Source of the DNA: Bacteroidales bacterium
GTDB lineage: Bacteria > Bacteroidota > Bacteroidia > Bacteroidales > G3-4614
Direction: 5' to 3'
Length of the DNA: 64,000 bases
NCBI GenBank assembly: GCA_036656055.1
Contig: JAVVOY010000005.1
Coordinates: forward strand, 6,610 to 70,609
Positions 1 through 64,000 of this stretch are shown here, in pieces; positions within the stretch are counted from its first letter, which is position 1, and every line of letters begins with the position of its first letter. The position numbers were made by a program, and so were the translations under genes. Under the pieces are notes generated by a model. It did not search any database. It worked only from the letters and a program-made list of their open reading frames with translations, and was not told the origin of the DNA.

Positions 1-104
1 TCCTTTTGTATATGGGGAGTAAAGTCATGAATTCAAAAAGATTATTTTGAAAAGAAGACAGACACAAAAGTTGTAGAAGATGTTATAAAATAGTAAAATC
101 CTAT

Positions 105-878
105 TTACTCTTGGACGAAGAAACCTTTAAGATGTCCGAAAGCCTCGGTTGCCGTACGATCGCACGAGGTTGGGACAACCGATATATATCCATTGTCCAG
201 TGCCCATGTGTCTGTATCTTCATTTTCGGGCTCAGTATTAATAAATTTACCGGTTATCCAATAGTAACTGTCCCCTCGTGGGTCAACACGATGTTCATAC
301 TCCTCAGTCCAATAACCCATTGCCTGACGGCATATCTTAACCCCTTTTATATTCTGATTATATGGGACGTTTATATTAAGGCACACAGAATGAGGTAATC
401 CTTTTTCAAGAAGCATTTTACATGTTTCCACAACAATACCGCGACAGACCTCAAAATCAGGTTCAGACTCATGCGAGCATAAAGAGAATCCTACTGACGG
501 CACATCCAAAACCGAGCCCTCGTAAGCAGCTCCCATTGTTCCGGAATATATAGTGCTTATGGCACTGTTTGATCCATGATTTATCCCCGAAAGGATGAGG
601 TCTGGTTTACACCCTAATACCTCATTTATGGCAAGTTTAACACAGTCAACCGGTGTTCCCCCTGTTTTGTAATATACAATATTACCATCCTCCTTTATCC
701 TCCTCAATCTTAACGGTGCGCTTACCGTAAGTGCACATGACTGACCTGAACGCGGACCATCAGGTGCAATCACAACTATATTGCCCAAACCTGAAACCAT
801 ATCCACCAAGGCATGTATCCCTTTTGCATCTATGCCGTCATCGTTAGTTACAAGTATTAAAGGAACTTTTTTATCCAT
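105..878 (-). CDS. surE: 5'/3'-nucleotidase SurE
   Basis: ILVTNDDGI, GTPVDCV, SGINHGSN and YSGT motifs. Confidence 0.96.
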   Translation of the reverse strand: MDKKVPLILVTNDDGIDAKGIHALVDMVSGLGNIVVIAPDGPRSGQSCALTVSAPLRLRRIKEDGNIVYYKTGGTPVDCVKLAINEVLGCKPDLILSGINHGSNSAISTIYSGTMGAAYEGSVLDVPSVGFSLCSHESEPDFEVCRGIVVETCKMLLEKGLPHSVCLNINVPYNQNIKGVKICRQAMGYWTEEYEHRVDPRGDSYYWITGKFINTEPENEDTDTWALDNGYISVVPTSCDRTATEAFGHLKGFFVQE

Positions 879-907
879 TTATAATTATATTTGATTACCA
901 CTATTTA

Positions 908-2332
908 TTATTGTTTTGGAAGAGGGATCTGATAGGCTCCAATATCAGGTCGCTGACCGTAAGGGCGTTCTGTTCCGTACATATCACGACGGGCACTATT
1001 GGTAAGCAATGATTCGTCTCCGGCATGAAAAACCGAAGATTCAGAAGTTCCTATTCTGTAATCGTAGATATACTCCTTACCACCGACAAGGTTGAACATA
1101 GGATTCCCTTTCCATACTGAATTTATAAAATTAGCATCATCACTCCCTGCAACCCCAAACATGCAACTGCGAAACAGAATCGGCAATCCATCGATATTCG
1201 CCGGTGACATAATACTCGTACTACCTATTATGATACAGTTGTCTAAAACAATCTGAGGAGGAGTTATGAGCGTTTTATCATCAAAACGATCAAAGACTAA
1301 AAGTTGACTGTGAATATTATCAAATAACGAAAAGTAATTTGCCAATGTACACTGTAACAAGTTGGCTACACCGCCTGTCATCCATATCAAGGCACCAGAG
1401 CCATTAGAAATTTCGCTATTCCATACCGAAAGGCGACTCTGATTGACGGTCAGCAGATTATTTTTAGAATTATGCAGTATCGAATTGGAGATTTTTATCT
1501 TCTCGCGACTTACATCCGAAGAGTCAAGTACCAATCCGTCCACCGTTCCACGCATGTGGACATAATCAAATACATTATCATAACTCATTTTTCTTATATA
1601 CACTCCTTTCCATTGTCCGGGAAGCCTGTCATAAGGGAGATACGAAAACATATTATCCGTACGGTCGCCGCGTAAGACAACAGGGTTTTTCTCCCCACCG
1701 GCAGCAATGATTTTACCCTCTACAACAAGTTTTGCCTTATCATGAAAAAAGAGCCGTGCACCGGGCTCCAATACTAATGTCGCCCCCTCGCGTACCGCGA
1801 GTGTATCATAAACGATATAAGGTTTGTCAGAAGTATATCTGACCGTTCCATCTGTAATTTCAACATCCTTAAGCAGTACGGCATCTTGTCCGTAAGCCTG
1901 CAACTTAATATCATCCCTTACGCCGTTAGTAATAAAGATGATAGAATCCTTTATAAGAAGCGGTTTATTCTGATTAGAAGGATTTACTTTAGCCTCAACA
2001 AAAACAAAAATGCTGTCGTGCGCCGAAACCTCTATATTATAAATATCCGGACCCTTAGAGCCATCCACGTTGATGAAAAACCCTGTATTAGCAGCGTTAG
2101 CAATGACAATAGAGGATATAAGCAATGCTTTATCATTACGGTTATAAACCTTGAAAATTTTGGTAGCTGTCCCCTGTTGCGTGAATATCGTATCAAACCT
2201 AATAGAATCGGTAGAAAAAGACAAACGATCAGCCGAAGAGGATGAAAAATCCTCCTTAAAGCACCCCGTCAACGCCATAATAAGCCCTGCACAAAGTATA
2301 TAGACTAAAAATACACCTGATTTTTCTTTCAC
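908..2332 (-). CDS. Hypothetical lipoprotein, probable beta-helix with a choice-of-anchor Q-like C-terminus
   Basis: GTG start, hydrophobic signal with lipobox LTGC, N/S/I-rich beta-helix-like repeats, C-terminal PDIGAYQ. Confidence 0.7.
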   Translation of the reverse strand: MKEKSGVFLVYILCAGLIMALTGCFKEDFSSSSADRLSFSTDSIRFDTIFTQQGTATKIFKVYNRNDKALLISSIVIANAANTGFFINVDGSKGPDIYNIEVSAHDSIFVFVEAKVNPSNQNKPLLIKDSIIFITNGVRDDIKLQAYGQDAVLLKDVEITDGTVRYTSDKPYIVYDTLAVREGATLVLEPGARLFFHDKAKLVVEGKIIAAGGEKNPVVLRGDRTDNMFSYLPYDRLPGQWKGVYIRKMSYDNVFDYVHMRGTVDGLVLDSSDVSREKIKISNSILHNSKNNLLTVNQSRLSVWNSEISNGSGALIWMTGGVANLLQCTLANYFSLFDNIHSQLLVFDRFDDKTLITPPQIVLDNCIIIGSTSIMSPANIDGLPILFRSCMFGVAGSDDANFINSVWKGNPMFNLVGGKEYIYDYRIGTSESSVFHAGDESLLTNSARRDMYGTERPYGQRPDIGAYQIPLPKQ

Positions 2333-2433
2333 TTAACAGATAAGATTACATCCTTTAATCTAACGAAAAACGATGAAAAAAATTGTATTAATTCCGTACA
2401 AATGAGACATCGCGATAGAATTTAATGATATTC

Positions 2434-3576
2434 TTAAACGAGACAACCGGCAACCGCTCTTTTGTATATCAAATGGGCAGCATTGCGGGCGGCACCAGTA
2501 CCACCAAGACGCTCACGAACCTCCTTATATCCGGCAAGCATCCGGGTTCTTATGTCTTTATCAAGAATACGCGCAAGTTCATAGCGCGTATTATCCGGAT
2601 TGAAATAATGTGCCAACAACTCTTTCACAACCGGTTTTTCAGCAATAAGATTTACAAGCGAAACATAATCTATATTCCGCAATAAATACAAAAAAATCCT
2701 ATGCATAATCCTTCCGCCGAAAACATGATAACATACAACCTGTGGCACACCTATAAGCGCAGCCTCAAGCGTTGCCGTACCCGAAGTCACCAACGCAGCC
2801 GTAGCCTGTTGCATAAGACGATATGTCTTTTCATAAACAACATTTACCTCCGCATCCCCTATAATAGATTTATAAAGATCACGCGATATTCCGGGTGCAC
2901 CTGCAACAACAAGTTGAAAATCGTTAAAATTTTTTGCTGCTTCAATCATGCGTGGCAGCGAGCTCTTTATCTCTCCCACACGACTCCCTGCCACCAAAGC
3001 TATTATCGGTTTATCAGGCAAAGAGTTATCACGGACAAAATCGTCGAATCTCTCTTCGGCATAGGGTCTAACGGCGAGCTCATCCACCGTAGGGTTTCCT
3101 ACATAATCCACCTTAAAATTGCGCTTTTTAAAATACTCAGGTTCAAACGGTAAAATAGAGTACATATAATCCACATATCGGCGTATCGTCTTTATCCTGT
3201 ACTCCTTCCATGCCCATATCTTGGGCGATATATAATAATGCACAGGAAGATTCAACTCCTCCTTTACAAAGCGCGCAATCTTAAGGTTAAATCCCGGATA
3301 ATCAACCAATATGACAGCATCCGGAGCAAAACGGGAAATATCCTCCTTACACTCCCGCATATTGCGAAGAATCTTATTTAAGTTCAATATCACATCAATA
3401 AACCCCATAAACGCCATCTCACGATAATGCTTAACAATTGTCCCGCCCTCGCTCTGCATCATATCCCCGCCAAAAAAGCGGAATTCGGCCGATGGATCAC
3501 AAACTTTAATCTCACGCATAAGGTTAGATGCGTGTAAATCGCCCGAAGCCTCACCGGCAACCAGATAATATTTCAT
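2434..3576 (-). CDS. lpxB: Lipid-A-disaccharide synthase
   Basis: AGEASGDLH, VDYPGFN, YYISPKIWAW and SGTATLE motifs. Confidence 0.96.
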   Translation of the reverse strand: MKYYLVAGEASGDLHASNLMREIKVCDPSAEFRFFGGDMMQSEGGTIVKHYREMAFMGFIDVILNLNKILRNMRECKEDISRFAPDAVILVDYPGFNLKIARFVKEELNLPVHYYISPKIWAWKEYRIKTIRRYVDYMYSILPFEPEYFKKRNFKVDYVGNPTVDELAVRPYAEERFDDFVRDNSLPDKPIIALVAGSRVGEIKSSLPRMIEAAKNFNDFQLVVAGAPGISRDLYKSIIGDAEVNVVYEKTYRLMQQATAALVTSGTATLEAALIGVPQVVCYHVFGGRIMHRIFLYLLRNIDYVSLVNLIAEKPVVKELLAHYFNPDNTRYELARILDKDIRTRMLAGYKEVRERLGGTGAARNAAHLIYKRAVAGCLV

Positions 3577-3590
3577 ACACTTATATTATT

Positions 3591-4601
3591 TCATTTGTTT
3601 ATTAACTCCCGCAAACGTTTACCAAGAGCAGATAAAGAGCCTAAACGCTCTGTTTTTCCCATAAATTCAAGCACTATCATATCGGTAGTCTCACATTTTA
3701 CCTTTAAACGAACGGTTTTAGAATCTGTCCTGACAACATCAAATCCAGCTCCTCTAACAACACTCTCAACCCAGTACACAATAGAGTCAGAAACGGACAA
3801 ATAAACAACCTCCGCCCCCTTCTGTTTAGGGACAAACCTACCTGATACCTTATCAAAATCCACACCACGGCCTGCAAATATACACTCCAATCCATCTCCG
3901 GCAATAACATCTTCAGCCTTTCCGCAAGTTATACTACCTGACAAAAAGAGCAAAATCCTGTCGGCAACCGGAAGAGATTGTTCAATATCATGCGTCGAAA
4001 GCAATATTGTTTTATTCTGTTCAACAGCTAATCTTTTAAGCAGATAAAGTATCTCCACACGGCTCGGCAAGTCAAGAAAAGCAGTAGGTTCATCCAAAAG
4101 AATAATTTGCGACTGCTGTGCAAGAGCTTTTGCAATCATAACCTTTTGGCGCTCCCCGTCAGAGAGTTGCGATAAAAAAGCATCTGCTCTATCCACCATT
4201 CCCACTGCCGACAGCGAATCCCCCACAATAGCCTCATCTCCAAAGGACAATCTACCGAAAAAACCGGTGTAAGGGTATCTGCCCAAAGCTACCACTTCAT
4301 TAACGCGAAGCCCTCCGGCAAGCGTTTTATCCGTAAACACAACAGAGACAAGTCTCGACAAAGAGTGCATATCATAATCCGCGATATCACTCCCATTAAT
4401 TAGTATCCTCCCCTCAAGCGGAGGTTGCACGGCAGCCACCGTCCGCAGCAGAGTTGATTTTCCAACTCCGTTCTGTCCCAGCAAAAGGGTCATCTCGCCA
4501 CAGTTGAGGAGAAAATTTATCCCTGACGAGACAACCTTCCTCTTCTCCCCCTTACCATAACCTATCGAAATATTTTCAGCCTCTGCCGCTGCTTTACCCA
4601 T
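3591..4601 (-). CDS. Cobalamin/iron-chelate ABC transporter ATP-binding subunit (BtuD-like)
   Basis: Walker A GQNGVGKS, signature LSDGERQK, Walker B ILLDEPT; in an operon with permease and binding protein. Confidence 0.88.
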   Translation of the reverse strand: MGKAAAEAENISIGYGKGEKRKVVSSGINFLLNCGEMTLLLGQNGVGKSTLLRTVAAVQPPLEGRILINGSDIADYDMHSLSRLVSVVFTDKTLAGGLRVNEVVALGRYPYTGFFGRLSFGDEAIVGDSLSAVGMVDRADAFLSQLSDGERQKVMIAKALAQQSQIILLDEPTAFLDLPSRVEILYLLKRLAVEQNKTILLSTHDIEQSLPVADRILLFLSGSITCGKAEDVIAGDGLECIFAGRGVDFDKVSGRFVPKQKGAEVVYLSVSDSIVYWVESVVRGAGFDVVRTDSKTVRLKVKCETTDMIVLEFMGKTERLGSLSALGKRLRELINK

Positions 4602-4629
4602 AAAACTCTAATTAAGCAAAGTTTAATAA

Positions 4630-5643
4630 CTATTCAAAATACTCTATCTTAGCCTTATTTATTATCACGTATATTATAACAGGTGCTCCAAAAACGGGAG
4701 TCACGGCATTAAGCGGAATAATTCCACCATGCCACGGCAGAGAGCATATAAGGTTGCACAACAATGCCACCACCCCACCCGTAAGCAGTGTTACAGGAAG
4801 CAAGACCTTATGGTTTGAAGATCTCAGCGTCAATCGTGCTATATGCGGAACAGCCAGTCCCAGAAAAGCTATCGGACCACAATACGATGTAACTATCGCC
4901 GTAAGCAACCCTGTACACAAAAGCAGCAACAATCTTGCTCGGCGCACATTAACACCAAGATTTTCAGCATAACGATCACCAAGCAAAAGCGCATTAAGAG
5001 GCTTTATCAAAAGCACTGCAAGCAAAAGCCCAACAAATACCACCGTACAAAAGAGAGGAAGTTCAGAGAGCGTAACGCTCGAAAAATCACCCATTCCCCA
5101 CAAAGTATAAGAAAATACATTGCTCTCAGAGGCAAAAAAGTTAAGCAATGTTATGACAGAATTAGCAATATATCCTACCATAATCCCTACAATAAGCAAC
5201 ATCACACTGCTCCTTACAACAGTAGAGAACAATATTATTATCCCTAACACCAATGCAGAACCGGCAAAAGCTCCGGCAACAGTTGACAACGAACCGGAAA
5301 CCGAACCAATAACAGAATTTCCTGCGGCAAGCATCACCAAAGCCACGCCAAGTGATGCCCCAGAGGTAATTCCAAGTATCGAAGGTCCGGCAAGCGGATT
5401 ACCGAAAGCCGTCTGTAACAACAACCCGGAAGCAGCAAGAGCACACCCGGCAAGAAGAGCAGTAACAGCCTGCGGAAGGCGCGACTGCAAGACAATATAT
5501 CCCCACGTTCCATTCTCAGGCATACCGCCGGACAATATATTCAACACATCAGTAAACGGTATCCTGACAGAACCCCAAAAGAGATTCGATACAAAAAGCA
5601 GCACTATAAGCAACGATAATATTATCCAAATCTTTTTTTTCAC
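4630..5643 (-). CDS. FecCD/BtuC-family ABC permease
   Basis: NPLAGPSILGITSGA and GPIAFLGLAVPH motifs; many TM segments; GTG start overlaps the upstream stop. Confidence 0.9.
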   Translation of the reverse strand: MKKKIWIILSLLIVLLFVSNLFWGSVRIPFTDVLNILSGGMPENGTWGYIVLQSRLPQAVTALLAGCALAASGLLLQTAFGNPLAGPSILGITSGASLGVALVMLAAGNSVIGSVSGSLSTVAGAFAGSALVLGIIILFSTVVRSSVMLLIVGIMVGYIANSVITLLNFFASESNVFSYTLWGMGDFSSVTLSELPLFCTVVFVGLLLAVLLIKPLNALLLGDRYAENLGVNVRRARLLLLLCTGLLTAIVTSYCGPIAFLGLAVPHIARLTLRSSNHKVLLPVTLLTGGVVALLCNLICSLPWHGGIIPLNAVTPVFGAPVIIYVIINKAKIEYFE

Positions 5644-6767
5644 TTCGCAAGATGTTTAAAATAAAGAGTCGTATCATTTTTAGAAAAAAGTTCAGGATGT
5701 GCTATCATCAGCAGATCACGCAACGCTCTATCAGGATGCACCGGCAGATCCTCATAAAAAGAGACCTTCAATCCGTTACAACCCCATACGTTTCCCTTTT
5801 TAAAGGCATCAAAATTAGAATAAGGAGCAAACTCCTCTTTAAGCAATGACAGTGTCATATTCTCATTCTCCCTCCCATATTTAAATATCCAGAGATCGGC
5901 ATGTGCCGCACGCTCAAGCACCTCCTCAAACGACAACGCCACAGAACCTGTCTCACTCCTCTCCCTCCATAAATAATTTATTCCGGCATCATTATAAAGA
6001 GCAGCCATATAGCTGCCACCACCGGGTTGATACCAGACACTTCCGGTCTTCATCTCTGCAAATAGAGTTGGTCGTATTTTTACACACGAACCAATCTTGG
6101 CAAGCTCTTTATAACGCCTCTCTGTGTCAATAAAAACAGAATCCGCCTCATACTCCTTACCAAAAAGCAATCCCATAAATTTTATCCACTCAGTACGGGA
6201 GAGCGGTGTATTTTCCATATAATCTGCAAACTCCACAAGCGGAACACCAAGTTGTGACACCTTGCCATAAGAACCATCCCGATAAGGCGACAATATCACA
6301 GCTTCAGGTTGAAGTTCTATAATTTTCTCAATATCCGGAACGAACGAATCTCCGAGATTTGCTATCTTCCCACTACTTATCCTTGCCTTTATCATCGTAT
6401 CTGCAACATAATAGGCATCACAAATTCCCACAACATTATCTATCACGCCGAGCTCCTTTATAACCCCGCAATGCAGTGCCGCATAAACAGCAACCCTCTT
6501 AAGCGGCGTTCTCAACAGTGTCCCCTCAGGCAAACTGTCAGGCAAAGATGCACTTTTAGGAACAAGCACATAACGATGTAGTACCTTAAGGGTATCCCAC
6601 GGATTAATAACATCCACAACAGTATAACCATCGTTTACAGATACAGTAAACCCCTTAGCATAACTATTGGCAGAAGCAAGTGCGACATCCGCACCACTTC
6701 CGACAGCACCTCCGCGACACGCTACAAAAAACAAAACCGATATAAAACAGACAATTAAGTTACGCAT
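5640..6767 (-). CDS. Lipoprotein ABC substrate-binding protein (BtuF-like)
   Basis: Start moved to MRNLIV (6767), which gives lipobox FVAC; YMENTPLSRTEWIKF motif of Bacteroidales BtuF-like proteins. Confidence 0.85.
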   Translation of the reverse strand: MRNLIVCFISVLFFVACRGGAVGSGADVALASANSYAKGFTVSVNDGYTVVDVINPWDTLKVLHRYVLVPKSASLPDSLPEGTLLRTPLKRVAVYAALHCGVIKELGVIDNVVGICDAYYVADTMIKARISSGKIANLGDSFVPDIEKIIELQPEAVILSPYRDGSYGKVSQLGVPLVEFADYMENTPLSRTEWIKFMGLLFGKEYEADSVFIDTERRYKELAKIGSCVKIRPTLFAEMKTGSVWYQPGGGSYMAALYNDAGINYLWRERSETGSVALSFEEVLERAAHADLWIFKYGRENENMTLSLLKEEFAPYSNFDAFKKGNVWGCNGLKVSFYEDLPVHPDRALRDLLMIAHPELFSKNDTTLYFKHLAK

Positions 6768-6792
6768 AATCTTCAAAAAAATCAGATGCATG

Positions 6793-6800
6793 CAAAGTTA
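6793..6800 (-). promoter_or_regulatory. Bacteroidetes -7 promoter box (TAACTTTG) for the btuFCD-lpxB unit
   Basis: Exact TAnnTTTG followed by CA, 25 nt upstream of the ATG at 6767. Confidence 0.6.
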
Positions 6801-6805
6801 CAAAA

Positions 6806-7741
6806 TTACATGTAACCTCCGCTATATAGCCTACCCTGAAACGCACCTCGCCGGTGCATATCATTCACAAGGCGCGCAGTAAATTCATAATTCTTAAGTC
6901 CCCACCGTGGTGCAATAAGAAGCCCTTCAGGCGACTGAGAAACAAAACGATCAACCACAATATCAGGACGAAGCCTCTCCAGAAAATCAGAGACCAGACA
7001 GATATACTTCTCCACTTCGTAGACATGCAGTATATCTGGATTCTCGGCAAACTCCTTGGCAAGGACCGTTCCACGTATAACCTGCAATTGGTGCAGTTTA
7101 AGTGTTGTGATAGGTAGAGACGAAACACTCTCAGCAAAATTCAATATTTCAGCGTCCTCTTCACCCGGCAGCCCCAATATAAGATGAAGACCGCACAGAA
7201 CACCCTTAGCCGCACTCCTCCTAACAGCATCCACAGTATCATCCCATGTATGACAACGATTAACTCGTCTCAGCGTTTCATTATTACAACTTTCTGCTCC
7301 GTACTCTACAAGTACAAACTTATCCTTCGACAAATCCGAAAGATAATCAAGCAACAAATCAGGCATACAATCAGGACGAGTAGCCACGATCAACCCCTCT
7401 ACACCATCAGACGATAACGCCTCTTCATAACATTCTATAACTGTGCCAATGTCGGAATAACTACCGGTATAAGATTGAAAATAAGCCAAATATCGCATTG
7501 CAGGGTATTTATGCGAAAAGAAACTCTTCCCCTCATTTATCTGTCGCGAAATGTTACTATCCTCAATACAATACAAAGGGCTAAAAGTAGAATTATTACA
7601 ATAGATGCACCCGCCATAACCCTTTGTCCCATCGCGGTTTGGACAGGAGAAACCGGCATTTACCGATATCTTTTGAATCTTATAATCAGGAAAATACCCT
7701 TTCAGGAACATCCCCATATCACAGAACGGCAAGGTCTCCAT
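6806..7741 (-). CDS. TIGR01212 family radical SAM protein (YhcC-like)
   Basis: GFSCPNRDGTKGYGGCIYCN, AYFQSYT and TRPDC motifs. Confidence 0.92.
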   Translation of the reverse strand: METLPFCDMGMFLKGYFPDYKIQKISVNAGFSCPNRDGTKGYGGCIYCNNSTFSPLYCIEDSNISRQINEGKSFFSHKYPAMRYLAYFQSYTGSYSDIGTVIECYEEALSSDGVEGLIVATRPDCMPDLLLDYLSDLSKDKFVLVEYGAESCNNETLRRVNRCHTWDDTVDAVRRSAAKGVLCGLHLILGLPGEEDAEILNFAESVSSLPITTLKLHQLQVIRGTVLAKEFAENPDILHVYEVEKYICLVSDFLERLRPDIVVDRFVSQSPEGLLIAPRWGLKNYEFTARLVNDMHRRGAFQGRLYSGGYM

Positions 7742-7749
7742 CCGTAGAG

Positions 7750-8823
7750 TTAAATTCTTGTAGTCTTAGAAAGCAGGTAACTGTCCAATATAACAATGGC
7801 AGCCATAGACTCCACAACCGGAACAGCACGAGGCAAAACGCACGGGTCATGTCTCCCTCTAAGCTTCACAGCCACCTCATTGCCATGCACATCCAAAGTC
7901 TCCATCTGTTGCAAAATCGTTGCCACAGGCTTAAATGCCACCCTAAAATATATATCTTCTCCATTGGATATTCCACCCTGTATTCCACCGGAATTATTCG
8001 TTACCGTGTGTACACAGCCGTCACGCATAATAAAGCGGTCGTTCATCTCCGATCCTCGGCGAGAAACACCATCAAAACCCATGCCGTACTCAAACCCCTT
8101 AACAGCGTTTATACCTAACATGGCAGAGCCCAAATCAGCATGCAATTTTCCGAACACAGGCTCACCAAGACCAATCGGGACACCATTTATAACACATGTC
8201 ACAACACCCCCTATCGTATCACCCGCATCCTTTACTTCAGTAATAAGTTCTTCCATCCTTTTTGCAACATCCATATCCGGACACCGTACTTGGTTCTTCT
8301 CTATATTTCCAAAGTCGTATTTACAGTAATCCCTATCCAATTCAATATTGCCAACCTGCGAAGTATAAGCAGTTATTGTCACCCCCAATTTACCAAGAGC
8401 AAGTTTTGCAAAAGCCCCTGCCACACAACGTGCCACCGTTTCACGCGCCGAAGAACGACCTCCGCCACAATGATCACGCAACCCGTATTTTTTGTGATAA
8501 GTATAATCAGCATGAGACGGACGAAAAATATCTCGCAGATTATCATAATCTGCACTTCTCATATCACTGTTATAAACAGCGAAACCAATCGGCGCACCGG
8601 TAGTAAACCCATCAAATACTCCTGATAAAATCACAACCCTATCCTTCTCATCGCGTTGCGTAACCAATTGCGACTGCCCCGGACGACGCCTGTCAAGTTC
8701 ACTCTGAATAAAAAGTTCATCTACCACTACCCCAGCCGGCATGCCGTCAATCACTCCGCCCACAGCAACACCGTGCGACTCACCGAAAGAGGTTAATCTG
8801 AAAATTTTTCCGAACGTATTCAT
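7750..8823 (-). CDS. aroC: Chorismate synthase
   Basis: MNTFG start at 8823; [22 protein letters not shown] and GRHDPCV motifs. Confidence 0.97.
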
Positions 8824-8868
8824 AGTCCATAACGTTATATAATCGTGCGAAGATAATAAAAATTTGAC

Positions 8869-8876
8869 TATATTTG
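8869..8876 (+). promoter_or_regulatory. -7 promoter box TATATTTG for the DJ-1 gene
   Basis: Exact TAnnTTTG followed by CA in the divergent intergenic region. Confidence 0.55.
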
Positions 8877-8950
8877 CATCTATGCTACCAACAGAAACAG
8901 ACGGCAAAAAATAAGAATATAATTTACAAACAACTTAAAACAATAATGAC

Positions 8951-9502
8951 ATGAAAAAGAGTTTTGTATTCATGGCAGAGGGATTTGAAGAGATAGAGGC
9001 ACTTACAGTAGTAGACATGCTCAGACGGGCGTCAATGCCTATCTGCATGGTTTCAATATCTGACGAGTATGATGTAGAAGGTGCCCACGGTGTAACCATA
9101 ATCGCAGACGAGCTAATCAGCGAAGCCGATTTTTCTGAAGCCGAATGGCTGATACTTCCCGGCGGTATGCCCGGAGCAGCAAACCTAAACGCAAGCATCC
9201 CGCTCATAAACATCCTCAAAGCCCAGAATGAGACAAAAAGTAATATTGCAGCTATCTGCGCAGCACCTTTTATCCTTGGAGAAAACGGAATGCTGCAAGA
9301 TAAAAATGCCACCTGTTACCCCGGATTTGAAGACCACCTAAAAGGTGCCAAATACACCGGTGCTTCCGTAGAACGTGATGGAAATATTATTACAGCCAAC
9401 GGACCGGCACAATCAATATCATTTGGAGCAGCTATAATAGAAAAAAGTCTCGGAGCACCTACGGCACGGCGTATCTTAGAAGGGATGATGCGCAACAATT
9501 AA
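8951..9502 (+). CDS. DJ-1/PfpI (YajL/ThiJ-like) family protein
   Basis: GFEEIEA, LPGGMPGA, AAICAAP nucleophile Cys, ATCYPGF. Confidence 0.93.
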   Translation: MKKSFVFMAEGFEEIEALTVVDMLRRASMPICMVSISDEYDVEGAHGVTIIADELISEADFSEAEWLILPGGMPGAANLNASIPLINILKAQNETKSNIAAICAAPFILGENGMLQDKNATCYPGFEDHLKGAKYTGASVERDGNIITANGPAQSISFGAAIIEKSLGAPTARRILEGMMRNN

Positions 9503-9545
9503 ACCACTTCCTGATTTAAAAGCCTAAAAACAGGCATAATTTCAC

Positions 9546-9583
9546 ATAATATAGTCGCTGTTCGCAGCGATTATATTATTTTT
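9546..9583 (+). terminator. Intrinsic terminator of the DJ-1 gene
   Basis: 15-bp stem ATAATATAGTCGCTG / CAGCGATTATATTAT (one G.U pair), TTCG loop, then a T run. Confidence 0.65.
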
Positions 9584-9584
9584 G
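9577..9584 (+). promoter_or_regulatory. -7 promoter box TATTTTTG for yhhQ-queF
   Basis: Exact TAnnTTTG followed by CA, about 30 nt upstream of the aptamer. Confidence 0.6.
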
Positions 9585-9614
9585 CAACATCGTATCCATA
9601 TTTTATAACCCAAT

Positions 9615-9644
9615 CGTGTACTTGATAACCACGTAAAAAACAAG
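9615..9644 (+). ncRNA. preQ1 class I riboswitch aptamer
   Basis: CGTG-TACTTGATAAC-CACG-TAAAAAA-CAAG: P1 stem, loop CTTG pairs with 3' CAAG (H-type pseudoknot), A6 tail, loop ends in AAC; directly upstream of yhhQ-queF. Confidence 0.85.
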
Positions 9645-9648
9645 AAGA

Positions 9649-10329
9649 ATGAAAAAGAGCATATCAACCATATTTCTGATTCTCAGCATTATATTCTGCG
9701 TCTGCCTTATACTTGCCAACATCTTAGAATCCAAAATAGTAAATATCTGCGGCATAACAGTAACGGCCGGGTTAATGCTTTTCCCGATAACATACATTAT
9801 AAACGATTGCATTGTAGAGGTCTGGGGTTACAAAAGATCAAGACTTATAATATGGTTGGGATTTGCTGTAAATTTTGCCGTCGTGGCACTTTTTCAGGTA
9901 GCCATAGCACTACCTCCCGATCCAACATGGCATAATCAGCAGGCATTCGAAGCAATATTTTCCATAACCCCACGCATCGCTGTCGGCAGCCTTATTGCCT
10001 TCCTTGCCGGCTCATTTATAAACGCATACATCATGAGCAAAATGAAGATTGCCTCCAAAGGGAAGCACTTCTCCCTACGCGCCGTAGTCTCAACAATTGC
10101 AGGAGAAGGGGTAGACTCAGTAATATTCTTCCCGATAGCTTTTTGGGGCATACTGCCGGAGAATACAATCATTCACCTTATTATAGCTCAAGCCATAATA
10201 AAAACGCTCTATGAAATTATTATACTACCGGTAACTATAAAAGTTGTCTCATACATTAAAAAACGCGAAGATAGCGATACATACGACAACGGAATATCAT
10301 ACAACGTATTAAAGATAAAAGAGCTATAA
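9649..10329 (+). CDS. yhhQ: Queuosine precursor transporter (YhhQ/DUF165 family)
   Basis: FPITYIINDCIVEVWG, PRIAVGSLIAFLAGS and GEGVDSVIF motifs; adjacent to queF. Confidence 0.92.
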   Translation: MKKSISTIFLILSIIFCVCLILANILESKIVNICGITVTAGLMLFPITYIINDCIVEVWGYKRSRLIIWLGFAVNFAVVALFQVAIALPPDPTWHNQQAFEAIFSITPRIAVGSLIAFLAGSFINAYIMSKMKIASKGKHFSLRAVVSTIAGEGVDSVIFFPIAFWGILPENTIIHLIIAQAIIKTLYEIIILPVTIKVVSYIKKREDSDTYDNGISYNVLKIKEL

Positions 10330-10332
10330 ACA

Positions 10333-10776
10333 ATGGAAAAAGGACTCACACTTCTCGGCAGCAAAACAGATTATCCTTCAGATTATGCGCCTCACGTACT
10401 TGAGGTATTCACCAACAAAAACCCAGATAACGATTACCGTGTAAATCTTAATTGTCCTGAGTTCACCTCTTTGTGCCCCATTACCGGACAACCCGACTTT
10501 GCAACCATTGTAATAAACTATATTCCCGATAAACTCCTTGTTGAGAGCAAAAGTCTAAAAATATATCTTTTCAGTTTCAGAAACCACGGAGCCTTTCATG
10601 AAGATTGCGTCAATATAATTATGTCAGACCTTATAAATATCATGCAGCCAAAATACATCGAAGTAAACGGAATATTCTCACCTCGGGGCGGAATATCAAT
10701 ACACCCTTACGCCAATTACGGAAAACCTGGTACTGATTACGTTGAAAGAGCAAAACAACTACTCATAAACAGATAA
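10333..10776 (+). CDS. queF: NADPH-dependent preQ0 reductase, type I
   Basis: [15 protein letters not shown] (catalytic Cys), VESKSLK QueF motif, FHEDC, PRGGI. Confidence 0.95.
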
Positions 10777-10794
10777 AAAGCAGCACTTAGCAGA

Positions 10795-10840
10795 TAAATA
10801 GTTGTGGCGGAGATTAAAAAATCTCCGCCACCACTATTTA
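10795..10840. terminator. Hairpin terminator between convergent queF and korB
   Basis: GTGGCGGAGATT / AATCTCCGCCAC perfect 12-bp core, extended by TAAATAG / CTATTTA. Confidence 0.75.
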
Positions 10841-10892
10841 TGCGTTTAAAAGTATTATTTCCGCAAAAAACTACTTTTACATATCGCTCTTA

Positions 10893-11897
10893 TCATTTAA
10901 CCTCCCAAGTCTCCTCGCTCAAAAGCAAATCCCTCAAAGTCTTTTTAGGATTTTTATCGCGGACAGCTGCAATCTGCAAAGATACCTCCACATCATAAAC
11001 AGGAGCCTCAGCAGAACGTATTACCCCAACAGCCATCGGCAAATCGTGCCCATCCATCATAGCAAGACGGTAGTGCATAAAGTTATCTTTTGTTGTAACA
11101 TCATGCACTAAAATATCATCCATAGTAACACCGTTCTCTCCTATCTTAACAACCTTAAGATTAAAGCCGTCAATAACAAGACCTTTATCATTATCCTTAC
11201 CGAAAATCATCTTCTCACCATGACGTAGATGAATAGTACGCTCAGCTCTAAAATCCTTATTAGAGACGAAACTATGTATCTGATCACTGAATATAACACA
11301 ATTCTGCAGCACCTCAACCACTGAAGCCCCTTTGTGACGTCCGGCTGCAACCATAACCTCCTTTGAAACAGCAAGATCAACATCCAATGTACGAGCAAAG
11401 AAATTCCCACGTGCACCGAAAGTCAGTTCAGCCGGAACAAAAGGATCCTCAACAGTTCCGTAAGGAGAGGATTTAGTTATCGCACCACGGTCACTCGTAG
11501 GTGAGTACTGACCTTTTGTTAATCCGTAAATTTTATTATTAAGCAATAATATATTAAGATCCACATTACGGCGCAATGCGTGAATAAAGTGATTTCCGCC
11601 TATCGCCAAGCAGTCACCGTCACCGGTTATCTGCCAAACTGTAAGATCGGGATTTGCCGTTTTTACACCCGAAGCAATTGCCGATGCTCTTCCGTGAATC
11701 GTATGAAATCCATAAGTTCCCATATAATAAGGAAGACGCGATGAACACCCTATCCCCGATATAACCGCCACCTTATGAGGCGGTATGCCAAGTTCTGCCA
11801 TAGCCTTCTGCAATGTATTGACAACAGCGTGGTCGCCACAACCCGGACACCAACGCACATACTGGTCGCTTTTATAATCTTTTGCCGTATATTCCAT
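10893..11897 (-). CDS. korB: 2-oxoacid:ferredoxin oxidoreductase beta subunit
   Basis: WCPGCGD, SGIGCSSR, TPP-binding GDGD and YGLTKGQYSP motifs; TAATG overlap with the alpha subunit. Confidence 0.93.
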   Translation of the reverse strand: MEYTAKDYKSDQYVRWCPGCGDHAVVNTLQKAMAELGIPPHKVAVISGIGCSSRLPYYMGTYGFHTIHGRASAIASGVKTANPDLTVWQITGDGDCLAIGGNHFIHALRRNVDLNILLLNNKIYGLTKGQYSPTSDRGAITKSSPYGTVEDPFVPAELTFGARGNFFARTLDVDLAVSKEVMVAAGRHKGASVVEVLQNCVIFSDQIHSFVSNKDFRAERTIHLRHGEKMIFGKDNDKGLVIDGFNLKVVKIGENGVTMDDILVHDVTTKDNFMHYRLAMMDGHDLPMAVGVIRSAEAPVYDVEVSLQIAAVRDKNPKKTLRDLLLSEETWEVK

Positions 11898-13750
11898 TAC
11901 TTTTCCTCCGAAAATTTAGTAAAATACTCCACTAATTCACTAACCATAAAAGGCTGTCCCTGAACCTTATTAAAACGGTCAACCGTCAATCCCGGGATCT
12001 TTGAAACAAGATGCGTTGCAAGCTGTCCATTATTAAGCTCACAGACTACAATCTTTTTATATTTCCCTAAAACTTCAACCGTATTCTCAGGCAGCGGATT
12101 TATATAACGAAAATGCGCAAGAGCAGCCTTCTTTCCTTTGGCGTTCATCTCCTCAACAGCCGAGATAAGATGTCCGTATGTACCTCCCCAACCAATAACA
12201 AGCAGATCAGCATCCTTATCACCCTCAACCACCAACGGCTCTATACATTTTGTAATATAATCTATCTTAGACTGACGTAAACCTACCATCTTCTGATGAT
12301 TTGCCGGATCAGTGGATATAGCACTCGTAACAGCATCCTTCTCAAGACCACCCAAACGATGCATAAACCCTTCCATGCCGGGCAATGCCCAATAACGAAC
12401 AAATGTTTCAGGATCACGATTATAAGGACGCCACCCTTTATCAAGCATATCCGACTTCACATAATTAGGCTTAATTTCGGGGAAATCATTCGACTCAGGT
12501 ATACGCCATGCCGAAGAACCGTTTCCAATAAACGCATCCATAAGCAGAATAACCGGTGTCATATGTTCAAGAGCAATTTTCGCTGCAGTGAAAGCCATAT
12601 CGAAACAATCCGTTGGAGTTGCCGCAGCCAGCACTACCACCGGGGATTCTCCGTTACGACCATAAAGAGCTTGCAAAAGGTCTGCTTGCTCGGTTTTAGT
12701 AGGAAGTCCCGTAGAAGGACCACCACGTTGTACGTCTATAATAACCAATGGGAGCTCTGCCATTACAGCAAGCCCTATTGCTTCGCTCTTAAGTGCCAAA
12801 CCAGGACCGGACGTAGAGGTAGCAGCAAGATCTCCGGCAAAAGCCGCTCCAATTGCAGTACAAACACCTGCAATCTCATCCTCAGCCTGCACAACCTTAA
12901 CACCAAGGTCTTTACGTTTTGCAAGCTCATGCAGAATATCAGTAGCAGGAGTTATAGGATAACTACCAAGGAATAACGGCAACCCTGATTTCTCTGAAGC
13001 CGCTATCAATCCCAATGCAGCAGCACGGTTACCGCTTATGTCGGTATAAATTCCTTTTTTTGCACACTTTGTTTCAATACGGTAAGTAGAGACAGAAGCA
13101 TGTATATTATTACCATAATCATACCCATTCATCATTACCTTCAGGTTAGCCTCCAGCACAGATGGTTTCTTTGCAAACTTATTCTTCAGAAGGTGAGCAG
13201 CCTGATCAATAGGACGGTCAAAAAGCCAACAGACCAAACCAAGTGCAAACATGTTTTTGCACCTCATTATAGACTTATTGTCCATCCCTGAACCTGACAA
13301 CGAATTGGCAACCATAGAGGAGATAGCAACCGGAACCGGTTGTATCATTGTAGCCCCTATCTCAGAGAAAGGATCATCAGTTTTAAAAGCAGCCTTCTCC
13401 AAATCGCTCTTCGAGAATGAATCGGTATCAAAAATGACCACACCGTCACTCTTAACAAACTTAAAGTTCGTTTTAAGAGCTGCCGGATTCATCGCGACCA
13501 AGACATCGGCCTTATCACCCGGAGTATGCACTCCCTTACCTATATGAACCTGAAAACCGGATACTCCGCCAAGCGTACCTTGCGGAGCTCGTATCTCGGC
13601 AGGATAATCGGGGAACGTAGAAATTTCATTTCCGATGGCGGCAGAGATATTAGAGAAAATACTTCCAGCAAGTTGCATGCCGTCACCGGAGTCGCCAGAA
13701 AAACGAACGACTACCTTCTCCACCTCTTTTACTTTTGTTTGTCCAGACAT
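11897..13750 (-). CDS. korA: 2-oxoacid:ferredoxin oxidoreductase alpha (gamma-alpha fusion) subunit
   Basis: GDSGDGMQ, YPITPA, QAEDE and QRGGPSTGLPT motifs; likely start ATG 13750 (MSGQTK). Confidence 0.93.
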   Translation of the reverse strand: MSGQTKVKEVEKVVVRFSGDSGDGMQLAGSIFSNISAAIGNEISTFPDYPAEIRAPQGTLGGVSGFQVHIGKGVHTPGDKADVLVAMNPAALKTNFKFVKSDGVVIFDTDSFSKSDLEKAAFKTDDPFSEIGATMIQPVPVAISSMVANSLSGSGMDNKSIMRCKNMFALGLVCWLFDRPIDQAAHLLKNKFAKKPSVLEANLKVMMNGYDYGNNIHASVSTYRIETKCAKKGIYTDISGNRAAALGLIAASEKSGLPLFLGSYPITPATDILHELAKRKDLGVKVVQAEDEIAGVCTAIGAAFAGDLAATSTSGPGLALKSEAIGLAVMAELPLVIIDVQRGGPSTGLPTKTEQADLLQALYGRNGESPVVVLAAATPTDCFDMAFTAAKIALEHMTPVILLMDAFIGNGSSAWRIPESNDFPEIKPNYVKSDMLDKGWRPYNRDPETFVRYWALPGMEGFMHRLGGLEKDAVTSAISTDPANHQKMVGLRQSKIDYITKCIEPLVVEGDKDADLLVIGWGGTYGHLISAVEEMNAKGKKAALAHFRYINPLPENTVEVLGKYKKIVVCELNNGQLATHLVSKIPGLTVDRFNKVQGQPFMVSELVEYFTKFSEEK

Positions 13751-13788
13751 TGTCCTAATTGAATATTGTGTTTTTAACTTCAAGAATG

Positions 13789-13806
13789 TTCAAAAATATT
13801 GCCAAA
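13789..13806 (-). promoter_or_regulatory. Candidate sigma-54 (-24/-12) promoter overlapping a -7 box, upstream of korA
   Basis: TTTGGCAATATTTTTGAA: TGGCA with correct GG-N10 spacing, but GA instead of GC at -12. Confidence 0.4.
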
Positions 13807-14022
13807 CTCTTTTTTTTGTTTCAAATTGCAATCTAATGCAATTTTTATGCAACTATTTTAAACCTATTTTCTATTTGGATTTGCAAAGGAACAAAAAAAT
13901 GAACATATACACAACTATTCTGCAAAAATAAGAGCAAAAAGAGAAGATTTGCGAATTTTTATGCAATAAAAAGGCATTTTTTTGCATAGATGATAAGAAA
14001 AACAAAAAACATCAGATATTTT

Positions 14023-14544
14023 TTACAATAATTTCCGCAACCGGTTCACCGCCAATATCACATCCTCCTTATTTTCCAAAGGGTCAACATTAAAAATAAC
14101 AGATGCACGACTATAATATATTTCACGCTTCGGCAAAGTATCACAGATAAATTCCCACAAGCCAACATCATCCTTTCCTCTAAGAAGAGGACGCGTAGCT
14201 TTATACCTTTTAAGCCTCACAAACAAGGCATCCGGAGAACTCTTAAGATACACCGACCGACCATGTGAGTTCATAAAATCCATATTGTCAAAAAAACACG
14301 GAGCACCACCACCCGTAGCAATAATACAATTATCAACAGCCGCAACCTCATGCAAAGCCTCGCGTTCCAAATTACGAAACACCACTTCCCCTTTATCGCG
14401 AAAAATTTCATTCACTTTACAGCCAGCCTTCTTCTCTATATATTCATCAAGGTCAATAAACTTCGCACCAACACCTCTAGCAAGCAAGCGTCCCAACGTC
14501 GTCTTTCCCGAACACATATAACCGATCATAAAAATACTTTCCAT
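14023..14544 (-). CDS. aroK: Shikimate kinase
   Basis: GYMCSGKTT, DLD, GEVVFR, ATGGG and RPLL motifs. Confidence 0.95.
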   Translation of the reverse strand: MESIFMIGYMCSGKTTLGRLLARGVGAKFIDLDEYIEKKAGCKVNEIFRDKGEVVFRNLEREALHEVAAVDNCIIATGGGAPCFFDNMDFMNSHGRSVYLKSSPDALFVRLKRYKATRPLLRGKDDVGLWEFICDTLPKREIYYSRASVIFNVDPLENKEDVILAVNRLRKLL

Positions 14545-14669
14545 AAAATCCTACCATATATCAATTTAAATCCCAACAAATAAAAACGCTACACTCCAGA
14601 AGATAGGTATAAAAATACGATAACCATTCCGTCTGTTGCCTATACACTCTTTATTACTTTTTACAGACA

Positions 14670-14677
14670 CAAAAATA
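14670..14677 (-). promoter_or_regulatory. -7 promoter box TATTTTTG for aroK
   Basis: Exact TAnnTTTG about 125 nt upstream of the aroK ATG. Confidence 0.5.
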
Positions 14678-14749
14678 GACAAAAAAAGCGCATTATAACT
14701 GCTAACTTAAGCGGAAAGCATATTGTTACATATATTTAGGAGCACAATG

Positions 14750-14780
14750 TTTGTAAATCGCGCTGAAGTTACTATTTTTG
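14750..14780 (+). promoter_or_regulatory. Bacteroidetes promoter: TTTG, 19 nt, TATTTTTG
   Basis: Both -33 and -7 boxes at consensus spacing, immediately before the structured RNA. Confidence 0.65.
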
Positions 14781-14783
14781 CAC

Positions 14784-14969
14784 TGTTAGAAACATCATGG
14801 CTGCATTAGCTATTGTTTTGAGGACTAAGAAATCGACCAAATATTCTATGCCAACCTCTAAAACATCAGTTAATGCCTATGCTTTCATAGGCGTGGGTAT
14901 TACTTTTGTTATGGTTGGCAGGTTCTTGGTCGTACCTTTTAGTCTGACAAAGTAAATTCACGCCTTTTT
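14784..14969 (+). ncRNA. Candidate structured non-coding RNA or attenuator-like element
   Basis: Nested complementary segments TGTTAG/CTGACA, GACTAA/TTAGTC, CGACCAA/TTGGTCG, TGCCAACC/GGTTGGCA and GCCTATG/CATAGGC, plus a competing 3' stem followed by T5. Confidence 0.55.
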
Positions 14970-15022
14970 AGCATACTTCAACAACACAAAACCACCACTC
15001 AAAAAATTTCAAACCATATTAT

Positions 15023-15054
15023 TTTGTTATTAATAGATAATTTTTATATTTTTG
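15023..15054 (+). promoter_or_regulatory. Bacteroidetes promoter: TTTG, 20 nt, TATTTTTG
   Basis: Both boxes at consensus spacing, upstream of the 72-aa ORF. Confidence 0.65.
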
Positions 15055-15197
15055 CCGTTAGCCAATAACAGTATAAACAAGTTTATACACAAAAATATGG
15101 TTGTAAAAACCATTATGTAACAAAGAGATACCAACCAAAGATTGTATACAAAATCTAACGCATAACATATATAAAGCTCAAAATACGGACAATAAAT

Positions 15198-15416
15198 ATG
15201 GATATAAGTAAGATTTACAAATACGAAAAATATATTCCGGTAATGACCGCTGAAGAGTTGTCTGAATTTGAAAAAGTTATAGCAGGAGAAATTCGGTTTA
15301 GTTTCTCACTTACCACTATTTTAAACTGGCAAATACTCTTGAAACAATACGATGACATGGCATACGATATCGCTAAAAAAGAAGCGTTATTTCTTTATGT
15401 TCACAACGACAAATAA
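15198..15416 (+). CDS. Small hypothetical protein (72 aa)
   Basis: ATG in A-rich context (ACAATAAAT-ATG), own promoter, no overlap with other genes; family not recognised. Confidence 0.5.
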   Translation: MDISKIYKYEKYIPVMTAEELSEFEKVIAGEIRFSFSLTTILNWQILLKQYDDMAYDIAKKEALFLYVHNDK

Positions 15417-15491
15417 CCCATAGAAATAAGAATCGTCTTAAAAACAGACCAATACTTATTATACCATTTCATAATATCCCTGACAAAAAAC

Positions 15492-15499
15492 TATTTTTG
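15492..15499 (+). promoter_or_regulatory. -7 promoter box TATTTTTG for rnhA
   Basis: Exact TAnnTTTG 43 nt upstream of the ATG. Confidence 0.55.
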
Positions 15500-15542
15500 C
15501 CTTATAAGAACCAAGGCTAAGAAAACAAAAGCAACGCAAGTA

Positions 15543-16169
15543 ATGTCAAAATGCAATAAGTATTATGTTGTATGGGCAGGTGTCAATCCCGGGATATACA
15601 ACTCATGGAAAGAGTGTTTACTACAAGTAAAAGGGTTTCAGAGAGCCAAATACAAAGGATTTGAAACAATACAAGACGCAGAAACAGCCCTCAACGAAGG
15701 GTATACTTCATATTACAGAAACTCAGCAAAAAAAAAGACCACTACATCAGTACCACGTCCTGAAGAACTGACAAATGCAATAGCAGTAGATGCATCATGC
15801 CTCGGCAATCCAGGAAAGATGGAGTATCGCGGAGTATGGGTTGCTGACGGTGGGCTCATATTTAATGTAGGACCATTAGATGACGGCACAAACAACATAG
15901 GAGAGTTTCTTGCCATAGTACATGCCCTCGCATGGATGCAACAAAACAGTCTGAATCTAACAATATGTTCAGATAGTCGCAACGCAATCTCATGGGTAGC
16001 ACAAAAAAAATGCAAAACAAAATTAGAGCCCACAAGCCGCAACAGTAAGGTTTTTGAACTGATAGCGCGGGCAGAACGATGGCTCAACGAGAACCCCTTC
16101 AGAACTAAGATCGTAAAATGGGAGACAAAACTATGGGGAGAAATTCCGGCAGATTTCGGTCGCAAATAA
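15543..16169 (+). CDS. rnhA: Ribonuclease HI with an N-terminal viroplasmin (hybrid-binding) domain
   Basis: YYVVWAGVNPGIY...AKYKGF domain; AVDASC, TNNIGEFLA and WGEIPADFGRK motifs. Confidence 0.93.
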   Translation: MSKCNKYYVVWAGVNPGIYNSWKECLLQVKGFQRAKYKGFETIQDAETALNEGYTSYYRNSAKKKTTTSVPRPEELTNAIAVDASCLGNPGKMEYRGVWVADGGLIFNVGPLDDGTNNIGEFLAIVHALAWMQQNSLNLTICSDSRNAISWVAQKKCKTKLEPTSRNSKVFELIARAERWLNENPFRTKIVKWETKLWGEIPADFGRK

Positions 16170-16224
16170 GAGATCAAAAACGTAATGGCAGGTTCATACA
16201 CCATACAATAAAACAGAAAGAGAT

Positions 16225-17361
16225 ATGATTATAGGTTTAGATGGTAAACGGGCAGTATCCAACCTTACAGGATTAGGCAATTACAGCCGTTTCATCATAT
16301 CCGCACTTAACACACAATTTCCCGGCAATTCATATAAAATCTTTGCCCCTAAAAAACGCGTCAACCGAGAGTTAGACGAAATACTCCGACCAAACACACA
16401 GATACTCTACCCTGAAAACATTATAGCTAAAGCATTTCCTACACTTTGGCGCAGTAACCTTATAACAAACGATTTAATCCACGAACAGATAGATATCTAC
16501 CACGGACTCAGCAACGAAATACCCATAGGTATAGAAAAAAGTGGGATAAAAAGCGTAGTAACAATACACGACCTTATTTTTCTGCGCTACCCACAATACT
16601 ACAAGCCGATAGACCGTAAAATATACAATTACAAATTCCACCGTGCATGCCAAACAGCAGACCATATCATAGCAATAAGCGAATGTACCAAACGCGATAT
16701 AATAAACTTTTACAATATCCCGGACAATAAAATAGACGTTGTATATCAGGGGTGCCATCCACAATTCACAGTGCCGGCAAGCGAAGAAATAAGACATAAC
16801 GTGCGTCGGATATACAATCTACCCAATCGCTATATCCTATTTGTTGGAACAATAGAACAGCGAAAAAACCTTATGCTCCTTGTTCGTGCAATAAAACTCC
16901 TCCCCAAAGAGATACACCTTGTAGCCATTGGAAGAAAAACACCTTATGCCGAAGAGGTAACCGCATATTGTCAAAAACAGCAACTAACAAAACGTGTGCA
17001 TATTATACAAAGCGTTCCGTTCCATCACCTACCGGCACTCTACCAGCAAGCCGAAGTATTTGCATATCCGTCACGTTTCGAAGGATTTGGAATACCAATA
17101 ATAGAGGCCATTAACTCACATATCCCAGTACTTGCAACAACCGGATCATGCTTAGAGGAAGCCGGTGGAAACGGGGCACTATACGTAAATCCTGATGATG
17201 CAGAGACCGCTTCAGAGGCTATAAATCGTATAATTACCGATAACAGACAGCGCAACTCGCTTATAGCAGCAGGAGATGAACAGATAAAGAAATTCGCTCC
17301 AGATGTAATTGCATCAGGAATCAACGATGTTTACAGAAAAGTATTGAGATGTTCACTCTAA
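16225..17361 (+). CDS. Glycosyltransferase family 4
   Basis: TGLGNYSR, VTIHDLIF, RKN and EGFGIPIIEA motifs. Confidence 0.9.
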   Translation: MIIGLDGKRAVSNLTGLGNYSRFIISALNTQFPGNSYKIFAPKKRVNRELDEILRPNTQILYPENIIAKAFPTLWRSNLITNDLIHEQIDIYHGLSNEIPIGIEKSGIKSVVTIHDLIFLRYPQYYKPIDRKIYNYKFHRACQTADHIIAISECTKRDIINFYNIPDNKIDVVYQGCHPQFTVPASEEIRHNVRRIYNLPNRYILFVGTIEQRKNLMLLVRAIKLLPKEIHLVAIGRKTPYAEEVTAYCQKQQLTKRVHIIQSVPFHHLPALYQQAEVFAYPSRFEGFGIPIIEAINSHIPVLATTGSCLEEAGGNGALYVNPDDAETASEAINRIITDNRQRNSLIAAGDEQIKKFAPDVIASGINDVYRKVLRCSL

Positions 17362-18426
17362 TCCGAGTATCTTAAGATACAGGGAGACATAGCTCTTAGC
17401 ACATCTCTCCCACGTAAATCTCCTACTCCACTCCTCGACAGCGTCTGACGATCCATTCCGCTCCCAATCTTTCATACCGGCATAGAATACATCAGCCATT
17501 ATATCAGGTTTAAGTTGCGACCAATAATAGGCACATTCGCCCCCTACTTCCGGAAGAGATGTAAGGTCTGATAGAAAAACAGGCTTTCCAAACTTCATAG
17601 CCTCAAGAGGCGGAAGACCAAATCCTTCGCATAGCGAAGGAAAAAGAAATGCCTTACAGTTAGCGTATAACAATGCTTTAGTTTCATTGTCAACATGTTG
17701 CATAGTAACAACATTATTCAGTCCAAGTTCTTTTATAACTCCTTTTAGGCTATATCCATATGCACTTCCCCAATTCCCTACCATTATAAGCCTCTCGTTA
17801 GGAAGATATTGCATCATGCGAATAAGAAGTTCCGGATTTTTTTTTGGTTGCAAACTTGATATATGAAGCAAATATCCGCTGTCCAAGAATTCCGTTTTGC
17901 TTGTACAAGCAATCGATGTCAGATCGGTAACCCCATTATAAATGACACTCGATTTATATTCAATTTCCGGGTAGAAGCGTTTAACATCATCAGAAACAAA
18001 TTCAGATATTAAAACAATCTCATCAGCAGATTTTATCCTACCCCCCATTTTTTTTTTGTATCTCTCCTGTTTAGCTCCGCGTTTCTCATACATGAAATTT
18101 ACATCATGCAAAGTAAGAATCGTTCTCGATGCCCGTCTTATAAATTTAATAAGACCGAATTGGTGTACTGCATGGAAAATATCATAATATTTAAATCCGT
18201 AGCGGATAAACAACCGTCGGAACTTATTACCCTTTATGTATTTTACATCATCGCCAAAACAACCTACATAATTTGAAGGTACAATGTAATAAAATTCCAC
18301 TCCGCGCACCAGTAATTCTGGCGCAAAACCAGACAACGCCTCTGCTAATTTATAAGAGACCTCCCCCACCCCTACGTTACGGTTCCGTATAGAATAAAAA
18401 TCTATTGCTATCTTAAACTTTTTCAT
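17353..18426 (-). CDS. Glycosyltransferase family 4
   Basis: LTLHD, PKKN and EGFGLPPLEAM motifs. Confidence 0.9.
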   Translation of the reverse strand: MKKFKIAIDFYSIRNRNVGVGEVSYKLAEALSGFAPELLVRGVEFYYIVPSNYVGCFGDDVKYIKGNKFRRLFIRYGFKYYDIFHAVHQFGLIKFIRRASRTILTLHDVNFMYEKRGAKQERYKKKMGGRIKSADEIVLISEFVSDDVKRFYPEIEYKSSVIYNGVTDLTSIACTSKTEFLDSGYLLHISSLQPKKNPELLIRMMQYLPNERLIMVGNWGSAYGYSLKGVIKELGLNNVVTMQHVDNETKALLYANCKAFLFPSLCEGFGLPPLEAMKFGKPVFLSDLTSLPEVGGECAYYWSQLKPDIMADVFYAGMKDWERNGSSDAVEEWSRRFTWERCAKSYVSLYLKILGLE

Positions 18427-19594
18427 TATCCGAGGGAAATAATTTTGTTATAAGATCCTCCCATTGGCGCACGGTATTTCTCGGAGAAAAACGTTTGACG
18501 CTTTCATATCCGTTTTCTTGTATATTTCTGCGCATCATATCGTTTCTCATCAGTTCCGAGAGTTTTTGAACATACTCTCCGGTATTGAAAGGGGTAACCA
18601 GAACACCATTCTCATTCTGAGGAGATAGAATTTCTCTTACCCCTGCACTACAATCAAAAGCTATTGCAGCACAACCGAAAGACTGCGCATCGGCAAGCAC
18701 CAAACCCCACCCTTCGGAGGTAGATGTCAAACACAATATCTGCGCCTTTTGGTAATATAGAGCAGGATTTTTTGTGTAGCCACAAAATACAACCCTCTTA
18801 AGACCATATTTCGAGGCCATATTCATAAGCATTCCTTTATCCGGACCATCACCAACTATCATAAGTTTCCAATCAGGAAAAAGCGGCTCTACCTCTCTCC
18901 ATATCATAAGAAGCCAGTCAATATGTTTCTGTATATTTTCAAGTCTCCCGACAAATAACAACGTCTTATCCTTCTCAAAATATCCGTTAACACTATTCAT
19001 CGACGGATTTGTAAGAGTATGAAACTTTGTTGTTTCTCCGTCAAAGCCAAGTTCTTTGTTAAAAACACGACCATACTCATCACATAAAACCCCAAAAGCA
19101 TCAACATTACAGTATAAATTACGGTAACGATTTATTAATCTCTTTTTTGCTATTCCGGTTTTAAATTTGGGGTACCTCAGCAAATACCATTCAAGCCATT
19201 TGCCAAAAGATCTACCTGCTTTATAACGTCCATTTTCACATTTATATTCCAATTCCCAGAATGGAGAATGGTGGCTTACAAAAAGTATTTTAGCAGACGT
19301 TTCCCTTCGAAGAGAAGGTAAATATGAAGGTATAAAGTCAGGAAAAACAAGTACATCAATACACAACCCCTTTATCTTATCAGCTATAAAAGTAGAGTTC
19401 TTTTTATTTGAGACAGAATAAGGGAGCTTTATAAATTCCATTTCGCGAGCACTATCAGAAAGTTTCTCCTCGTGAAAGTTCCACACAAAGACAAAAACGC
19501 AGTAAGATAGCTTCTTAAAACATGTAGCCAAATCTACGGTTACCTGTTCTCCGCCCCCTTTAGGAAACTCCTCATGTATAAATGCAATATTCAT
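18413..19594 (-). CDS. Glycosyltransferase family 4
   Basis: GGGE, FVGRLENIQK, IVGDG and EGWGLVLADA motifs. Confidence 0.88.
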   Translation of the reverse strand: MNIAFIHEEFPKGGGEQVTVDLATCFKKLSYCVFVFVWNFHEEKLSDSAREMEFIKLPYSVSNKKNSTFIADKIKGLCIDVLVFPDFIPSYLPSLRRETSAKILFVSHHSPFWELEYKCENGRYKAGRSFGKWLEWYLLRYPKFKTGIAKKRLINRYRNLYCNVDAFGVLCDEYGRVFNKELGFDGETTKFHTLTNPSMNSVNGYFEKDKTLLFVGRLENIQKHIDWLLMIWREVEPLFPDWKLMIVGDGPDKGMLMNMASKYGLKRVVFCGYTKNPALYYQKAQILCLTSTSEGWGLVLADAQSFGCAAIAFDCSAGVREILSPQNENGVLVTPFNTGEYVQKLSELMRNDMMRRNIQENGYESVKRFSPRNTVRQWEDLITKLFPSDNEKV

Positions 19595-19624
19595 ATTTAT
19601 CTGAAAAAAGCGTCAATAGTATCA

Positions 19625-19632
19625 CAAATATA
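19625..19632 (-). promoter_or_regulatory. -7 promoter box TATATTTG for the GT4-GT4 pair
   Basis: Exact TAnnTTTG 30 nt upstream of the ATG at 19594. Confidence 0.55.
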
Positions 19633-19868
19633 ATCAATTTCCGAGTTACTTAATTCATAATACAAAGGCAGATGCAACAAAGAATTAGCAAAACTGTCGC
19701 AATTAGGCAACCCTCCCCCCGTATATTTATCTCTATAAAAATCACTTTTGTGTAAAAACACCATTTCAGGATATCTCTCCCGTTTTTACAGCCTCCAAAA
19801 TATATACAGTCTACTTTCCTGTTAAAAACAGTTTGTTAAAAGGAATCTCGTTTTGCATATATATTATA

Positions 19869-20705
19869 TTAATGTTTTATCCCCAAAAATCTTCTTATCC
19901 AAAACAACACCTTAATACACTTACGCGTATGATACTGCATCCACGATGAGTCCAGAAACTCCTTAGTCCTATTCCTGGTCAAGTATCCGAATGTACATTC
20001 CCTATCCTGTGCACTATTGAAAAGGCCTACAAAACAGTGATCGAAACTCTCTGACAAAAACTTCTTTTGCTCAGCAACAGTAATCCTTGATGTTTCAGGT
20101 TTAAGACTTAAGCCATAAGTATTAAAAAATGCAATATTTATATCTATATGTCTGAAAGAACACTGATTTATAATTATCTGTTTAACAAAAAACGCCCAGT
20201 CAGAAACAACCCTGAACTCTTCGTTATAAAGTCCGTCTGAGAACAGCCCCCTTTTTATAAATGAAGCCGGATGACCGATAGAATATATTAACAGATCAAT
20301 ATATTTAAGCTCACGTTTATAAATCTCGGGACATAGTGCTCCATCTTCAGAAACATAAGTGAAATCGCCATACACAATATCCTCCTCAAAAGGTATTGCA
20401 AAAACTTCTGCCAACACATCATCCGCAAGCCAATCTCCTCCGTTTATGAAAAGGAGATATTCTCCGGTAGCTTTTGCAATACCTTTATTCATTGCATTAT
20501 ATATCCCTTTGTCAGGTTCACTTATCCAATAGGCAAGGTTCTTCTCATATTTTTTTATAACCTCAACACTACCATCCTTTGAGCCTCCGTCTATTACGAT
20601 GTGCTCAAAATCCCTGAAAGACTGCTTTTCCCATATCGATTTCAAGGTCTTCTCTATTCCGGCAGCATCATTTAAATTTATCGTTATAATAGATAGCTTC
20701 GACAT
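19869..20705 (-). CDS. Glycosyltransferase family 2
   Basis: SIITINLN, IDGGSKD, SEPDKGIYNAMNKG and HPASFI motifs. Confidence 0.9.
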   Translation of the reverse strand: MSKLSIITINLNDAAGIEKTLKSIWEKQSFRDFEHIVIDGGSKDGSVEVIKKYEKNLAYWISEPDKGIYNAMNKGIAKATGEYLLFINGGDWLADDVLAEVFAIPFEEDIVYGDFTYVSEDGALCPEIYKRELKYIDLLIYSIGHPASFIKRGLFSDGLYNEEFRVVSDWAFFVKQIIINQCSFRHIDINIAFFNTYGLSLKPETSRITVAEQKKFLSESFDHCFVGLFNSAQDRECTFGYLTRNRTKEFLDSSWMQYHTRKCIKVLFWIRRFLGIKH

Positions 20706-20709
20706 AATA

Positions 20710-21990
20710 TCAACTGTTTAAAATCCTTTGTAATTGAATAAGCGGCGATATCTCTTCGCTCTTTTTTCTGAACATAGCGATGCAATTCTCTCCCATATTT
20801 TGCCCGTTATCAGACGATAGGTATTCTCCTATTTTAATCGCAAGTGCGTCAAAATCATATAGATCAGCGGTAAAGCCCGTCTCATTATCAACAATAAGAT
20901 CTTGTGCAACTCCTATATTAAACGCAGCAACCGGAGTTCCCACCGCAATTGATTGATTTACCATAAGAGGTCCCGAATCCTCAATAGAAGTACTTAAGAA
21001 AAGATCCGACATCTTATAAAGTTCCATCAGTTTATCAACAGGCACATATCCAAACCTTAAAACATCATATCCCATCTTGCCCAAAATACCCTCATCATTG
21101 TCACCGACAAGCACAAGAGTTACCCTTTTCTTAATATCCGAGAACCTCTCGCCCATAAGTATAAGCATACTTATAAGATAATCGTACCCCTTTCTGTTAT
21201 CCATAATATTAAAAGTCGTACACCCTATCATTACAAGTTTTCTATCAGCAGTTATATTATAGCTATCCCTTATCTCCTGCTTTGAAGCTGTCGGCAAAAC
21301 ATTTTCATTTATAGGGAAAAGTATCGGATAAGCCCTGCGTTCTCTGCCGAGTATTGATTTTTCCACCCTTCCGCAATCAGATGTCGTAGCCCAAAATTCC
21401 ATATCTTTAGGATATAGTGCCTCCTTCTTTTTCAGTATAAGAGCAGGGAAATCAGTCTTAATTCCGAATAACGGACAGTCATTACACCCAGTAACATACC
21501 CTTGGCAACCGAACGGGTAATGACATCCTCCGGTTATCACAGCATTATCCATCATTACGCTAACTATCTTAGCATCAGTCAAACGTTTAAGTTCAAACAA
21601 CATCTCCGGCGTAATAAAATTATGCGTCCAATGAATAAATATGATATCAGGTCTGAATCCGGCCTGACGCAATATACTCTTTGCTGATGCAACAGAGTTC
21701 TGGTCATCAAAAACAATAATGTCTTTAAACTTATTGTCACGCTTAAGATGTCTCCATCTGCGAGAAAGAATAGAGTACCTCTTTTTTCTTATCCTGTAAG
21801 CGATGTATGGAAAATACTTTTTTTTATAGTGTATAACCTCTTTGTTTTTATAATCAGTATCACGTACCAATAATCTGGAAAAGCATCCATTTGCCAGTAA
21901 ATAGTCATTAAATACTACTGAAGCAATACCCGCTCCTCCATGATCATAAGAGGAGATATTAAGTATCTTTACCCCACTGTCTAAAACCAT
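20710..21990 (-). CDS. Glycosyltransferase family 4 (WcaC-like)
   Basis: GGAGIA, TGGCHYP..C..CP Cys cluster, RKG and EDSGP motifs. Confidence 0.82.
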   Translation of the reverse strand: MVLDSGVKILNISSYDHGGAGIASVVFNDYLLANGCFSRLLVRDTDYKNKEVIHYKKKYFPYIAYRIRKKRYSILSRRWRHLKRDNKFKDIIVFDDQNSVASAKSILRQAGFRPDIIFIHWTHNFITPEMLFELKRLTDAKIVSVMMDNAVITGGCHYPFGCQGYVTGCNDCPLFGIKTDFPALILKKKEALYPKDMEFWATTSDCGRVEKSILGRERRAYPILFPINENVLPTASKQEIRDSYNITADRKLVMIGCTTFNIMDNRKGYDYLISMLILMGERFSDIKKRVTLVLVGDNDEGILGKMGYDVLRFGYVPVDKLMELYKMSDLFLSTSIEDSGPLMVNQSIAVGTPVAAFNIGVAQDLIVDNETGFTADLYDFDALAIKIGEYLSSDNGQNMGENCIAMFRKKSEEISPLIQLQRILNS

Positions 21991-22658
21991 AGATGATATA
22001 TATATGTGACTTTACTACGAATAAACCCATTTTTACTATAAAATGAGCATGCCTGCATATTATCATTCTGTGTAGCTACATTCAGCACCGTAGCACCACG
22101 GTCAAAAGCCGCCCTTTTACAACTTTCAATTAATTTTGTACCTATTCCGCGACCACCATAAACAGCGTCAACAGCTATCAGCCCTATATCAGCCGACAGA
22201 CCGTTAAGCGACAACGTTACAAAACCAACTATTTTACCATCAATCTTATACACAAAAACCTTATCAGCAAATGCGCCCGAAACAGAGTTGTCAACCCAAA
22301 GCGAATACATACGCCTAAAATTACCCTCTCCTATTCTTTTGTCCGCAAGAAAACGCGAATGCTCCCCACTCCTGAACGCAAGCAGATAAAGCTCCTCACA
22401 TGCCTCATTAACCTCTTCACAGAGCTCCAAACAAGCATCCTTAACTGACAAATCATAAGAGAAAACAACCTTCCCATCAAATAAATCACTTTCTAAACCC
22501 AAAAGTTCAGTTTCAGAAAAGAGATAAACAAGTTTAAATCCGACCGTTTTAGCCTCATCCAGAACAACAGCAACACCATCACTGTTGCAGTCCGATAGAA
22601 AAGCCCTGCCGACAGGCATATCAAAAAATGCCGAATCCCATAGCAACCTCTCTATCAT
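21981..22658 (-). CDS. GNAT acetyltransferase (WecD-like TDP-fucosamine acetyltransferase)
   Basis: LWDSAFF, SRFLAD, IGLIAV, GRGIG and VATQ..N..A..FY motifs. Confidence 0.8.
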   Translation of the reverse strand: MIERLLWDSAFFDMPVGRAFLSDCNSDGVAVVLDEAKTVGFKLVYLFSETELLGLESDLFDGKVVFSYDLSVKDACLELCEEVNEACEELYLLAFRSGEHSRFLADKRIGEGNFRRMYSLWVDNSVSGAFADKVFVYKIDGKIVGFVTLSLNGLSADIGLIAVDAVYGGRGIGTKLIESCKRAAFDRGATVLNVATQNDNMQACSFYSKNGFIRSKVTYIYHLWF

Positions 22659-22672
22659 AACAATAAGACTAT

Positions 22673-24502
22673 TTAAAATTTCTGCATATCCACCAAACGT
22701 TTATAGTAACCGTTAAGTGTAATAAGATCATCATGGCATCCACTCTCCACTATCTCCCCTTCATGCATTACACATATAAGGTCAGCCCCTTTTATTGTAG
22801 ATAGGCGATGAGCAATAACAAGAGTAGTACGATTACGCATAAGGTTCTCAAGAGCCTCCTGCACAAGACGTTCACTCTCAGTATCAAGAGCAGAAGTAGC
22901 CTCATCAAGAATAAGTATAGGCGGATTCTTCATTATAGCGCGAGCAATACTTAATCGTTGTCGTTGTCCACCAGAGAGGCGGCATCCGCGATCCCCGATC
23001 GCGGTATCATACTGATCCTCAGTTGCCATTATAAAATCATGAGCATTAGCTATCTTAGCAGCCTCAATCACCTTTTCCTTTGTAACATTACCAACCCCAA
23101 AAGTTATATTATTGTAGAACGTATCATTAAAAAGGATAGCCTCCTGATTCACATTCCCCATAAGAGAGCGCAAATTTATAGGAGACATTTCACGTATATC
23201 AACCCCATCAATAAAAATGCCCCCTTTATTCACATCATAAAAACGAGGCAAAAGATCCGCCAAGGTTGATTTCCCCGATCCGGACTGTCCAACTAACGCT
23301 ACCGTCTGCCCCCTACCAATAGGGATACACACATCTTTTACCACAAAATCAGTTTTGTATTTAAACCATACATTGCGGAACTCTATCTTATCCTTAAGCT
23401 CAGTAATAACAACCGGATTAGCAGGAGCTTTTATAGGATTTACAGCATTAAGTATCTTATCCACCCGCTCCATAGACGCCAATCCTTTTTGCACAGAATA
23501 AGCCCCCTTAGTAAAATCCTTTGCCGGATTTATTATACTATAAAATATAACTAAATAATAAACAAACTCAGGAGCTGTAATCATTCCATTTCCGCTAAGA
23601 ATAAGCGAACCGCCATACCAGAGAACGACAGCAATAGTTGTCGTCCCCAGAAACTCGCTCATAGGGTGTGCCAGTGACTGCCTACGTGCAATACGGTTAG
23701 ACATTTTAAACAAAACGTTATTCGACTTAAAGAATCTCTCCTTAACCTTCTCCTCAGCATTAAAAGCCTTTATGATACGCAACCCGCCCAAAGTCTCATC
23801 TATCTGCGACATCAAAACGCCCCACTGTTGTTGCGCCTCCAATGATGCACGCTTAAGTTTTTTGCCTATCAAACCCATTATATACCCCGAAACAGGAAGC
23901 AAAACGAGTACAAATATAGTTAGCTGCCAACTAATTGCAAACATTGTAACAAGATACACGATAATCATGATCGGATTCTTAAAGAGCATATCCAAAGAAC
24001 TCATTATCGAATTCTCTATCTCCCCTACATCTCCTGTCATACGAGACATAATATCCCCCTTCTTCTCAACCGTAAAAAAGCCTATCGGAAGAGAAGTTAC
24101 TTTAGAGTACACATAATTACGAATATCCCTTACCACACCTGATCTTAACGGTATTATAAAATATCCGCTAAAATACGACGACATAGTTTTAAATAATGTC
24201 ATAACAATCAGCATTGCCCCTAAAATAAAGAGAGCCCACGACTGTCCATAATTATTTATTTGTTCAGTTACAAACCAGTAAAAATTATTGATGACAACAT
24301 CCTTCATATCACCCGATCCCCACTCCATAAACACATAATTCGCATCCTGCATCTTAAACAATATCTGCAAAATGGGCACAATCATTGCAAACGAAAACAG
24401 GCTTAATATAGTAGAGAGAATATTAAAAAACACATTAAGGAACAGATACTTTTTGTACGGAGGTACAAAACGCAACAACATTTTAAACAGTTCTTTGAGC
24501 AT
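22673..24502 (-). CDS. msbA: MsbA-like lipid A/LPS ABC exporter
   Basis: TM domain followed by GQSGSGKS, LSGGQRQR and LDEATSALD. Confidence 0.8.
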   Translation of the reverse strand: MLKELFKMLLRFVPPYKKYLFLNVFFNILSTILSLFSFAMIVPILQILFKMQDANYVFMEWGSGDMKDVVINNFYWFVTEQINNYGQSWALFILGAMLIVMTLFKTMSSYFSGYFIIPLRSGVVRDIRNYVYSKVTSLPIGFFTVEKKGDIMSRMTGDVGEIENSIMSSLDMLFKNPIMIIVYLVTMFAISWQLTIFVLVLLPVSGYIMGLIGKKLKRASLEAQQQWGVLMSQIDETLGGLRIIKAFNAEEKVKERFFKSNNVLFKMSNRIARRQSLAHPMSEFLGTTTIAVVLWYGGSLILSGNGMITAPEFVYYLVIFYSIINPAKDFTKGAYSVQKGLASMERVDKILNAVNPIKAPANPVVITELKDKIEFRNVWFKYKTDFVVKDVCIPIGRGQTVALVGQSGSGKSTLADLLPRFYDVNKGGIFIDGVDIREMSPINLRSLMGNVNQEAILFNDTFYNNITFGVGNVTKEKVIEAAKIANAHDFIMATEDQYDTAIGDRGCRLSGGQRQRLSIARAIMKNPPILILDEATSALDTESERLVQEALENLMRNRTTLVIAHRLSTIKGADLICVMHEGEIVESGCHDDLITLNGYYKRLVDMQKF

Positions 24503-24595
24503 ATAATATATTTATAACCATTACAATTCGTAAACAAAGACTCATTATAACATACTTCCAAAACAGAGAAAACAAACCTTTACGAATATTTGCAG

Positions 24596-24603
24596 CAAAG
24601 ATA
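24596..24603 (-). promoter_or_regulatory. -7 promoter box TATCTTTG for the msbA operon
   Basis: Exact TAnnTTTG followed by C, about 95 nt upstream of msbA. Confidence 0.5.
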
Positions 24604-24787
24604 GTCAGATATATTGGAATATCAGAAGATATTGCCTCCAAAAAACGGAGAGAGAAAACCATATATTTAAATTCCAAAACAAAGCTCTTCCGGTCCTTAT
24701 AACATTATAATACTTAAAAGTCTATCCTCAGAGTTCCACCAAAAACCACAGCAATTAATATTTATTGCACCAGAAACATATTATTAG

Positions 24788-24795
24788 TATTTTTG
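24788..24795 (+). promoter_or_regulatory. -7 promoter box TATTTTTG for the second GT2
   Basis: Exact TAnnTTTG followed by CA, 40 nt upstream of the ATG. Confidence 0.55.
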
Positions 24796-24835
24796 CACAA
24801 CCATTCTCTGCTTTATTTAAGACACAAGAACGCTT

Positions 24836-25666
24836 ATGACAAAGCTATCCATAATAACAGTAAATTTGAACAACTCCGCAGGATTGCGTAAAACGGTAGA
24901 GTCTATATGGCAAAAGCAGACATTTACCGATCTAGAACACATCATCATTGACGGGGCATCCAAAGACAACAGCAAAGATGTAATCAGAGAATATCAAGAC
25001 AAGATAACTTACTGGGTCAGCGAACCAGACTGCGGAATTTACAATGCAATGAATAAGGGCATAAGAAAGGCAACAGGAGAGTATCTGCTATTTCTTAATT
25101 CCGGAGACTGGCTTATTGACAATATTTTAACAAATGTGTTTGCCAACCCTTTTGACGAAGACATAGTCTGTTGCGATATAATTTATTGGTATCATAAAAA
25201 AAAGAGTAGACTTGTAACCTTTCCCGATAAAATTTTTCTGCCAAACTTAATCCTGCAATCTCTTGGACATCCGTCAACATTTATCCACAGAGAACTATTT
25301 AAAGACAACCCATACAGGGAAGATTACAAAATAATTTCCGACTGGGCATTTTGGATAGAAGAATTGATTATAAAAAACCGCTCATACCGACATATAAATA
25401 TCGCCACCACATATTACAATATGGATGGAGTTTCAGCAAAGGCCGAAAACCAGAAGTTAATACGCAGCGAACGCAGCAACTTTTTAACACAAACTTTCAG
25501 CCACAGACTAGATATCACAAGCATCCAACGCGACATAGAGGCTATTGATATAATATCAAAACATCAAAGCGAAGCACTTACAGAATCCGTATGGCTTCAG
25601 AGAAGTCTTAGACAGTACCTAAAGTTCCTGTTCAAGATAAAACAAATTTTTAAAATAAACCGATAA
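24836..25666 (+). CDS. Glycosyltransferase family 2 (paralog of 19869-20705)
   Basis: SIITVNLN, IDGASKD, SEPDCGIYNAMNKG and HPSTFI motifs. Confidence 0.9.
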   Translation: MTKLSIITVNLNNSAGLRKTVESIWQKQTFTDLEHIIIDGASKDNSKDVIREYQDKITYWVSEPDCGIYNAMNKGIRKATGEYLLFLNSGDWLIDNILTNVFANPFDEDIVCCDIIYWYHKKKSRLVTFPDKIFLPNLILQSLGHPSTFIHRELFKDNPYREDYKIISDWAFWIEELIIKNRSYRHINIATTYYNMDGVSAKAENQKLIRSERSNFLTQTFSHRLDITSIQRDIEAIDIISKHQSEALTESVWLQRSLRQYLKFLFKIKQIFKINR

Positions 25667-25689
25667 CACCAACCTATTACCAGCTTTCG

Positions 25690-25761
25690 TTATCAACAAT
25701 AACACCGACTTATTAACAATTTAGAAAGTTTACCACCATATAAAGAGAGATAAGTTGATAA
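25690..25761. promoter_or_regulatory. Cluster of DnaA-box-like 9-mers upstream of parA
   Basis: TTATCAACA at 25690, TTATTAACA at 25710, TTACCACCA at 25730, and TTATCAACT on the minus strand at 25753-25761. Confidence 0.4.
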
Positions 25762-25800
25762 AAGTTATTTATTTTGCTGTTTCGTATACTTATGAGTAAT

Positions 25801-26583
25801 ATGGGAAAAATTATAGCAATAGCAAATCAAAAAGGAGGGGTCGGAAAGACCACCACATCAATAAACCTCGCAACATCATTAGCAGCCCTAGACCGGAAAG
25901 TACTAATGGTAGATGCCGATCCACAGGCAAACGCAACATCAGGAATAGGACTCGACTCCAAAGAGACTAAGATAACTACATACGAATGCCTTATCGGCGA
26001 GAACAGCGCCAGCGAAGGAGTAACAGAATCCTGTGTCCGTAATCTATTCGTTCTCCCATCCAGAATAGACCTCGTAGGCGCAGAATTAGAACTTCTAAAC
26101 ATGGATAATCGCGAACGGATGCTTGAAAAACAACTCTCAGAAATAAAAGACGAATACGATTACATCCTCATAGACTGTTCCCCCTCATTAGGGCTTATAA
26201 CAGTCAACTCGCTCACCGCAGCCGGCAGCGTTATAATACCCGTCCAAGCAGAATATTTTGCATTAGAAGGGATCAGCAAGCTCCTTAATACGATAAAAAT
26301 AATAAAATCCAAGCTCAACCCCACACTCGAAATCGAAGGTTTTCTGCTTACAATGTACGATTCCCGTCTACGCCTTGCCAATCAAATATTAGACGAACTA
26401 AACCATCATTTTGGAGATATGGTATTTAAAACAGTTATACAACGCAACATAAAACTAAGCGAAGCCCCCAGCCACGGGCTACCCGTACTACTTTACGACC
26501 CAGACTCACGCGGATGCCTCAACTACATGCAATTAGCAAAAGAGATAATAGAAAAAGAACAAAAAACAGACAACGCACGATGA
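25801..26583 (+). CDS. parA: Chromosome partitioning ATPase ParA/Soj
   Basis: ANQKGGVGKTT, DADPQAN, IDCSPSLG and EAPSHG motifs; start 25801 or 25792. Confidence 0.96.
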   Translation: MGKIIAIANQKGGVGKTTTSINLATSLAALDRKVLMVDADPQANATSGIGLDSKETKITTYECLIGENSASEGVTESCVRNLFVLPSRIDLVGAELELLNMDNRERMLEKQLSEIKDEYDYILIDCSPSLGLITVNSLTAAGSVIIPVQAEYFALEGISKLLNTIKIIKSKLNPTLEIEGFLLTMYDSRLRLANQILDELNHHFGDMVFKTVIQRNIKLSEAPSHGLPVLLYDPDSRGCLNYMQLAKEIIEKEQKTDNAR

Positions 26584-27455
26584 TACACAAACGCAATGCA
26601 TTAGGAAGAGGTCTCGATGCCCTTATAACTATGGACAAGATAAAAACATCAGGGTCATCATCTATAAACGAAATACCCATAGAGCTTATCCGTCCCAACC
26701 CCGACCAACCACGCAGAGAATTTGATACAGAAGCACTCGAAGAGCTCGCCACCTCAATACGCGAACTCGGCATCATACAACCCGTATCACTGCGCCAGAT
26801 GGAAGACCGCACCTACCAGCTAATAGCCGGAGAACGACGTTACCGAGCCGCACGTCTTGCCGGTTTAAAAGAGATACCCGCATACATCCGCACCGTAGAA
26901 GACGAATCAATGGTAGAGATGGCACTTATAGAAAACATACAACGCGAAGACCTCAACGCCGTTGAAATAGCCCTCACCTTCCACAAACTGATAGAACAAT
27001 ACAACCTCACACAAGAACGCCTTAGCGAAAGAATAGGGAAAAAGCGCACAACAATAGCAAACTATCTCAGGCTTCTCAAACTCCCTGCCGAAATACAGAT
27101 GGGGTTAAAAAACAAAATAATAGACATGGGGCACGCCAGAGCCCTACTCTCAATAGATGATGCCGTCTTACAACTTAAAATATACGAGCAGATAAAAGAA
27201 AACAACTACTCCGTACGCAAAGTAGAAGAGTTGGCAAAAAATATATCCGGAGCCACAGCCGAACAACACCCTGATGTAATAAAAAACAAGAAAGAGACCA
27301 ACAAAACATTAGAAAGCGTAAAAAAGCAGCTATCAAGTTTTTTTGGCACAAAAATACAATTCACATGCGACGACAAAGGAAAAGGGAAAATAACCATTCC
27401 ATTTAAAGGAGAGACAGATTTAGAAAGAATTATGGCTATTTTCGACAAACTTTAG
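26580..27455 (+). CDS. parB: Chromosome partitioning protein ParB/Spo0J
   Basis: ALGRGLDAL, NPDQPR, AGERRYRA and ENIQREDL motifs; ATGA overlap with parA. Confidence 0.96.
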   Translation: MIHKRNALGRGLDALITMDKIKTSGSSSINEIPIELIRPNPDQPRREFDTEALEELATSIRELGIIQPVSLRQMEDRTYQLIAGERRYRAARLAGLKEIPAYIRTVEDESMVEMALIENIQREDLNAVEIALTFHKLIEQYNLTQERLSERIGKKRTTIANYLRLLKLPAEIQMGLKNKIIDMGHARALLSIDDAVLQLKIYEQIKENNYSVRKVEELAKNISGATAEQHPDVIKNKKETNKTLESVKKQLSSFFGTKIQFTCDDKGKGKITIPFKGETDLERIMAIFDKL

Positions 27456-27461
27456 ACTAAT

Positions 27462-28211
27462 TTGAAACCCATAAGAGACATATCAGCATATATCATTCGA
27501 GGAGCCCTCACAATGCTCCTCCTATCCACATCCATACTTATCCAAGCCCAGAACAGCGATAAAAAAGATCTCAGTTCCCCCGGCATCCCCATAGAAAACG
27601 ACACCTTAGAATTCACCACCGACAAAAACGATGTCAGATCATTCACAACCCAGCCCACTAAAGATATAAACAAAAGCAATACACAAAAAGCCGACACAGT
27701 CAAAATCTTCGTTCCCGACCCCATACGCGCAGTATGGTACTCCGCATTAGTACCGGGTCTCGGGCAAATATACAACCGCAAATACTGGAAACTCCCTATA
27801 CTCATAGGAGGATTCGTTGGGCTCGCATACGGAATATCCTTCAACAGTCGCTATTACACAGATTACTCCAACGCATACCGCGACATTTACAGCAACGACC
27901 CCAACGCAAACAGCTACATAAATTTCATCCCGTACAACTATCGGCACAACAAAGAGTGGATAGAGCAAAATAAAGAGTGGCTAAAAAACTCTATCAAACG
28001 CAAAAAAGACTTTTACCGTCGCAACCGCGACCTTTGCATAATAGGCATGTTCGGAATATACGCATTAGCCATAATAGACGCATACGTAGACGCACAACTC
28101 TACAACTTCGATATTACACCTGACGTATCCATGAAAATCACCCCGGCAGTATTAGAACCAACACTCTATTCACAATCCACGCTTGGATTACAATGCTCAA
28201 TAATATTCTAA
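27462..28211 (+). CDS. DUF5683-domain protein
   Basis: SALVPGLGQIYNRKYWKLP and IDAYVDAQL motifs; usual position after parB in Bacteroidetes. Confidence 0.85.
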   Translation: MKPIRDISAYIIRGALTMLLLSTSILIQAQNSDKKDLSSPGIPIENDTLEFTTDKNDVRSFTTQPTKDINKSNTQKADTVKIFVPDPIRAVWYSALVPGLGQIYNRKYWKLPILIGGFVGLAYGISFNSRYYTDYSNAYRDIYSNDPNANSYINFIPYNYRHNKEWIEQNKEWLKNSIKRKKDFYRRNRDLCIIGMFGIYALAIIDAYVDAQLYNFDITPDVSMKITPAVLEPTLYSQSTLGLQCSIIF

Positions 28212-28216
28212 AAGAT

Positions 28217-29743
28217 ATGAAGAAAACAATAATCTGCACCCTAATAGCAATAGCCACAGCTACCGGCATAACAAAAGCCGTAAGCTATCTGTCAGACATA
28301 GAACTACCACGGGACACTATAACCGACAGTGAAATGGTTATAATAGAGAGCATAGAAAACGAAGCAGACACAATCCTCTCAAATTGGTTTCTACAAAAAT
28401 TCACCGATCTCGACAGCGACTGCATAAGTCGCAGCGAGAATATCCAATACGATGACACCACCTACATCAAACGCCTCTCATCACTACCCACCCTTATAGA
28501 CATGCCCTATAATCAGATAGTAAAAGAGTACATAAACATATATACCGGCAAACGTCGCAAACTCGTTGAATCTATGCTCGGCTTCAGCCTTTACTACTTC
28601 CCCATCTTTGAACATGCACTCGAAAAAGAAGAGTTACCCCTCGAACTAAAATACCTCCCCATCATTGAGTCAGCCCTCAGACCTAACGCCGTATCCAGAG
28701 CAGGAGCCACCGGATTATGGCAAATAATGCTTAAAACAGCACGAACATTAGGAATGGAGGTCAATTCACTCGTTGATGAAAGACGCTCCCCAATAGCATC
28801 ATCAGAAGCAGCAGCCCGCTATCTCAAACAACTATACAACATGTATCAAGACTGGCCACTTGCAATAGCAGCCTATAACTGCGGACCAGGCAATATCAAC
28901 AAAGCCATACACCGCTCAGGAGGGAAAAAAGACTATTGGAGTATTTACCCCTTTCTACCCCGCGAAACGCGCGGATACCTCCCGGCATTCATCGCAGCAA
29001 ACTACGTAATGAATTATTACGACAAGCACAATATATGCCCTGTAAGCGCCCAAATACCACTCGTTACAGACACCATCAGGATAAACAAAAGAGTAAATCT
29101 CAAACAGATAGCCGCAGTACTTAACACATCAATAGACATGCTCCGCGAGCTCAATCCCCAATACCGCTGCGATATAATTCCAGATAACGACAAAGCATAT
29201 CACCTTATGCTCCCCATACAACTCACATACGCATATATCGACTCCCGTGACTCCATCCTCAATTACCAAGCAGAAAACTACGCAAGGCTCAACACCGTAG
29301 AACCATCACAATACACAAGTTATCCCCAAAAAGCAGTAAGTCATCGCAAATACCACAAAGTAAAACGAGGAGAAACACTCTCAACAATTGCCAACCGCTA
29401 TAATATGAGCGTTACCACCCTCAAAAAACTTAACGGCCTACACGGAAACACAATACAGGCAGGCAAACAGCTAAAACTAAACAAAGCCACCAAATACATA
29501 GCATCAGCAACAGAAAAGACAGTAACAACAACAACTACACAAGACACAAATAACAGTTCAAAAACTACAAAACAGCCATTAGCAAACAACACAAAAGCCA
29601 AATATCATAAAGTTACCACAGGCGATACCCTCGGAAAAATAGCAATGCAATACGGCATTAAAACCGATCAACTAAAGAAGGTCAACAAACTCAACACAAC
29701 AATTATAAAAGTTGGGCAACTCCTAAAAATTCCTGTAACATAA
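28217..29743 (+). CDS. mltD: Lytic transglycosylase with LysM domains (MltD-like)
   Basis: IIESAL (catalytic Glu), GATGLWQ, AAYNCG and PRETRGY motifs; two C-terminal LysM repeats. Confidence 0.9.
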   Translation: MKKTIICTLIAIATATGITKAVSYLSDIELPRDTITDSEMVIIESIENEADTILSNWFLQKFTDLDSDCISRSENIQYDDTTYIKRLSSLPTLIDMPYNQIVKEYINIYTGKRRKLVESMLGFSLYYFPIFEHALEKEELPLELKYLPIIESALRPNAVSRAGATGLWQIMLKTARTLGMEVNSLVDERRSPIASSEAAARYLKQLYNMYQDWPLAIAAYNCGPGNINKAIHRSGGKKDYWSIYPFLPRETRGYLPAFIAANYVMNYYDKHNICPVSAQIPLVTDTIRINKRVNLKQIAAVLNTSIDMLRELNPQYRCDIIPDNDKAYHLMLPIQLTYAYIDSRDSILNYQAENYARLNTVEPSQYTSYPQKAVSHRKYHKVKRGETLSTIANRYNMSVTTLKKLNGLHGNTIQAGKQLKLNKATKYIASATEKTVTTTTTQDTNNSSKTTKQPLANNTKAKYHKVTTGDTLGKIAMQYGIKTDQLKKVNKLNTTIIKVGQLLKIPVT

Positions 29744-29779
29744 GCCCAAAAGAGATACAAAAACAAAAAATACAAAGCA

Positions 29780-30973
29780 ATGGCAAAAATAGGGACAATA
29801 TTCACAAAAGTAGGAATAAAAGCACTACTGTGCGGATCAGGAGAGTTAGGGAAAGAAGTTGCAATAGAGCTACAACGCTACGGTGTAGAGGTAATAGCAT
29901 TAGATCGCTATGAAAATGCCCCGGCAATGCAAGTCGCCCATCGCACTCACACCCTATCAATGTTAGACGGAAAAAAATTGCGCAACATAATAGAGGCAGA
30001 AAAGCCCGACTACATTATCCCCGAAGTAGAAGCCATCGCCACATCAACCCTCGTTGAACTTGAAAAAGAAGGTTACAACATAATACCCACGGCAAAAGCC
30101 GCATTCCTTACAATGAACCGCGAAGGGATAAGACGCTTGGCAGCCGAAGAACTTGGGATTAAAACATCAAAATACCGTTTTGCCTCCACAGAAGACGAAT
30201 TCAAAGAAGCAGTCAAAGAGATCGGCATTCCATGCGTGGTAAAGCCCATAATGAGTTCATCAGGACACGGACAGAGTACCATAAAAAGTCCATCAGACAT
30301 AGACCGATCATGGAAAATAGCACAAGAAGGAGGTAGAGCCGGAGCCGGACGAGTAATAGTAGAAGGATTTGTCGATTTCGATTACGAAATAACCCTACTT
30401 ACCGTGCGCCACATAGGCGGAACAACATTTCTCAAACCAATAGGACATCATCAAGTTGACGGCGATTACCGCGAATCATGGCAACCACAACCAATGAGTC
30501 AGAAAGCAATAGTAGAGTCGGAAAAAATTGCAAAACAGATAACCGATGCACTCAGCGGTCGCGGAATTTTCGGAGTAGAATTATTCATAAAAGGTGACGA
30601 TGTGCTTTTCAGCGAAGTCTCCCCACGTCCCCACGACACCGGCATGGTCACAATGATATCACAAGATATGTCGGAATTTTCACTCCATGCGCGCGCAATC
30701 CTTGGTCTTCCCATCCCCGGCATACACTTCTACGGACCATCCGCATCAAAAGCAATCGTCATAGAAGGTAACACAAACATAGTAGAGTTCGATAACCTCG
30801 AAGAGGTCCTTGCCGAACCCGACGTACAGCTACGCATATTTGGCAAACCCGAAGTAAACGGACATCGCCGCTTTGGCGTAATACTCGCCCTTGCCGAAAC
30901 AGTAGAAGAAGCACAAGCAAAAGCCGAACGCGCCTACACAAAACTAAAAGTCATAACAAACCCAAGAGAATAA
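29780..30973 (+). CDS. purT: Formate-dependent GAR transformylase
   Basis: [24 protein letters not shown] and [10 protein letters not shown] motifs. Confidence 0.96.
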
Positions 30974-30994
30974 TATCATCGCAAAATAACAATT

Positions 30995-31036
30995 AAGAGC
31001 CCGTCTTACTTTTCAAAAAGTAAGACGGGCTCTTTT
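30995..31036. terminator. Terminator between convergent purT and the SGNH-like gene
   Basis: Perfect 19-bp inverted repeat AAGAGCCCGTCTTACTTTT / AAAAGTAAGACGGGCTCTT. Confidence 0.85.
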
Positions 31037-31064
31037 GTCAAAGATATAATCATAGAATTAACAA

Positions 31065-31997
31065 CTACTTCACATCGTATAATTTTCCAATCGTATCACA
31101 AAGTATAACAGATAATTTTCTTGCTCCGGAAACACACAAGTGATCACCATCAAAAAAATCACATTTATCAAATCTACTATCATCAAAAAAGTCAAGATAA
31201 ACGACATTAGAATATTCACTTACATACTTCTCTATAAACTTCTTTGTAAGCGTAATCTCCGCCTTCTGAATATTATCCCTATAAGTAATATAAGCAGGAG
31301 TAGTCAAGAATATAACTTTTTTCCCACCACGTTCACAATCCCTAACAATACTATCAATAACACCTCTGTTTATATTAAAATCTGAACGTCTTGCATCAAT
31401 ATCCAACGAGTGCCTCTCGGCAGCCAGCAAACCTGTTTTGTCAATATCCTTACCTGAATTATCAATATATGATGTTCCAAAACCAAGATCAGAACACATA
31501 ATAAGATCATCATGATTTACATAATAATCCCATACCTGCCTATCCCCCAATTTAAACTCATAATTATCCTTATTGAACCAATCCTTAAACTCTCCCAATC
31601 CGAAATAAATACTATACTTCCTCGCACGCCACCACTCCTCCCCTTTAGAAAGGTTGCTCCAAAGAGAAAAATAAGAAATCCCAATAACAACATATTCAGG
31701 ATTACCCCTTCCTTTAAAATACGTATCATAAATAATACCGTCCCAATAAAGGGATTGAGATGTATTAGCACAATTAAAACTGCCCTCAGGCAAATAAGCA
31801 GGATTAACCCCAAAGAAAGTATGAGAGCTACCAAGAATAAGAATCTTTACCTTGTCGGCATTTTTTTCGAGATAATCATATTTAATACTATAACTGTTTG
31901 GTATCTCCCTGTACATAAACTCATAACCCAACAAGAATATTACAGTCGGCAATATAGCCAATAAAAAAGTTTTTAAAATAAACCTGTAAATCATCAT
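31065..31997 (-). CDS. SGNH-like (DltD/AlgJ-like) membrane-anchored partner of the MBOAT
   Basis: N-terminal TM anchor, LILGSSH block, C-terminal DGDHL (DxH) motif; starts 2 nt after the MBOAT stop. Confidence 0.7.
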   Translation of the reverse strand: MMIYRFILKTFLLAILPTVIFLLGYEFMYREIPNSYSIKYDYLEKNADKVKILILGSSHTFFGVNPAYLPEGSFNCANTSQSLYWDGIIYDTYFKGRGNPEYVVIGISYFSLWSNLSKGEEWWRARKYSIYFGLGEFKDWFNKDNYEFKLGDRQVWDYYVNHDDLIMCSDLGFGTSYIDNSGKDIDKTGLLAAERHSLDIDARRSDFNINRGVIDSIVRDCERGGKKVIFLTTPAYITYRDNIQKAEITLTKKFIEKYVSEYSNVVYLDFFDDSRFDKCDFFDGDHLCVSGARKLSVILCDTIGKLYDVK

Positions 31998-31999
31998 AG

Positions 32000-33438
32000 C
32001 TAAAAATTAAAGTATATGAAATTCTCCGATGATTTACCATAAATAAATATCAACAAAAGGATTACAATATACACCACCCTCCTTATCCATTTACTCCTTA
32101 CACCACTTATATAAAATTCAAATTCATGACCCCTTCCCAGCCATTCCACAAGAAACATCACGAATATAATAAACATATATATTTTACTGAAATACTGTGG
32201 GGCAGAAAACAAAGAAGCATCAAATATATTCGCCATATAACCAAAAGCCTGATATATATTATCAGCTCTGAACAATATCCAACCGAACATAATAAGGACA
32301 AATGTGACAACAATACCGGCAATCTCCATAACATTAGGGAATCTTCGCCCTTGTGCAATACTGTCTTTGTACAATTTGTTTCCCCCCGTAAGTATCAATG
32401 GGACAAATAGCAACCCATGATAAGCCCCCCAAAGGATAAACGTCCAATTAGCACCATGCCAAAAACCACACACCAAAAAAATTATCATTGTGTTAACAAT
32501 AGTCATCAACACACCCTTGTGACTACCACCAAGAGGAATATAAATATAATCACGGAACCATGTATTAAGCGAGATATGCCAACGCCTCCAGAATTCAGCT
32601 ACATTCCTAGAAAAATAAGGCATCCTGAAATTTTGAAGAAGGTTTATCCCCAGCAACTTAGCAACACCTATCGCCATATCAGAATACCCTGAAAAGTCGC
32701 AATAAATCTGGATAGTAAAATAAAAAGCGCCCAACAAAAGAGTACTTCCACTCTCCCCCTGATAATTTTCAAATATCGCATTTACAAAAACGTTAAGGTT
32801 ATCAGCTATTACAATCTTTTTAAAAAGACCATAGAGAAGCAGCCGCATCCCATCAACAGCCATTGCATAATCAAACTCCCTACATCGGCGGAACTGAGGC
32901 AAAAGCGACGTTGCCCTAGCAATAGGACCGGCAAGCAAATGAGGGAAAAAAGCAATATAAGCAAACACTGAAACAACATCACGTTCAGCCTTTATCCTCC
33001 TCATGTAAACATCTATGCTGTAACTCAGCGCAGTAAAAGTATAAAAACTAATTCCTATCGGTAAAAGGATGTCACGCGTCATCCAGTCCATTTCAAATCC
33101 AAAAATATTGAACAAGCGGGAGAAATTTTCACCAAAAAAATTAAAGTATTTAAATACACCAAGAACAGATATATTTATTAAAATATTAGCCACACTTATA
33201 ATCTTCTGCCTTCCTCTCGATCCATCACTACGGTCGATATACAATGCCGACAAATATGTAGAAACAGAGGTTAAAAGTATCAACCCCAACATTCTCCAAT
33301 CAAGCCACCCATAGAACAGATAACTCGAAAAAAGTATGATCAGATTCTGCCGAACCAGCCCCCCCCCCGGGAAGCAAACCAATACAGACAAAAAACGACA
33401 GGAAAAAATACAATAAACTCAAAAGAATTAAATAGCAT
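32000..33438 (-). pseudogene. MBOAT O-acyltransferase (AlgI/DltB/PatA-like), frameshifted at a G10 tract (phase-OFF state or assembly error)
   Basis: Family-typical N-terminus MLFNSFEFIVFFPVVFCLYWF starts at 33438 and is out of frame with the body (LPIGISFYTF, DFSGYSDMAIG, FWRRWHISL, GFWHGA). Confidence 0.85.
33359..33368 (-). repeat. G10 homopolymer inside the MBOAT 5' coding region
   Basis: Ten consecutive C on the + strand; the longest G/C run I found in the window. Confidence 0.9.
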
Positions 33439-33447
33439 ATATACAGA

Positions 33448-35259
33448 TTATTTTATTCCCCTTTTCTCTCGCACCGCTTCAACAACATTTACAATATAAT
33501 CGCCAAGTCTTTCACACTCCGACACAATATCCATAAAATGGATTCCCGCTTGATATTCGTATTTTTTATTATTTATATTCTCGATATTTGCAGTACGCAG
33601 CATATTTCGGTAATTATTTATCTCAGTCTCCTTATTGCGAGTAGCATTCATATCAGCCTCCACCATATCCGATTTACTCAAAATTGAATTCATATTATCC
33701 AAAGCCTCACTCACAAGAGAAAACATTACATTTATATGCTCCATTAAGTACCCGTTAAACTGTATATTCTCGCTATTCTTGCGCGATATTGTTCGCGCAA
33801 TACCAAAGCAACTATCACCGATACTCTCTATTTCAGTCGTCATCGTAATCATCGAACTTACCTTAAGTTTCGCCTCATAACTCAACCTTCCGTCAGCCAC
33901 CCCATTAAGATAATCAGCAATTTCAATCTCCATATTGTCGCTTATCTGCTCATACTTCTGAATACGGCTGAAAAGTTTATTAAAAGCTTCGTTCCCCGGT
34001 TTCTCAGAGAGTAAATCTCTTGACATGCCAAACATCTTTGCCGTACGTATTCCATAAACCTCAATCTCTTTCTTTGCCTGCAAAAGAGAGAGCTCCGAAG
34101 TAGACAACATCCCCCCCGAAATATATTTTAATTGGAATTCGTCCTCCTCCGTATTCTTTTGTTTAATAACATAAGTCACAATTCTGACATACATATTAAC
34201 AAACCATATCATTATAGCTACATTTATTAGATTAAATATAGTATGGAAAAGAGCCAATCCATAAGAAACCGTTGTCTGAAGATGCAAATACTCCCCTCGC
34301 AAAGCCATTTCAGAAGGAGTTAACCCCTCAGCACTACCTGATATACGGCTTATTGTCTCCGGGCTTTGCGAATTTATAAACCTCTCCAAAGAAGTAGGAG
34401 CAACACCCGTCAGATCCTGCGCCAAATTACTGACAAAATGCACAAACGGGAAAAATATCAAAAGCATCCATACCACCCCGAACATATTAAAGACAAAATG
34501 GGCAAGAGCAGCACGCTTAGCAGGAATATTACCCGACAATGCCGCCAAATTAGCCGTTATCGTAGTTCCAAGATTCTCTCCAAGCACCATTGCAGCCGCC
34601 ACATCAAAAGAGATCCACCCTTTGCTACACATTATAAGCGTTATGGCAACAGTTGCACTTGAAGATTGAACAACTACCGTCAACACAGCCCCAACAAGAA
34701 AGAAGATGATAACAGACATATAACCCATATCTGAATACCCCTTAAGAAACGACAAGACTTCCGGACTACTCTGTATATCAGGAACAGAGTCTTTTAAAAA
34801 CGTAAGCCCCATAAAAAGGAACGCAAACCCCACCATAAACTCGCCTATCGAGCGACGTTTACTACTTTTAGAAAAAATGAATGGTATAGCAAGTCCTATC
34901 AGCGGAATAGCAAAAAAACTTATATCCACGGCAAATCCAAGGAACGATATTATCCATACAGTCATCGTAGTCCCTATATTCGCCCCCATAATAACAGAAA
35001 TGGCTTGCACCAAAGAGAGCAAGCCGGCATTAACAAAACTTACAACCATAACAGTTGTGGCAGATGAAGATTGTATCAACGCCGTAATAAGCAATCCCGT
35101 ACAAGCCCCGGCAAAACGATTGGATGTCATAGCAGACAAAATAGAACGCATCTTGTCACCGGCAACCTTCTGTAACCCCTCACTCATCACCTTCATTCCG
35201 TAAAGGAACAAACCCAAGGACCCTACAAGTTTCAAAAAATCAAAAAATGAATATTCCAT
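33448..35259 (-). CDS. Na+/Pi cotransporter family protein with PhoU-like C-terminus
   Basis: Two QSSS repeats, GANIGTT and GENLGTT, C-terminal ERLGD. Confidence 0.92.
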   Translation of the reverse strand: MEYSFFDFLKLVGSLGLFLYGMKVMSEGLQKVAGDKMRSILSAMTSNRFAGACTGLLITALIQSSSATTVMVVSFVNAGLLSLVQAISVIMGANIGTTMTVWIISFLGFAVDISFFAIPLIGLAIPFIFSKSSKRRSIGEFMVGFAFLFMGLTFLKDSVPDIQSSPEVLSFLKGYSDMGYMSVIIFFLVGAVLTVVVQSSSATVAITLIMCSKGWISFDVAAAMVLGENLGTTITANLAALSGNIPAKRAALAHFVFNMFGVVWMLLIFFPFVHFVSNLAQDLTGVAPTSLERFINSQSPETISRISGSAEGLTPSEMALRGEYLHLQTTVSYGLALFHTIFNLINVAIMIWFVNMYVRIVTYVIKQKNTEEDEFQLKYISGGMLSTSELSLLQAKKEIEVYGIRTAKMFGMSRDLLSEKPGNEAFNKLFSRIQKYEQISDNMEIEIADYLNGVADGRLSYEAKLKVSSMITMTTEIESIGDSCFGIARTISRKNSENIQFNGYLMEHINVMFSLVSEALDNMNSILSKSDMVEADMNATRNKETEINNYRNMLRTANIENINNKKYEYQAGIHFMDIVSECERLGDYIVNVVEAVREKRGIK

Positions 35260-35372
35260 CTAATTTAAGTTTGCAGTTTCAATAAAAAATTGCTATTTTT
35301 AGCCTCTATGAATTGAGAGAATAAAAACGATACAAAATTAAACAAAAATTACAATAATGCAATAATTATAAA

Positions 35373-37040
35373 ATGAAAGAGACCATAGAAATTAATTGCA
35401 AAAACAATAATACAACCATCCTTGCAGAAAAAGGGAGCACACTTTTAGAGATATATCACACATCAGGGATAAAACTCAGCAATCGCATATTATGTGCAAT
35501 AGTAAACAACCGCACAGAAGAACTCAGATACAGAGTTTACAAGCCCAAAGACATTGAATTTCTCGACATAACCTCACCATACGGCATGCGTACCTACATC
35601 CGTACACTCTGCTTAGTATTATACAAAGCAGTCCACGATATCATTCCCGAAGCACGACTAAGAATAGAACACTCCATATCCAAAGGGTATTTCTGCTTGC
35701 TTTCACAAAATTTTGGCGAGACCACAGTTACACGCATAAAAGATAGAATGCGTGAAATCATCGACGCAGATATGCCTATAACACGTATAGAGACCAGAAC
35801 AGACAGAGCAATTCTGGAATTCAGAAAACGCAAGATGAAAGACAAAGTCAAACTACTCTCATCCTCACACTCATTATACACCGTCCATTATACCCTTGAT
35901 GACGTAATAGACGCATACCAGTACGAACTTACCCCATCAACAGGGTATCTCTCCATATTCGATTTCGTAAAATACAGCTACGGCTACCTGCTCATCCCAC
36001 CAAACATAGAAGACCCGACAAAACTATGCACCGTCCAAAGACAGGATAAACTGTTAGGAGCATTTGAAGAACAGACCCGCTTCAACGATATAGCAGGCTT
36101 ACAGAACGTAGGAGAGATGAATATTGCAATAGCAAAAGGACATGCACCAATAATGATAAAAGTCATGGAGGCCCTCCATGAAAAACAAATTGCACGTATA
36201 GCCGATGAAATAGCAAACCGTTTCAAGCTCAACGGCAGTGGCCGAGTAGTCCTCATTGCCGGTCCATCCTCATCAGGAAAGACTACCTTCTCCAAAAGGC
36301 TCTCAGTACAATTACTTACAAACCTTTTAGTCCCGGTCACAATATCGTTAGATAATTACTTCGTAGAAAGAGAAAAAACTCCACGCGAAGAAAACGGAGA
36401 TTACGACTACGAATCACTACATGCACTTGATTTAGACCTTTTCAATAGCGACCTCAACAATCTCCTGTTAGGAAAAGAAGTTTCAATGCCGACATACAAC
36501 TTCGAAAGCGGGACAAGAACATACAACGGAAACAAACTCAAACTACTCCCTTCAAACATACTGATTCTCGAAGGTATCCATGCACTCAATCCCGATCTCA
36601 CCACACACATTGACGACCACTATAAGTTCAAGATCTACGTCTCCGCCCTAACCTCAATATCCATTGATGATCACAACTGGATACCCACAACCGATAACAG
36701 ACTTTTGCGCAGAATAATACGCGATGCAAAATATCGTGGCAGCACAGCAAAAGAGACTATCGCCAGATGGAGCAGCGTGCGCCGCGGCGAAGAAAAATGG
36801 ATATTTCCATACCAAGAAAAAGCCGATGCAATGTTCAACACATCACTTATATTCGAACTTGCCGTAATATGTAGCCACGCCATACCGCTTCTTTTAGACG
36901 TTCCACGCGACACAGAAGAATATAACGAAGCAAAACGGCTTCTAAACTTTCTCGAACTCTTCACACCCATCACCGAACTCGATATTCCGCCAACATCATT
37001 AGCGCGGGAATTTCTCGGCGGCAGCAGTTTCAAATATTAA
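35373..37040 (+). CDS. Nucleoside (uridine/PRK-family) kinase with ThrRS-like N-terminal domain
   Basis: AGPSSSGKTT, SLDNYF, LEGIHALN and RRIIRD motifs. Confidence 0.88.
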   Translation: MKETIEINCKNNNTTILAEKGSTLLEIYHTSGIKLSNRILCAIVNNRTEELRYRVYKPKDIEFLDITSPYGMRTYIRTLCLVLYKAVHDIIPEARLRIEHSISKGYFCLLSQNFGETTVTRIKDRMREIIDADMPITRIETRTDRAILEFRKRKMKDKVKLLSSSHSLYTVHYTLDDVIDAYQYELTPSTGYLSIFDFVKYSYGYLLIPPNIEDPTKLCTVQRQDKLLGAFEEQTRFNDIAGLQNVGEMNIAIAKGHAPIMIKVMEALHEKQIARIADEIANRFKLNGSGRVVLIAGPSSSGKTTFSKRLSVQLLTNLLVPVTISLDNYFVEREKTPREENGDYDYESLHALDLDLFNSDLNNLLLGKEVSMPTYNFESGTRTYNGNKLKLLPSNILILEGIHALNPDLTTHIDDHYKFKIYVSALTSISIDDHNWIPTTDNRLLRRIIRDAKYRGSTAKETIARWSSVRRGEEKWIFPYQEKADAMFNTSLIFELAVICSHAIPLLLDVPRDTEEYNEAKRLLNFLELFTPITELDIPPTSLAREFLGGSSFKY

Positions 37041-37130
37041 AATCCGCATACAATAATTTTAAACAGATTCTTAGTTGCCCATTTATACCAAATAAAGTAA
37101 TTTCGCATCCAGTTTAAGAGATCATTACAA

Positions 37131-38600
37131 ATGGCACTGAAACAACAACTGCAACAACGCCTTACACAGCGCCTCTCCCCGCAACAGATACAAGTTATCC
37201 GGCTGTTAGAATTAACATCCGTAGAGCTCGAAGAACGCATAAAACAAGAGGTTATAGACAACCCTGCCCTCGATGAAAACAGCGAAAGTCACGAAGACGA
37301 AAATGACATAAACACAACAAGCGAACAAGACACAGACATTGATCAGACAAACGACAAAGAAGATCTTTCTCTCGGCGACTATCTGACAGAAGACGATATC
37401 CCTGATTACAAATTAGCACAATACGACCGCACCACTGAAGAATCACGACAAAACGATATCCCTTTTCTAAGCAGCAGTTCCATACACGAACATCTCCTCC
37501 AACAACTTGGCATGCAAGAACTCAGTCGTCAAGACGAAAAAATATCAGAATATATAATCGGGAATATAGACGACGATGGCTATCTGCGTCGTTCCCTCAC
37601 CTCAATATCCGATGATCTTCTATTTCAAATAGGTATAGAAGTAAAAATAGAGCATCTACAAGAGCTACTTGATATGATCCGCGATTTCGACCCGGCAGGA
37701 GTAGGAGCCTCTAACCTGCAAGAATGCCTACAACTTCAATTAGAACGCGAAGAGCATAGTGAAATCGTAGAAATTGCAAAAAAGATAATAGAACATAATT
37801 TCGATGCATTCAGCAAAAAACACTACGACAAAATACAACGGCAACTAAATATCGATGACAGACAGCTTCGCGAATCAATCAAAATAATTACGCTGCTCAA
37901 CCCAAAACCGGGCAATATTTGGAACACCTCATTCTCAGACACAGGAAACCATATAATACCCGACTTTATTGTAGACAACAACGAAGGAAATATCTCATTC
38001 TCAATTAACAACAGCAACATTCCGGAACTGAAGATAAGCCCCGAATACATAAACATGTACGAAGACTACCTCGGCAACAAAAAAAACCGCACAAGAGAAA
38101 AACACGATGCCCTTTTGTTCGTAAAACAGAAATTAGACTCAGCACAATGGTTCATCAGCGCAATAAAACAGAGACAAGAGACACTACTTGGGACAATAAG
38201 AGCAATCGTCACACTCCAAAAAGACTTTTTCATCACAGGCGATGACGAAGATCTTCACCCTATGATACTAAAAGACGTAGCCACCATTGCCGGTTACGAC
38301 ATATCAACCATCTCCAGAACCGTAAACGCCAAATACGTTCAGACCGGATTCGGTGTATTTCCCCTAAAATATCTCTTTTCCGAATCCATGCAAAACAACT
38401 CCGGAGAAGAAATTTCATCAAGAGAGATAAAAAAGATACTTACAGAACTAGTCGAAAACGAAAATAAAAAACATCCCCTATCCGATGACATTCTCTGTAA
38501 CATGTTACAAGAAAAAGGGTATAAAATAGCCCGTCGAACAGTGGCAAAATACCGCGAGCAGACCGGAATAGCAGTTGCCCGTCTAAGAAAAAAACTCTAA
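37131..38600 (+). CDS. rpoN: RNA polymerase sigma-54 factor
   Basis: Gln-rich region I, DPAGVGA, STISR, RpoN box ARRTVAKYRE. Confidence 0.97.
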   Translation: MALKQQLQQRLTQRLSPQQIQVIRLLELTSVELEERIKQEVIDNPALDENSESHEDENDINTTSEQDTDIDQTNDKEDLSLGDYLTEDDIPDYKLAQYDRTTEESRQNDIPFLSSSSIHEHLLQQLGMQELSRQDEKISEYIIGNIDDDGYLRRSLTSISDDLLFQIGIEVKIEHLQELLDMIRDFDPAGVGASNLQECLQLQLEREEHSEIVEIAKKIIEHNFDAFSKKHYDKIQRQLNIDDRQLRESIKIITLLNPKPGNIWNTSFSDTGNHIIPDFIVDNNEGNISFSINNSNIPELKISPEYINMYEDYLGNKKNRTREKHDALLFVKQKLDSAQWFISAIKQRQETLLGTIRAIVTLQKDFFITGDDEDLHPMILKDVATIAGYDISTISRTVNAKYVQTGFGVFPLKYLFSESMQNNSGEEISSREIKKILTELVENENKKHPLSDDILCNMLQEKGYKIARRTVAKYREQTGIAVARLRKKL

Positions 38601-38604
38601 ACCC

Positions 38605-39216
38605 ATGAAAAAAGCAGCAGAAATAGTTTCATACATACTCTCCCCTGTAATGATGCCGTTTTATGGATTTATCACCATTATATACTGCACATACCTATCA
38701 GCTTTACCACTATCATTCATAGTACTAATACTTGGCATAATCCTTGTTTTCACAGCATTAATACCATCCATTTCACTCATCTGGCTTCATCAGATAGGAG
38801 CCATCTCAAATATAGACAACCCACACAAAGAAGAACGCGTACGCCCCTATCTATTCTCCCTTATGGGGTATATAATATGTATATATTTCCTTATCAGGAT
38901 GTCTTTCCCGATATGGATGATAAGTCTGCTAATAGGCGGTATCGTAATCCTTATCTTCATGCTTATAATAAACAAATGGTGGAAAATAAGCGCCCACATG
39001 ACCGGCATAGGAGCATACATCGGACTTATATATATGTTGGGGAAACTGCGGTTCATATTACCCATAGAGAGTCTTGCCGCAATAATAATAAGCGCCGGAC
39101 TCCTCGGCACATGCCGTATATATCTTGGCAGACATACCCTAGGGCAAGTACTAGTAGGAGCTATTTTAGGATTCCTATGGTGCTGCGCATCATTTTACGT
39201 TGGAATACTGTTATAA
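38605..39216 (+). CDS. PAP2-like membrane protein
   Basis: Multiple TM segments; WKISAH and R-x5-H (CRIYLGRHT) motifs. Confidence 0.7.
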   Translation: MKKAAEIVSYILSPVMMPFYGFITIIYCTYLSALPLSFIVLILGIILVFTALIPSISLIWLHQIGAISNIDNPHKEERVRPYLFSLMGYIICIYFLIRMSFPIWMISLLIGGIVILIFMLIINKWWKISAHMTGIGAYIGLIYMLGKLRFILPIESLAAIIISAGLLGTCRIYLGRHTLGQVLVGAILGFLWCCASFYVGILL

Positions 39217-39234
39217 ACAAAATAAATAACCCAC

Positions 39235-39741
39235 ATGAAACCTATTGTAAGCATTATCATGGGAAGCACATCAGACCTCCCTATCATGGAAAAAGCAGCA
39301 AAACTGCTAAATGATTTCGAAATACCATTTGAAATGAACGCCCTATCAGCACACCGTACCCCGTCAGAAGTAGAAGAGTTTGCAAAAAAAGCCGAGTCAC
39401 GTGGCATTAAGGTAATAATTGCCGCCGCAGGCATGGCAGCACACCTTCCGGGAGTTATCGCCTCAATGACAACCCTACCGGTAATAGGCGTACCTATAAA
39501 CTCCACATTAGACGGAATGGATGCACTTCTCGCAATCGTACAGATGCCTCCTGGAATACCCGTTGCCACAGTAGGAATAAACGGCTCCCTAAACGCAGCA
39601 ATCCTTGCAGTACAGATAATCTCCCAAACAAACACAACAGTAGCAGAACACTTTAAACGCTACAAAACCTCACTTGCACAGAAAATTGTCGCCGCAAATC
39701 AAGAACTCTCAGAGTTTAAGTTGCCGTTCAAAACCAACTAA
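39235..39741 (+). CDS. purE: N5-CAIR mutase
   Basis: MGSTSD, SAHRTP, AGMAAHLPG and QMPPGIPVATV motifs. Confidence 0.97.
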   Translation: MKPIVSIIMGSTSDLPIMEKAAKLLNDFEIPFEMNALSAHRTPSEVEEFAKKAESRGIKVIIAAAGMAAHLPGVIASMTTLPVIGVPINSTLDGMDALLAIVQMPPGIPVATVGINGSLNAAILAVQIISQTNTTVAEHFKRYKTSLAQKIVAANQELSEFKLPFKTN

Positions 39742-39751
39742 CCATCTTAAA

Positions 39752-41587
39752 ATGGACATATTCAATTACATCCGCCGTCCAAGCAGAGCAGTAAATATAG
39801 GCGAAGTACCTTTAGGTGCAGACTTCCCAATCAGAGTACAATCAATGACCGACACCTCTACACGCGACATCAGTTCAAGCGTGCAGCAGATACTGAAAAT
39901 ATCCATCGCCGGAGCAGACTACGTACGCCTTACTACCCAAGGAATAATAGAAGTAGACGCACTCAAAGAGATCCGCTCCATACTCAGAGAAAAAGGGAAT
40001 AAAACCCCATTAATAGCCGATATCCATTTCAACCCTAACGTAGCCGATGCCGCTGCAAAAATAACGGATAAAATAAGAATAAATCCCGGGAACTTCATCG
40101 ACAACGCACGAATATTTAAGCATATCCACTACGATGACAAAACCTATCAAGAAGAGATAGACAAACTGCGCGCACGCTTCATAAAACTTTTAGACATCTG
40201 CAAAGCCAACAAGACAGCACTAAGAATAGGAGTAAATCACGGTTCCCTCTCTGACCGCATAATGAGCCGCTACGGCGATACCCCCGAAGGCATAGTGGAA
40301 TCATGTATGGAGTTTCTGAGAATATGCAAAGAAGAAAATTTCAACAACACAGTCATCTCCATAAAAGCATCCAACACCTTCATAATGGTAAAATCCGTAA
40401 GACTACTCACCAAGGCGATGGAACACGAAGATATTAACTATCCATTACATCTTGGCGTAACAGAAGCCGGAGAAGGAGAAGACGGACGCATAAAATCAGC
40501 AGTAGGAATAGGGGCACTGCTCGCCGATGGCATTGGTGACACAATAAGAGTCTCACTCAGCGAACCACCGGAAAACGAAATTCCCGTTGCAATAAAATTA
40601 GCCAATTACATTGCCTCGCGCACAAACCACCCACATATTGACGCCAACCCTTACGCAGGATACACACACACGGCAATGGAACGGTATAAAACAAAAGCCG
40701 TAGACAATATCGGCGGGAAAAATACCCCAGTTGTGATATACGATGCCTCATACAATAAAAACCACCACTTTAACGATCTCCATCCAGACTACATATATGC
40801 CGGGAAAGAGATAAAAACAGACGTTCCTAACGAAATCCGTCAAATAGTAGATTATCATAAATTTAAGACTTACGAAAATTCCTTCCCGCTATTTACCATT
40901 GCAGACATAGAAAACGTCGCCGGCAGCAGCGCCACAATAAAATTCCTGAAAGTAGAATACACCTCTCTCAGCGAAGCAATTATAGAAACAATCTCCACAC
41001 TCAAAGAGACAGTAATAGTCGCCACATCATCACATAAAAACTCCACCGGAGAGATACGCGCCATCATACACACGCTTATTAAGGCAGGAATAAAACACCC
41101 CATCGTCCTTATGCAGCAATACAAAGAAGATGACAAAGAAGAGTTACAGATAAAGAGCGGAGCAGATTTCGGGACAATCCTTTTAGACGGTTTCGGAGAC
41201 GGAATATTAATAAGCAACCAAGGCAATATACCGGCACAGGAGATAACCGACACAGCATTCTCCATATTACAGGCCACACGCCTAAGAATCACCAAAACAG
41301 AATACATATCATGCCCAGGATGCGGACGGACACAATTCGACCTACAAAAGACCATCGCCGAAATAAAAGCTGCAACCACGCATCTCATAGGACTTAAAAT
41401 AGGCATTATGGGGTGTATCGTAAACGGTCCGGGAGAGATGGCAGATGCCGATTACGGATACGTAGGAGCAGCGCGCGGACGCATCAGTTTATATAAAGGA
41501 AAAGAGTGCATCGAAAAAAATATTCCCGAAGCAGAAGCCGTAAAACGCCTACTTCAATTTATCGAAAAAGAGATAAAAAAACAATGA
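39752..41587 (+). CDS. ispG: HMBPP synthase, long form
   Basis: RVQSM, ADIHF, RINPGN, GVNHGS, SCPGCGR and MGCIVNGPGE motifs; start MDIFNY at 39752. Confidence 0.96.
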   Translation: MDIFNYIRRPSRAVNIGEVPLGADFPIRVQSMTDTSTRDISSSVQQILKISIAGADYVRLTTQGIIEVDALKEIRSILREKGNKTPLIADIHFNPNVADAAAKITDKIRINPGNFIDNARIFKHIHYDDKTYQEEIDKLRARFIKLLDICKANKTALRIGVNHGSLSDRIMSRYGDTPEGIVESCMEFLRICKEENFNNTVISIKASNTFIMVKSVRLLTKAMEHEDINYPLHLGVTEAGEGEDGRIKSAVGIGALLADGIGDTIRVSLSEPPENEIPVAIKLANYIASRTNHPHIDANPYAGYTHTAMERYKTKAVDNIGGKNTPVVIYDASYNKNHHFNDLHPDYIYAGKEIKTDVPNEIRQIVDYHKFKTYENSFPLFTIADIENVAGSSATIKFLKVEYTSLSEAIIETISTLKETVIVATSSHKNSTGEIRAIIHTLIKAGIKHPIVLMQQYKEDDKEELQIKSGADFGTILLDGFGDGILISNQGNIPAQEITDTAFSILQATRLRITKTEYISCPGCGRTQFDLQKTIAEIKAATTHLIGLKIGIMGCIVNGPGEMADADYGYVGAARGRISLYKGKECIEKNIPEAEAVKRLLQFIEKEIKKQ

Positions 41588-42432
41588 AACATATCATCAG
41601 TACCATATTAATATTTCTAACCATTTCCACCCCAAGTATAGCAATAGAAAAAGAGATTATAAGCGGTATCTCCGATAAGTCCCTAAGCGAAACATTGCTC
41701 GAAAAGCATTCACAAGATACAACAGCAATAGGAGACCGCATAATTACAATAGCAACAGAGTTTATCAACACCCCGTACAAAAGCAAAACCATCGAAAACG
41801 GACAAAAAGAGAAACTCACAATTAATCTGCAAACTTTCGACTGCACCACATTCGTAGAGACCATCCTCGCTCTTGCACGGACCTCCATACAAAAAGGGAA
41901 AACATTCGATACATTTGTCGAAAATCTTAAAATGATACGCTACCGTAACGGACAAATATCAGGATACACCTCCCGTTTACACTATTTTTGCGATTGGATA
42001 AACGAAAACTCGGTAAACCGGATTATTTCCATAATAACACCGGAAAACTCATGCCGATGCGAAGTCAAAACAATAAACTTTATGACTACACACGCCTCCC
42101 TCTATCCACAACTTAAAGAGAAGAAGACAAAAAAAATAATTGCAAAACAGGAAAAAAAGCTAAGCACAGAAACCATCTGCTTTATCCCCAAAGACAGTAT
42201 TTCCAACCTTAAACCAGAAGACATTCACAACGGAGACATAATAGCCATACTAACAGATATAAAAGGACTTGACTTTGCACATGTTGGCTTTGCCATCATC
42301 ATAAACGGAAAAGTACATCTGTTACACGCCTCATCATCAGCCAAAAAAGTAATAATCGATGACCGCACCATATCTGATTACCTCAACAGCTACAAATCCC
42401 ACCTCGGAATCTGCATACTTCGCCCACAATAA
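41584..42432 (+). CDS. DUF1460 NlpC/P60-like peptidoglycan amidase
   Basis: Signal peptide; FDCTTFVE (Cys), RLHYF, HVG and HASS motifs; ATGA overlap with ispG. Confidence 0.85.
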   Translation: MKHIISTILIFLTISTPSIAIEKEIISGISDKSLSETLLEKHSQDTTAIGDRIITIATEFINTPYKSKTIENGQKEKLTINLQTFDCTTFVETILALARTSIQKGKTFDTFVENLKMIRYRNGQISGYTSRLHYFCDWINENSVNRIISIITPENSCRCEVKTINFMTTHASLYPQLKEKKTKKIIAKQEKKLSTETICFIPKDSISNLKPEDIHNGDIIAILTDIKGLDFAHVGFAIIINGKVHLLHASSSAKKVIIDDRTISDYLNSYKSHLGICILRPQ

Positions 42433-42655
42433 CAATCCTCATCGCCTTAAGTTTCAAGAGATAATATCAAAAAAATTACCGACAGATTAACTATTCACAA
42501 CTTCATAATGGGGAATTCTGTATTTAGTTAAATTGAAAAATTTTAGTCTAACATCCATTTATATATCTATTTTTTACAAGCATCACTTTATTATTAAAGA
42601 GACAAACATATAAATGAAGGTTGTATAGGTTGCAGAATATTTATTAAAAACAATA

Positions 42656-42683
42656 AGGGTATGTTCAAAAAATGACATACCCT
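42656..42683 (-). terminator. Probable eno terminator
   Basis: AGGGTATGT / ACATACCCT stem about 30 nt after the eno stop, followed by a T-rich run on the minus strand. Confidence 0.6.
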
Positions 42684-42714
42684 CAAATACAAATAATCAC
42701 TTAGCAAATACAAT

Positions 42715-44031
<1,317 letters not shown>

Positions 44032-44165
44032 TTATGCCATATAAAACCATATCAAAAGCATATTGGTTCAATCATCAATGCTTCAAAAGCATATTTAACC
44101 AACATAAAAATACACATAAAATCAATGAAATCACTAAAAACAAAAGATTAAAAGACAAAAGAACA

Positions 44166-45116
44166 TCAAAATTGGATCAGCATTGCCCCCGAAGAGTATC
44201 CGCCACCAAAAACAGTAAGCCCTACAAGTTCACCACCCTTTATCTTATCTGAATTTTGCGAAAGTGCCAGCATGGCACTTGCCGAACCCGTATTGCCCAG
44301 TTCATGTATATTATTAAAAAACTTAGACTCTGGGAGATGCCAATGCTCCGCTATATTTGCCACTATACGCATATTAGCCTGATGACAAGCAAAATGCGAG
44401 ACCTCCTCAATTCGTCGTCCATTACGCTGCAACAGCTCCTCCATCGATGAAGACATATACAAACAGGCATAATGAAAAACGTCCCGTCCGCTGTTCATTG
44501 CAATTCCGCCATTACTTGGGTGTAAACATACTCCATCAGGTCCTTTACCTATATACGCCAACCCCTTAGTTATTATATCCAGTACCTGTGGCTGATTCTC
44601 CTCAGTTTTCTCTTTCGATACAAATACTGCCACCGCTCCGTCTCCCCATAAATGACCACTCTTTGGATTAGAATAATCATTATAAACCGAATTAGCCTCA
44701 GAACATATAATCAATGCCTTTTGCGATTTACAAGTCGCAAAATATCCCTCAGCAATCTCAATCGCATTAACAAACGAAGAGCAAGCAGAAGTAACAGCAA
44801 GTACCTGTGCATTCATTATATTAAATTCACGTTGAACACGGTGAGCCAACGTCCCAACAGTATCCGTTATAGTATAGCCTGCCGAAATTATAAGATCAAC
44901 ATCGCCAATAGCGTATGCGAGTCCCTCCATCGCAACCTCAACAGCCTTTATTCCCATTGACATAACGTCCTCATTATCCCCGATCTTAGATCTAGTACGA
45001 ATTCCTGTTCTCTGAATTATCCAATCATCATCCAATCCGTTTAGCTGCTTAAAATACTCATTATTTACCCTCCCATCAGGAATATAATGCCCAAATGCGT
45101 TAATATACATTTTCAT
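44166..45116 (-). CDS. 3-oxoacyl-ACP synthase III (FabH-like) family protein
   Basis: WIIQRTGI, SACSS (Cys), HQAN (His), GNTGSAS (Asn) and FGGG motifs; start 45116 or 45110. Confidence 0.9.
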   Translation of the reverse strand: MKMYINAFGHYIPDGRVNNEYFKQLNGLDDDWIIQRTGIRTRSKIGDNEDVMSMGIKAVEVAMEGLAYAIGDVDLIISAGYTITDTVGTLAHRVQREFNIMNAQVLAVTSACSSFVNAIEIAEGYFATCKSQKALIICSEANSVYNDYSNPKSGHLWGDGAVAVFVSKEKTEENQPQVLDIITKGLAYIGKGPDGVCLHPSNGGIAMNSGRDVFHYACLYMSSSMEELLQRNGRRIEEVSHFACHQANMRIVANIAEHWHLPESKFFNNIHELGNTGSASAMLALSQNSDKIKGGELVGLTVFGGGYSSGAMLIQF

Positions 45117-45117
45117 C

Positions 45118-45687
45118 TCACCTTTTAGCAATACCAAATAAATACACCTCCGAAAGTTGCCTCATCATAGCCAGCGTATCAGGAAATTTAGCCTTAAAAT
45201 TCTCATCTCTGCAAATATCAAGTATCTTATTATGCATCTCAACAATTACCTCGATACATATATCATTACGTATCTCCCCAGCCTTTTGTGCTTTATTATA
45301 ATGATTTATTATCAACTTTCTTCTTTCATTAAGCCTCTTTTCAAAAATATGTTTAACAGAACTCATTTTCAACGATAGCATATCATCCATAATAGCCATT
45401 CTCTGACTCATAAACTCTATCTTCATATCAAGCATCCTAAACATCTTTTCGGCAAACGGAACATGACTGTCCATTACAGCAATATATTGCCCCGTATTAT
45501 GCAACATAACACCATTTAAAGTTTCAATCACTATATCCTCCTTATTATTATAATAATCATAATAAGTTTTACGGCAAATACCAGCCTTGCGACAAATATC
45601 CCCTATCGTAATCCTACGTATACCATGCTTAATAAAAAGCTCGATAGCCGCAGTCCCGATTGAATGCTTCGTATCAATTTTCGACAT
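45118..45687 (-). CDS. TetR/AcrR family transcriptional regulator
   Basis: N-terminal HTH LFIKHGIRRITIGDICRKAGICRKTYYDYYNNKEDI. Confidence 0.9.
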   Translation of the reverse strand: MSKIDTKHSIGTAAIELFIKHGIRRITIGDICRKAGICRKTYYDYYNNKEDIVIETLNGVMLHNTGQYIAVMDSHVPFAEKMFRMLDMKIEFMSQRMAIMDDMLSLKMSSVKHIFEKRLNERRKLIINHYNKAQKAGEIRNDICIEVIVEMHNKILDICRDENFKAKFPDTLAMMRQLSEVYLFGIAKR

Positions 45688-45895
45688 CAATATTCTTTTT
45701 ATAAATAAAAAAATATATTATAGGAAGAATCCCTAATATACAGATAACAACAATCCATAAAAACCAGATAAAATGACCGACTCAAACATCCCTCCACAAA
45801 ACTACTAATTTCCAGAAAACATTCCGGAAAGCAAGCATTAAGACAGAAGTAACAATCCAAGAAGGAAGTTGTTGAAAAGCATAAACAATATTCAT
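45674..45895 (-). pseudogene. DUF5652-like small membrane protein with an in-frame TGA
   Basis: Hand translation MNIVYAFQQLPSWIVTSVLMLAFRNVFWKLVVLWRDV*VGHFIWFLWIVVICILGILPIIYFFIYKKNIDVEN; internal stop at 45784-45782. Confidence 0.7.
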
Positions 45896-45923
45896 CAATA
45901 CAATTATTGTTACATATTCAGCG

Positions 45924-45931
45924 CAAAGTTA
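45924..45931 (-). promoter_or_regulatory. -7 promoter box TAACTTTG for the DUF5652-tetR-fabH unit
   Basis: Exact TAnnTTTG followed by C, 28 nt upstream of the ATG at 45895. Confidence 0.6.
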
Positions 45932-46099
45932 CAAATAATGTTTACATAAGATATTACGTTACATTTTTTTAGGTAAATACAAACCTTATAATTAATATTC
46001 AGTAAAAAACATGAAACAAAAAAATCAATCTCATTTACGCAGTAGAAGACAAAATTCCCAAATAGCAAAATATAGCATTAACTACTTTACACGGTCAAC

Positions 46100-46240
46100 A
46101 AATAAAAAACCTGTCTAAATTTTGACCATGGAAAAATATTAGGAGGAGATTTGCCACCAATACTTTATTAACCATGAAATTTAAACAGGCTTATGAAAAC
46201 GGCAGTGTAAGTCTCCAAACATTACCCATTGCCCTCCAGC
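46100..46240 (-). ncRNA. Candidate orphan sRNA of about 140 nt
   Basis: Follows TATCTTTG (46244-46251); 5' hairpin, then a long imperfect hairpin (46110-46189) with G.U pairs valid only on the minus strand, ending in a U tract. Confidence 0.5.
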
Positions 46241-46295
46241 GCACAAAGATAATTACTATATATGCCAAAAAAAAGCGCATACAAAAAATACACAT

Positions 46296-46330
46296 AAAAA
46301 AAGCCACCCTTTAAAAAGGTGGCTTTTTTT
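46296..46330 (-). terminator. Terminator of the alpha operon, after rplQ
   Basis: AAAAAAAGCCACC / GGTGGCTTTTTTT inverted repeat 18 nt past the rplQ stop. Confidence 0.88.
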
Positions 46331-46348
46331 TATCATTATATCAATTAT

Positions 46349-46876
46349 TTACTCAGCCGTAGGCTTCTCCACATCAGTAACAGGAGCCTCAGCAAGAGGT
46401 TCAGAAACTACCGCAGCTTCTTCCTTTACAGATTCAGCAACCTTTACAGGCTCTCCGGCTTTCTTCGATCGACGCGTACGAGCAGCTTTCTTAGTAGTCT
46501 TCTCAGTGAGCATATTCTCATTGTAATCCACTAATTCAATAAAACAGGTACTGGCACCATCTCCAAGACGGGTTCCGGTTTTAAGAATACGAGTATAACC
46601 TCCATTACGTTCAGTTATTTTTTGCGAAATCTCCTTAAATAGCTCCGTTACAGCCTTTTTATCCTGCAAGTAACTAAATACAATACGACGCGATGCCGTA
46701 GTATCTTCTTTACCTCTATTTATAATCGGCTCAGCATAAATTCTAAGCGCTTTCGCTTTTGCCAAAGTCGTAAATATACGCTTATGCATGATTAAAGAAC
46801 AAGTCATATTAGACAACATAGCGCCTCTATGTGAGCTTGTCCTTCCTAAATGGTTAAATTTCTTATTATGTCTCAT
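46349..46876 (-). CDS. rplQ: 50S ribosomal protein L17 with low-complexity C-terminal tail
   Basis: [13 protein letters not shown] and RNGGYTRI motifs. Confidence 0.97.
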
Positions 46877-46881
46877 CGTTG

Positions 46882-47871
46882 TTAATCTTTATCTAATTTA
46901 TACTTGGATATATCCATCCCGAAAGATAAATTCAATCCACCCAACAGATCATCCAGCTCATTAAGTGACTTTTTGCCAAAGTTACGGAACTTCAAAAGAT
47001 CATTCTTATTGAATATTACGAGCTCAGCGAGTGTCTCTACATCTGCTGATTTCAGGCAATTTAGCGCACGAACCGACAAATCCATATCGGTAAGTTTGCT
47101 TTTCAACAATTGACGCATATGAAGCACCTCCTCATCAAACTCATCACCTCCATCAGTATCCGCCAACTCCAAAGTTATTTTCTCATCAGAGAATAGCATG
47201 AAGTGGTGAATAAGTATCTTTGCAGCCTCTTTCAAAGCCTCCTTTGGATGAATAGAACCGTCAGTAGATATCTCAATAGTCAATTTTTCGTAGTCAGTCT
47301 TCTGCTCAACACGATATTGGTCTACCGAATATTTAACGTTCCTTATCGGAGTATAAATAGCATCAATAGGGATAACATCTAACGTATCTGAAGGAGAAGC
47401 ATTCTCATCAGCAGGCACATAACCTCTTCCCTTATTAATACAAATATCAATATTGAACTTTGCACTTTGGTCCATATGACAGATAACTAAATCAGGGTTC
47501 TGTACCTCAAATCCTGAAAGAGCTTTACTTATATCCCCCGCCTTAAACTCACCACCAGAGCATGTAATTGTAACTTTTTCGGTCTCCACATCCTCAACAG
47601 TCTGTTTAAACCTTACTTTCTTAAGATTCAGAATAATGTTTGTAACATCCTCCAAAACTCCCGGAATAGTAGCGAATTCATGCTCCACACCATCAATGCG
47701 GATAGACGCTATCGCAAACCCCTCCAAAGAAGAGAGCAGAATACGGCGCAACGCATTACCTACGGTAACACCATAGCCAGGCTCCAACGGACGGAATTCA
47801 AACTTGCCAAAGAACGAAGTTGCCTCCAGCATTAAGACTTTTTCGGGTTTCTGAAATGCTAATATCGCCAT
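46882..47871 (-). CDS. rpoA: RNA polymerase alpha subunit
   Basis: [30 protein letters not shown] and NFGKKS motifs. Confidence 0.98.
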
Positions 47872-47879
47872 AATTCTAA

Positions 47880-48488
47880 TTATTGTTTAGAGTACAACTC
47901 TACGATTAACTGTTCTTTGATATTCTCTGGTATATCCACCCTCTCAGGGATATGCAACAGCTTACCGCTCTTTGAAGCTTCGTCCCACTCTATCCAAGGA
48001 TATTTACTATGGTTAAACCCAGCAAGAGCGTTTGTAATATTCTCAAGAGATCTTGATTTCTCACGTATCGCTATCATCTGACCTGGTTTAACTAAATAAG
48101 AAGGAATATTCACAACCTTACCGTCAACTGTAATATGACGGTGCGAAACCAACTGACGAGCAGCAGAACGCGTAGGAGCTATTCCCAAACGAAATACTAC
48201 ATTGTCGAGACGCGATTCGAGAAACTGTAAAAGCACCTCGCCGGTAATACCTTTAGTGCGCGACGCTTTCTCAAACAAATTACGGAACTGACGCTCCAAC
48301 ACACCATAGGTGTATTTAGCTTTCTGTTTTTCCGCAAGCTGAGACCCATACTCTGAAGTCTTTCTTCTTTTATTCTGTCCATGTTGTCCGGGAGGATAAT
48401 TCTTCTTGGACAACACTTTGTCTGGGCCAAAAATAGCCTCGCCGAATTTGCGGGCAATTTTCGATTTAGGTCCGGTATATCTTGCCAT
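47880..48488 (-). CDS. rpsD: 30S ribosomal protein S4
   Basis: MARYTGP, LESRLDN and ARQLVSH motifs. Confidence 0.98.
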
Positions 48489-48520
48489 TTCTAAATATTT
48501 TTATTTTGTTGATGTTTTTG

Positions 48521-48598
48521 AACCACTGTTTCGATGCAGCCGCGATTGCGAGAGGATGAATAAGCAATCTTATTTCATCTACTGACAGCAGTCCGGTT
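48521..48598 (-). promoter_or_regulatory. Structured rpsD leader (probably the S4-Bacteroidia r-leader class)
   Basis: 117-nt rpsK-rpsD spacer; AACC..ACTG / CAGT.GGTT outer stem with an inner GATGAAATAAG / CTTATTCATC hairpin. Confidence 0.55.
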
Positions 48599-48605
48599 AA
48601 TAAAA

Positions 48606-48995
48606 TTATACTCTCCTTCTTTTAGGTGGACGACAACCATTATGTGGTAACGGAGTAACGTCCACAATCTCGGTCACTTCAATTCCAGCACCATGGATTG
48701 TACGAATAGCAGACTCACGCCCGTTACCCGGTCCTTTTACATAAGCTTTTACTTTTCTCAATCCGAGATCATATGCAATCTTAGAGCAATCTTGCGATGC
48801 CATTTGAGCTGCGTACGGAGTATTCTTTTTAGAACCCCTAAAACCCATCTTACCTGCCGAAGACCAAGATATAACTTGACCATTTTCATTGGCGATGGAT
48901 ACAATGATGTTATTAAACGAAGAGTGAATGTGCACCTGTCCGACAGCACCTACATTTACTTTTCTCTTCTTTACTGCGACTGATTTTTTTGCCAT
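48606..48995 (-). CDS. rpsK: 30S ribosomal protein S11
   Basis: [18 protein letters not shown] and [13 protein letters not shown] motifs. Confidence 0.98.
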
Positions 48996-49004
48996 ACTTA
49001 CTTA

Positions 49005-49385
49005 TTATTTAGTAGCTTTTTTCTTATTTGCAACGGTCTTCTTCTTACCCTTACGCGTCCGAGCATTATTTTTAGTGCTTTGTCCACGTACTGGCAAACC
49101 GTTACGGTGACGAACTCCACGATAGCATCCAATATCCATCAAACGCTTGATATTAAGCTGCACTTCAGAGCGAAGATCACCCTCCACCTTAAACTCGGAG
49201 CCTATAACCTCACGGACCTTAGCGGCCTGATCGTCTGTCCAATCCTTTACTTTAATATTCTTGTCTATACCGGCTTTACTCAAAATGGTATTCGACGCGC
49301 TACGACCGATACCGTATATGTAGGTCAAAGCTATTTCACCTCTTTTATTCTGCGGCAGGTCTATACCGACAATTCTTATCGCCAT
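49005..49385 (-). CDS. rpsM: 30S ribosomal protein S13
   Basis: LTYIYGIG and [15 protein letters not shown] motifs. Confidence 0.98.
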
Positions 49386-49405
49386 ATAATCGAAAAATTA
49401 TTTTG

Positions 49406-49413
49406 CAAAAATA
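49406..49413 (-). promoter_or_regulatory. Internal -7 promoter box TATTTTTG for the alpha operon
   Basis: Exact TAnnTTTG followed by CA in the rpmJ-rpsM spacer. Confidence 0.5.
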
Positions 49414-49420
49414 ATAAATA

Positions 49421-49537
49421 TTATCCTTGACGTTGTTTATACTTAGGGTTTTTCTTGTTTATAACATATAACCGGCCGTTGCGTCTAACGATTTTGCACT
49501 CCGGTGTGCGTTTTTTCAATGATGCTCTTACTTTCAT
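49421..49537 (-). CDS. rpmJ: 50S ribosomal protein L36, zinc-independent type (absent from the ORF track)
   Basis: Hand translation [38 protein letters not shown]. Confidence 0.97.
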
Positions 49538-49549
49538 ATTATTTGTTTG

Positions 49550-49768
49550 TTATTTGTATCTAAAAGCTATTCGTCCTTTCGACAAATCGTAGGGAGACAT
49601 CTCTACACGAACCTTATCTCCCGGAAGAATCCTGATATAATGCATGCGCATCTTACCGGAGATATGTGCCGTTATTTCATGCCCGTTCTCCAATTCTACT
49701 CTAAACATTGCATTAGACAATGCTTCAATTATTGTTCCATCTTGCTCAATTGCGGACTGCTTCGCCAT
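49550..49768 (-). CDS. infA: Translation initiation factor IF-1
   Basis: AHISGKMR and [10 protein letters not shown] motifs. Confidence 0.98.
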
Positions 49769-49783
49769 AAATTATACCTTCAC

Positions 49784-50566
49784 TTAAATAAATTTATCAC
49801 CTAAAACCTCTTCGACATACTTAAAAGTAGATAATATATCTGCTTTACCTTCCCGTACTGCTACCGAAAGTTCAAAATGTGCCGACGGCTTACGATCCTT
49901 TGTCCTTGTCGTCCACCCGTCACGTTCAATGACTATATTCCGCGAACCCATGTTTATCATCGGTTCAATGGCAAGAACCATTCCACTGCGCAGTAACGGT
50001 CCACAACCCTTACGTCCATAATTGGGAACCTCCGGCTCTTCATGCATGTTTTTGCCTATGCCATGTCCACACATCTCGCGGACTACTGAATACCCCTTCT
50101 TTTCACAATAACTCTGTATTGCATTGCTTATATCACCTACGCGTTTCCCGTCAACAGCTTGTTCAATTCCAACATAAAGAGCCTCCTTTGTCGCTTTAAG
50201 CAGACGATGTATGTCATAACTAACATCACCAACAGAGAAAGTATACGTCGAATCGCCTTGAAAACCGTTTTTCAATACACATAAATCCACCGATACAATA
50301 TCCCCCTCCTTAAGCACCACGTCCGACGGTATTCCGTGAACAACCTGCTCATTTACCGAAGCGCATATTGAATTAGGATAGCCACTATAACCCAAACAAC
50401 TTGGGAAACCTCCGTTATCACGAATAAACTCATCGGCTATCGAATCTAATTTAAGAGTTGTAATTCCCGGAGCAACCCATTTAGCTATTTCACCAAGCGT
50501 CTGCCCCAGAAGGAGATTGCTCTCCCTTATCAACTCTATCTCTTCATCGGTCTTAAGATAAATCAT
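49784..50566 (-). CDS. map: Methionine aminopeptidase type I
   Basis: SVNEQVVHGIP, GHGIG..MHEEP, AIEPM and SAHFE motifs. Confidence 0.96.
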   Translation of the reverse strand: MIYLKTDEEIELIRESNLLLGQTLGEIAKWVAPGITTLKLDSIADEFIRDNGGFPSCLGYSGYPNSICASVNEQVVHGIPSDVVLKEGDIVSVDLCVLKNGFQGDSTYTFSVGDVSYDIHRLLKATKEALYVGIEQAVDGKRVGDISNAIQSYCEKKGYSVVREMCGHGIGKNMHEEPEVPNYGRKGCGPLLRSGMVLAIEPMINMGSRNIVIERDGWTTRTKDRKPSAHFELSVAVREGKADILSTFKYVEEVLGDKFI

Positions 50567-50587
50567 TTTACTTATCTTATTATCGTC

Positions 50588-51931
50588 CTAATATGCAGCA
50601 ACAGAACCGGTACGTCCTTTTATCCTTCCGGATTTAAGGAGTCCATCGTAATGATGCATCATTAAATGGCTCTCAATCTGCTGTAAGGTATCAAGTACAA
50701 CACCCACAAGTATCAACAACGATGTTCCGCCGAAGAACTGTGAGAACTCACTGCTTATACCTGCCAAGCGGGCAAAGGCGGGCATAATTGCAACCAATGC
50801 CAAAAACATCGAACCCGGCAAAGTAATACGAGACATTATAAGGTCAAGGTACTCAGCCGTTTTCTTTCCGGGTTTAATGCCCGGAATAAAACCGTTATTA
50901 CGCTTCATGTCTTCCGCCATCTGATTAGGCTGTATCGTTATCGCCGTATAAAAATAGGTAAATACGATTATCAAGAAAGCATAAACGAAATTGTACCAGA
51001 ATCCTGTATTATCCATAAACGACCGCATAAAAGCATTCCCTGCATTATTTGCTGAAAAGCCCACAATCGTTATAGGAATAAACATAATCGCCTGCGCAAA
51101 GATAATAGGCATAACACCAGCCGTATTAACCTTTAACGGAATATATTGTCTTGCTCCGCCATACTGCTTATTCCCCACAATACGCTTAGCATATTGAACC
51201 GGAACCTTGCGGGTTCCCTGTACAAGAAGAATTGACGCAGCCACCACTATTAACAAGAAGAGTAGCTCTGCCAAGAACATTACCAACCCTCCTGATTTAG
51301 TTGCAGCACGGTTTATAAACTCAATACCCAAAGCATGTGGCAAACGTGCAATAATACCAATTAGTATTATAAACGATATACCATTTCCAACCCCTTTGTC
51401 AGTAATACGCTCGCCTAACCACATTACAAACATACTACCTGCGGCAAGTATTACTGTCGAGGATAGAATAAACATGAAGTCCGATGGGAAAACGCCACCG
51501 GCAACCTGATTCATCTGCACCTTAAGATTGACAAGATAAGACGGACCTTGAACAAGTAAAATCAATACCGTAAGATAACGAGTGTACTGGTTTAGTTTAC
51601 GATGTCCACTCTCTCCTTCGCGCTGCAACTTCTGGAAGTACGGCACAGCCATACCAAGAAGTTGTATTACGATAGAGGCTGAAATGTATGGCATAATTCC
51701 CAATGCAAAGATGGATGCATTAGAAAACGCACCACCCGAGAACATATCCAAAAGTGCCATCAGACCACCTCTGGTCTGATTCTGCAGTTGTGATAAAAAC
51801 TGCGGATCAATACCAGGAAGCACCACATAGGAACCTATACGATACACCATTACAAACAACAAGGTTGTTAGAATCCTATATCTCAAGTCTTCTATCTTCC
51901 AAATGTTTTTTACTGTTTCTATCGCTCTCAT
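50588..51931 (-). CDS. secY: Preprotein translocase SecY
   Basis: SIFALGIMPYISASI, WLGERIT..GVGNG and GGTSLLI motifs. Confidence 0.98.
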   Translation of the reverse strand: MRAIETVKNIWKIEDLRYRILTTLLFVMVYRIGSYVVLPGIDPQFLSQLQNQTRGGLMALLDMFSGGAFSNASIFALGIMPYISASIVIQLLGMAVPYFQKLQREGESGHRKLNQYTRYLTVLILLVQGPSYLVNLKVQMNQVAGGVFPSDFMFILSSTVILAAGSMFVMWLGERITDKGVGNGISFIILIGIIARLPHALGIEFINRAATKSGGLVMFLAELLFLLIVVAASILLVQGTRKVPVQYAKRIVGNKQYGGARQYIPLKVNTAGVMPIIFAQAIMFIPITIVGFSANNAGNAFMRSFMDNTGFWYNFVYAFLIIVFTYFYTAITIQPNQMAEDMKRNNGFIPGIKPGKKTAEYLDLIMSRITLPGSMFLALVAIMPAFARLAGISSEFSQFFGGTSLLILVGVVLDTLQQIESHLMMHHYDGLLKSGRIKGRTGSVAAY

Positions 51932-51935
51932 AAAA

Positions 51936-52382
51936 TTAGAGTTTTACTATTGTCCCGCCCGCAGCTATAATTGCCACTTCGGCAGATTTAGAAAATGCGT
52001 GTGCTGAAACATCTATTTTAACTGTCAATGACCCGTTTCCAAGAATTTTAACCAATTGTTTTGATGAAACAAAACCAGCCTCAATCAAGGTATTAATATC
52101 TATCTTATCAAATTTATTAGCCTCAGCAAGTTCTTGTAACGTACTTAGATTAATAGCCTTATATTCAACATGATTGATGTTTTTAAAGCCAAACTTCGGA
52201 ACACGACGTTGAAGTGGCATCTGACCACCTTCAAAACCGATCTTGCTTTTGTAACCAGAGCGCTGTTTTGCTCCTTTGTGTCCTCTCGTGGAAGTACCGC
52301 CTAAACCAGAACCAGTTCCGCGACCTATTCTTTTACGCGTTTTTGTGGAGCCCAGAGCAGGTTTTAAATTACTTAAGTTCAT
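51936..52382 (-). CDS. rplO: 50S ribosomal protein L15
   Basis: RIGRGTGSG and GFEGGQMPLQRRVPKFGF motifs. Confidence 0.98.
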   Translation of the reverse strand: MNLSNLKPALGSTKTRKRIGRGTGSGLGGTSTRGHKGAKQRSGYKSKIGFEGGQMPLQRRVPKFGFKNINHVEYKAINLSTLQELAEANKFDKIDINTLIEAGFVSSKQLVKILGNGSLTVKIDVSAHAFSKSAEVAIIAAGGTIVKL

Positions 52383-52414
52383 ATCTTTATTATTTTACTT
52401 AATCAAAAAATAAC

Positions 52415-52588
52415 TTATTCTACTACAACCAGATGTTTAACCTTAGCTACCATTCCCAAAATCTGGGGAGTAGCATTATGCTCTACAATTTGGTTAAGTT
52501 TACGCAATCCCAAAGCATCAAGGGTTCTTTTCTGAACAGCGGGACATTTGATTCTACTCTTTACTTGTTTAATCTTTATAGTCTTCAT
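52415..52588 (-). CDS. rpmD: 50S ribosomal protein L30 (absent from the ORF track)
   Basis: Hand translation MKTIKIKQVKSRIKCPAVQKRTLDALGLRKLNQIVEHNATPQILGMVAKVKHLVVVE; between rpsE and rplO. Confidence 0.96.
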   Translation of the reverse strand: MKTIKIKQVKSRIKCPAVQKRTLDALGLRKLNQIVEHNATPQILGMVAKVKHLVVVE

Positions 52589-52604
52589 TTCTCTGTTCCT
52601 TTAA

Positions 52605-53123
52605 TTAACCATTAAATACTTTTTCCATAGAAATGCCACGGTTCCCAGCAACCATTGAGGCATCCCTCAATTCGGCAAGAGCTGTGAAAGTAGCCTTAAC
52701 CAAGTTATGTGGGTTTGACGAACCTTTAGATTTAGCCAAAACATCGGTAATACCAACACTCTCCAGCACGGCGCGCATTGCACCACCGGCCTTAACTCCT
52801 GTACCGTGAGATGCCGGTTTAATGTAAACCAATGCACCGCCAAATTTCGAAAGTTGATCATGAGGTACAGTACCTTTTAGCACCGGAACCTTAATAAGAT
52901 TCTTCTTAGCGGCTTCTACACCCTTTGCAATAGCCGCAGTGACCTCACTTGCTTTACCCAAGCCATAACCAACCACGCCATTACCGTCACCGACTACAAC
53001 TATAGCCGAGAAACTGAACGTACGTCCACCTTTGGTGACTTTGGTTACACGATTGATGTGAACCAATTTGTCTTTTAACTCTAAGTCGTTTGTCGACTTA
53101 ACTCTGTTATATTTTACTGCCAT
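52605..53123 (-). CDS. rpsE: 30S ribosomal protein S5
   Basis: [10 protein letters not shown] and GTGVKAGG motifs. Confidence 0.98.
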
Positions 53124-53129
53124 TGTCGT

Positions 53130-53471
53130 TTAAAATTTAAGTCCACCCTTACGAGCCGCATCAGCAAGCTCCTGTACACGGCCGTGATAGAGGTAACCAT
53201 TACGGTCGAAAACAACCGAAGTTATACCTGCCTCTTTTGCCTTTTTTGCAATTAATTCTCCCACCTGTGCCGCAGCAGCCCTATTATCTCCATCAGCAAA
53301 TGCTTTAGAAGATGCAGTAACTAGAGTTTTCCCTGCCAAATCATCTACGATTTGAACATATATCTGCTTGTTGCTTCTGAATACAGTCATACGAGGAGTC
53401 TCTGCCGTCCCCGATATTTTACCACGTATGCGGGTTTTGATCTTTATTCTTCTTTCTAATTTAGTCATCAT
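53130..53471 (-). CDS. rplR: 50S ribosomal protein L18
   Basis: [13 protein letters not shown] and [12 protein letters not shown] motifs. Confidence 0.98.
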
Positions 53472-53493
53472 GATATTTACCTATTTACGTGAA

Positions 53494-54048
53494 TTATTTA
53501 GCTGATGCAGACTTTCCGGATTTCCTGCGAATATATTCACCTACGAATCTTATACCCTTACCTTTATAAGGTTCAGGCTTACGCATTGAACGTACCTTAG
53601 CACAGATAAGACCGAGCAACTCTTTATCACATGACTCTAACAAAATCAGCGGATTCTTATTACGTTCAGATTTCGTTTCGAGTTTTACCTCCTTTGGTAA
53701 TCTTATATAAGTATCGTGAGAATAGCCTAAAGACAATTTTAAAACTTGTCCATTACCTTCAGCACGATAACCAACACCTACTAACTCCATCTCTTTCTTA
53801 TATCCATTCGACACGCCAATAACTAAGTTATTTATAAGCGAACGGTAAAGACCGTGTAATGCGCGCGAACCCTTAGTTTCATCAGGACGAGTTACGGTTA
53901 TAATTCCATTATCAACAATTACGGCTATTCCGCCGGTGACTTTCTGTGACATCTCCCCTTTTGTACCTTTTACAGAAACGATATCACCTTTAACTGTTAC
54001 TGTTACGCCTGCGGGGATGTTTATTGGCAATTTTCCTATTCGTGACAT
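53494..54048 (-). CDS. rplF: 50S ribosomal protein L6
   Basis: MSRIGKLP and PEPYKGKGI motifs. Confidence 0.98.
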   Translation of the reverse strand: MSRIGKLPINIPAGVTVTVKGDIVSVKGTKGEMSQKVTGGIAVIVDNGIITVTRPDETKGSRALHGLYRSLINNLVIGVSNGYKKEMELVGVGYRAEGNGQVLKLSLGYSHDTYIRLPKEVKLETKSERNKNPLILLESCDKELLGLICAKVRSMRKPEPYKGKGIRFVGEYIRRKSGKSASAK

Positions 54049-54066
54049 AATTTACCTCCTCCTTTA

Positions 54067-54462
54067 TTAATAAACGTAACATAAAACCTCGCCACCTATC
54101 ATCTGCTCGCGAGCCTCCTTATCGGTCATAACACCCTTAGATGTAGAGATAATCGCTACCCCCAAACCGTTTAACACGCGTGGCAAACATTTGTGCCCGA
54201 CATATTGACGCAAACCCGGAGAAGATACTCTCTGTAGTTTCTTTATTGCGTTAACTTTATTTACCGGATCATATTTCAAGGCTATTTTTATAGAACCCTG
54301 AGGACCCTCTTCTACAAACTTATAATTAAGTATGTAGCCTTTTTCAAAAAGGATTTTCGTGATCTCTTTTTTCAAGTTAGATGCAGGAATCTCAACAACA
54401 TTGTGTTGAGCTTTAATTGCGTTTCTTAATCTTGTAAGATAATCTGCTATTGGATCTGTCAT
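54067..54462 (-). CDS. rpsH: 30S ribosomal protein S8
   Basis: [20 protein letters not shown] and GGEVL motifs. Confidence 0.98.
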
Positions 54463-54522
54463 ATAAATAAATGTTTAAATTGATTCGGACTATCCGAACA
54501 ATATTTAACTTCTCTTCAAACT

Positions 54523-54792
54523 CTACCAGCTCGCCTTTTTAACACCTGGAATTAATCCTTGCGATGCCATTTCACGAAACTGAATACGGGAAACGCCAAA
54601 CTGGCGCATATATCCTTTCGGACGACCGGTAAGACTACAACGATTGTGCAATCTCACACGCGATGCATTACGAGGAAGTAACTGAAGTGCCTCATAGTTA
54701 CCGTCCTCTTTAAGCTGCGCTTTCTTTACGGCGTATTTGGCGACTAATTTAGCTCTCTTCACTTCGCGAGCCTTCATTGATTCTTTTGCCAT
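54523..54792 (-). CDS. rpsN: 30S ribosomal protein S14 (89 aa, zinc-independent)
   Basis: [14 protein letters not shown] and PGVKKASW motifs. Confidence 0.98.
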
Positions 54793-54795
54793 ATC

Positions 54796-55353
54796 TTAGC
54801 TCTTTTTGATGTTTTTGAAAGGTAAACCAAACTCTTTTAACAGTGCGAATCCCTCCTCGTCAGTCCCTGCAGAAGTAACGAAAGTTATATTCATACCTGA
54901 AATTTTACTGATCGAATCGATATTTATCTCAGGGAAAATTATCTGCTCCTGGATACCAAGAGTATAATTACCCTTTCCATCCAATTTGCTTTCAATCCCC
55001 TTAAAGTCACGTATACGAGGCAAAGCCACGCGTACCAGACGCTCAAGAAATTCGTACATCTGCTCACGACGCAAAGTAACCATAACGCCAATAGGCATCT
55101 TCTTACGAAGTTTAAAATTAGAAATATCTTTCCGAGAGAGTGTTGCTACGGCTTTCTGACCAACTATTGCGGTAAGTTCTGCAATTGCTGTATCAATAAC
55201 TTTCTTATCACCTGTCGCCTCTCCGAGTCCTTGATTAAGCACGATTTTCTTCAAAACCGGAACCTGCATTACACTGCTGTATTTGAACTCCTTCATCAAA
55301 GCGGGGACGATTCTCTCTTTATAATCTTTTTTGAGATTTACTGTTGCGCTCAT
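54796..55353 (-). CDS. rplE: 50S ribosomal protein L5
   Basis: [19 protein letters not shown] and QIIFPEI motifs. Confidence 0.98.
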
Positions 55354-55673
55354 TATTTAATCTCCTCTCCTGATTTTTTAGAATAACGTACTAATTTGCC
55401 TAATTCATTTTCACGACGACCTACACGTGTTGCCTTTTTTGTTTTAGCATCCATTACGTTAAGGTTCGAAATATGAACAGAAGCCTCCTTCTTTACTATG
55501 CCTCCTTGAGGACTCTTAGCATTAGGCTTGGTGTGCTTCGACACCATATTTACACTCTCTACGATTGCACGACTCTCGTTAACGAGAACCTTCAGCACAC
55601 GACCGGTAGCTCCTTTGTCGTCACCTGCATTAACGTAAACAGTATCTCCTTTTTTAATGTGTAATTTACTCAT
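55353..55673 (-). CDS. rplX: 50S ribosomal protein L24
   Basis: IKKGDTV..AGDDKG KOW motif and EASVHISN. Confidence 0.98.
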
Positions 55674-55693
55674 TAATCTTTATTTTTATGCTA

Positions 55694-56059
55694 TTAAAGA
55701 ACTTCAGGTGCCAACGAAACTATCTTCATATTAGTTACACGTAATTCACGCGCAACAGGGCCGAAAATACGGCTGCCTCTTATCTCGCCCGCACCGTTTA
55801 ACAATACACAGGCATTGTCATCGAAACGTATGTAAGAGCCATCCTGACGACGTATCTCTTTTTTAGTACGCACAATAACGGCCTTTGAAACAGCGCCTTT
55901 CTTTATCTCGCTTGAAGGGATAGCACTCTTAATAGCAACGACGATTATATCGCCTACACTTGCATAGCGTCTGCCGGTTCCACCCAATACGCGGATACAA
56001 AGTGCCTCTTTTGCTCCACTGTTATCTGCCACAGTAAGTCTTGACTCTTGTTGTATCAT
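55694..56059 (-). CDS. rplN: 50S ribosomal protein L14
   Basis: [14 protein letters not shown] and [10 protein letters not shown] motifs. Confidence 0.98.
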
Positions 56060-56061
56060 AA

Positions 56062-56319
56062 TTATTTAGCTTTTTCAACAATTTCAATTACTCTCCATCT
56101 CTTCATTTTGCTCAACGGACGAGTTTCTAGCAATCTTACAGTATCACCGATACCGCACTCGTTCTTTTCATCGTGAGCATGGTATTTCTTCGTCTTACTG
56201 ACGAACTTACCATAAATAGGGTGTTTCTCTTTCCATTTTACGGCAACCGTAACAGTTTTTTCCATCTTGTCGCTCGTAACAACACCAATTCTCTCTTTTC
56301 TGATATTTTTTGTTTCCAT
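56062..56319 (-). CDS. rpsQ: 30S ribosomal protein S17
   Basis: [17 protein letters not shown] and ETRPLSK motifs. Confidence 0.98.
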
Positions 56320-56332
56320 TAGGCGTTATCAG

Positions 56333-56527
56333 TTATGCGTTAACTTCTCTTTGATGTAACTCACTCTTCATACATGCGATACTCCTGCGAGATTGTTTAA
56401 TCTGTGTTGGATTATCAAGTGGAGAGATACTGTGATTGATCTCCATGCGGTTCAGAGCAACCACTTGGGCTTCAATCCTCTCAACCAACTCCTTTGTAGG
56501 AAGTTCTCTTATTTCTGCGATCTTCAT
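56333..56527 (-). CDS. rpmC: 50S ribosomal protein L29
   Basis: MKIAEIREL..LDNPTQIK..RRSIA; position between rplP and rpsQ. Confidence 0.95.
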   Translation of the reverse strand: MKIAEIRELPTKELVERIEAQVVALNRMEINHSISPLDNPTQIKQSRRSIACMKSELHQREVNA

Positions 56528-56542
56528 ATCTTTTTTCCCTCC

Positions 56543-56974
56543 TTATGCGTTTTGATTTGCGTCATAATCACGACGAATAATAAACTTAGTTGTTACGGGT
56601 AATTTCTGTGCACCAAGGCGCAAAGCCTCTTTCGCTATATCAAACGATACACCTTCAATCTCTATAAGAATTCTGCCCGGCGTAACCGGAGCCACAAACC
56701 CCTCTGGAGAACCTTTTCCTTTACCCATACGTACTTCAGCAGGTTTTTTGGTAATAGGCTTATCCGGAAATATTCTTATCCAGATTTGTCCCTGACGTTG
56801 CATATATCTGGTAACAGCTACGCGGGCGGCCTCTATCTGGCGACCGGTAAGCCATTTCGACTGCAAACACTTTATACCAAAAGACCCGAAGGCCAGCTCA
56901 CTGCCACGCTGGGCGACACCTTTCATGCGACCCTTCTGCTGCCTTCTGAATTTTGTTTTCTTCGGTTGTAACAT
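56543..56974 (-). CDS. rplP: 50S ribosomal protein L16
   Basis: [10 protein letters not shown] and RMGKGKG motifs. Confidence 0.98.
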
Positions 56975-56999
56975 TTTATGTCAGTTCTTTTCGTTAAAA

Positions 57000-57743
57000 T
57001 TACTTTTTGTTCTTCCTGAACCCCTTTTTAGGACCCATTCCACCCGTATTAGCATTATTGCTACGAGTATCTTTCTGTGTGGCGAACGAAGGAGCCAGAT
57101 CTTTCTTACCATAGATCTCTCCACGGCAAATCCAAACCTTTATACCTACCAATCCCACCTTAGTAAGAGCTTCACCAAGAGCATAATCAATATCAGCACG
57201 AAGAGTATGTAATGGAGTACGACCCTCCTTATACATCTCTGAACGTGCCATTTCAGCACCATTCAAACGACCTGATATCTGAACCTTTATACCTTCAGCT
57301 CCAGCACGCATAGTATTTGCTACGGCTGTTTTTATTGCCCGGCGGTAAGCCATCTTGCCCTCAATCTGACGAGCAATACTGTTTGCCACAATAACCGCAT
57401 CAAATTCCGGCTTCTTTACCTCAAAGATATTTATCTGAATATCCTTATCAGTTTTATCGGTGATTTTCTTCAACTCTTCTTTGAGTTTATCCACCTCTTG
57501 TCCACCTTTACCAATAACCATACCAGGGCGCGACGTGCAAACGGTAATGATTATAAGTTTAAGTGTACGCTCAATCACAATGCGTGATACACCGCTTGCC
57601 TTAGAAAGACGGGCATTCAGATATTTGCGAATTTTGCTGTCTTCCAACAATTTGTCGCCATATTTATCACCGCCATACCAATTAGAATCCCATCCTCTGA
57701 TGATTCCCAAACGGTTACTTATCGGATTTACTTTCTGTCCCAT
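57000..57743 (-). CDS. rpsC: 30S ribosomal protein S3
   Basis: MGQKVNP start at 57743; [20 protein letters not shown] and [10 protein letters not shown] motifs. Confidence 0.98.
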
Positions 57744-57747
57744 CGGC

Positions 57748-58158
57748 TTACTCTTGATTTTCGTTTTTACTCTTTGTATCAACAAACAACGTCACGTGGT
57801 TTGAACGTTTGCGGATTCTGTATCCACGACCCTGAGGAGCCGGACGCAGACGCTTTAGCATCGCAGCGCTATCCACAAAAATTTCCGAGATATAAAGCTC
57901 TCCGCTTTCGGCTTTACGTTCATTCTTCTGCTCCCAATTGGCAATTGCAGAACGCAGCAATTTTTCTAACCTTGCCGATGCCTCTTTAGTCGAGAACTTA
58001 AGTACGCCCAAAGCCTTGAACACCTCCATGCCCCTAACCAAATCTGTTACCAGACGCATCTTTCGTGGCGAGGATGGAACGTTATTCAGCTTGGCGAAGC
58101 TCTTCTCTTTCAAGGCTTCTTTCCTTTTTTCGGCTGATTGTCTTTTTCTTGCACCCAT
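57748..58158 (-). CDS. rplV: 50S ribosomal protein L22
   Basis: [13 protein letters not shown] and RPAPQGR motifs. Confidence 0.98.
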
Positions 58159-58203
58159 TTTATTTCTGTTTTTACTTATTTATTTTTATATTCCCTTCAG
58201 GTA

Positions 58204-58473
58204 TTATTTTTTCTTATTACCTGCATGTCCACGGAAGATACGTGTTGGGGCAAACTCACCCAACTTATGACCAACCATATTTTCGGTTACGTATACGGGA
58301 ATAAACTTATTACCATTGTGAACGGCAAAGGTGTACCCTACGAAATCAGGAGAGATCATAGAGGCACGCGACCAAGTCTTTATAACCGATTTCTTACCGG
58401 TTGCCGACATGGCAGTAACCTTCTTCTCAAGTTTCACACTGATAAACGGTCCTTTTTTTAATGAACGACTCAT
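58204..58473 (-). CDS. rpsS: 30S ribosomal protein S19
   Basis: [13 protein letters not shown] and [11 protein letters not shown] motifs. Confidence 0.98.
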
Positions 58474-58492
58474 AATTGTTTAATTATTCAAA

Positions 58493-59317
58493 TTATTTTT
58501 TCCTTCTTTCAATAATGTACTTCGAAGATTGTTTCTTCGGAGCTCTTGTCTTAAGACCCTTAGAGTAAAGACCCTTACGTGAACGCGGATGACCTCCGGA
58601 AGCACGTCCTTCACCACCACCCATCGGGTGATCAACAGGGTTCATAACCACACCACGGGTACGAGGACGACGCCCCAACCAACGAGAACGACCGGCCTTA
58701 CCCGACTCCTCCAACGCATGATCAGAATTTCCTACCGTACCTATTGTAGCCTTGCATGTAGCAAGTATCTTTCGAGTCTCACCCGAAGGTAATTTGATAA
58801 TTACATACTTTCCTTCTCTCGAAGTCAACTGGGCAAACACTCCGGCCGAGCGAACTAATGCCGCTCCTTGACCGGGGCGCAACTCAACATTGTGAATAAC
58901 CGTACCAACAGGAATATCCTGCAGAAACAGTGTATTTCCAACTTCAGGAGCTGCTGTTTCACCCGACATTACTGTCGCACCAACTTCCAGACCATTAGGA
59001 GCAACTATATAACGCTTTTCACCGTCGGCATAAAATAAAAGCGCAATGCGAGACGAACGGTTAGGATCGTACTCTATTGATGCAACTTTAGCCGGAACAC
59101 CATCTTTATTTCTCTTGAAATCGATAACTCTGTATTTACGTTTGTGACCGCCACCGAGATAACGCATCGTAAGATGCCCCTCGCTATTACGACCACCAGA
59201 ATTTTTCTTACCAACAACAAGTGATTTTTCTGGTGCGGTAGCAGTTATTTTATCAAACGCACCAATAATCTTGTGTCTCTGCCCCGGTGTCGTGGGCTTT
59301 AATTTACGTACTGCCAT
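58493..59317 (-). CDS. rplB: 50S ribosomal protein L2
   Basis: [16 protein letters not shown] and [13 protein letters not shown] motifs. Confidence 0.98.
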
Positions 59318-59320
59318 TTT

Positions 59321-59614
59321 CTAATTAATATTACTATAAAAATCTATTGATTCACCCTCTTTCAATGTAACCAACGCCTTTTTATATGCTGCGGTTTTAC
59401 CTTGAATAAGACCTGATTTAGTATAACGGCTCTTATTCTTGCCATTATAGTTCATCGTATTCACAGATATCACGGTCACATTATACATCTCCTCCACAGC
59501 TTTCTTTATCTGCGGTTTATTTGCATCAGGATCAACACGAAACCCATAACGGTTCAGTTTCTCCGACATGCGAGTCATTTTTTCTGTAACAATCGGTTTA
59601 ATAATTATTGCCAT
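59321..59614 (-). CDS. rplW: 50S ribosomal protein L23
   Basis: KPIVTEK, ANKPQIKKAVE and YKKALVTL motifs. Confidence 0.97.
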   Translation of the reverse strand: MAIIIKPIVTEKMTRMSEKLNRYGFRVDPDANKPQIKKAVEEMYNVTVISVNTMNYNGKNKSRYTKSGLIQGKTAAYKKALVTLKEGESIDFYSNIN

Positions 59615-59631
59615 TATCGTGCCTCCTTACA

Positions 59632-60252
59632 TTAAAATTCATTAACAACAGCCACAGAACTCTCTAAAAGCACCATATTCTCACAATCGAGAATTTTGTA
59701 TGTATTTAGTTCCGAAACTGTTATAACTTTTGTCTTCGGTAAATTCCGAGCCGACAAATATACATTTTTATTTTGGTCTGATAAAACTAAAAGTAACTTT
59801 TTATCAGACAGTTGCAAATTTTTTACGATTTCGAGAAACTCTTTCGTTTTAGGAGCCTCAAAATTGAAGTCCTCAACTACTGTTATCGCTTTATCATTTG
59901 CCTTGAACGTCAAAGCCGATTTACGGGCCAGAGCTTTAACTTTTTTATTAAGTTTAAAACTATAATCCTTCGGCTTGGGTCCGAAAACCCTACCTCCGCC
60001 GACCATCACCGGAGAGTTGATATCTCCACTACGTGCGCCGCCGGTACCCTTCTGTTTCTTGAGCTTACGAGTACTACCCGATATCTCGCTTCTTTCTTTC
60101 GATTTGTGAGTTCCTTGGCGATTATTCGCCATGAATTGTTTAACGTCTAAATAGATGGCATGCTCGTTCGGCGCAACGCCAAATACTGCATCGTTCAACG
60201 TAACCTTTTTTCCTGTATCCTCACCTTTGATGTTAAATACGTTCAGTTCCAT
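59632..60252 (-). CDS. rplD: 50S ribosomal protein L4
   Basis: [16 protein letters not shown] and [10 protein letters not shown] motifs. Confidence 0.98.
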
Positions 60253-60869
60253 TACTTCTCTATTATTACGATTGAACCTTTACTACCCGGTATAGAACCT
60301 TTTAACAATAAAAGGTTATGTTCCGGAATTACTTTTATTACCTGAAGATTTTGTACTGACACCTTCTGGTTTCCGGTCTGACCTGCCATGCGTGTTCCCT
60401 TAAACACACGTGCAGGATATGAACATGCACCCACAGATCCCGGTGCACGAAGACGGTTATGTTGACCATGCGTTGCTTGACCAACACCACCAAAACCATG
60501 GCGTTTTACAACACCCTGGAATCCTTTTCCTTTGGATGTTCCGATAACATCCACATAATCATCCTCAACAAAGAGATCAACCGCGATAACATCTCCCGGT
60601 TTATACTCCGATTCAAACCCTTTGAACTCGGCCAAGTGTCTCTTGGGTGTCACACCACTCGTCTTAAAGTGTCCCATTTCCGGCTTAGTAGTATGTTTCT
60701 CCTTTTTATCCTCGAAACCTACTTGAACCGCATGGTAACCGTCTTTTTCAACAGTTTTCAGCTGTGTGACAACGCAAGGACCTGCTTCGATAACAGTGCA
60801 TGGCATATTTACGCCATCAGCACTGAATACGGATGTCATTCCGATTTTCTTTCCTAATAATCCTGGCAT
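60252..60869 (-). CDS. rplC: 50S ribosomal protein L3
   Basis: [20 protein letters not shown] and RAPGS motifs. Confidence 0.98.
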
Positions 60870-60889
60870 TTCTGTTTGCTTTTAATAGT

Positions 60890-61201
60890 TTACAATTTTA
60901 TCTCTACATCCACACCACTGGGCAACTCAAGCTTCATAAGCGCCTCAACAGCCTTCGATGAGCTATTAAATATCTCTATCTCTATCAAACGGCGATAGAA
61001 AGAGAGCTCGAACTGCTCACGCGACTTTTTGTTTACAAATGTGGAACGGTTTACAGTAAAAATACGCTTGCGCGTAGGCAGAGGGATTGGACCTTTAACC
61101 ACAGCACCTGTAGCTTTTACCGTTTTTACGATCTTCTCAGCCGATTTGTCAACCAGCGTATGATCGTAAGATTTCAATTTGATTCTTATTTTTGAATTCA
61201 T
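60890..61201 (-). CDS. rpsJ: 30S ribosomal protein S10
   Basis: [17 protein letters not shown] and SREQFE motifs. Confidence 0.98.
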
Positions 61202-61222
61202 ATCGTTTTGTGATATTATATA

Positions 61223-63346
61223 TTACAACAAATCTACTCTTCCTTTGACCTCGGCAAGTACGTTTTTAGCTATTGACGAACTCACCTCTGAATAGTGTGA
61301 GAAAGTCATTGTCGAAGTTGCACGCCCAGAAGTTATGGTACGCAACGAGGTCACGTATCCAAACATCTCCGAAAGCGGAGCCTTAGCCTTAACAATACGT
61401 GCACCACTACGGCTCGATTCCATCCCCTCAACCTGTCCACGACGTTTGTTAAGGTCTGATATGACATCACCCATACTCTCATCAGGAGTAACAACTTCTA
61501 TCTTCATGATAGGCTCCAGAAGGACAGGTCTCGCCTTTTCACTCGCCTTTTTGAAAGCTTGTATAGCACAAATTTCAAAAGACAACTGGTCAGAGTCAAC
61601 GGGATGAAAAGAACCATCCAATACTGTTACCTTCAGTTGATCTAAAGGATAGCCGGCAAGTACACCATTCTTCATCGCAGTGGTAAAACCTTTCTGTATA
61701 GAAGGGATATACTCCTTAGGAATATTTCCACCCTTAACCTCGTCAACAAACTGTAAACCACCTTCAAAGTCCGGATCTGCAGGCTCAACACGAACTATCA
61801 TATCAGCAAACTTACCTCGTCCACCGCTCTGTTTCTTATAAACTTCACGAAGTTCAACGGATTGAGTGATAGCCTCCTTGTAAGATACTTGCGGGCGACC
61901 CTGATTACATTCCACATTAAATTCACGACGCAGACGTTCAATAATAATTTCAAGGTGAAGTTCACCCATTCCACTAATAATAGTCTGTCCTGTCTCCTCA
62001 TCCGATTTAACAGTAAACGTAGGATCCTCCTCGGCAAGTTTCTGCAAACCGATTCCTAATTTATCAAGATCCTTTTGTGTTTTAGGCTCAACTGCAACAC
62101 CAATAACTGGTGCCGGGAAATCCATAGCCTCAAGAACAATAGGAGCATTTTCGGCACAGATTGTATCTCCCGTGTGAACATCTTTAAGTCCTACGGCAGC
62201 ACCTATATCTCCACAAGTAATAGCATCCTTTGGATTCTGCTTGTTAGAGTGCATTTGAAAAAGGCGTGAAATACGCTCTTTCTTTCCCGATCGTGTGTTC
62301 AGTACATAAGAACCGGCTAAAAGGTCTCCAGAATATACACGAAAGAAACAAAGACGACCAACATAAGGGTCAACTGCAATTTTAAATACAAGAGCTGATA
62401 ATGGAGCACTGGAAGAAGCCTCACGCGATAGCTCTACCTCCTTGTCATCAACCTCATGCCCGGTGATAGCCGGGGTGTCAGCAGGACTGGGTAAGTATAA
62501 ACAAACAGCATCAAGAAGCGTTTGTACCCCTTTATTCTTAAAAGACGAGCCACAAGTCATAGGAACCATCCCCATAGCGAGTGTTCCCTTACGTATAGCT
62601 CTTTTTATTTCTTCTTCTGTTATAGTAGATGGATCGTCAAAAAACTTCTGCATAAGTTCATCGTCAAACTCAGCGATAGTCTCCAACATCTTGTCATGCC
62701 ACTCCTTAGCCTCATCCATAAGAGATGCCGGAATATCTTCTATCTCATAGTTGGCACCCATAGTCTCATCATGCCAGTAGATAGCCTTCATTGTAACAAG
62801 GTCTACAACACCTTTGAAATTCTCCTCGGCACCAATAGGTATCTGTATAGGACAAGGGTTTGCATTCAACACGGCTTTCATCTGGCGTACAACCTCAAAG
62901 AAGTTGGCCCCCGAACGGTCCATTTTGTTTACATAGCCAACGCGAGGAACATTATATTTGTCTGCCTGGCGCCATACAGTCTCCGACTGCGGTTCAACAC
63001 CTCCAACTGCACAAAATGCAGCCACGGCACCATCCAATATACGCAGCGAGCGTTCAACCTCAGCAGTAAAATCAACGTGCCCCGGAGTATCTATAAGATT
63101 TATTTTAAACTTCTGATTATTATTAGTCCACCACGTAGTAGTTGCAGCAGAGGTAATTGTTATACCACGCTCCTGCTCTTGCTCCATCCAGTCCATAGTA
63201 GCGGCGCCATCATGCACTTCACCTATTTTGTGGGTCAATCCGGTATAGAAAAGAATACGCTCCGACGTGGTAGTCTTACCAGCGTCAATGTGCGCCATAA
63301 TACCTATGTTTCTGGTATATTTTAGTAATTCGTCTCCTTTTGCCAT
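61223..63346 (-). CDS. fusA: Elongation factor G
   Basis: [26 protein letters not shown] and GMGELHLE motifs. Confidence 0.98.
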
Positions 63347-63353
63347 CTTTCAA

Positions 63354-63827
63354 TTAAAATCTAAAGTGTGCAAATGCGCGGTTAGCCTCGGCCATTTTAT
63401 GCATGTCCTCCTTACGTTTGAACGCACCGCCTTGGTTGTTATAGGCATCCATTATCTCAGCAGCCAATTTGTCTGCCATGGTTTTACCTCCTCTTTTGCG
63501 AGCATATAATATTAAATTTTTCATTGAGATAGACTCTTTACGATCTGGGCGGATTTCCGTAGGAACTTGGAATGTTGCTCCACCCACACGACGCGATTTC
63601 ACCTCTACCTGAGGTGTGATATTCTCCAATGCTTTCTTCCAAACCTCAATTATCGGTTCTTCGGTTGACAATTTTGCTTTTACTGAATCCAAAGCCGTAT
63701 AAAATATGGTATAAGCGGTATTCTTTTTACCGTCATACATCAAATGGTTTACAAACTTAGAAACCTTTACATCACTGAAGATAGGGTCAGGTAGTACGAC
63801 CCTTTTCTTTGGTTTTGCTTTTCTCAT
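63354..63827 (-). CDS. rpsG: 30S ribosomal protein S7
   Basis: [11 protein letters not shown] and [13 protein letters not shown] motifs. Confidence 0.98.
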
Positions 63828-63991
63828 TTTTTTAAATTTTTAGTTCTCGTTCTTGGTTGCTTTTCACATCTTCAACAGTATCCTCCGACACCATTTACTC
63901 AACCTAATCAGCCTATCCAAAAAACTAGAAAATAGTTTTACAACTAATTTTAATTTCTCTCGGCATTGTCTTATTATTCACCAGGCGACAA

Positions 63992-64000
63992 TTACTTTTT
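63992..64000 (-). CDS. rpsL: Probable last codons of ribosomal protein S12, cut by the window edge
   Basis: AAA AAG TAA (KK*) at the edge; rpsL normally precedes rpsG. Only 9 nt are visible. Confidence 0.45.
   Translation of the reverse strand, partial: KK

Follow-up and report, generated by a model that had tools for sequence, protein, structure and literature searches.

When an otherwise open gene is interrupted near its start by a run of ten G's, the interruption could belong to a phase-variable switch, to a gene in decay or to an error of sequencing and assembly. This question is raised by an MBOAT gene on the minus strand of a Bacteroidales genome (assembly GCA_036656055.1), within a stretch of 64,000 nucleotides whose full length is called here the window. 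The 5' piece of the gene, as it reads in this assembly (33340..33438), comprises the ATG at 33438, the MLFNS helix and the tract; in minus-strand order, the ATG is followed by MLFNSFEFIVFFPVVFCLYWFASR, by G10 (33368-33359, that is, nucleotides 71-80 of the gene and codons 24-27), which is the proposed slippage site, and by the end of the peptide, GGGWFGRI, with a TGA at 33342-33340. This frame gives a 32-aa product in which the tract is followed by six out-of-frame codons and the stop. The body of the gene (32000..33358, minus strand), which holds the PF03062 domain and the family motifs, lies in the frame reached with G8, G11 or G14, and this frame, which continues as LVRQNLIILFSSYLFYGW, is free of stops as far as the TAG at 32002-32000.

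A script that varied the tract length alone returned an open frame of 478, 479 and 480 aa with G8, G11 and G14, respectively, and a premature stop after 31-47 aa with all the remaining lengths in the range G6-G15. Changing the number of G's therefore shifts the MBOAT gene into and out of frame, and the tract is a long mononucleotide run (G10) within an ORF, both of which are features by which contingency loci are recognized. The original prediction had described the locus in the same way, and its positions for the ATG, the tract and the stop, as well as the 32-aa product, proved correct. It had also stated that G11 or G8 restores the gene, which the script bears out with 479 and 478 aa, that the remainder of the MBOAT gene is intact, as seen from a frame that stays open to the TAG with no second lesion in sight, and that the partner gene is intact, which holds for the ORF at 31065-31997, of 310 aa. 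A translational restart from the TTG at 33391 would be unlikely to produce an active enzyme, because the first helix, M[LI]FNS, stands at the start of the same gene in all 19 of the relatives' loci listed.

The length of the tract in conspecific genomes, the comparison that the original prediction had called for, could be followed in public sequencing runs searched with the window segment 30500-36500. Four of these runs, referred to here as X1 to X4, matched 72-78% of the sampled words and come from four samples, all in one study; the search was directed at DNA, the kind of these runs is unrecorded and none of the four is on record as RNA. Their assembled Logan contigs were aligned to positions 31000-35500 of the window (4.5 kb). 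The four runs share one conspecific strain background, with about 0.7% SNPs relative to the window (33 to 35 SNPs in 4.5 kb), and fall into two haplotypes, X1 with X4 and X2 with X3, that differ at 4 sites. Throughout the 4.5 kb, indels in these contigs occur at the tract only. In X2, three additional C's on the plus strand make a G13, in a contig that spans the whole stretch at a depth of 29, while X3 has lost two bases, giving a G8, also in a spanning contig, at a depth of 9.7. X4 has gained one base, giving a G11 that is weakly bridged, since its contig has 10 nt on one side of the tract and falls below the bridging criterion. The assembly of X1 is interrupted within the tract, between a contig that ends at 33366 and another that starts at 33361, at a depth of 36-37.

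X2 and X3 carry an identical set of 33 SNPs, yet their tracts are five G's apart, and read noise in homopolymers cannot explain a gap of five bases between contigs that span the tract, so the tract is truly variable in length. The same 4.5 kb contain eight further homopolymers of 6-7 nt, among them a C7 at 34111-34117, and all of these are free of indels in every run. The tract is thus a real hypervariable homopolymer, whose length changes much faster than the flanking sequence gains SNPs. Taking the window together with three of the four runs, the lengths seen are 8, 10, 11 and 13, two of them in frame and two out of frame, and both states are found on near-identical haplotypes. The comparison with conspecific genomes has therefore set G8, G13 and a weakly bridged G11 beside the G10 of the window; a G10 fixed in the species, which had been named as an outcome contrary to the switch, is not what these contigs contain, and the reading of the locus as a repeat-based ON/OFF switch gains support from the four lengths on near-identical backgrounds.

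That contigs of X1 and X4 stop at the tract hints at a mixture of lengths within the sample but does not prove it; noise in sequencing through poly-G could have the same effect. Two further contig joints were seen in X4 inside the MBOAT gene, at 32551-33035 and 32596-32673, which skip 483 and 76 bases; their short sides measure 26 and 29 letters and they are probably chimeric matches from MBOAT genes of other organisms in the metagenome. When JGI metagenome contigs were scanned with a gapped exact pattern of the tract and its flanks, there were 0 matches, and the species seems to be absent from that contig collection. Protein-guided scanning of metagenome contigs brought up no conspecific or near-species locus and no further tract alleles (best match, 61% identity), and the same kind of scan of genome contigs returned no conspecific or near-species locus among the matches listed, the best of which reached 55%.

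Long G/C runs are scarce in the source genome, a draft of 93 contigs and 2.13 Mb with 38.9% GC. Runs of 7, 8, 9 and 10 bases number 29, 4, 1 and 2, and for runs of at least 10 bases the expectation, taken from a geometric fit to the decay at lengths 4-8, is 0.15 against the 2 seen (Poisson P ~0.01). The MBOAT tract is one of these two runs of 10 in 2.13 Mb. Among the seven G/C runs of at least 8 bases, five lie in frame within long ORFs, one is intergenic and one, the MBOAT tract, breaks a long ORF; no wider set of homopolymer-broken genes was found among these seven runs. The other G10 (G000 C16:4865-4874, outside the window) is in frame, about 1300 codons into the 2509-aa sprA gene of type IX secretion, and if it slipped like the MBOAT tract, the T9SS would be switched off. 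A C9/G9 run (G000 C39:17576-17584, outside the window) lies in frame within the gene for a 580-aa two-domain SGNH/GDSL esterase, whose domains are matched as GxDLY, Lipase_GDSL_3 and Lipase_GDSL_2; here too, a long G/C run is found in the gene of an enzyme for envelope or glycan esters. A C8 run (G000 C9:28236-28243, outside the window) is intergenic and shortly precedes a small ORF, the product of which opens with the lipoprotein-like signal MPILTVLLLMLLTFVGC; the run could be a promoter or leader tract. In another Bacteroidales MAG contig, a G13 (L057:5594-5606) is located about 90 nt downstream of another pair of MBOAT and partner genes; it lies at the 3' end of an ORF fragment on the minus strand, where it codes for a run of prolines.

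That the assembly is simply wrong at this point, the organism really having G11 or G8 and an intact gene, is improbable, and this explanation would leave room for strains to vary all the same. In its favour, one-base errors classically occur in homopolymers, the genome is a draft of many contigs, and assemblers evidently have difficulty at the tract, where the contigs of X1 and X4 are interrupted. However, the G10 of sprA in the same assembly is in frame, which argues that runs of this length are not systematically miscalled, and the independent G13 of X2, in a spanning contig, is in the same frame as G10, which means that OFF alleles exist in nature. Moreover, an error of this kind concerns the state of this assembly alone and not the variability of the tract.

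Related genes show where the tract may have come from. In a sister species of the same genus, the syntenic MBOAT gene is 63% identical and intact, and it has no G tract; the corresponding site reads CCC AAA GGG CGT CTG, and the eight codons from YWF to QNL match the spacing of the G8 allele. The best database homologue (P0001, 75% identity) has VSRGRLAW at the tract site and measures 478 aa, like the G8 form; of the 21 best database homologues, 13 have this same length. A full-length conspecific protein was not found in the homologue search, in which the best match was the one 75% identical, although one 249-aa fragment, from a record without source, is 100% identical. Among the fetched homologue loci with a recognisable start, 148 of 178 have no G/C run longer than 5 in the first 150 nt of the gene. 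Since the tract has no counterpart in orthologues, it arose in this lineage, in a loop that tolerates changes in length; by these comparisons, the tract is lineage-specific and G8 looks like the founding in-frame length. The original prediction had coupled the absence of the run from orthologues with a fixed G10 as the pattern of an ordinary pseudogene; the orthologues indeed lack the run, whereas G10 is not fixed.

The substitutions between the window and the strain of the runs indicate that the gene is maintained. In the MBOAT body, the 12 SNPs are divided into 10 synonymous and 2 non-synonymous changes, which corresponds to a dN/dS of about 0.05 (287 synonymous and 1072 non-synonymous sites), and the binomial probability of at most 2 non-synonymous changes under neutrality is 7.7e-6. 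Because of this excess of synonymous changes, the MBOAT gene is not a decaying pseudogene, an outcome that had been named as contrary to a switch, and it is under purifying selection. For comparison, the Na/Pi transporter gene shows 8 synonymous and 3 non-synonymous changes between the same strains, and the partner gene 5 synonymous and 6 non-synonymous changes. No second lesion was found in the MBOAT gene, either in the window copy or in the two spanning contigs. At the level of the genus, an MBOAT match is present in 9 of 11 congeneric genomes and was not obtained with this query in the other two, one of them 98% complete; this distribution fits a dispensable, conditionally useful function.

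These data also bear on the explanation that the tract is a hot spot with no role in switching, in which a G8 created by chance substitutions in a tolerant loop slips and the resulting losses of a dispensable gene are neutral or mildly deleterious, on the way to pseudogenisation. It would account for the finding of a single frame-broken homopolymer in the genome, for the two congeners in which the query did not find the gene and for the occurrence of the instability in a genome with intact mismatch repair. Nevertheless, it seems unlikely, given the low dN/dS of the gene body between strains and the lack of any second lesion in three copies that include out-of-frame ones. On a single haplotype, X3 is in frame and X2 is out of frame, and hence the length changes fast and, as far as seen, in both directions; moreover, the tract has grown past G8, the ancestral-length form, to 10-13 and has not been purged. 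The genes mutS and mutL are both intact, so there is no general mutator background and the instability of the tract is a local hypermutability, not the trait of a mutator genome.

Bacterial RNA polymerase is known to slip on long homopolymers during transcription, and it is conceivable that the frame is corrected during expression, by such slippage or by ribosomal frameshifting, in such a way that the tract tunes the level of the enzyme and is not a switch. This is very improbable as the whole explanation, since in-frame DNA alleles exist and suffice, without any correction of the RNA, to account for an intact, selected gene; furthermore, correction in expression would add to a switch in the DNA instead of replacing it.

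The protein encoded by the gene matches PF03062 with 93.3 bits, against a cut-off of 27 (E 2.3e-26), and this is the single match to PF03062 in the genome, which makes it the only MBOAT. It carries the motifs RRWHIS and FWHGANW, as well as a C-terminal FIYFNF that fits the FxYxxF acyl-shuttle motif; a hexapeptide of this type is found at the C-terminus of 161 of the 162 homologue ORFs in the fetched loci. The choice of the putative catalytic His is inferred from spacing only. According to the available text of a study of these enzymes, bacterial MBOATs that work with SGNH partners carry the C-terminal FxYxxF motif, the Tyr of which is auto-acylated from acyl-CoA before the acyl group is passed to the catalytic Ser of the partner (PMC12148441). 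The nearest solved structures are chains of DltB (E 1e-25). An identity as DltB itself was considered and set aside, as the protein scores 164.5 bits against a cut-off of 375 for the DltB equivalog, TIGR04091, and has the shuttle motif fused to the MBOAT, unlike DltB as described in the same text (PMC12148441).

The partner gene (31065..31997, minus strand, 310 aa) begins with an ATG located 2 nt past the MBOAT stop and is predicted to encode a protein with a membrane anchor at its N-terminus and an SGNH-like domain after it. In an alignment of the window protein with 12 homologues that likewise follow MBOAT genes, conservation is complete at G56, S58, H59, N75 and H286 and almost complete at D283, and the G-x-S-H ... 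D-x-x-H arrangement is typical of SGNH enzymes, for which reason the protein is regarded here as SGNH-like. The window's own partner protein has no match in Pfam, while PF07611 (DUF1574) matches 6 of the 13 members of the partner family, DltD or GDSL families match single members, and the Atlas neighbours of the partner carry LB_356/DUF1574. A sequence and profile search against solved structures, with E values up to 10, returned nothing credible for the partner; it gave no match to PatB either, in a searched set that may not include a PatB chain. The pair is not filed here as PatAB: nothing in these results ties it to PatAB, and some of the database names that say so are automatic. In its mechanism, judging from these motifs, the pair appears to fit the MBOAT-SGNH class.

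The surroundings of the pair have been kept in the sister species, where the gene order is, as here, SLT-LysM transglycosylase, purT, partner, MBOAT, Na/Pi transporter and PRK-family kinase. A co-oriented gene for an Na/Pi cotransporter-PhoU protein lies upstream (33448..35259, minus strand) and, since it ends 9 nt before the MBOAT ATG, the two genes are probably in one transcription unit. Two genes away from the pair, a lytic transglycosylase with an SLT domain and two LysM domains is encoded on the plus strand (28193-29743), and its arrangement near the pair is conserved in the sister species. As a pointer to peptidoglycan as the acceptor, this gene was given no weight, because purT stands between them and the genes converge. 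Peptidoglycan O-acetylation does occur in Bacteroides, as stated in the part of the source at hand (PMC1199599).

The reading that we prefer, with a probability of about 0.7, is that a hypermutable 5' homopolymer in the sole MBOAT gene acts as a slipped-strand ON/OFF switch of O-acylation, which is OFF in this assembly. Slipped-strand mispairing at replication would add or remove G's in the tract. A tract length of 2+3n (G8, G11, G14) would yield the full enzyme of 478-480 aa and the ON state, whereas the other lengths would yield a peptide of 31-47 aa that lacks everything past the first helix, and the OFF state. The ON forms would differ from one another solely in the glycine count of the loop that follows the first helix. 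In the ON state, an acyl group from cytoplasmic acyl-CoA would be transferred by the MBOAT to the Tyr of its C-terminal FIYFNF and from there to the adjoining membrane-anchored SGNH-like protein, which would then esterify an extracytoplasmic polymer, either peptidoglycan, a capsule or exopolysaccharide, or LPS. We infer slippage as the mechanism, its reversibility, the pathway of acylation, the kind of acceptor polymer and any advantage of switching, and the assignment of the product to acylation of the envelope is a prediction from its family membership. The stronger claim, namely, that this is a true selected contingency locus that stochastically switches the sole MBOAT-SGNH envelope-acylation system of a mismatch-repair-proficient gut Bacteroidales, stands at roughly even odds; under this claim, the differing glycine counts of the ON forms may make the output graded in addition to switched.

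The closest parallels are the poly-G/C contingency loci, with SSR-mediated phase variation, of Campylobacter jejuni, Neisseria, Haemophilus and Helicobacter, as outlined in the available text of a review (PMC11868660). The MBOAT locus resembles them in having an intragenic homopolymer near the 5' end, a frame-dependent ON/OFF output and a length that is polymorphic between near-identical strains, and in that the affected gene would modify the cell surface. It differs from the loci of the Campylobacter and Neisseria type in its host, an uncultured Bacteroidales of the animal gut with intact mutS and mutL, and, unlike a multi-gene phasome of poly-G/C loci, a single broken locus was found in this genome. 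Another parallel is with oafA of Haemophilus influenzae, in the text available a phase-variable O-acetyltransferase of lipooligosaccharide, and the two loci would have in common that a repeat within the acyltransferase gene turns O-acylation of an envelope glycan ON and OFF (PMC9558356, PMC11868660). However, oafA is of the AT3 family and its discovery is reportedly linked to tetranucleotide repeats, to judge from the title of a reference cited in PMC9558356, whereas the present locus combines a homopolymer with an MBOAT whose SGNH-like partner is encoded separately.

With regard to the enzymes, the MBOAT shares its conserved His motifs with the MBOAT members of the PatA/PatB, AlgI/AlgJ/AlgX and DltB/DltD systems, and its C-terminal hexapeptide, FIYFNF, compares with FIYANF in NgPatA, as far as these are covered in the available text (PMC12148441). 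As in other MBOAT-SGNH pairs, the adjoining gene appears to encode a membrane-anchored SGNH-like protein with Ser and D-x-x-H, but the pair differs from PatA/PatB and DltB/DltD in that the partner has no match to the solved structures searched and the MBOAT scores under the DltB cut-off.

Envelope O-acyl modifications commonly affect the sensitivity of bacteria to lysozyme, phages and antibodies, and the usual explanation for the variation of surface structures in gut Bacteroidales lies in invertible promoters and shufflons. As described in the accessible text of two sources, capsules, SusC/D and R-M systems of Bacteroides vary by means of invertible promoters and invertases (PMC11868660, PMC13742949). 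The MBOAT locus is found in the same order and would likewise lead to a stochastic heterogeneity of surface structures in the gut, but it would do so through replication slippage in a coding homopolymer and not through site-specific DNA inversion. In the literature searched, as far as its accessible text goes, no report was found of homopolymer or slipped-strand phase variation in Bacteroidales, nor of a phase-variable MBOAT. What is presented here is population evidence for homopolymer slippage acting on an envelope O-acyltransferase pair, the principle itself not being new. In practical terms, frameshifted genes at G/C runs in MAGs should be checked in other samples before they are called errors or pseudogenes, and, should the switch be confirmed, homopolymer lengths ought to be counted alongside inversions when phase variation in commensals is surveyed in metagenomes. 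If the proposed switch is true, repeat-based phase variation would join DNA inversion as a source of surface variation in the Bacteroidales.
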